Source: an uncultured Thermococci archaeon (GTDB taxonomy: Archaea > Methanobacteriota_B > Thermococci > Thermococcales > Thermococcaceae). From it: DNA of 38,510 bases. The notes under the pieces were generated by a model that did no database searches, had not been told where the DNA came from, and saw nothing but the letters and a program-made list of their open reading frames with translations. The position numbers were made by a program, and so were the translations under genes. How positions within the stretch are numbered: position 1 is the first letter of the stretch; each line of letters starts with the position of its first letter. Below are positions 1 to 38,510 of the stretch, one piece after another. The DNA is taken from positions 1-38,510 of the forward strand of contig CAZAPD010000001.1 of assembly GCA_964487115.1 (NCBI GenBank), written 5' to 3'.

Positions 1-749
<749 letters not shown>

Positions 750-757
<8 letters not shown>

Positions 758-2000
758 TTGGAACAACCTCCATCGTAATTTTGTCCCCGGCTTTAGCTAT
801 ATCCTTCTTTCTCAGCTTTATCCTTATCATCTCAGACGGCTTGACAAAAGGTAACTTCATCTCCTTTCCGATCTCAGGGAAGCGTAGCCTGACATTCTCT
901 TCAGGTTTTGCAACCCTCGCATATATCATCACATCCTTCGCCTCTGAGACGTAATGGGGAACAACAAGCCTGATGTTTCTACCCTTAACGAGCTTTTTCC
1001 ACTTCATCGCAGGCAGACCTTCATTTTTGACAAATTCATACGCTCCCACTGCCGCCTCTTCTCCCTGTTCGACGACATAATCAACGAGATCATTAATGAC
1101 GAGTGCATTTCCAGCGACGAAGATTCCCGGAACGGTAGTTTCAAGGTAGCTGTTTACAACCGGCCCCTTCGTTGCAGGATCAATAATGACACCGGCTTTT
1201 TCTATAACCTTCAGATACGGCACGAGACCCACTGCCAGAACAACTGTGTCACATTCGAGCTCCTCTTCCGTTCCCGGTATAGGTTTGAGATTCTCATCAA
1301 CCTTTGTGATGATAACCTTTTCAACTCTCTTTCTCCCTTCTATCCTTGTAACAGCATGGCTCAGGTACAGAGGTATTCCGAAGTCCTCCAAACATTGAAC
1401 AACATTTCTGGTCAATCCCCCCGGATAGGGCATCAGCTCTATAACAGCCTTAACATGGGCGCCTTCCAGAGTGAACCTGCGTGCCATTATCAGACCCACA
1501 TCTCCAGAACCTACTATGACTATCTCCTTTCCGGGCATTATTCCATAGATATCCATCATCGTCTGGGCCTCTCCAGCAGTATATATTCCTGCAACCCTGT
1601 GACCTGTTATCCCTATCTCAAACATATGCCTCTCCCTTGCGCCTGTGGCATATATAACAGCTTTTGCTTTGATATTTGGAATTCCCTTCTCTGTCACAAC
1701 CTTCAGAATCCTGTGTCTGTAGGAGTAGGGGAGAATCTCAAGAACATGGGCATTTGTGTAATGGTCAATGTTCATCTCCTCAAACTTTTTAATTAGGCGA
1801 TAAATGAACTCGGTTCCAGTGAGGTCTTCCCGGAAGTAGTGAAGTCCGAATCCGGGATGAACGCACTGTATTGGTATCCCTCCAATAAACTCCCTGTTTT
1901 CTATGAGGAGAACTTTAAGACCAAGTTCCTTTGACTTTATAGCCGCAGCAAGCCCTGCCGGGCCGCCACCGATGACGACGACATCATATTCATTCTGCAT
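750..2000 (-). CDS. FAD/NAD(P)-dependent oxidoreductase (NADH oxidase-like subunit of G3P dehydrogenase)
   Basis: GGGPAG Rossmann motif, QCVHPGFG, ATGARER, GSGDVGLIMARR, GIFVAGN; coupled to the glpA-like gene. Confidence 0.88.
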
Positions 2001-3486
2001 TCTCCTTCACCTCCCTCAGGAGGATCTTAACATCACCGATACCGTATTCCGTACCCTCTCCCTTCAGCGTAACCTTCCAGAGAGGGATTCCTGTCTCCCG
2101 GGCAATTATGTTTGCTATCCTTATTCTGCAGTATGAGCCCTGACAGGTTCCCGACATGACGCCGCTTCTCATCTTCACACCATCAAGTGTTATAGTTTCC
2201 ACTCCCATTCTCTTCATGCGATTTATTATATCCACGATGTCTCCCTCTGTTATCGTACGGCACATGCATACAACCCTTCCATAAGCCGGGTTCTGTTTTA
2301 TCAGCTCGTTCTGTTTCTGGGGAGGAAGTGTCTTAAACCAAAAAGCTTTCCTATAGGGATTCCAGTGAGATTTTTTAGTTAATTTTATACCCAGTTTTCC
2401 TTGAATGAGCTCTTCAGCTATATACTGAGCTATTGCTGGTGCAGAAGTTAGCCCCGGTGACCTTATGCCTGCGGCATTTATGAAACCCCATGGGTCATCG
2501 TAAGCATCAATAATCCATCTTCCACCGGGTGGTTCCGGCCTCAGGCCAGCAAATGTCCTTATAACCCTATTTCTGGGTGGGAGTTCCTGTATAAGCTTCT
2601 GTGCCCACTCCCAGACGAATTCAAGTCCTTCCTTGCTGGTTGAAGTATCTTCCTTTGCATCCTCAGGAAGATCTTGTGCAGTTGGGCCTATCATGAGGCC
2701 ATCGTTCATCTCGGTGATGACATAGACGCCCTTGGTAATGGGAGTCGGCGTCTGGTGGACTATTCTCGTTACCTTCGGCTCTGCATCATCATCAAAAACA
2801 AAATACTCACCTTTTCTGGGATGTATTGTGAAGTAATCTATACCCGCCATCTTTGAAATTTTATCAGCATAAAGGCCAGCGGCGTTTATAACAATATCCG
2901 CCTCAATAAATCCTCTGTTCGTTTCAACGCCTTTAACTTCTCCCTTCTCCACCTTTATCCCTATAACTTCCGTTTCCGGATGGAATCTGACGCCGTTTTC
3001 AACAGCATTCTCAACGAGAGCTGGAGCTGCCATTGGAGATGACATTAAGCCTGCTGTAGGTGCCCAGAGCGCTCCGGCAGCATTTGGATTAACATTGGGC
3101 TCAAGCTTCAGAAGTTCATCGTGGTCGACCAACCTTACTCCCGGAACACCATTTCTCCGAGCAAGCTCAAGGTAGTGCTCTGCAACCTTCATGTCCTCCT
3201 CTTCTACAGCTACCATGAGCTCTCCCGGCCATTTGGCAGGTATCCCGAGTTCTTTAGTCCACTGATACCAGATTCTGTTTCCCCTAACGCAGAGTTTTGC
3301 TCTGAGTGGATACTTATCAGGATCATCCTCATGACCCGGGTGAATTATTGCCGTATTTGCCTTGCTGACACCCATTCCTGCGTCTGCATTTTTTTCAAGG
3401 AGGTGTATCTCCAGTTCTTCATACTGACTTAAAACCCTGGCTATCGAAGAGCCCACAACTCCTGCTCCAACTATAACAACTTTCAT
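1990..3486 (-). CDS. glpA: FAD-dependent glycerol-3-phosphate dehydrogenase large subunit with C-terminal BFD-like [2Fe-2S] domain
   Basis: GAGVVG, SKANTAIIHPG, AGIRSPGLTSAP; C-terminal CMC...CQGSYC; directly downstream of glpK. Confidence 0.85.
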   Translation of the reverse strand: MKVVIVGAGVVGSSIARVLSQYEELEIHLLEKNADAGMGVSKANTAIIHPGHEDDPDKYPLRAKLCVRGNRIWYQWTKELGIPAKWPGELMVAVEEEDMKVAEHYLELARRNGVPGVRLVDHDELLKLEPNVNPNAAGALWAPTAGLMSSPMAAPALVENAVENGVRFHPETEVIGIKVEKGEVKGVETNRGFIEADIVINAAGLYADKISKMAGIDYFTIHPRKGEYFVFDDDAEPKVTRIVHQTPTPITKGVYVITEMNDGLMIGPTAQDLPEDAKEDTSTSKEGLEFVWEWAQKLIQELPPRNRVIRTFAGLRPEPPGGRWIIDAYDDPWGFINAAGIRSPGLTSAPAIAQYIAEELIQGKLGIKLTKKSHWNPYRKAFWFKTLPPQKQNELIKQNPAYGRVVCMCRTITEGDIVDIINRMKRMGVETITLDGVKMRSGVMSGTCQGSYCRIRIANIIARETGIPLWKVTLKGEGTEYGIGDVKILLREVKENAE

Positions 3487-3510
3487 GCTTTTTCCCCCAG
3501 ATGATGGTTA

Positions 3511-3532
3511 AGAAAAACCAAATAAAAAAGTT
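3511..3532 (-). terminator. Putative oligo-T terminator/attenuation tract after glpK
   Basis: Minus strand reads TTTTTTATTTGGTTTTTCTT just after the glpK stop. Confidence 0.4.
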
Positions 3533-3542
3533 GAGAACTAAA

Positions 3543-5883
<2,341 letters not shown>

Positions 5884-5915
5884 AAACCATTACACCTCCA
5901 CAGGTCTTTGTATAT

Positions 5916-6533
5916 TATTTTGTAACTTTAAAGATTATAAAGATTATTATTTATGACATTTTAATCTATGAATATTGATTTATAAAACTAAATGTAAAAG
6001 TAAGGGGTTATAACATTTTAAAGCGGCTTACATACGAGTATCGAACCAATAAAAGGATGTTAGGTTAGAATATAGAAATCACACGAAATATTTCAAAGAC
6101 ATATCATAATAGTAAAGTGTTATAACATGAAAATCAAGTCCAGAAACAACTAAAAAGTCCACCGAGAAAGATTCACTCGTCATTTACTATTATGTTTTTG
6201 AACTCCAAAAGCAATTCCACAAGCTCGTCCCAGCTTAGCTCACGTCCAAAATTCTGCTGGAACTTAAGTTTTTCCTGCTTCAGACGTAGATATGTTTCTT
6301 TCTTAAGAGGGATTGTTTTATACCTACTTTTTGGTTTATATACATATCTTTGCAAGGGCACCCGCCCCCTAACTTAATACCAAGAACATAACCCAGTTCT
6401 AATATCGATTTTAATATACTTAAAGTTTTTTGTATCCTAACGTATATCATGAAATAAATAACATTTGACGTAATATGCGTTACAACATAGAATAGTCTGA
6501 CATAACTTCATAACAAATTAAATTATTATAACA
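5916..6533. promoter_or_regulatory. Divergent glp/dha control region with repeated GTTATAAC-like sites
   Basis: GGTTATAACA 6006-6015, perfect palindrome TGTTATAACA 6118-6127, CGTTACAACA 6478-6487, TATTATAACA 6524-6533, plus weaker variants at about 5950, 6455 and 6507. Confidence 0.5.
6173..6361 (-). CDS. Small ribbon-helix-helix-type DNA-binding protein (VapB/CopG-like), candidate island regulator
   Basis: KTIPLKKETYLRLK...LSWDELVELLL beta-alpha-alpha pattern; GTG start with G-rich RBS; own BRE/TATA (AAAAAACTTTAAGTA, minus strand about 6416-6431). Confidence 0.6.
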   Translation of the reverse strand: MPLQRYVYKPKSRYKTIPLKKETYLRLKQEKLKFQQNFGRELSWDELVELLLEFKNIIVNDE

Positions 6534-6591
6534 CTATATTTATAAATATTTGATGCAAAATAAGAGTATAAATAACTCGGAGGCGAAAGCC

Positions 6592-7593
6592 ATGAAGAAA
6601 TTGATTAACAAACCCGAAGATGTTGTTAAAGAAATGTTGGAAGGAATGGCAGCAGCACACCCCGACCTTATAAAAGTGCATTTTGAACCAAACTTTATCT
6701 ACAGAACAGATGCGCCGGTTAAGGGAAAAGTAGCTTTGATTTCAGGCGGTGGATCTGGGCACGAACCTCTCCATGGAGGATATGTTGGAAAAGGCATGCT
6801 TGATGCAGCCTGCCCTGGAAACGTCTTTACATCCCCCACGCCAGACCAGATGTACGAAGCTGGAAAGGTCGTGGACAGCGGTGCTGGAATACTCTTTATC
6901 GTGAAGAACTATACAGGAGACGTTATGAACTTTGACATGGCTGCAGATCTTCTAAGAGCAGAGGGATACAACGTTGAATCTGTTGTCATAGCGGATGATG
7001 TTGCCGTCGAGCAGTCCCTCTACAGCGCAGGAAGAAGAGGCGTCGGAGGTACGGTCTTCGCAGAGAAGATTGGGGGTGCTGCTGCCGAAAAGGGATGGCC
7101 GCTGGAAGAGGTAAAGAGAGTTGTCCAGAAAGTGGCTGACAACGTTCGTTCTATCGGAATTGCCCTGACCCCATGTACCGTCCCGGCTGCAGGAAAGCCC
7201 ACATTCGAACTCGAAGAGGATGAGTTCGAGTTTGGAATTGGCATTCACGGAGAGCCCGGAAGAAAAAGGCTCAAAATGAAGCCAGCAGATGAGATAGTGC
7301 AAATGATGATGGATGCTATTCTCAAGGACATGCCACTGGAGAAGGGAGACGAAGTTGCGCTTTTGGTCAATGGAATGGGTGGAACTCCCCTCATGGAGTT
7401 ATACATTGTAAACAGAAAGGTTAGCCAGATTCTGGATGGCATCGGGGTCAAGAGATATAAAACATTAGTTGGGGACTATATAACCTCCCTTGAAATGCAG
7501 GGAGCTTCAGTAACAGTCTTAAAACTTGACGATGAGTTGAAAGAATTGTTAGATGCACCGGTGCATACCCCTGCCTTAAGATGGGGTATTTGA
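6592..7593 (+). CDS. dhaK: PTS-dependent dihydroxyacetone kinase, DHA-binding subunit
   Basis: MKKLIN start with [52 protein letters not shown]. Confidence 0.96.
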
Positions 7594-7624
7594 TTTTTTA
7601 TTCTTTATTCTTTGGGTGGTTAAG

Positions 7625-8260
7625 ATGATGTACGATACAGAGTATTTCATAAGGTTTGTAAATATATTTGCAAAGTATCTCGCGGAGAATAAGGAGTACC
7701 TAACACAGCTGGATGCTGCTATCGGCGACGGAGATCATGGCATAAACATGGACAGGGGAGCCAAAGCCGCTCTGGATAGGCTGAGCTCAATCAATCCCAA
7801 AACTCCGGGCGAGGTAATGAGAACGGTAGGAATGGCACTGCTGTCAAGTGTCGGTGGAGCAGCAGGGCCACTATATGGTACAGTATTCATGAGGATGAGC
7901 ATAGCCTTCAGGAACAATGACAAAATTGACGATAAAGGTCTGGTTTCAGCCTTGGAACAGGCTTTACTCGGAATAAAAGGGCTGGGAAAGGCAGAAGTCG
8001 GAGATAAGACTATGGTCGACGTATGGGAACCAGTAGTCAATTTTCTGAAGGAAAACATTGAAAACGGCAGAACACTGCCAGAAATCTGTGCAGATGTTGT
8101 AGCGTTAGCAGAGGAACGTATGAAAGCAACAATTCCACTTCAGGCCAGAAAAGGTAGGGCATCATATCTTGGCGAGAGGAGCATCGGGCATCAGGATCCC
8201 GGAGCAACCAGCTCATATTACTTCTTCAAGAGTCTGTGTGAGGCTATTGGGGGGGAGTAA
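7625..8260 (+). CDS. dhaL: Dihydroxyacetone kinase ADP-binding subunit
   Basis: LTQLDAAIGDGDHGINM, GGAAGPLYG, GDKTMVD, GRASYLGERSIGHQDPGA. Confidence 0.96.
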   Translation: MMYDTEYFIRFVNIFAKYLAENKEYLTQLDAAIGDGDHGINMDRGAKAALDRLSSINPKTPGEVMRTVGMALLSSVGGAAGPLYGTVFMRMSIAFRNNDKIDDKGLVSALEQALLGIKGLGKAEVGDKTMVDVWEPVVNFLKENIENGRTLPEICADVVALAEERMKATIPLQARKGRASYLGERSIGHQDPGATSSYYFFKSLCEAIGGE

Positions 8261-8262
8261 TC

Positions 8263-8652
8263 TTGCTCTCGATTTTAATTCTTTCACACAGCCCAGAGAT
8301 TGCCAGGGGATTAAAAAATATGTGTCTCCAAATGGCCCCGGATGATGTCATTATTGAGGCGGTGGGGGGAACAAAAGAAGGCAATCTGGGTATTGATGCT
8401 GAACTTGTCCTGAATAAGTTGCAGGAGTTGATAACCAACAGTGATGGTGTAGTTATATTGGGAGACATAGGGAGTACAATTCTGGCAGCTAAAAATGCTT
8501 TGAATATGCTGAGTTCTCCAGTCAATGTGTGCATAGCCGATGCTCCCCTCGTCGAGGGTGCTGTCATAGCCTCCATTGAAGCATCGTTAGGTTCACCGTT
8601 GCAGGAGGTTGTAAAAAAAGCAGAGGAAACTAAGTTCGTTAGCAAACTCTGA
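8263..8652 (+). CDS. dhaM: Dihydroxyacetone kinase phosphotransfer subunit (EIIA-Man-like)
   Basis: ILSHS phospho-His (8287-8289), GGT...GID, GDIGST, DAPLVEGAV; TTG start. Confidence 0.92.
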   Translation: MLSILILSHSPEIARGLKNMCLQMAPDDVIIEAVGGTKEGNLGIDAELVLNKLQELITNSDGVVILGDIGSTILAAKNALNMLSSPVNVCIADAPLVEGAVIASIEASLGSPLQEVVKKAEETKFVSKL

Positions 8653-8662
8653 GGTGATTCCG

Positions 8663-8929
8663 GTGGGAAGGATCGTTAAAAGAGTGACTGTCACAAATCC
8701 CGAAGGATTACATGCACGACCAGCAGGGAAACTCGTCAAGCTGCTGTCAGGAGTAAAAAGCTCTGTTACAATAAAATACAAAGGCAAAGAGATTAACGCA
8801 AAAAGTGTTCTGAGTGTTATGGCCCTCGGTATAAATCCCGGAGAGGAAATAGAAATAATAATCGAAGGTGAAGATGCTGAATCAGCGTTGAAGATAGTTG
8901 AAGGTGTTGTATGTGCAGACAGAAATTAA
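8663..8929 (+). CDS. ptsH: Phosphocarrier protein HPr
   Basis: NPEGLHARPA (His15 equivalent, 8711-8713) and NAKSVLSVMALG (Ser46 equivalent, 8804-8806); RBS GAGGTGA before GTG 8663. Confidence 0.95.
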   Translation: MGRIVKRVTVTNPEGLHARPAGKLVKLLSGVKSSVTIKYKGKEINAKSVLSVMALGINPGEEIEIIIEGEDAESALKIVEGVVCADRN

Positions 8930-10475
8930 AATCCAGGTCAATGCCTCAAATATAGTATCCGAAGGTTATGCTTACGGTGCCCTCAAGTGCATTAAGAGGG
9001 CTGATTTCTCTTCTGATGAAAAACCTTTAATTGATCTGGAAGAATTAAAGAAAAGTGCAAAGGATCTTGAGGTAAGGATAAAGAGAGAATATGGGAGCTC
9101 TGATGTACTTGGCGAGATTGGTGAGGTCCATATAATGATCCTCAAAGATCCTCTCCTATGGGAGGAATTTGAGAAAAAAGCCCAAGATAAGGGAGGAAAA
9201 CTATCTGCCAAAGATGTTATGGATGTTAGAGATTATATAATATCCCTTCTGCTATCGAGCGGCAATCCCCTGATTCAGGAGAGACAGTACGATATCAAGG
9301 ATCTGTTTAACGCTCTTCTCTCAGGAGCTGTGCACTCAAAAATTAACCAAGGTGATGTTATTTACATCGATGAGCTCTATCCATCCGATGTCGTGGCATT
9401 TCACGATGCCGGTGTAGGGGCCATCTTGAGCAGAAAAGGCTCTCCTACAGCCCATGCATCCATTTTGACTCAGGCTCTTGAAATTCCATATATCTATGGT
9501 GTTCCGCCCTTAGATGAATACTGTGATATGAAAGTCTTCGTTGATGCCGTCCATGGGGAGATAAGGATAAACCCCGGAGACGTCAAGAAAATAATGACAA
9601 TTATTAAAGAATATGAAGCAGAGAAACAGACCCTGAAAAAATATTCCGCAATGCGATTTGATAATATTAAGGTCATGGCAAATATAGGCTTCCTTCAGGA
9701 GATAGATGTTGCAAGAAAAAAAGGAGCGGACGGAATCGGACTTTTTAGAACAGAATTCCTCTTCCTCAATAGAGCCCAACCTCCATCAGAAGATGAGCAG
9801 TTTCTGGTATATAAAAAAGTACTTGAAGCGTTTTTCCCGGACAAGGTTATCATCCGGCTGTTAGATGTCGGAGGGGATAAATTTGTTTCCTATCTCAGGC
9901 TTCCAGAGGAGGAGAATCCTTTCCTTGGAGTACGGGGCATCAGAGCTCTGATGGAAAATGAGGAGATATTGAGAACCCAGCTGAGGGCTTTAATACGAGC
10001 ATCGGAATATGGAAATCTGGGAATACTCATTCCCATGGTATCAAAGCCGAAAGAAGTTGCTTACGTTAAGAAACTCATTGGAAAGATCACAAAGACAGTT
10101 GAGTCCTATGGGGACTTTACCCTCGGTATAATGGTTGAGGTTCCATCAGTAGTCTTTTCAATTGAAAAATTTGTTGATCAAATAGATTTCGCAAGCATAG
10201 GTACAAATGATCTAACCCAGTATATATTCGCTGCCGACAGAATGAATCCAGATGTCTCGGAGTACTACAACGATGAAGATGATGCGGTGCTTACTGCTGT
10301 AAAACTCGTGGCTGAAAAAATGCTGGAGGCAGGAAAGCCCATTGGAATCTGTGGAGAACTTGCAGGAAAGAGGCACATGACCAAAAAGCTCGTGAGCTTT
10401 GGTATATCATCACTCTCCGTTGCACCAGCAAAAGTGCCCAGAATAAAAAAAGCAGTCTATGAAGCGATTAAATAA
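8913..10475 (+). CDS. ptsI: PEP-protein phosphotransferase (PTS Enzyme I)
   Basis: GSPTAHASIL phospho-His (9453-9455), GIGLFRTEFLF, EENPFLGVRGIR, MVEVPS, DFASIGTNDLTQY, GICGE; no ATP-grasp domain, so not PpsA/PPDK; start uncertain (8898-8913). Confidence 0.93.
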   Translation: MQTEIKIQVNASNIVSEGYAYGALKCIKRADFSSDEKPLIDLEELKKSAKDLEVRIKREYGSSDVLGEIGEVHIMILKDPLLWEEFEKKAQDKGGKLSAKDVMDVRDYIISLLLSSGNPLIQERQYDIKDLFNALLSGAVHSKINQGDVIYIDELYPSDVVAFHDAGVGAILSRKGSPTAHASILTQALEIPYIYGVPPLDEYCDMKVFVDAVHGEIRINPGDVKKIMTIIKEYEAEKQTLKKYSAMRFDNIKVMANIGFLQEIDVARKKGADGIGLFRTEFLFLNRAQPPSEDEQFLVYKKVLEAFFPDKVIIRLLDVGGDKFVSYLRLPEEENPFLGVRGIRALMENEEILRTQLRALIRASEYGNLGILIPMVSKPKEVAYVKKLIGKITKTVESYGDFTLGIMVEVPSVVFSIEKFVDQIDFASIGTNDLTQYIFAADRMNPDVSEYYNDEDDAVLTAVKLVAEKMLEAGKPIGICGELAGKRHMTKKLVSFGISSLSVAPAKVPRIKKAVYEAIK

Positions 10476-10487
10476 AAGAGAAAAGAA

Positions 10488-11615
10488 TCACTTCACAGGT
10501 TCAAATCTGTCGCTGAGCTTCTTAAGAACCCCTGGCAGGGTTGTGTATTCCATTTCTTCAAGTGGAAGTCTGTGGGGTTCAAATGGTCCATGCCTGCGCA
10601 TGTAGTCAGTAATTTCGAGTGCCTTCTGCCGAGCCCAATCAAAGGCAGGGTCATCAAAGAGGTCGACCGGGCCAATAAGTTTTCCTTCAGAGTTTATCTG
10701 CCAGCCGAGTGCAACAACCCTCGGAGGTCCATCGAATCTCGTTGGATTTGAGTATCTGAGGGGAACGGGCATTATTGGACCATTGTGAGAACCCCTCATC
10801 CAACCGCTGACCAGTTCAGGGAATGCAAATGGTTCGAGAACCTCGCCAAGAGCTGGAAGACCACTCTGGGCCCTAACAATTGCCACAGGGTCGTCCTTGC
10901 CAACGTACTCTCCGGCAATCTGGTAAAGTTTCTCCGTACTTACAACAGCAACTGGCTCGTTTTTGTCTATTTTGTGGCCTTCCTTTGGAAATACACGTTT
11001 GATGACATACCTCGATTTTGCACCTATAAGTGCCAACAGATCGTAGAGCTCCTCAGGTGTGTTTAAAATAACACGTTTATGCTCTTTGATGTCCCAGACC
11101 TCGAAGCGGAAGCCCATGTGCATGTTGGGATCTATTATAAGCCCTGCAGTGTTAAATGGATCTGCAAACATCCTGAATATCGGAAGGTTAAAAGCCCCCG
11201 GTTCGGTCTTATCCATGTGGAAAGTAACAATTGGCTCACTCTTTCTGAGTGTTATCTCTATCTCAGCTATGCCGGGCCCCATTCCTCTTATGTTCCCACT
11301 GAAAGCATCTTTAAGTAAATCCTGCCCAGCACCATAGAGACCAAGCTCTTTGGCAACCTCAGTCCCCTCTTTAAATGCATCCCACGCGAGGCCGTGGATT
11401 TCTTCACTGTCCACGCCCTTTTTGTGCGTCATGATAAGCTGGAGGTCGTCTCCACAATGAGTTACATAGAAATCTACAAGAATTCCATCTTCCCTTGCTC
11501 TACTGAGAACTTCTTTAGCCTTTTCAATAAGAGCAGGGTGGACACTTGAATGTCCGGGCCAGCCACCTATGTCTGCCTTAATTACGCTAACTGTTATTTT
11601 CTCCCCAACAGCCAT
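10488..11615 (-). CDS. fbp: Fructose-1,6-bisphosphate aldolase/phosphatase (class V FBPase)
   Basis: SVIKADIGGWPGH, CGDDLQL, GLYGAGQDLL, YVGKDDP, GWMRGSHNGP, GPFEPHRL. Confidence 0.97.
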   Translation of the reverse strand: MAVGEKITVSVIKADIGGWPGHSSVHPALIEKAKEVLSRAREDGILVDFYVTHCGDDLQLIMTHKKGVDSEEIHGLAWDAFKEGTEVAKELGLYGAGQDLLKDAFSGNIRGMGPGIAEIEITLRKSEPIVTFHMDKTEPGAFNLPIFRMFADPFNTAGLIIDPNMHMGFRFEVWDIKEHKRVILNTPEELYDLLALIGAKSRYVIKRVFPKEGHKIDKNEPVAVVSTEKLYQIAGEYVGKDDPVAIVRAQSGLPALGEVLEPFAFPELVSGWMRGSHNGPIMPVPLRYSNPTRFDGPPRVVALGWQINSEGKLIGPVDLFDDPAFDWARQKALEITDYMRRHGPFEPHRLPLEEMEYTTLPGVLKKLSDRFEPVK

Positions 11616-11674
11616 TGATATCACCCCACCATTTTTACTATTTTAGATTTATAAAATTTTATCATGCTAAAATA

Positions 11675-11691
11675 TATCACCCCTGATGATA
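11675..11691. promoter_or_regulatory. TGM (Tgr/TrmBL1 site) upstream of the fbp TATA box
   Basis: TATCAC-CCCTG-ATGATA vs consensus TATCAC-N5-GTGATA; TATA TTTATAAA at about 11648-11655; activating geometry. Confidence 0.85.
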
Positions 11692-11737
11692 TAGTTATGA
11701 ATAAAGAAAAAACTCATAATGCCCATGAAAAGTGGAA

Positions 11738-11971
11738 TCAGCAGATATCGGTCCATCCAAACTCTTCTTTTGCCACTTGAATAAGCTTCTTAAGTTCCTC
11801 TTTCTTTATATTCACACTGCTGCTGGCCCCCACAAGAGCGATTATCCCATGAACCTCCTCCTGAACCTGAATGACGTCATCACTCACCTTAACGACCCGG
11901 AGCTCCCTTCTGGCAGTTTCTCCCTCGCCTATGTAAAACTTGTCATGGCCTATCCTAATCGGCTCCTCCAC
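11738..11971 (-). CDS. Small hypothetical protein
   Basis: GTG 11971 with RBS GAGGTG and an upstream BRE/TATA; MEEPIRIGHDKFYIG...; no recognisable motif. Confidence 0.65.
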   Translation of the reverse strand: MEEPIRIGHDKFYIGEGETARRELRVVKVSDDVIQVQEEVHGIIALVGASSSVNIKKEELKKLIQVAKEEFGWTDIC

Positions 11972-12236
11972 AGCAACCACCTCGTAATATTTTTGTAAGT
12001 CAAAGTTAATAAAACTTCCGTCCGGCAGGCTATTTAGTTTCATCCATATTACCTAAGCAACACTCAACTTTTGAAGAAGATTTTTAGACATAACGCATCA
12101 CTCAAATAGAGTAATCAACATCCTCAAAATCTTAGAAACGTTCCAATGGCCTCACTGTTTCTTCTCAGGTAAAATTGATATAAACAAAGCCCAACATAAA
12201 ACTTATAAATGCAGTCTCGATTAGGTGTAAGTGGAT

Positions 12237-12376
12237 GGGGGCATGGTGTAGCCTGGTCCATCATCGCGGGCTCCAGAGGTGTGAAGAGTTGCGGGTTTGC
12301 TGATTGGGGATGAGCCTTTGGAGCTCTGACCCGGAGAAACCCGCGGACCGGGGTTCAAATCCCCGTGCCCCCACCA
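12237..12376 (+). tRNA. tRNA-Trp(CCA) with a 62-nt intron (12277-12338)
   Basis: Acceptor GGGGGCA/TGCCCCC, encoded CCA end, anticodon CCA 12273-12275, T-arm GGTTCAAATCC, bulge-helix-bulge CTCC/GGAG; TATA CTTATAAAT at about 12202. Confidence 0.97.
12277..12338 (+). ncRNA. Box C/D guide RNA inside the tRNA-Trp intron (guides Cm34 and Cm39)
   Basis: C GTGAAGA 12281, D' CTGA 12300, C' GGATGA, D CTGA 12326; the +5 rule places methylation on C12273 (position 34) and C12340 (position 39). Confidence 0.9.
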
Positions 12377-12445
12377 TTCTCATAAATTTCGTATATAGTA
12401 GAAAGGTTATTAAGGGACTTCTTCGATATATAATCCAAGGAGATT

Positions 12446-12739
12446 ATGATGAGAATTGGCTGGAAGGTTGTAATTGTTTTTCTAATGATATCTGCCCTTG
12501 ATCTTATCACGACTTCCTATGGTCTCTCCATTGGACTCATCGAAGGGAACCCTCTAATCAGTTCAGGCGGTAAACTCTCACTCTGGAGGTACTTGATTTT
12601 CACCATGATTGGAGCACTGATACTTTTGCCGTACTCCTACTATAATAGATACATAAAAACAATCCTCGCAGGGATGATAGTTCTCAAAGTTTTTTCCCCA
12701 CTTAACAATTTGTTCCTAATACTCCTACACGCTCCCTGA
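12446..12739 (+). CDS. Small membrane protein (DUF5658-like)
   Basis: LDLITTSYGLSIGLIEGNPL motif, three hydrophobic segments, RBS GGAG. Confidence 0.65.
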   Translation: MMRIGWKVVIVFLMISALDLITTSYGLSIGLIEGNPLISSGGKLSLWRYLIFTMIGALILLPYSYYNRYIKTILAGMIVLKVFSPLNNLFLILLHAP

Positions 12740-12740
12740 A

Positions 12741-12818
12741 TTCGGGCTCATCCAATTCCTCGCTTCATCATTGATGAAATACAAAAATCAGAAAGGAGAA
12801 CGCCAATCATTGCCCGAA
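12741..12818 (-). ncRNA. Putative box C/D sRNA
   Basis: Minus strand: TTCGGGC stem, ATGATTG (C-like), 12-nt guide, CTGA (D'), ATGATGA (C'), 13-nt guide, ATGA (D-like), GCCCGAA stem. Confidence 0.55.
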
Positions 12819-13271
12819 CTAAAGCTCTTCCTTCACAGTGACAAACGATACCATAGTAACGGTTTGCTCAATACCTTTCACATCTCTCAACCTATCGACA
12901 ACAATTTTTCCTATCTCTTCGGCTCCAGGGGCTCTGACTTTAATCAGCAAATCCCATTCACCTGCAATTATATGCACTTCATAGACTCCCTCAAGCTGGG
13001 CAATCCTTTTAGCAACTTCTTTCTGACTTAGTCCTGAATCCGGGTCATATCTGGCCAATATAAATGCAGTAGTTCCCAGATTTAACTTTTTATAATTGGG
13101 TTTTATTGTGAATTTTTCTATGACCCCTTCATCAACAAGTTTTTTTATCCTATAATGAACAGTAGTTCTGGGTATCCCCAGTTTCTTACTAAGTGTGGCT
13201 ATGTTCTCTCTGGCATTTTCTCTGAGTTCTTTCAACAACTTTAAATCAGTTGTGTCCAGTGCTGTAACCAT
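12819..13271 (-). CDS. Lrp/AsnC family transcriptional regulator
   Basis: LDTTDLKLLKELRENAR...LGIPRTTVHYRIKKL HTH; IAGEWDLLIKV effector domain. Confidence 0.92.
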   Translation of the reverse strand: MVTALDTTDLKLLKELRENARENIATLSKKLGIPRTTVHYRIKKLVDEGVIEKFTIKPNYKKLNLGTTAFILARYDPDSGLSQKEVAKRIAQLEGVYEVHIIAGEWDLLIKVRAPGAEEIGKIVVDRLRDVKGIEQTVTMVSFVTVKEEL

Positions 13272-13326
13272 TTTCATCCCCATTGTCATTTATCCAACTG
13301 CTCTCATAATTTTTGACAGTATAATA

Positions 13327-13881
13327 CTATATAAGGTTTTCTTTTAGCCATTCTGAGAAAGCCTTAAAAGCTTTACCCCTGTGGGATATCCTATTCTTTT
13401 CTTCAGTTGTCATTTCGGCAAAGGTTTTACCGAAGCCTTCTGGCTGGAAAATCGGATCAAAACCAAAACCACCACTACCACGTTTTCTGTGGATTATTCT
13501 GCCAGATGTTTTCCCTGTAAATTTATGTATTTCCCCATCATAGTATGCTATGACACTTTTAAAATATGCTTTCCTATTTTCTATCCCTTCAAGCAATTTT
13601 AAAATTCCCTCATTCCCCAAAGTTCTATAAACATAGGCAGAATAAACTCCAGGAAAACCGTTCAAGGCTTCTATGAAGAGACCAGAATCGTCAAGGAAGA
13701 ATGGACACCTAATCTTATCCTTAAGCCAATTAATCCCAAACTCAGCGACTTCTTCCAGAGTATTTGCCTGAATCTCCGGATATTCAACTTCCTTTTGAAT
13801 TATCCTGACACCCAAGGAGGAAAAATATTTCTTTGCCTCTTCAACTTTACCTTTATTTGATGTGACAAAAATCATTTTCAT
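13327..13881 (-). CDS. rdgB: XTP/dITP diphosphatase (Ham1 family)
   Basis: [40 protein letters not shown]; start ATG 13881 with RBS GGTGA. Confidence 0.95.
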
Positions 13882-13924
13882 GAAATCACCCAAAAAAGAA
13901 CAGAAACCGAAAATAAAAAGCTTT

Positions 13925-14410
13925 TCAATCAACAGCATATCCAATCTTCTTAACAAGTTCTCTCCTTTCTTTCTTTTGTTCTTCCGTTTCAATTTTAGTT
14001 GCAGCTTTGCCATCAACTATCCCAAGGACAGCTCTCCCGAGTTCTGTTTCCGCAACTATAAGCTGGAGAGGATTTTCACTGGCCCCATAGATCATTGCAA
14101 CAGCTGGATGTGATTTTATAGTGCTGAGAACATTTATTGGAAAAGCATTTCTCATGAGTATTACAAACACATGCCCCGCTCCTATTTTTAGGGCGTTCTT
14201 TGCAGCTAACTCTTCAAGTTCCTTGTCATTCCCTGTAAATCTTGTGAGCTGGGGCTTTGCTTCATTCATGGCGATCCCGAATTTTATCCCTGGGACCGTC
14301 GTAAGGAGAACCTTTGCAAGATCATCAACTGTGAATATCGAGAAATTTCCCTGCCCAATTATTGCTTCGACTCCTGCAGGTTTCTCTATTTCCACGACCT
14401 CTATCTTCAT
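13925..14410 (-). CDS. Adenosine-specific kinase family protein (DUF355)
   Basis: [37 protein letters not shown]. Confidence 0.82.
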
Positions 14411-14482
14411 GACCATCACCGCAAATATTTAATAGCCTCTTCCATATAACTTTTCCTGTGAGGTTAAATGGGTAATGTAAAT

Positions 14483-15382
14483 ATGGAAGAGCTTGAATTT
14501 CTCGTGGAATTGCTAAATAAATACCCCAGAGAAAGCCTCAGAAAAATAGCTGAAAAGGAAGGGGTTGATTACTACAGGCTTAAACGGATTTATGATAAAT
14601 ATTATGAGAAATACACCCAGGTAAGTGCTATATACAACATTTCAAGGATAGGTTTAAAGAGTTTTGTTGCTTTTCTTTCAGTACCTCGAAGTGATCTCCG
14701 AACAGTTGCATGGCAAATGTTCCAGAATCCATTCATTGTATATCTGAATGCTATGTTTGGCTTCAAAAATGGTATCTCAGCTATCCTCCATATTCCAAAA
14801 GACCAGACAAAACTGATAGGAGAACTCCTTGCAAAATATTCGGATGATTACGAATACTATCTAGTGCGTTCATATCCCCCGTCAAAAGAAGACGACGCAA
14901 AAAACTGGAATCTGAGCTACGATTATGCCGTTCTGATGGATATTCTAAAATGGGATGCAAGAACCCCGATGAAAAAAATTTCAAAGATCTTGGGAAAAAC
15001 AAGACCAACAATAAGATACATGATAAACCGTCTTAAAGAAGAAAAAATCCTCGTTAGATTTGAGGCTAATATAGATACTCCCGCTTATGACCGTGGAGTT
15101 CTTGGGATAGCAAACGAAATTAGAGACGAAATGTTAGAAAAATTTAGAGAACGAGAAATCATGATAGGGAGCCTAAAACCAAAGGGATATATAATAGAAT
15201 GGTTCTTCTCTTCAAAAGAGGACTTAGGAACTAAACTTTTCGAATTTAGTAATTATGTGGAAAAAGTGGGAATTGAGTATTTTGATATCTTAGAAGATTT
15301 AGAAAAAAAGAGGAAGTACTACAGATTTTCTAAAATGGTAAAGAAAGACGGAAGTGGATACCGTTCAATCTTGGAGTTTTAG
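14483..15382 (+). CDS. Lrp/AsnC-like regulator with two HTH-like segments
   Basis: ESLRKIAEKEGVDYYRL and DARTPMKKISKILGKTRPTIRYMINRL. Confidence 0.75.
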   Translation: MEELEFLVELLNKYPRESLRKIAEKEGVDYYRLKRIYDKYYEKYTQVSAIYNISRIGLKSFVAFLSVPRSDLRTVAWQMFQNPFIVYLNAMFGFKNGISAILHIPKDQTKLIGELLAKYSDDYEYYLVRSYPPSKEDDAKNWNLSYDYAVLMDILKWDARTPMKKISKILGKTRPTIRYMINRLKEEKILVRFEANIDTPAYDRGVLGIANEIRDEMLEKFREREIMIGSLKPKGYIIEWFFSSKEDLGTKLFEFSNYVEKVGIEYFDILEDLEKKRKYYRFSKMVKKDGSGYRSILEF

Positions 15383-15400
15383 ATTTTTGATACCAACCGG

Positions 15401-16330
15401 TTAGTCCATTATACAAAACTCCATACCAAGAGGATCACCACTGGCTTGATACTCCAATGCCCTACAGTCATGGCAGATATACTTAAATGGACACGAACTG
15501 CATGTTGCGATTTTATCTTTTGTTAGCTTCCAGAAGTTTTTAAGTCTCTTTTTTCTTAGGATGTTTTTTAAGTTCAATTTTTTGGCATCAGCAACCACAA
15601 AATTCCTGAGCAATGGGCACGGAAGTGCATAGCCATCAGCTGTTATAGCCAATGTTCCTGCAAGACAGTCATGATATTTAGAATTACTTGGACTTAATGT
15701 GCGCTTAAGCTCAATAATGTTAAAATCTATTTTCCTGAGAGAACCCGGATAAAGTATATCAACATAGACCTCACCCGGGAAGTTGACATCAGTTTTTTCA
15801 AGTTCCATATACTGCTGATACGTGCTAATTACCAACGCTCCATAAGCCCAACTGTAGTCCTCAAGCTTTCTGAGATTGGCTTTTGAATATTCAAGTTCGG
15901 CTATTATCCTAACATCTTCCACGGGTGTAACTTTATCCATGTCATTGATTCTAACAACGGCATAAACCTCCGGAATGCCAATAGAAGCGGCATAATTTGC
16001 CATCCTTATCAGATATCCAACGCTGTCATAATTCGTGAGATAAAGCTCTTTTCCTCTTTTAGAGCCAAACTCTCTTATCAGTTCCTGCACTCTCTCCACA
16101 CTTAGAGGTTCTCTTCTCAAGATGAATCTGTTGTTTCCTATGCATCCGATTGATCTTGGTATTCCTTCAATCTCGGAAAATTTGCCCTTTCCGGAACCTA
16201 ATTGAATTATCAATCTTTCGAGCTTACCAGAATGTTTTATATAACTCCATGGAGGCTTTCCTACGGCTGCTATGTTAAGATGTTTTCCCATTTCTATCTC
16301 GGTCATATTATCATATACAACCCTCTCCAT
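15401..16330 (-). CDS. SPASM-domain protein with a degenerate radical-SAM-like N-terminus
   Basis: C-terminal CLAGTLAITADGYALPC...CSSCPFKYICHDCR...C; no CxxxCxxC motif. Confidence 0.8.
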   Translation of the reverse strand: MERVVYDNMTEIEMGKHLNIAAVGKPPWSYIKHSGKLERLIIQLGSGKGKFSEIEGIPRSIGCIGNNRFILRREPLSVERVQELIREFGSKRGKELYLTNYDSVGYLIRMANYAASIGIPEVYAVVRINDMDKVTPVEDVRIIAELEYSKANLRKLEDYSWAYGALVISTYQQYMELEKTDVNFPGEVYVDILYPGSLRKIDFNIIELKRTLSPSNSKYHDCLAGTLAITADGYALPCPLLRNFVVADAKKLNLKNILRKKRLKNFWKLTKDKIATCSSCPFKYICHDCRALEYQASGDPLGMEFCIMD

Positions 16331-16438
16331 TTAACTCACCAAGAAAAAATGGGCAAATTTGTATATATACTTTTTCTATACGGATTTTGCTTACCACTGT
16401 ATTTAGTTTGCAAAAAGTGTAGAGAACGTAAATGTACA

Positions 16439-16867
16439 TTAATTTATCTTCACATGCTTTTCTCCTTCAATCCAAAACGTTCCCTCATCAGTTATTTCTT
16501 TCTTCCAAACTGGAACTCTTCTCTTAACCTCATCAATTGTCCATCTACAAGCATCAAAGGCTTCTCTACGGTGTTTCCCAGAAGCTACAATTAGTATTGT
16601 ATCCTCCCCAATTTCAAGCTCTCCATATCTGTGCCATATAAGGATATCCTCAATAGGAAATTTTTCCATAGCTTCCTCTCTGATGCGCTCCATCTCCGCC
16701 ACTGCCATCTCTTCATATGCTTCATAAATCAGCTTTTCTACTTTCTTTCCATAATTTTCATCCCTAACTTTCCCTAAAAAAATGACTATCCCTCCAACTT
16801 TTGGGGAAGAGACTAATTTAATGGCCTCCACAATGTTGAAATTATCTTTTAGTAATCTGCACTTCAT
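16439..16867 (-). CDS. moaE: Molybdopterin synthase catalytic subunit
   Basis: GGIVIFLGKVR, LIYEAYEEMA, HRYGEL, HRREAF, PVWKKE. Confidence 0.94.
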   Translation of the reverse strand: MKCRLLKDNFNIVEAIKLVSSPKVGGIVIFLGKVRDENYGKKVEKLIYEAYEEMAVAEMERIREEAMEKFPIEDILIWHRYGELEIGEDTILIVASGKHRREAFDACRWTIDEVKRRVPVWKKEITDEGTFWIEGEKHVKIN

Positions 16868-16876
16868 CTATCTCAC

Positions 16877-17572
16877 CTACCTGAGTTCAATAACTTCAAA
16901 TGCATTGCTGGCCAAGTCCACGATAAGGAGCTTATTTGCCAGCGGCTCACCTACCCCTGTTATCAGTTTTATGACTTCAACCACTTGCAGAGTTCCAAGG
17001 ACACCTGCAGTAGCTCCGAGTATTGGGAATTTCTCTTTTTTCCTCTGGACATTGGGAAATATCTCCCTTAGACTCTTGGTTTTCCCCGGTATTATTGTTG
17101 TTATTTGGCCGTAAAGCCCTTCCACCGCAGCATGGATGAGAGGGATTCCTCTTTTATGAGCATATTCATCAAGTAAATACCGCGTCTCAAAGTTATCAAG
17201 GCAGTCAACAATAACATCTACACCACCAAGAATTCTATCAATATTTTCCCGTGTAAGACGACCTACAAATGTTTCAATTATTATATCAGAATTAAAATGT
17301 TCAAGTTTCCACTTGGCTGAAAGGGGTTTAGGATTTTGCCCCAAATCATCTTCCCAATGAAGTATCTGCCTATTGAGATTGCTTAGCTCCGGGGTTTGTT
17401 CATCTATTAAAAGGAGATTAACACCGGCGGCGGCAAGATAATATGCCACCGGACTTCCAAGACCACCAACCCCAACAACTGCAACCTTGGAGTTCTTCAG
17501 TTTCTCTTGCCCCTCCTTTCCAAATATCATAATTTGTCTGTCATAACGCTCAATTTCTTTATTACTGAGCAT
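16877..17572 (-). CDS. ThiF/MoeB/UbaA E1-like adenylyltransferase
   Basis: RYDRQI, GVGGLG, SNLNRQ, DCLDNFETR. Confidence 0.93.
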   Translation of the reverse strand: MLSNKEIERYDRQIMIFGKEGQEKLKNSKVAVVGVGGLGSPVAYYLAAAGVNLLLIDEQTPELSNLNRQILHWEDDLGQNPKPLSAKWKLEHFNSDIIIETFVGRLTRENIDRILGGVDVIVDCLDNFETRYLLDEYAHKRGIPLIHAAVEGLYGQITTIIPGKTKSLREIFPNVQRKKEKFPILGATAGVLGTLQVVEVIKLITGVGEPLANKLLIVDLASNAFEVIELR

Positions 17573-17573
17573 T

Positions 17574-17837
17574 TTAACCACCGCTCACGGGTGGAAATAG
17601 TGCCACAACATCGCCATTACTAAGGTGATCATCAAAAGATACATACCTTCCATTTTTTGAAACATTAACATCCGCATCCTCATTCTGAGCAAAAACTTCA
17701 TTTTTAAGTTCGGGATGTCTCTCTTTCAGTATTTCAAGTAAATCCACAACCCGTATCCCTTCTGGAACTTCAAGTTCTTCCTCACTAACCCCCACTATAG
17801 ATCTGAATCTGGCAAAATAACGTACCTTAATTTTCAT
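17574..17837 (-). CDS. MoaD/SAMP ubiquitin-like sulfur carrier
   Basis: KVRYFARFR ... FPPVSGG C-terminus. Confidence 0.93.
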   Translation of the reverse strand: MKIKVRYFARFRSIVGVSEEELEVPEGIRVVDLLEILKERHPELKNEVFAQNEDADVNVSKNGRYVSFDDHLSNGDVVALFPPVSGG

Positions 17838-17891
17838 TGCATCCACCAATTAAACTTGATTGGAGAGGTTAAAAGAGTTTACGGGATAATG

Positions 17892-18398
17892 TTACCATGG
17901 TACGCTTTTCCATCCCATCTTATAAGCAAAGTAATTGGCTCCCCAGTGGATAAATGGTGAAATCACAAGAAGGAATATAATCTGGCCAGAGTCAAGAGTT
18001 TTGATTGGATAAGCAAAGGCCAGAGCAGAGATAAGAAAGCCGAGCTGGTCTAAACCAATAGCAGGATGTCCCCTTGGAAGATTTGCTCTTCTTTTGAAAA
18101 AGCTCCCAACCAAATCTCCAAAAAGAGCACCAAAAGAGAGTGCGAAGGCGAGGAGAATGGCAGTATTGGCAGAACCGTAGAAGTGGGGGGTTACAAAGTA
18201 TTGAATTGCTCCAACAGCAGTTCCAATCGCAACCCCACCAATAAATCCTCTCCATGTTTTCCCATCACCCAAAATTCTCCTCCCATCTTTCCACGTTTTT
18301 CCACCATCTATTGGTTTCCCTCCCCCCACCAAAACAGGGGAGGCATTGGCAAAGTAAGCCGGGAGGATGTACCAGAACGCCCAGAGGAGTGATTTCAT
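17892..18398 (-). CDS. carS: CDP-archaeol synthase
   Basis: PAYFANASPV, PIDGG, GDGKTWRG, GDLVGSFFKRR, LDQLGF. Confidence 0.93.
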   Translation of the reverse strand: MKSLLWAFWYILPAYFANASPVLVGGGKPIDGGKTWKDGRRILGDGKTWRGFIGGVAIGTAVGAIQYFVTPHFYGSANTAILLAFALSFGALFGDLVGSFFKRRANLPRGHPAIGLDQLGFLISALAFAYPIKTLDSGQIIFLLVISPFIHWGANYFAYKMGWKSVPW

Positions 18399-18430
18399 CA
18401 GATCACCGCTCTTTCTATACTCTCCAGCTT

Positions 18431-18967
18431 TTAAATATTTGCTCGGCTTTTGATTTTCTCTTCAATGCATCCCAACAAGATCTCCAAAATCTCTTCCTCT
18501 TCTACATGCTTTAGAAATATATTAACTATCCTTTCAGTTATTGCATTCCGCTTAAGAGCAAACTCTATCCTCTCCCTTATCTTCTCAGCCTCTTCGCTTT
18601 TATCTCCTTCAACAGCTCTAAGAGCTTTCAAAAGGCTCTCCCGGGTTTGCTTAACATCCTCCGCGATCTTTTTATAATATGCTTCTTTACGCCACTCCCG
18701 GATATTCTTTATGGCAGTGAAATATGCCTTTTTGTCACCCGGCTTTTTCACCCTCTTTACCAGACCAATGCTTTCAAGAAGTTTCAAAGCTGTGCTCACA
18801 TGGGAATGTGAATATCCGGTTCGCCCTGCTATTTCTCCCAAACTTAACGGTTCATCTTCGAAAAAAAGCACTCCGTATATGTATCCATAAAGTTCATTCA
18901 GTCCAAATTTACGAGCGGTATTCGCAAAATGTTCCATCATAATTCGTTTGGCATCTTCAACTCCCAT
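18431..18967 (-). CDS. GbsR/MarR-type transcriptional regulator
   Basis: GYIYGVLFFEDEPLSLGEIAGRTGYSHSHVSTALKLLE wHTH, PGDKKAYF. Confidence 0.88.
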   Translation of the reverse strand: MGVEDAKRIMMEHFANTARKFGLNELYGYIYGVLFFEDEPLSLGEIAGRTGYSHSHVSTALKLLESIGLVKRVKKPGDKKAYFTAIKNIREWRKEAYYKKIAEDVKQTRESLLKALRAVEGDKSEEAEKIRERIEFALKRNAITERIVNIFLKHVEEEEILEILLGCIEEKIKSRANI

Positions 18968-19048
18968 CTTACACACCTCTCCCCTCTTACACATAACTGA
19001 CCTTTAATAAGTTATAGCCAAAAGTTTTTTAAAGTTTTATATATAAAA

Positions 19049-19072
19049 AACTTTCGGAAATTTCCGAAAGTT
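19049..19072. promoter_or_regulatory. Perfect 24-bp palindromic operator between the GbsR-like gene and the MMPL operon
   Basis: AACTTTCGGAAA-TTTCCGAAAGTT immediately downstream of a TATA (TTTATATATA, about 19036-19045) and just before the RBS GGTGAGG. Confidence 0.8.
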
Positions 19073-19083
19073 GGGTGAGGAAA

Positions 19084-21333
19084 ATGGATATACTCAGAAG
19101 CATCGCAAGGATTATCGTTAAATACAGGATTGCATTCGGATTGATGACGGTCTTCCTTTTAGTGGTCTCAATATATGGCATACAAAACCTTCAATTCGAA
19201 AGTGATCTCTATAAGGAACTCCCCCAAGACTTACAATCAATTAAAGATTATGAAATCCTCCAAAATGAGTTTCAAGGAGGAGACAACGTCATCATAGTTG
19301 TGAAGATATCGAATATTGAGGAAGGAGGGGTTTATGATATCAGAGATCCAAGAGTCATCAAGTCAATATATGACCTTGAACAGAGACTCAAAGAACATCC
19401 TTACGTAAGTGAGACCATGAGTATAGCTGATATATTCATTAAGACCCTCGGTAGACTGCCTAAGAATGAAAGAGAAGTTAAATTTGTTCTAAATGCATTG
19501 CCTGAAGACGTTAGAAACCAGCTGATAAGTTCGGATTATACAATGACAATCATTGCTGTGACAATAAGCAGGGATAAAAATCCCACGGTTCTTGCCAGAG
19601 TTTATGAGGATATTGAAAGGGATATTAAAGAAACAAACTTTCCAAGAAATGTTGAGGTTACTCAGACAGGTTCAATTGGAATAACGTACAAGATTATGGC
19701 ACTTTTGCAGAGTGATTTAAACAAAACAATGGGAATAGCGTTTATCATGGTGATTCTTCTTCTTATATATTTCTATCGTTCTCCAATAAAAGCCCTCATA
19801 CCTTTAACACCACTAACCTTCGGAGTTGCAATGACATTAGGATTCATGGGGCTTGCAAATATTCCCCTCGGGATAGCAACGACAACAGTAGGTGCCATGA
19901 TAGTTGGAATGGGAATAGACTATGGAGTGCACCTTACAAACAGATATTATGAAGAGCGGAAAAAAGGAAGAAGCATTGAAGAATCGGCAGAAGAAGCCAT
20001 TGCCGAGACAGGAAAAGCTCTACTTGGAGCTGCGCTCACAACAATAGCAGGATTTGCAGCTTTAAGTTTTTCCATATTGCCAGCACTCCAGAGATTGGGA
20101 TTTGTTTTAATCGTCGGGCTAACTCTGGCGGCACTCAATGCTGTCGTTGTAACTCCAGCCATCATAATGATCGAAGAAGATCTCACAAAGTTACTGAAAG
20201 GACATCATGAAATACCCGAAATTAGAGCATATTCTGGAATCCTAGCTAAATGCTTCAGTTTATTGGGTAAATCCATAAAGAATCACCCAAAACGATATCT
20301 GATAATCGTTGCTATTCTAACCCTGATATTTACGTATGGGGCAACTCAGATAACCACAGAAGTCAGAATGGATAAAATGTTACCTCAAGGGATTCCCGAA
20401 ATTCAAGCTATAAATGATGTTATCAACGAATTCGGAGGTATGGATGAAGTTGACGTGATAGTTCAAGCTAACGATGTGAGAGATCCTGATATCGTGAGGG
20501 ATATATACCGTTTTGAGGAGTCTATTCTTGCAGATTCATATTATAACAATGCCTTTGAGAGTCAGAGTATTGCCGATGTTGTTATTAAAAAATACGGATA
20601 TATACCTGAAGACAAAGAAAAAATTGCTGAGGCTTTAGAAGATTCCAATTTAATAACCGATGACTATTCAATGACACTTCTGAAGTTTAAAGGAAACTTC
20701 ATGGGGACGACCCAAAGTGATTTTAACAGGATAATGCGTTATTTTAAGGAGGAAAGTGCCAATGCTGATTTTCCTCCCGGAGTTAGTGTTAGGATAACGG
20801 GAGAGAGCTATATCAATTATGTCCTTAATGAACTTACAAATAGGGATATACCAAGAATATCCACCTACGGGACACTTTTTGTCATTATCATTGTCCTCCT
20901 CCTCTTTAGAGACCCAAAAACTTCCATGGCAATGATATTGCCGATGTTTCTGGGAGCGCTGTGGACTATTGGATTCATGGGCTTAGCGAAAATACCCTTT
21001 GATCAGACATTGGCCGGTGTTATATCAATGATAGTTGGTCTTGGAGTTGATTACGGCATGCATCTAACCCACAGATTCAAAGAAGAACTGGAAAATGCAA
21101 ATCCACATCCAATAGTAACCGCTGTTGAAAACGTTGGCCCGGGAATCTTAGTGGGTGCTCTTACAACCGCTGGAGGATTTTTGGCACTTTTATTCGGTGA
21201 CCTTACCCCAATTCACAATTTTGGCAAAGCTCTGGCATTTGGAATATTCGCCTCTATGACAGCGGCATATCTCGTCACTCCCTCACTATTACAATTATTC
21301 TATAAAAAGGAAATTGGAGGTGGTAGAAAATGA
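19084..21333 (+). CDS. RND/MMPL-family (HAE3-type) transporter
   Basis: Internally duplicated architecture; GMGIDYGVHL and GLGVDYGMHL; ALTTIAGF and ALTTAGGF. Confidence 0.92.
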   Translation: MDILRSIARIIVKYRIAFGLMTVFLLVVSIYGIQNLQFESDLYKELPQDLQSIKDYEILQNEFQGGDNVIIVVKISNIEEGGVYDIRDPRVIKSIYDLEQRLKEHPYVSETMSIADIFIKTLGRLPKNEREVKFVLNALPEDVRNQLISSDYTMTIIAVTISRDKNPTVLARVYEDIERDIKETNFPRNVEVTQTGSIGITYKIMALLQSDLNKTMGIAFIMVILLLIYFYRSPIKALIPLTPLTFGVAMTLGFMGLANIPLGIATTTVGAMIVGMGIDYGVHLTNRYYEERKKGRSIEESAEEAIAETGKALLGAALTTIAGFAALSFSILPALQRLGFVLIVGLTLAALNAVVVTPAIIMIEEDLTKLLKGHHEIPEIRAYSGILAKCFSLLGKSIKNHPKRYLIIVAILTLIFTYGATQITTEVRMDKMLPQGIPEIQAINDVINEFGGMDEVDVIVQANDVRDPDIVRDIYRFEESILADSYYNNAFESQSIADVVIKKYGYIPEDKEKIAEALEDSNLITDDYSMTLLKFKGNFMGTTQSDFNRIMRYFKEESANADFPPGVSVRITGESYINYVLNELTNRDIPRISTYGTLFVIIIVLLLFRDPKTSMAMILPMFLGALWTIGFMGLAKIPFDQTLAGVISMIVGLGVDYGMHLTHRFKEELENANPHPIVTAVENVGPGILVGALTTAGGFLALLFGDLTPIHNFGKALAFGIFASMTAAYLVTPSLLQLFYKKEIGGGRK

Positions 21334-24104
21334 AAAAAATATTTGGAATTTTCATCGGATTGATGCTGCTTTTCAGCATATTGAGCTATGCATATGCCTC
21401 TGACAGCGTTTTACTATTTGAGGGGTATATAGATCGTGGGGATGCACTCCTCGTAGGGCCTCTTGTTATTTCATTGGTGGATACTCAAAAAGACTACTTG
21501 CATGATGAATACTACGCGTTTATAGCCATTGTCAAAGACGGGAAGGTTCTTAACGCAGAATACAAGACAATATACGTTCCCAACCCAGATAAAATGAAAG
21601 AACTTTTATCAGATCCTCTGTTCCTTATGGCCTTAGCAGATACCATGGGGTATAACATTACCAAGTGCACACAATACGAAAACAATACAATTGAATTCCT
21701 GAATTGTGTATCATCAACTCAAGCAGCTTTTTATCAGTGGCTTCAGAATGCTCCCCCTCAAGAGTTGGGGGATGCCGTTATAAAAACAATTGAGGAACAT
21801 CCCGAGCTTGGTTTGACCAAACAAGATGTGCTGATGCCAATAACCTATCCCAACCTCACTCCCGTAAAAGAAAATGAAACAATAACAGTGAAAGTAGATG
21901 ATCAGGTTGTTGAACTGACTGTACTTCAGGTTTATCCTAACGGTGCCAAAATCAGCATAAGTGGTCCAGTTTCATGGAGAGTTTCAACTGCCCCAGCATT
22001 GATTACAACATCTGTCACTGCCCCCCAAAGTGCCAATCCTGGTGAAACAGTTACCATAAAAGTGCATTTAAAAAATCAGGGGGCATTGAAAGCTCGTTAT
22101 ATAAGTGTTTTTATATCCCCGGCACCGGTAGGGATTAATCAGAGTAGTTCCATTGGGACAGCATTATCACAGATTCTGAGCCAGAGTGGTCTGTCTCAGG
22201 GTGTATGGTATCCTGAAGGAAGTGCAGTTCAGTATGTGGAATATTTGGAAGGAAAGGAAGAAACAACTTTAAAATTCAATATTAAAATAAATGAAAATGC
22301 GAAACCGGGAATATACCCCCTATATGTCAGTGTAGTGTATTTCGCCCAAGTTGGTATGGATGCCCATATAAAGATGATCCAAAGCTTCAATTATGTAGGG
22401 ATAACCGTTGCCAGAGAAAATGAGGCAACATTCGTTATAGAGAACCTCAATAAACCCTCAATAACCCATCCGGGAGATAACTTTAATGTGCAACTAACAC
22501 TGAAAAATTTGGGAGAAGAGGAAGCAAAAAATGTTCTGATTCAGATTCAACCTCAGCTGGAAATACCGAGCAATACTCAGGAAATAAAGAACACCGTCAA
22601 GGCCATCCAGTCACCAATACTGGTGGAAAGCGGCTCCAGTGAGGTATATCTTCCTGTTGTAAATCCAAATGAAAACAAGAAGGTTACCTTTAAAATGCAT
22701 GTGAGTGAAGACGCAAAAACTGGAAGCTATCCTGTAAAAGTAGTGGTAAGGTATTACAGTGGAAATTCAAAGGATGAAAGGGAGCAAACGTTTGTCTTCT
22801 CCATTAATGTGGTAGAAAAGAGGGAAGGATTCATTGAAATTAAAAAAGTTGAGATTACACCTAAAAAAATAAGTCCTGGAGATAGTTTCACGGCAAAATT
22901 CATAATCCAGAATGTAGGTGGGGAACCTGTAAAATCCCTCAGTTTAAAGATATTATCCTACAAAGTTTCGGTTCAAGGAGAAATTAAAAAAGTAGATTTA
23001 TCCTCACTTTCCCAGCTTCCCATTCAAGGTAGCGAACAACTCGCTCAAAATCTACAGAGTGCTCTTAATCAAATAATGCGGGAGTTGGCCAGACAGAATA
23101 TAGATGCATTTTTACCTCTGGGTGAAGACAATGTGAAATATTTAAGCGAACTGAAACCCGGAGAAAATGCTACAGTGGAATTCCAAATCAAAGCAAATGA
23201 CAAGCTTGGAACCGGCATATATCCATTAAGAATCGAAATTGATTATTTAACCGCACCAAATGATCAAGAAATAAAAGATGAAAGGCTTGTTGGAATAGAT
23301 ATAACAGGAAAAGAGAAGCTTATCATTTCAAAAATCTCTACATCCCCCACGAGAGTCCTTCCCGGAACCAGCAATGTGGAGGTAGATTTAGAAGTGGAGA
23401 ATATCGGAACTGGAACCGCCAGAACAGTGTTACTAAAACCAGTCCCCCAGGGTCCCTTTAAATTAAGTGCAACCAGCGAACAAATTATCAATCTTGGAAG
23501 TTTAGGAAAGGGGGACTCCGCAAAAGCCAGTTTTAGAATAGATATTGCAGAAAATGTCACAAGCGGGGTACATGAACTGCCTGTGGAGGTAACGTACACT
23601 GATGAGGTCGGAAATGAAATGCATTTGAAATTAAACATTCCAATAATAATCTCATCTAAACCAAACATACAGATAACATCCGTCAGTTTCTCCCCACAGC
23701 CCCTTCAGGGTAAGGATGTAAAAGTATACCTAACTCTGAAGAATACTGGGGGAGAAAAAGCAGAGAGTGTGGTTGTGGAAGGTGTTATCAAAGCCAGCCA
23801 GCCCTTTACATTGACTAAAAGAACAGATTATGTTGGAACCTTAGAACCCGGGAAAGAAGGTCAGGGAGTTATAGAAATGAGTATTGATAGCAATGCAATA
23901 CCCAAAAACTACAGAGTCCTGATACGCATACGTGCCGTAGGTGACAAAACACAGGGGGATGACAACGTCTATGTTTTTGAACGAACCATTGATATTCCGG
24001 TGAAGGAAAACACCAAAACTAAAAACAATCTAAAGTTATTGGGAGTTCTCGTTGGAATGGCAGTTGTTATTGTTACTCTATACACATACAAGAGACGCAG
24101 TTAA
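21330..24104 (+). CDS. COG1361 S-layer-domain/CARDB-like surface protein
   Basis: N-terminal signal peptide; repeated L/I-K/E-N-x-G ... PGxYP Ig-like modules; C-terminal TM with basic tail; overlaps the MMPL stop. Confidence 0.85.
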   Translation: MKKIFGIFIGLMLLFSILSYAYASDSVLLFEGYIDRGDALLVGPLVISLVDTQKDYLHDEYYAFIAIVKDGKVLNAEYKTIYVPNPDKMKELLSDPLFLMALADTMGYNITKCTQYENNTIEFLNCVSSTQAAFYQWLQNAPPQELGDAVIKTIEEHPELGLTKQDVLMPITYPNLTPVKENETITVKVDDQVVELTVLQVYPNGAKISISGPVSWRVSTAPALITTSVTAPQSANPGETVTIKVHLKNQGALKARYISVFISPAPVGINQSSSIGTALSQILSQSGLSQGVWYPEGSAVQYVEYLEGKEETTLKFNIKINENAKPGIYPLYVSVVYFAQVGMDAHIKMIQSFNYVGITVARENEATFVIENLNKPSITHPGDNFNVQLTLKNLGEEEAKNVLIQIQPQLEIPSNTQEIKNTVKAIQSPILVESGSSEVYLPVVNPNENKKVTFKMHVSEDAKTGSYPVKVVVRYYSGNSKDEREQTFVFSINVVEKREGFIEIKKVEITPKKISPGDSFTAKFIIQNVGGEPVKSLSLKILSYKVSVQGEIKKVDLSSLSQLPIQGSEQLAQNLQSALNQIMRELARQNIDAFLPLGEDNVKYLSELKPGENATVEFQIKANDKLGTGIYPLRIEIDYLTAPNDQEIKDERLVGIDITGKEKLIISKISTSPTRVLPGTSNVEVDLEVENIGTGTARTVLLKPVPQGPFKLSATSEQIINLGSLGKGDSAKASFRIDIAENVTSGVHELPVEVTYTDEVGNEMHLKLNIPIIISSKPNIQITSVSFSPQPLQGKDVKVYLTLKNTGGEKAESVVVEGVIKASQPFTLTKRTDYVGTLEPGKEGQGVIEMSIDSNAIPKNYRVLIRIRAVGDKTQGDDNVYVFERTIDIPVKENTKTKNNLKLLGVLVGMAVVIVTLYTYKRRS

Positions 24105-24173
24105 TCCCTTCTTTTATTTTTCGAAAGTTTTAAACACTTTAACTGAGATATAAAAATAATGGGGTGGATAAAA

Positions 24174-25073
24174 ATGGGTCTGATAAAACATGTAATAATC
24201 CCAATTGTAGTCATTCTCCTCCTTTACATAGGATACGTAGGATATGCAGTTATGACAATACACCCTCAGGGACAGGCTGAGTGGGGATATGTAGATGAAA
24301 ATACCACAGAAGTCTGGATTACACTGAACTTGGGAAAACCTCTTTTAGTGCCATTTAATGTCAAGAGCCTGAATATAAAACTCGAAAACATACCCTTTAT
24401 AAAAGTGGAGCGTTTCGAGTATCATGCCACTGATAAGTTTCTCAAAATGGCCATCGCTATAGATAACAAAAAAATGATTCAAGCACTTGTAGCATATCTA
24501 AACAATGGAAATAGGGGAAATGTTGAAATCGATTTTTCTGGTCAAGCTCTGGGGATAATACCTATTAAATACTCCACGGAAGAACCAATAAACGTTAATC
24601 CCTTAGAATATATTAACTTAACAGCAAAAAGTGAAGAGATTGGTCCATTTTTGACACCAGCTATTATTGGAAGCAGAAATGTTTGGGGTGGGGTAGAAGG
24701 AGATAAAGCTGTAATATACACATACCTGAAGCTGTATAATCCAAATTCCGTTCCGATCCCAGTTACAGGAATATCCTTCAAGCTATATATGAATGATATC
24801 CAAGTTGGCGAGGGAAAAATAGCTGAAACTGTAATTGTCCCGGCTAAAGGATACGCAACCGCAAAGCTCAGAACGGAAATTAATTTAAATTCACTGCCAA
24901 AAGTGTGGGTTAAGCATATAAAACAGGGAGAGGTCAGTACAGTTAAAGCAGAGATATACCTCGACATTACTGTTGGTGAGTTTAAGTATACCCATAAGCT
25001 GACGGCCGTCGAAAAGAAGATTGAAACCAATATTATGGGAGAAATAAATAACATATTAGCCTCCCTCAGATGA
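24174..25073 (+). CDS. Membrane-anchored LEA_2/WHy-domain protein
   Basis: N-terminal TM; LYNPNSVPIPVTGISFKLYMNDIQVGEG ... VPAKG. Confidence 0.75.
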   Translation: MGLIKHVIIPIVVILLLYIGYVGYAVMTIHPQGQAEWGYVDENTTEVWITLNLGKPLLVPFNVKSLNIKLENIPFIKVERFEYHATDKFLKMAIAIDNKKMIQALVAYLNNGNRGNVEIDFSGQALGIIPIKYSTEEPINVNPLEYINLTAKSEEIGPFLTPAIIGSRNVWGGVEGDKAVIYTYLKLYNPNSVPIPVTGISFKLYMNDIQVGEGKIAETVIVPAKGYATAKLRTEINLNSLPKVWVKHIKQGEVSTVKAEIYLDITVGEFKYTHKLTAVEKKIETNIMGEINNILASLR

Positions 25074-25116
25074 AACTTTTTATACCTCTTTTGTTTTTCC
25101 ATTTCTGGTGAGCCAA

Positions 25117-25629
25117 ATGAACATCAGGGAGATGCATGAATTTCTTAACTACCTGTGGGAAAGCGTGTTTAAGCTCAATGATGAACTTGGGGAGATGCTA
25201 AGGGAGAGAGGGTTCGATGTGGAACCTGTCGAGGAAGCATTTAACGGCTACATATACCTTGATGGGGAATGGAGATTAATGAAGTATCCATATCCCGTAT
25301 TTGAAGTGAAACCGCACGGAGAAATTGGGGCTACACTTCAGGGCTTCTACTTTGTATTCGCTGTGCCCAGAGAGAAATTAACTCCAGAATTTATCAGAGA
25401 ATTCATAGAAAGCTTTAAGGAGGCTTTTATCTATGGAACCGCTGATTTCCTCAAGGATTTTTACAACCCCAATACCAGAGGGGAAGTCGAGGGAATTCTT
25501 GAGAATATAAACTCCAGTTCGGAGGAGATAGTTCAGTTTGAGGTGGAGACAAAAACGCCGGAAGAACTGAAAGATGCCCTCTTCAGGTTCATTGAAATCG
25601 GAGAAAAGCACAGGATTCTGGAGGATTAA
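25117..25629 (+). CDS. Conserved hypothetical protein (DUF3201-like)
   Basis: VEEAFNGYIYLDGEW..MKYPYP..EVKP.GEIG pattern; RBS GGTGA. Confidence 0.6.
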   Translation: MNIREMHEFLNYLWESVFKLNDELGEMLRERGFDVEPVEEAFNGYIYLDGEWRLMKYPYPVFEVKPHGEIGATLQGFYFVFAVPREKLTPEFIREFIESFKEAFIYGTADFLKDFYNPNTRGEVEGILENINSSSEEIVQFEVETKTPEELKDALFRFIEIGEKHRILED

Positions 25630-25630
25630 T

Positions 25631-26779
25631 ATGTATCTTGAAGCATTTCCCGAGGAGCTCAGGGAATACTATAGAGGGCTTTTTGGGAGCGAGGCCGAGG
25701 AAATAATGTCTTCACTTAGAACGCCGGTCGAGAAGTATTACATCCGTGTGAACACGCTTAAAACGAGCCGCTCAAAGCTCATACAGATTCTCAGAAGGGA
25801 GGGTCTTAAACCTAAGAGAAGCCCACACCTGAAGGAAGGAATATACTTCGAGAGGAAGGGGCCAAACTTTCCTGATGACTTTGATCCCGCTCTACCTGTG
25901 GTCAGGGCTAATAAGTTTGCGAGCGAGAGCGTCTATCAGGGAGCCATGCTCTACGCACCTGGTGTTCTTCATGCAGACAAAAGAATCAAACCCGGTGACA
26001 AGGTTGAAATCAGAGATCCGAGAGGGCTACTCGTCGGAATAGGAATAGCCAAAATGAGTGGCAAAGAGATGATAATCTCAAACAGAGGTTTGGCCGTTGA
26101 GGTTACCCTGCCAAAATTTAAACTTCCAAGTCTCAGCGAACTGGAGAGCTTTAAGGAGGGTCTTTTCTATGCCCAGAGCTTACCTTCGATGGTAACAGCA
26201 AGGGTTCTTGAGCCGAGTGAAGAGGAACTGATAATAGACATGACAGCCGCTCCGGGAGGAAAGACCAGCCATATTGCTCAGCTCATGCAAAATAGGGGGG
26301 AAATTATGGCCATCGACAAGTCTCGCAACAGGCTGAAAAAGATGGAAAAGGAACTCAAAAGACTCGGAGTTAAAAACGTCAAGCTCATTCATATGGACTC
26401 AAGAAAACTCCCGGAGCTTGGCATAGAGGCTGACAGGATACTGCTCGACGCTCCCTGCACCGCTTTGGGCATAAGACCCAAACTCTGGGAAATGAGAACA
26501 CCGAAGGACATATTTTCGACAGCCCGCTACCAAAAGCACTTCATAAATGCAGCAATAAAGTCACTCCGGAAGGGAGGTGTTTTAGTCTACTCCACATGCA
26601 CGCTCAGCTACGAGGAGAATGAGGCCAATGTGAAATACATGCTCGATAAAGGTTTAAAACTGGAAGAGCAGAAACTCTTCATAGGCTCTCATGGAATAGA
26701 CATGGGGAAAGTTCAGAGGTTCTATCCAAACAGGCATCTCACACAGGGTTTTTTTATAGCAAAGCTGAGGAAGGTGTGA
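25631..26779 (+). CDS. RsmB/NOP2-family RNA m5C methyltransferase with PUA domain (NSUN6-like)
   Basis: YIRVNTLK, PUA segment GAMLYAPGV, AAPGGKT, LLDAPCT, VYSTCT, EENE. Confidence 0.9.
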   Translation: MYLEAFPEELREYYRGLFGSEAEEIMSSLRTPVEKYYIRVNTLKTSRSKLIQILRREGLKPKRSPHLKEGIYFERKGPNFPDDFDPALPVVRANKFASESVYQGAMLYAPGVLHADKRIKPGDKVEIRDPRGLLVGIGIAKMSGKEMIISNRGLAVEVTLPKFKLPSLSELESFKEGLFYAQSLPSMVTARVLEPSEEELIIDMTAAPGGKTSHIAQLMQNRGEIMAIDKSRNRLKKMEKELKRLGVKNVKLIHMDSRKLPELGIEADRILLDAPCTALGIRPKLWEMRTPKDIFSTARYQKHFINAAIKSLRKGGVLVYSTCTLSYEENEANVKYMLDKGLKLEEQKLFIGSHGIDMGKVQRFYPNRHLTQGFFIAKLRKV

Positions 26780-26781
26780 GT

Positions 26782-27792
26782 ATGGGAAAAGTAAAGAAAG
26801 TCGGGGCGGCTGGTTTAGCCATACTGTTAATTTTAGCCCTTATCTGGATAGCGGGAGTAAATGAAACCATAGAAATTCTAAAAAGGGCAAATCTCCGCCT
26901 GTTTATATCTGCAATCATAACTTTTGTAGTAACCATCATTCTGTGGGCCTTGAGATGGGATGTTTTTCTCAAAGGTATTGGTGTAAATGCAAATTTTAGA
27001 GATGTTCTGAGGGGGATACTTATTGGAATGTTTGTTAACAACGTTACTCCCGGGGCACGGGGTGGTGGGGAGCCTGTAAGAATGTATTTTATCGCAAAGC
27101 GTTCCGAAGGTGACTATGGACCAATATTCGCAACCATAATGGCTGACAGGCTGCTTGATCTTATCCCTGTCTTCACGATGCTGATTCTTTCAAGCTGGTA
27201 TGCATATTCAATTGGAGCCAAAAAGATGACGTGGATTCTCCTAATTTTAACATTATTGCTGTTTCTGCTTCTCATAGCAGGACTACTCATAATGCTGAAC
27301 AGACAAAGAATGGAAAGCATCATCAACAAAGCCCTTAAATTCGCACTTAGAATATCTCCCCGAAGAATGAAAAAATGGGAAGAGAAAATTCAAAATTTGG
27401 TTGATAAGGGTATTCCACAGTTCCAAATAACAGTGAAAATAATTCTAAAACAAAAAAAGGATTTTACAATTGCATTGATTTTATCCTACATTTTCTGGAC
27501 GCTTGTAATACTCCGTTCCTATCTCGTATTTCTGAGCATTAACTACAGGATAGACATTGCAAAGGTGATGGTGGTCCAGATGGCAACTATAGTCATAGGA
27601 CTTGTTAGCATAATTCCCGGTGGTGCAGGCATAACTGAAACCATAAATTCAGGTCTCTACCTCGCACTGGGCATTGATAAGAGCATTGCCATTACAGCTA
27701 CCCTGCTGGAGAGATTAATATCCTACTGGGGGCCAACTGTTGTCGGGGGCATTTTAACAACACATTTTGGAATTGGGATGAAATCGAAATAA
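26782..27792 (+). CDS. UPF0104/LPG-synthase-TM flippase-like membrane protein, paralog 1
   Basis: LRW, NNVTPGARGGGEP, DRLLD, PGGAGITE, ERLISYW. Confidence 0.88.
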   Translation: MGKVKKVGAAGLAILLILALIWIAGVNETIEILKRANLRLFISAIITFVVTIILWALRWDVFLKGIGVNANFRDVLRGILIGMFVNNVTPGARGGGEPVRMYFIAKRSEGDYGPIFATIMADRLLDLIPVFTMLILSSWYAYSIGAKKMTWILLILTLLLFLLLIAGLLIMLNRQRMESIINKALKFALRISPRRMKKWEEKIQNLVDKGIPQFQITVKIILKQKKDFTIALILSYIFWTLVILRSYLVFLSINYRIDIAKVMVVQMATIVIGLVSIIPGGAGITETINSGLYLALGIDKSIAITATLLERLISYWGPTVVGGILTTHFGIGMKSK

Positions 27793-27861
27793 GTAAAATC
27801 CAGAAAGACTTAAAATATTCCGAACAAAAATTTCTTCGAACCTCCGCCGGATGGGATTGTA

Positions 27862-28878
27862 ATGAAGGGAAAGGGAAAAAAGAGCCTAACAATTGCAGCA
27901 GGCCTTCTCCTCGTTGTATTGCTCATAGCATGGAGTGGCGTTGGAGAAATGGTAAAGTTGCTGAGTCAAACAAAGTTAAGGTATTTAGCCTTAGCCTGTT
28001 TTTTCTCAGCTCTTGAAACGATCCTATGGTCTCTCAGGTGGCAAATTCTGTTGAAACAGAGCAACATTCACGTCCCCCTCAAAAAAGTTTTTGAAGCCAC
28101 TCTGATCGGGATATTCGTGAACAATGTGACTCCGGGAGCGAGAGGCGGAGGAGAACCCGTAAGAATGTATCTAATAAAAAAGCGTTCAGACAGTAGCTAC
28201 GGCAAAATTTTTGCCACAATTGCTACGGACAGAATGCTTGATGCCATCCCAATAGTTGTCTTCACCATAATCGCCTTCTGGTATGCCCTCGACCTCGGAA
28301 CCCATCTCGTGCTCATAGTTCTCCTCGTATCTGTCATTATAGTTATCTCCGTCATTTTACTAAGCATTCTCTTCTCACTGAATGAAAAGCTTGCAATGGG
28401 CCTTCTCATGAGGATATTTCGGCTCGTAAGAAGAATATTCCCGAAGAAGTTCGAGGGTATGGAAGAGCAAGCGGAGGAGATAATCAAGTCTCATGTAATA
28501 GATTTCAAAAGAACCTTCGTTATGCTGTCAAAAAACAAGCTTGCCCTCTTCGGTAGCACCACAATATCTTTTATGATATGGGTATCAGCGCTTCTTAGAA
28601 CGTATCTCGTTTTCCTGAGTTTAAACTATCCTCTCCAGCTTCACAAGGTTCTGATGGTTCAGATGGCCGGAATGGCTGTAGGTTTGATAAGCATAATCCC
28701 GGGGGGTATAGGAATCACCGAAGCTATTTTCTCGGCACTCTATCTGAGCCTTGCCATAGATAAGACCCTCGCGGTAACAGCCACCATGGTCGATAGAATG
28801 CTCTCATTCTGGATTCCAACACTCACAGGAGCTCTTGTAGCTGCACATTTGGGTGTTAAACTCACAGAAGAGGGCTGA
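27862..28878 (+). CDS. UPF0104/LPG-synthase-TM flippase-like membrane protein, paralog 2
   Basis: LRW, NNVTPGARGGGEP, DRMLD, PGGIGITE, DRMLSFW. Confidence 0.88.
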   Translation: MKGKGKKSLTIAAGLLLVVLLIAWSGVGEMVKLLSQTKLRYLALACFFSALETILWSLRWQILLKQSNIHVPLKKVFEATLIGIFVNNVTPGARGGGEPVRMYLIKKRSDSSYGKIFATIATDRMLDAIPIVVFTIIAFWYALDLGTHLVLIVLLVSVIIVISVILLSILFSLNEKLAMGLLMRIFRLVRRIFPKKFEGMEEQAEEIIKSHVIDFKRTFVMLSKNKLALFGSTTISFMIWVSALLRTYLVFLSLNYPLQLHKVLMVQMAGMAVGLISIIPGGIGITEAIFSALYLSLAIDKTLAVTATMVDRMLSFWIPTLTGALVAAHLGVKLTEEG

Positions 28879-28923
28879 GAATGTCCAGAAAAATATTTAA
28901 CATCTGTCCGCAAAGCTATCATG

Positions 28924-29760
28924 ATGAGATTTGGAATCGTTGCACGAAGAGATAAAGAAGCAGCTTTGAAATTAGCGTACAGGGTATATGATTTCCTCAA
29001 GGTTAGTGGTTATGAGGTTTTTGTAGATAGAGAAGCTCAAAGACATCTCCCTGAATTCAACGAGAAGGATGTCATTCCCCTCGAAGAGATGGATGTGGAT
29101 TTTATAATTGCCATCGGAGGCGATGGTACTATCCTAAGAGTGGAGCACAGAACAAAGAGAGATATTCCCATCCTCGGGATAAACATGGGGACGTTGGGAT
29201 TTTTAACAGAGGTCGAACCAAATGAAACATTTTTTGCCCTCAATAAGCTCATTGAAGGGGATTACTATATCGATGAGCGTATGAAACTTAGGACATACCT
29301 AAACAGAGAAATTTCCATACCCGATGCACTCAATGAAGTAGCAATTCTCACTGGAATTCCGGGTAAAATAATCCACCTCAAATATTACGTGGATAACGGT
29401 TTAGCCGATGAACTCCGGAGTGATGGCCTTATAGTCTCAACACCCACAGGCTCAACAGGATACTCCATGTCCGCTGGAGGTCCATTTGTTGATCCAAGAT
29501 TAGATGTCATGGTTATAACTCCTCTTGCACCGATAGCCCTCAGCTCAAGGCCAATGATAGTACCGGCAAAATCCAAGATTGATATAAGGATATTAACTGT
29601 TCACCGTGAAGCTATCCTCGCTATAGATGGTCAGTTCTATACCTACATATCACCCGACACTGAGATTTCCGTAAGAAAGTCACCAAGAAAAACCAGATTT
29701 GTGCGCTTTTCAAACAGTTTATATCCAAAATATCCAATGAAAATTAAAAAGAAGTTTTAA
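28924..29760 (+). CDS. nadK: NAD kinase
   Basis: [42 protein letters not shown]. Confidence 0.95.
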
Positions 29761-30973
29761 GAAGCAATTCCTCCATCTTTTCAAGAACTTCTTCGGGTGT
29801 TTTGCCCATAACGAAGAGCAAATTGTCCCGGCATATTAAATCAGGCGTTTTCTCCCCCCTATTGTGCTCCAGAACGATGAAACCCCGGTCGTGAGCTCTT
29901 CTTATCACTCCCCTATCGTACTTCAGGACCAATGCACTTCTCAATTCTGGATAATACCTCATGATTTCGAGTATGCTCCCATCAGATGCCCCAAACTCGA
30001 CGTTTCCATCACTGATCCATACGGCAATATCATTTTTACTCCTTGCGTAAAGAGCAGGTAGAGCATATACAAAATTCACTCCTGATTCCGGGAGATACTC
30101 GGCGATTTTTGGAGTTAGAGTTTTAAACTTTCCGGAAATTGTCTTGAGTCTGCTGTAAACTCTCCATCTCTCGGCAGGAATCTCAATCCACGCATTCTGG
30201 TTGACCGGGCAGTGCCCCCGACCTATTCTTGCCCCATACTCTATGCCAATCGTTATAAACTTCTTCGCAGTTCTAAGGGCTTCCTCAAGGGGCTCCCCCC
30301 TTGCGAGATTGGCCGTTATAGCGGCAGAAAAAGAACAGCCCGTCCCGTGGGTGCACCCTTCAATGAAAGGAGCCCGATATTCCCTGAATCTTCCGTCGTG
30401 ATACAAAACATCCACAGCTTCACTCAGCCCCAGATGACCTCCCTTTACAATCACTGCTTCAGCTCCAAACCCTTCAGCTATCGCCTTCGCAGCCTTTCTG
30501 GCATCCTCAAGGTTTTCTATCTTTATGCCACTGAGTTTTTCCGCCTCGTATCTGTTTGGAGTTACGAGCTTTGAAAGAGGAAGTATATGCTCAATCAGCG
30601 CATCAACGGCATCTTCCCTCAAAAGGGGAGCTCCGCTTTTGGCTATCATCACGGGGTCGACGACCAGAGGGAAACCATATCTTTTTACGGTTTTTGAAAC
30701 CGCTTTTATTATCCCCTTATTGCTCAGCATCCCTGTTTTAGCCGCATCAACCCCGATATCATCAGCAACGGCTTCAATCTGCCTCCTGACAACTTCCGGT
30801 GGAATATCATGAATTGCGGTTACCTCCTTTGTGTTCTGAGCCGTAACGCTCGTCACTGCCACAAGCCCATGGACACCAAAGGCTGAGAACGTCTTTAAAT
30901 CAGCTTCAATTCCTGCTCCTCCCCCACTGTCGCTACCCGCTATTGTCAAGGCGGTTCTAACATATTTTCTCAA
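29744..30973 (-). CDS. thiD: HMP/HMP-P kinase fused to a degenerate ThiN-like domain
   Basis: [39 protein letters not shown]; likely TTG start at 30973 after RBS GGGGTGA (ORF is open to 31048). Confidence 0.92.
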
Positions 30974-31025
30974 TCCAATCACCCCGAGTCCATCGATTAT
31001 TTCCTCTATATCTGACATACCCAGC

Positions 31026-31652
31026 TTATCTCCCAAAAAACTCATCAATTATCTTTCTCATCTTTTCGGCGGCTTCCCTCACATCTTCTGCCCCAACCAC
31101 AGCAGATATAAGGGCTATGCCATCAACACCTGTTCTGAGAACATCTGCAACATTTTCATGGTTTATGCCCCCTATGGCCACCACAGGTATATTCACAGAT
31201 TCCGTGACCTCCCTGAGGCCATCAAGACCGAGAATTCTGACATCCTTCTTTGTGGAGGTTGGAAAAACAGCCCCCGCTCCAAGATAGTGAGCCCCTTCTC
31301 TCTCTGCTTTCAGAGCTTCCTCAAGACTATATACCGATGCACCTATGATCAAACTGGGTGCAACTTCCCTCGCCTTTGGGATCGGCATATCATCTGGACC
31401 GAGCTGCACTCCATCTGCATCAACTGCTAAAGCTACATCAAGCCTATCATCGACAAAGAAGAGAGCATCATATTCATCGGTGAGCTTTCGTAATTGGCTT
31501 CCAATCTCAACCATCTCCCCTGTCGGTGTATTTTTCAGTCTGAGCTGTATAGCTGTCGCCCCGCCCTCAAGGGCAGCCTTAACAGTTTCCACTTCATTTC
31601 TCAGCTTCCTATCAGTTATGATGTATAACTTGAGCTTTTTTCTAAGGTTCAA
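31026..31652 (-). CDS. thiE: Thiamine-phosphate synthase
   Basis: LYIITD, IQLRLK, DDRLDVALA, GAGAVFPTSTK, VAIGGI. Confidence 0.95.
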   Translation of the reverse strand: MNLRKKLKLYIITDRKLRNEVETVKAALEGGATAIQLRLKNTPTGEMVEIGSQLRKLTDEYDALFFVDDRLDVALAVDADGVQLGPDDMPIPKAREVAPSLIIGASVYSLEEALKAEREGAHYLGAGAVFPTSTKKDVRILGLDGLREVTESVNIPVVAIGGINHENVADVLRTGVDGIALISAVVGAEDVREAAEKMRKIIDEFFGR

Positions 31653-32442
31653 CTCCTCTCACCCTCGCCATTTTTTTAACAAGCTCCTCATCAACCCTGT
31701 AGAGCCAGTCGTAAAGCTTAACGTGAAAGCTTCCCGGATATTCTGTCTCCACATTCGCTTTCTCAGCTGCTATTCCGAAAACAACGAGTGATGATATGGC
31801 TGCGTTTAGTGGCTTTTCAACGGCAGCAAATGCCCCGGTTATTGCCGTTACCATGCAGCCCGTTCCAGTAACCCTGCTGAGAATATGAGTGCCATTCTCA
31901 ACGGCATAGATTCTTTTCCCATCACTCACATAGTCGATTTCGCCTGTAACGGCAGTTACGAGTCCAAATTCCTCTGCCGCCTTAAAGGCGAGTATCTTTG
32001 CAACATTCCGGTCATATGTCCTTGAGTCAACCCCTCTCGTTTTTCCATGCTCTCCGAGCAGAGCAGCTATTTCACCAAAGTTCCCCCTTAGAATTGAAAC
32101 ATTTCCACTTTCAAGAAGCTTCAGTGCAGTTTTTGTCCTTAAGAGCGTAGCCCCCGCACCAACCGGATCAAGAACAATGGGCTTCTTCAGTTTTCCAGCT
32201 ATCTCCACAGCCTTTTCCATTGATGATATCCAGAACCTGTCGAGGGTCCCTATGTTTATAACAACAGCATCCGCTATCTGTATCATCTCCTCAAGTTCCT
32301 CCTCCGCATGGGCCATTACGGGAGATGCTCCAATTGCGAGAAGGGCGTTGGCAGTTGTATTCATGACGACAAAGTTTGTTATGTTGTGCACAAGCGGCCT
32401 TTTTTCTCTCAGTCTCTTCAGAGCTTTAGCTATAACCTCCAT
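31642..32442 (-). CDS. thiM: Hydroxyethylthiazole kinase
   Basis: PLVHNITNFV, GASPVMA, NIGTL, LDPVGAGAT, RGNFGEI, TGTGC. Confidence 0.95.
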   Translation of the reverse strand: MEVIAKALKRLREKRPLVHNITNFVVMNTTANALLAIGASPVMAHAEEELEEMIQIADAVVINIGTLDRFWISSMEKAVEIAGKLKKPIVLDPVGAGATLLRTKTALKLLESGNVSILRGNFGEIAALLGEHGKTRGVDSRTYDRNVAKILAFKAAEEFGLVTAVTGEIDYVSDGKRIYAVENGTHILSRVTGTGCMVTAITGAFAAVEKPLNAAISSLVVFGIAAEKANVETEYPGSFHVKLYDWLYRVDEELVKKMARVRGVEP

Positions 32443-33713
32443 CATATCCCCTCCAGCAGATAATAGAGAATGCTCACGAAAACAAATGTGGGAATACTGG
32501 AGCCGAGTTTAGCTCCGAGAGTACTTAAAAACGGGATATGGATTCCAAACAGGCCTTCAACTGCCAGAAGCATGTAAAACAGGAAGCCCACCAGCCATAC
32601 AATTAAAGCTTTGATACTATAGCCAGCGAATCTGCCCCTTTCATCGAGCAACTCCTTGGGATCATAACCCTTCTTTACGATGAAGTAGTCCGTAAGCATT
32701 ATTGCAGCCAGTGAGACAAAAGCTCCACCTATTAGCAGGAGGAAGCCTTCATATCGGTCAACCGGGAATACAAGGGCAAGAGCGGTTCCAAGCATTCCGA
32801 TAAGAAGTACCTGCTTTCTGGCATCAGCTTCTGGTGAAATGTTCTTATACGTTATTGCGGCTGAATACACATCCAGAAATGTTGTTGTTACCGTTGAGAA
32901 TACTATCACAAGCATCGCCGGTATTCCAAGCCCGTATGCCGCTATTATTTTAATCGGATCGCTTTCGCCGACCGCCATGTTGGTCAGTGCTCCTACGAAG
33001 TAGAAGAGAGACGAGGAGACAAAATAGCCAATATATGTTCCCCAAAACGCTGAGCCCTTCTCCCGGACAAATCTTGAATAGTCTGCTATGAGTGGAGCCC
33101 ATGATAGGGGCATGGCTATAACCAGATCAAGTGCCAGCATCATGCTCATTCCTCCTGTTCCCTGCTTCGACATCAGACTCGTGAGGGGGAAGTGCTCCAG
33201 TGTCGTGTACGTGAGCCAGAGGGCCAGAAGCAGGAGAAGAGCTGCGGCGGCTTTTTCAATCTTCTCCCAGTTCTTTGGGCCGATATATGTCCATGTTGTA
33301 ACAAGGACTCCGAGGAAAATCACCCACAGTGTATATCCCCTACCAAAAACAGCATTCATAGCATTTGCTCCAACTATCAGCATTATGGCAGTCCAGCCGA
33401 TGAGCTGGAGATAATTGAGGGCAGAAGGCAGAATAGAGCCTTTTATGCCGAGAGCGGCTCTTGAGAGAACCATTGTCGGGAGGCCTGTTTCCTCACCTTC
33501 AACCGCTATGAGTCCCATGATGGTGTTTCCAATTAGATGTCCAAGGAGTATGATTCCGAGAGCCACCCAGAGTGAAAGAGCCGGGGTGAGTAGAGCTCCA
33601 GCCCAGAACTCAGCAATGCTTATTCCTGCACCGAACCAGATCGCAGAGAGTGTTAAAAATGTGTATGACCTTTTTGATCTTGGAACAGGTTTTATATCAT
33701 AACCTGCCTCCAT
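32442..33713 (-). CDS. cytX: NCS1-family hydroxymethylpyrimidine/thiamine-precursor transporter
   Basis: WFGAGISIAE, LNYLQLIGW, AMPLSWAPLIADYSR, STVTTTFLDVYSA; in the thi operon. Confidence 0.88.
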   Translation of the reverse strand: MEAGYDIKPVPRSKRSYTFLTLSAIWFGAGISIAEFWAGALLTPALSLWVALGIILLGHLIGNTIMGLIAVEGEETGLPTMVLSRAALGIKGSILPSALNYLQLIGWTAIMLIVGANAMNAVFGRGYTLWVIFLGVLVTTWTYIGPKNWEKIEKAAAALLLLLALWLTYTTLEHFPLTSLMSKQGTGGMSMMLALDLVIAMPLSWAPLIADYSRFVREKGSAFWGTYIGYFVSSSLFYFVGALTNMAVGESDPIKIIAAYGLGIPAMLVIVFSTVTTTFLDVYSAAITYKNISPEADARKQVLLIGMLGTALALVFPVDRYEGFLLLIGGAFVSLAAIMLTDYFIVKKGYDPKELLDERGRFAGYSIKALIVWLVGFLFYMLLAVEGLFGIHIPFLSTLGAKLGSSIPTFVFVSILYYLLEGI

Positions 33714-33765
33714 GCTTTCACCCAACTAAAGCTTTCCGGTACTGTTTATAACTTTTTTGTGAAAT

Positions 33766-33784
33766 TTTATAACAAAGTTATAAA
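33766..33784. promoter_or_regulatory. Palindromic operator upstream of the thiamine-salvage operon (candidate ThiR site)
   Basis: TTTATAAC-AAA-GTTATAAA; minus-strand BRE/TATA AAAAAGTTATAAAC at about 33744-33757. Confidence 0.6.
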
Positions 33785-33844
33785 TACCACATGCAAAATT
33801 CAAGATCACAATTACAAAAACCCGAGATTGGATCCTCCCGGTGG

Positions 33845-35628
<1,784 letters not shown>

Positions 35629-35632
35629 CTAT

Positions 35633-36199
<567 letters not shown>

Positions 36200-36207
36200 T
36201 CATTAAA

Positions 36208-37524
36208 CTACATCAGGCTCAGCCATTTTAGGGCTTTTGCCGCCTTTTCTGGGGTTGTGAAGTTTTTTATTCCCTTTTCTTCGAGGAGCCTGACACCCCT
36301 CCTAACAAGCTCCCCTGCCATGAAGTTGACAATGATGGGCTTATCGCATTCAGCCTCGATTATGGCTTTAGCTATCCATTCACTGGGCAGAAATATGGGC
36401 GGCACACAGATTACAAGGAGCGAGTCAACATTCTCATCACTGCATACAATCTCAATGGTGCGCTTATAGCGCTCGTAGTCGGCGTCGGCTATAAGATCAA
36501 CCGGATTTTTCAGGGAACATTGGTGCGGCAGGAAGGCTTTAAGCTCTTCAATTGTTTTGTCGCTCAGTTTTGCTATCTCAAGACCCAGCTTTTCAAGCTT
36601 GTCGGTTGCTAAAACACCGGGCCCACCCGAGTTGGTTATCACAGCAACCCTTTTTCCTGCCTTGGGATACATCTCAAAGACCTTGGCGGCGTCAAAAAGC
36701 TCCTCCATTTCCTCAACCTCTATAGCTCCAGCCTGTCTGAACGCAGCGCTGTAGATCTCATAGGAACCTGCCAGTGAGCCTGTGTGGGAAGCCGCTGCCC
36801 TTGCCCCGCTTGCACTCTTCCCGGCCTTGAGGACTATGACAGGCTTTCTGGCACTTGCATATCTCAGGGCTTTGAGGAAGCGTCTGCCGTCTTTAACCCC
36901 CTCGATGTAAAGCGCAATAGCCTTCGTGTTCTCATCATCGGCAAAGTACTCAAGAAAATCGCTCTCGTTCAGATCAGAGGCATTCCCATAGGAAACGAAG
37001 GCAGAGAATCCAATCCCCTCATCGTTGCCCATTGCCAAAGCTGCTCCTCCAAATGCACCGCTCTGACTGATCAAAGCTAAACCACCCGATTTAACACGAA
37101 CCTCGAAGGAGCCAAAGAACCTCCCGTGGACGCCGAAGATACCAGCACAGTTCGGGCCGATAACCCTAACGCCGTGCCTTCTCGCCCTCTCGACCAGCTC
37201 ACGCTCCAGCTCAGAATTCCCAACCTCTGAGAAGCCGGCACTTATGACGATTGCACCTTTGATTAACGGTCCAATCTCATCAATGAGCCCCGGAACAAGC
37301 TTTGCTGGAACGGCGATTATAGCCGTATCAACATGCTCATCAAGCTTTTCCCTGATTTGAAAAGTCTTCCCAGCCACATCAACGGCTCCACCTTTTGGAT
37401 TCACCGGGATTATTTTCCCTCCAAAGCCACCCTCCACGATGTTTCTGAGGATTTCGTAGGCTATCGCACCCCTCTTGAAGGAGCCAAATACAGCGGCACT
37501 TGAGGGGTAGAAAAAGTAATCCAC
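36208..37524 (-). CDS. ADP-forming acyl-CoA synthetase alpha subunit
   Basis: PVNPK, ISAGFSE, GPNCAG, SQSGA, ASHTGSLAG phospho-His, TNSGGPG, NPVDL; GTG start with RBS GGAGGTGGTGA. Confidence 0.92.
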   Translation of the reverse strand: MDYFFYPSSAAVFGSFKRGAIAYEILRNIVEGGFGGKIIPVNPKGGAVDVAGKTFQIREKLDEHVDTAIIAVPAKLVPGLIDEIGPLIKGAIVISAGFSEVGNSELERELVERARRHGVRVIGPNCAGIFGVHGRFFGSFEVRVKSGGLALISQSGAFGGAALAMGNDEGIGFSAFVSYGNASDLNESDFLEYFADDENTKAIALYIEGVKDGRRFLKALRYASARKPVIVLKAGKSASGARAAASHTGSLAGSYEIYSAAFRQAGAIEVEEMEELFDAAKVFEMYPKAGKRVAVITNSGGPGVLATDKLEKLGLEIAKLSDKTIEELKAFLPHQCSLKNPVDLIADADYERYKRTIEIVCSDENVDSLLVICVPPIFLPSEWIAKAIIEAECDKPIIVNFMAGELVRRGVRLLEEKGIKNFTTPEKAAKALKWLSLM

Positions 37525-37595
37525 ATCACCACCTCCACGGGAATCTTTCATCAGCGATAAAAAAGCTTATTGGTTCTTCCACTCAAGTTCCAGCC

Positions 37596-38099
37596 ATGAA
37601 GAAAAAATACAGAAAAGTTGTCGTCGGTGGAACCTTCGACAGGCTTCACCTCGGTCACAAAGCTTTACTAAGGAAAGCCTTTGAAGTCGGCAGATATGTG
37701 TATATCGGACTAACCTCAGATGAGATGATACGCGAGAAGCTCTACGCTGAAAAAATATTACCCTACGAGCTCAGGTTTAAAGACTTAATTAAGTTCTTTG
37801 AGGTTAATGGATATTCTAACTATCGTATCATCAAAATCAGCACCGCTATAGGCTTTGCCGATAAAATGAAGAGTCTCGAAGCCATTATAGTTAGCGAAGA
37901 AACATACAAAGGGGCACTTATAGTCAACAAAGCCCGTGAGGAGAGAGGTCTGAAGCCCCTTGAGATAGTCACTATAGGTATAGTCAAGAGCAAAATAGGG
38001 CCGAAGATAAGTTCCAGCCTCATAAGAGCCGGATTGATCGACCCATTTGGAAGGCCGCTCTCCAGTGGAAATAGAACCCCCAAGGGAAAAGACGTTTAA
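37596..38099 (+). CDS. coaD: Phosphopantetheine adenylyltransferase (archaeal type)
   Basis: VVGGTFDRLHLGHKALL, GLTSDE, VSEET, KISSSLIR. Confidence 0.92.
   Translation: MKKKYRKVVVGGTFDRLHLGHKALLRKAFEVGRYVYIGLTSDEMIREKLYAEKILPYELRFKDLIKFFEVNGYSNYRIIKISTAIGFADKMKSLEAIIVSEETYKGALIVNKAREERGLKPLEIVTIGIVKSKIGPKISSSLIRAGLIDPFGRPLSSGNRTPKGKDV

Positions 38100-38510
<411 letters not shown>

Follow-up and report, generated by a model that had tools for sequence, protein, structure and literature searches.

Layout of the dha-pts operon and identity of its products

The window, meaning the whole 38,510-nt stretch of archaeal DNA that was analysed, carried five co-directional ORFs between 6592 and 10475, all on the + strand and called as dhaK-dhaL-dhaM-ptsH-ptsI. 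The dhaK gene (6592..7593) encodes the dihydroxyacetone (DHA)-binding subunit of 333 aa; its longest ORF opens at TTG 6550, and its ATG start at 6592 has GGAGG before it at 6579-6583. It is followed by dhaL (7616..8260), encoding the ADP-binding subunit of 214 aa, and dhaM (8263..8652), encoding a single EIIA-Man-like phosphoryl donor domain of 129 aa. The last two genes are ptsH (8654..8929; HPr, 91 aa in the longest ORF, likely start GTG 8663) and ptsI (8898..10475; Enzyme I (EI), 525 aa in the longest ORF and 520 aa in the database gene call). HPr probably begins 3 codons, and EI 5 codons, downstream of the longest-ORF start; all residue numbers refer to the longest ORFs. The gaps from dhaK through dhaL and dhaM to ptsH were 22, 2, and 1 nt, and ptsH and ptsI overlapped by 32 nt. 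The five genes showed dN/dS values of 0.008-0.087 (dS 0.8-3.3) and are under strong purifying selection.

Upstream of dhaK, the TATA-like box TTTATAAATA occupied 6539-6548 (+ strand). Both this box and the GGAGG were kept in relatives, in agreement with the archaeal promoter and ribosome-binding signals that the original prediction had proposed. A TTATAACA motif was located at 6526-6533 (+ strand), 5 nt upstream of the box, with further copies at 6008-6015 and, as a palindrome, at 6118-6127. The window contained 8 matches to TTATAACA against 1.46 expected, 4 of them within the 700-nt glpF-dhaK spacer. The motif stood immediately 5' of the TATA-like box in 7/7 dhaK promoters, exactly in 6 and with one mismatch in genome G097.

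DhaK matched Dak1 (PF02733) with 463 bits and exceeded the cut-off of TIGR02363 (500.9 vs 406), while the co-activator model DhaQ, whose cut-off is 413, gave 277 bits. In the solved-structure comparison it matched the E. coli PTS-dependent DhaK with 372 bits, both His motifs being aligned (GGGSGHEP 52-59 and GIHGEPG 217-223). DhaL scored 197 bits for Dak2 and 243.6 for TIGR02365 (cut-off 138), and its GDGDHG motif (37-42) aligned with IGDADHG of E. coli DhaL. Unlike in ATP-dependent kinases, dhaL is a separate ORF, unfused to dhaK. The ATP-dependent kinase model TIGR02361 was rejected, its scores of 353 and 106 bits being far under the cut-off of 575.

DhaM scored 73 bits for EIIA-man and 107.6 for TIGR02364 (cut-off 98.25); its LSHS motif spans residues 7-10, and His9 in ILILSHSPEIA aligned with IVIVSHSPEIA of Lactococcus lactis DhaM (3ct6). 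HPr matched PF00381 with 98.9 bits (cut-off 23) and carried GLHARPA (18-24) and AKSVL (49-53). The former aligned with GIHARPA of solved HPr structures, and the His15 and Ser46 equivalents were both kept in these alignments. EI reached 393.3 bits for TIGR01417 (cut-off 341.7), 41.5 for PF00391, and 323.5 for PF02896. Its motifs PTAHAS (183-188), TNDLTQY (436-442), and ICGE (484-487) were present, and the His, TNDLTQY, and Cys aligned to the solved EI 2hro. The N-terminal HPr-binding domain PF05524 was matched at residues 20-129 with 20.3 bits, under its cut-off of 24.4, and alignments to solved EI began only at about residue 67.

Together the sequences hold what marks a PTS-dependent DHA kinase, namely a DhaK with both His motifs, a separate DhaL, and a DhaM phospho-His. 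They also hold what marks the general PTS proteins, namely an EI with the swivel His and a C-terminal PEP-binding domain with Cys, and an HPr with His15. Family scores and motif alignments agree on the five-gene operon with intact catalytic residues that had been claimed at the outset.

The mechanism of the E. coli PTS-dependent DhaK-DhaL-DhaM was reportedly described by Gutknecht et al. in 2001 and Bachler et al. in 2005. The locus resembles that system (1oi2, 3pnl, 2btd) in its separate DhaK and DhaL, His motifs, ADP/Mg motif, and EIIA-Man-type donor. In E. coli DhaM, however, EIIA, HPr-like, and EI-N-like parts are fused into one 473-aa protein fed by general EI/HPr, whereas the window has three separate donor genes, and the operon itself supplies a full-length EI. 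The profile of the fused 473-aa E. coli-type DhaM (NF008478) was matched piecewise by DhaM (1-126), HPr (159-231), and EI (306-447), so the three proteins jointly account for the domains of that fused protein. The L. lactis DhaKLM (3ct6, 3cr3, 3ct4) is similar in that its DhaM is a stand-alone EIIA-Man-like domain (about 125 aa) sharing the SHSPEIA motif. It is fed by the general EI and HPr of the cell; their genes lie elsewhere, and the two proteins serve many sugar PTS permeases as well.

The surrounding glycerol/DHA cluster and the soundness of the assembly

The operon belongs to an accessory glycerol/DHA cluster of roughly 10 kb (392-10475), which showed a patchy spread across three genus-level groups of Thermococcales. 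The flanks had been taken for core Thermococcales genes; this did not hold for the glpK cluster, an accessory variant travelling with the dha genes. The dha unit is larger than first noted, since glpF, orf62, and a distinct glpK type go along with it.

The aquaglyceroporin gene glpF (5068..5883, - strand; PF00230 MIP, 163.8 bits) and orf62 were found in the same 6/7 DhaK genomes and in 0/92 others among 99 Thermococcales species genomes. In most bacterial relatives, glpF lies immediately upstream of dhaK. The glycerol kinase gene glpK (3543..5093, - strand; FGGY domains) was 88-97% identical in 7 other genomes and at most 76% identical in the other 76 genomes that gave a match. The branch dividing this type from the common Thermococcales glpK had an SH-aLRT of 99, and the window glpK is a distinct type that tracks the DhaK genomes. 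Further out on the - strand are genes for a G3P dehydrogenase (1990-3486), a NOX-like flavoprotein (750-2000), and a small subunit (392-766). They are syntenic in dha loci and gave NCBIfam matches to glycerol-3-phosphate oxidase/dehydrogenase and FAD oxidoreductases under the equivalog cut-offs. Their order in 392..3486 is that of the Thermococcus GlpTk-NOX-MOX cluster, as described in bioRxiv 10.1101/2024.02.29.582781.

Between glpF and dhaK, orf62 (6173..6361, - strand) encodes a predicted ribbon-helix-helix (RHH) protein of 62 aa, a candidate regulator. It had 29 invariant columns over 6 homologues and a dN/dS of 0.02-0.06, and no Pfam or NCBIfam match. The structure model (pLDDT 71.5) showed an extended N-terminus followed by two helices. 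Foldseek returned no match to it at E <= 0.001; in VIA-align the top rows were mostly RHH domains, with Z of only 3.2-5.1. The dha regulator of E. coli is DhaR, whereas that of the window would be this small RHH-like ORF. The divergent orf62 and the TTATAACA sites at the TATA box may control the dha and glp promoters. No orf62 homologue was found in the dha loci of the bacterium GBS-1 and a Thermosipho MAG, even at E <= 10.

On the other side, a convergent class V FBP aldolase/phosphatase gene (FBPase; 10488..11624, - strand; PF01950, 620.8 bits) adjoined the dha locus in only 4/7 cases. It marks the right boundary and is outside the module.

A bacterial fragment misassembled or misbinned into an archaeal draft genome could in principle give such a locus, given a draft of 132 contigs and a DhaK whose nearest non-archaeal relatives are bacterial. 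However, the operon sits within a 38.5-kb contig with Thermococcales genes on both sides, and GlpK in its flank has the Thermococcus kodakarensis enzyme as best solved relative (848 bits). The operon GC (0.42-0.48) matches that of the flanks, contig depth is uniform, and the dha genes and the neighbouring FBPase gene have similar dS. The dha locus junctions recur in independent assemblies, once within a 1.25-Mb contig. The ptsI-FBPase junction, which the original prediction had singled out for checking, proved real: it recurs in three other assemblies and is crossed at flank-like depth by a Logan contig. This 8529-nt contig from a second assembler, whose sequencing run may be the window's own source data, covers 5000-11118 at depth 49.7 (flanks 41-52). 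A chimeric assembly was thereby excluded, and misjoining or misbinning is highly improbable.

Predicted phosphorelay and its alternatives

No EII gene was present at the locus, and profile searches of the host genome (96.5% complete) found no EIIA(Fru/Mtl), EIIB, or EIIC, in line with the claimed absence of EIIB/EIIC, although absence from a 132-contig draft is not proof. PF02378 gave just a 17-bit sub-threshold match inside glpF, and PF03611, PF03609, PF00359, PF02302, PF03830, and PF00367 gave 0 matches in this genome. A tblastn search of it with 12 PTS proteins from relatives returned only the dha locus, PEP synthase, and weak noise. Whereas E. coli has many EII permeases, the host genome showed none, and it encodes a single HPr, a single EI, and a single EIIA-Man, which is DhaM. 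DhaM is therefore the sole recognisable acceptor of the relay. As no EII was found, the locus is a PTS-type phosphorelay rather than a sugar transporter. A sugar-transporting PTS, with EIIC together with EIIB and EIIA, was rejected on the profile and tblastn searches.

The intact operon is predicted, with a probability of about 80%, to pass the phosphate of PEP via EI, HPr, DhaM, and DhaL-bound ADP to DHA on DhaK. Because of family membership, this relay (PEP->EI->HPr->DhaM->DhaL(ADP)->DHA), already put forward in the original prediction, is the best-supported reading, and the locus is probably a real, functional PEP-dependent DHA kinase. The products would be DHAP and pyruvate. DHA and glycerol would probably come in through the co-distributed GlpF channel and be trapped by phosphorylation. 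DHAP would enter the triose pool, and with one PEP regenerated per triose, the consumption of PEP would balance stoichiometrically.

The relay may have a mainly regulatory or protective role, in triose or PEP sensing or in the detoxification of traces of reactive DHA/glyceraldehyde, rather than supporting growth on DHA. A regulatory variant would have DhaK/DhaL/DhaM or HPr~P control glycerol genes or other targets. In E. coli, DhaK and DhaL are co-regulators of DhaR, which speaks for such a role, as do the conserved Ser46 equivalent of HPr and the constant adjacency of the operon to glycerol genes in Thermococcales loci. A DHA-forming enzyme was likewise not found in the host genome: for glycerol dehydrogenase (GldA), the three Fe-ADH family genes reached 22-98 bits, whereas NF006941 has a cut-off of 336 bits. 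Moreover, glycerol kinase contributes more than DhaKLM to growth of Haloferax volcanii on DHA, according to PMC3863723, and the adjoining glpK could by analogy make the relay partly redundant. On the other hand, the locus contains neither a DhaR-like nor a PRD-type regulator, the DhaK score is that of the enzyme equivalog and not of DhaQ, and all catalytic residues are kept at dN/dS as low as that of core enzymes. We consider a mainly regulatory or protective role unlikely.

The same PEP-driven relay acting on another short-chain carbonyl sugar (D-glyceraldehyde, erythrulose) is very unlikely. Dak-family enzymes take glyceraldehyde and other short ketoses, and the missing GldA would fit such a substrate. 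The DhaK equivalog score is high, however, with binding-site motifs identical to those of the E. coli enzyme, and in archaea and bacteria alike the operon shows tight linkage to glpF and glpK. These points favour DHA as the substrate.

Distribution and ancestry in Thermococcales

In the survey of 99 Thermococcales species genomes, DhaK was present in 7 and EI in 14. The bacterial-style relay is thus rare in Thermococcales, though not a one-off. DhaK was 89-97% identical in the six other genomes. G049, G066, and G097 had the same five genes and G055 a partial copy, while G079, G086, and G092 had a rearranged version with convergent ptsH-ptsI. The remaining EI carriers had sugar PTS clusters of the fructose or EIIC-GAT type.

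The nearest non-archaeal relatives of DhaK are bacterial (about 70% identity), which makes the proposed horizontal acquisition from Bacteria plausible for this protein, but no donor could be singled out. GBS-1 and the Thermosipho MAG share the glpF-dhaK-dhaL-dhaM-ptsH-ptsI content and order near glpK and the G3PDH-NOX-MOX set, and have DhaK 69-71% identical to that of the window, yet identity drops to 29-42% for DhaM, HPr, and EI. In the tree, the window EI groups with Thermococcales fructose-PTS EIs, and the EIs of these bacteria with the closest DhaK fall on the opposite side from all Thermococcales EIs. The five-gene order itself is already present in bacteria.

H. volcanii offers an archaeal precedent: according to PMC3863723, its DhaKLM (HVO_1544-1546) adjoins glpK, giving a PEP-dependent DHA kinase near glycerol genes and patchy among relatives. 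It is a halophile and not of a hyperthermophile lineage, and haloarchaea also have EII permeases; for their fructose PTS, PMC11519228 cites Pickl et al. 2012. Plasmid-borne haloarchaeal EIs were 34-38% identical to the window EI, no closer than bacterial EIs.

We tentatively suggest, as a possible but doubtful wider picture, that Thermococcales have their own long-resident, hyperthermophilic EI/HPr lineage with variously wired outputs (fructose EII, EIIC-GAT-type EII, or DhaM alone). The window would then hold a minimal permease-free PTS in a laterally mobile glycerol/DHA island with its own glpF, glpK type, and a new RHH regulator binding TGTTATAACA beside the TATA box.

As originally supposed, no description of a PTS-driven DHA kinase in Thermococcales was found in the literature searched. 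Archaeal PTS is described only for haloarchaea in two reviews (PMC12965863, PMC11519228), and a 2024 review of thermophile sugar transport (PMC11212667) mentions no PTS from an archaeal thermophile. EI and HPr are encoded by about one in seven Thermococcales species, in some only for DHA kinase, which widens the PTS range to hyperthermophilic Euryarchaeota. As the mechanism is textbook, the findings add to what is known of distribution, evolution, and regulation and bring no new principle. The compact five-protein His-phosphorelay is a system for studying phospho-histidine transfer at 80 C or above. Close EI relatives include named proteins of cultured Thermococcus species, so the predictions should be bench-testable. 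In G079 the dha-linked ptsI was interrupted by an insertion with transposase-like ORFs, which indicates that the relay is dispensable or replaceable in that genome.

Probable dihydroxyacetone kinase operon and its phosphoryl donor

The best-supported reading of the five genes at 6592-10475 (+) is a classical PTS-dependent dihydroxyacetone (DHA) kinase, with a probability of roughly 0.8. The proteins were assigned by Pfam and NCBIfam profiles. DhaK (6592-7593, +) scored 463 bits against PF02733 and 500.9 against TIGR02363 (cut-off 406), and DhaL (7616-8260, +) scored 197 bits against PF02734 and 243.6 against TIGR02365 (cut-off 138). The single-domain form of DhaM (8263-8652, +) gave 73 bits for PF03610 and 107.6 for TIGR02364 (cut-off 98). 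HPr, encoded by ptsH (8654-8929, +), showed 98.9 bits for PF00381. Enzyme I (EI), encoded by ptsI (8898-10475, +), showed 323.5 bits for PF02896, 41.5 for PF00391, and 393.3 for TIGR01417 (cut-off 341.7); its N-terminal domain PF05524, at 20.3 bits and below the cut-off of 24.4, was the sole weak score among the five proteins. The successive spacers were 22, 2, and 1 nt, followed by a 32-nt overlap of ptsH and ptsI.

In alignments to solved structures all phospho-transfer residues were present: His57 and His219 of DhaK, the GDGDHG motif of DhaL, His9 of DhaM, His20 and the Ser46 equivalent of HPr, and His186 and Cys485 of EI. The five-gene operon with intact catalytic residues, as described in the original prediction, was therefore borne out by ORF calls, family scores, and structure alignments. 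A GGAGG motif 8 nt 5' of the dhaK ATG and a TATA-like TTTATAAATA at 6539-6548 were both kept in relatives. The E. coli DhaM is a fused donor, whereas the window carries the same domains on three separate genes. DhaM, HPr, and EI of the window each matched part of NF008478, the profile for that fused protein, so dhaM, ptsH, and ptsI together cover the domains of this known donor.

The draft genome comprises 132 contigs, of which the window is one entire contig, and is 96.5% complete. Within it, profile searches gave no match for EIIA-2 (PF00359) or EIIB (PF02302, PF03830, PF00367), and for EIIC (PF02378, PF03611, PF03609) none beyond a single sub-threshold one of 17 bits inside glpF. A tblastn search with 12 PTS proteins from relatives returned nothing beyond the dha locus, the PEP synthase of contig 64, a short segment of contig 9, and one weak pfkB-like segment. 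The absence of EIIB and EIIC noted at the outset thus held genome-wide in this 96.5%-complete draft. HPr and the EIIA-Man domain occurred as single copies, both inside the dha operon. DhaM is the only recognisable client of EI and HPr, given the incomplete draft.

In the proposed relay, PEP would phosphorylate EI, and the phosphate would pass through HPr to DhaM. DhaM would then rephosphorylate the ADP that remains on DhaL, and DhaL-ATP would phosphorylate DHA held by the DhaK histidine. DHA may enter through GlpF, the resulting DHAP would join the triose pool, and with one PEP regenerated per triose the consumption of PEP would presumably be balanced. A glycerol dehydrogenase, which would make DHA inside the cell, was not recognised with PF00465 and the NCBIfam models. 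Growth of H. volcanii on DHA is reported to depend more on glycerol kinase than on DhaKLM (PMC3863723).

Accessory glycerol/DHA cluster and candidate regulator

The dha unit is larger than the five genes first described. The aquaglyceroporin gene glpF (5068-5883) was found in 6/99 genomes, every one a DhaK carrier, and orf62, a 62-aa ORF between glpF and dhaK (6173-6361, -), occurred in the same six and in 0/92 others; the seventh DhaK carrier is merely 75% complete. The glpK gene is widespread (84/99 genomes). The type found in the window (3543-5093, -) was 88-97% identical in seven other genomes, namely six DhaK carriers and G076, and the glpK of the remaining genomes was at most 76% identical to it. 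Two Thermococcales glpK types were split in a quick tree by a branch with 99 SH-aLRT, and one genome, G097, carried both (compared loci: L122 and G097:C12:12732-14204). The glpK of a Thermosipho MAG (L112:3467-5000), 84% identical, joined the window's type at 93, a value not starred in this quick tree. Taken together with GlpTk-type G3PDH, NOX, and MOX genes, glpF, orf62, and the glpK type define an accessory glycerol/DHA cluster at about 392-10475.

The orf62 product gave no Pfam or NCBIfam match, and its alignment contained 29 invariant columns across six homologues. A PRD identity was considered, as two homologues reached 17-19 bits (cut-off 23); it was dropped because the alignment held no conserved His and the fold matches favoured a ribbon-helix-helix (RHH) protein. 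The structural model (pLDDT 71.5) showed an extended N-terminus and two helices. A Foldseek search against the PDB returned nothing at E <= 0.001. In the all-against-all VIA-align comparison the top rows were mostly RHH domains (MazE, TraM, NikR, AmrZ, ParD, PutA, Arc, SvtR), with Z of just 3.2-5.1, weak for so small a domain.

The window contains eight copies of the motif TTATAACA, where 1.46 would be expected. Four of these lay in the 700-nt glpF-dhaK spacer, where the motif sites include 6008-6015, 6118-6127, and 6526-6533, and one copy forms the palindrome TGTTATAACA. All seven loci had a copy directly 5' of the TATA-like box of dhaK, and in six it was exact. The orf62 protein may bind these TTATAACA/TGTTATAACA sites. 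The candidate RHH regulator, the conserved promoter-proximal motif, and the larger co-distributed module are additions to the original prediction.

In the two closest relatives (L021, L022) the interval from orf62 to the dhaK promoter carried about 200 extra bases (alignment columns 100-300) that are absent from the window at 6362-6520. Insertion-sequence traces were seen at the dha locus of two relatives. In G079 an insertion of ~960 bp (L023:10738-11700) with two transposase-like ORFs interrupted the dha-linked ptsI, with the break falling at about residues 226 to 232. In G097 the contig broke between orf62 and dhaK, and the DNA just 5' of its dhaK (L020:1-520) appears to code for the terminal part of a similar transposase.

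Contig integrity, selection, and origin

The dha operon in this archaeal contig is not an assembly artefact. A chimeric join with bacterial DNA was ruled out by recurrent junctions, GC content, and depth. The convergent neighbourhood of ptsI and the FBPase gene (10488-11624, -) and that of orf62 and dhaK were seen again in other assemblies, one related dha locus lay inside a 1.25-Mb contig, and the GC content of the operon resembled that of its flanks. A Logan contig of 8529 nt spanned 5000-11118 at a depth of 49.7, similar to neighbouring contigs; as this run may be the source data, it tests the assembler rather than serving as an independent sample. Coverage of the region by runs X2 and X3 consisted of 160-520-nt contigs only, and no listed piece bridged the ptsI-FBPase junction. 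The best solved relative of the window's GlpK was the Thermococcus kodakarensis enzyme.

Pairwise comparisons of the window with G066, G049, or G097 gave dN/dS of 0.008-0.087 for the five operon genes; orf62 had 0.02-0.06 and glpF 0.04-0.05. Values of dS for these genes were 0.7-3.3, similar to the FBPase neighbour, with several comparisons saturated and without dS. Low dN/dS with flank-like dS points to long co-residence with the flank in this subgroup, against a decaying recent import. These substitution rates argue for maintained function of the operon, orf62, and glpF.

The nearest DhaK proteins outside Thermococcales were bacterial, with 69-71% identity over the full length (bacterium GBS-1, Thermoflexus, Thermomicrobiaceae, the Thermosipho MAG, Desulfurellales), and glpF lay immediately 5' of dhaK in many of these loci. 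The contiguous dhaK-dhaL-dhaM-ptsH-ptsI order was found in four bacterial loci (L055, L097, L111 of bacterium GBS-1, and L112 of the Thermosipho MAG), so the architecture is already known from Bacteria. Bacterial DhaM, HPr, and EI were merely 29-42% identical to those of the window. The seven archaeal DhaK sequences clustered together in a quick tree (98 SH-aLRT), and no particular bacterial lineage was their sister. Horizontal acquisition, as first proposed, is consistent with the bacterial nearest relatives, but the DhaK tree did not name a donor.

In the EI tree, with a bacterial sample of 24 EIs adjoining DhaK relatives only, 15/15 Thermococcales rows fell on one side (support 100), and the dha-linked EIs were sister to the fructose-PTS EIs (support 100). 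A search of 5.8 billion proteins supported this gap between Thermococcales and others: named matches of at least 49% identity were all Thermococcus or Palaeococcus and the next were at most 43%, figures that cover named matches, several high-identity ones being unnamed. Named EI proteins of Thermococcus species were 61-73% identical, and one match at 38% carried the name of a Methanomethylicia-like archaeon. Identity to haloarchaeal EIs was 34-38% in a comparison of plasmid-borne copies only. Since conservation is generally much higher in DhaK than in EI, these identity figures are no proof of separate origins.

Distribution of PTS genes in Thermococcales

DhaK was detected in 7/99 Thermococcales species genomes (5/80 high-quality) under three genus codes, and in 7/133 genomes of the phylum, all within one family. 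The system is thus uncommon yet not unique, which goes halfway towards the original proviso that it might already be common in the order. By tblastn, the window's layout was common to G049, G066, and G097; a fragment of 2.8 kb in G055 covered the end of dhaM together with ptsH and ptsI; and G079, G086, and G092 showed dhaKLM followed by a convergent ptsI-ptsH beside a G3PDH cluster. Identities to the window were 89-97% for DhaK, 77-91% for DhaL, 68-86% for DhaM, 65-88% for HPr, and 55-82% for EI.

No description of a PTS or of DhaKLM in Thermococcales was found in full-text literature other than subscription journals and supplements. The S. acidocaldarius glycerol papers (including bioRxiv 10.1101/2024.02.29.582781), a glycolysis review (PMC12965863), a Haloarcula paper (PMC11519228), a thermophile sugar-transport review (PMC11212667), a haloarchaeal genome comparison, and the GfcR paper place the archaeal PTS in haloarchaea alone. 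Neither the genome note on T. barophilus Ch5 nor the description of T. bergensis uses the terms phosphotransferase, PTS, glycerol, or dihydroxyacetone. Thermococcales PTS genes do carry names in public records. Overall, the observation that opened this work was confirmed and its interpretation supported in part. The survey adds a PTS lineage present in some 14% of the species of Thermococcales, and points to cultured species as test cases for the relay, the module, and the candidate regulator.

EI exceeded the curated cut-off in 14 of the 99 genomes; many sub-cut-off matches were PEP synthase of about 800 aa. Cluster types of the remaining EI genes were assigned by a Pfam scan of 48 neighbouring ORFs. 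A complete fructose-type operon of pfkB (1-phosphofructokinase-like), EIIA-2, EIIB-EIIC, HPr, and EI was present at L029:8331-13185, L032:8340-13210, and L033:4306-9450, similar in arrangement to the haloarchaeal fructose PTS; one of the three loci contained a DeoR C-terminal fragment. An EIIC-GAT-type cluster occupied L026:5620-15951 and L028:8956-18600. Both held full-length EI, HPr, EIIA-2, two SIS-domain proteins, and an amidohydrolase, with EIIC-GAT and PTS_IIB specific to L026 and sorbose-type IIB and EIIA-Man specific to L028. L027 and L030 were assigned to this type by the EI tree alone.

An Orc1/Cdc6-family AAA+/winged-helix gene lay just 5' of EIIA-2 and EI in both scanned clusters (L026:7662-8960, L028:11147-12439), an odd location for such a gene. 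L031, from a complete Thermococcus genome, joined the fructose-type loci by its placement in the EI tree, not by its neighbours. It encoded HPr and EI in one 628-aa ORF (8346-10232, -), which is either a natural fusion or the result of a lost stop codon; the corresponding public protein has both PF00381 and the domains of EI.
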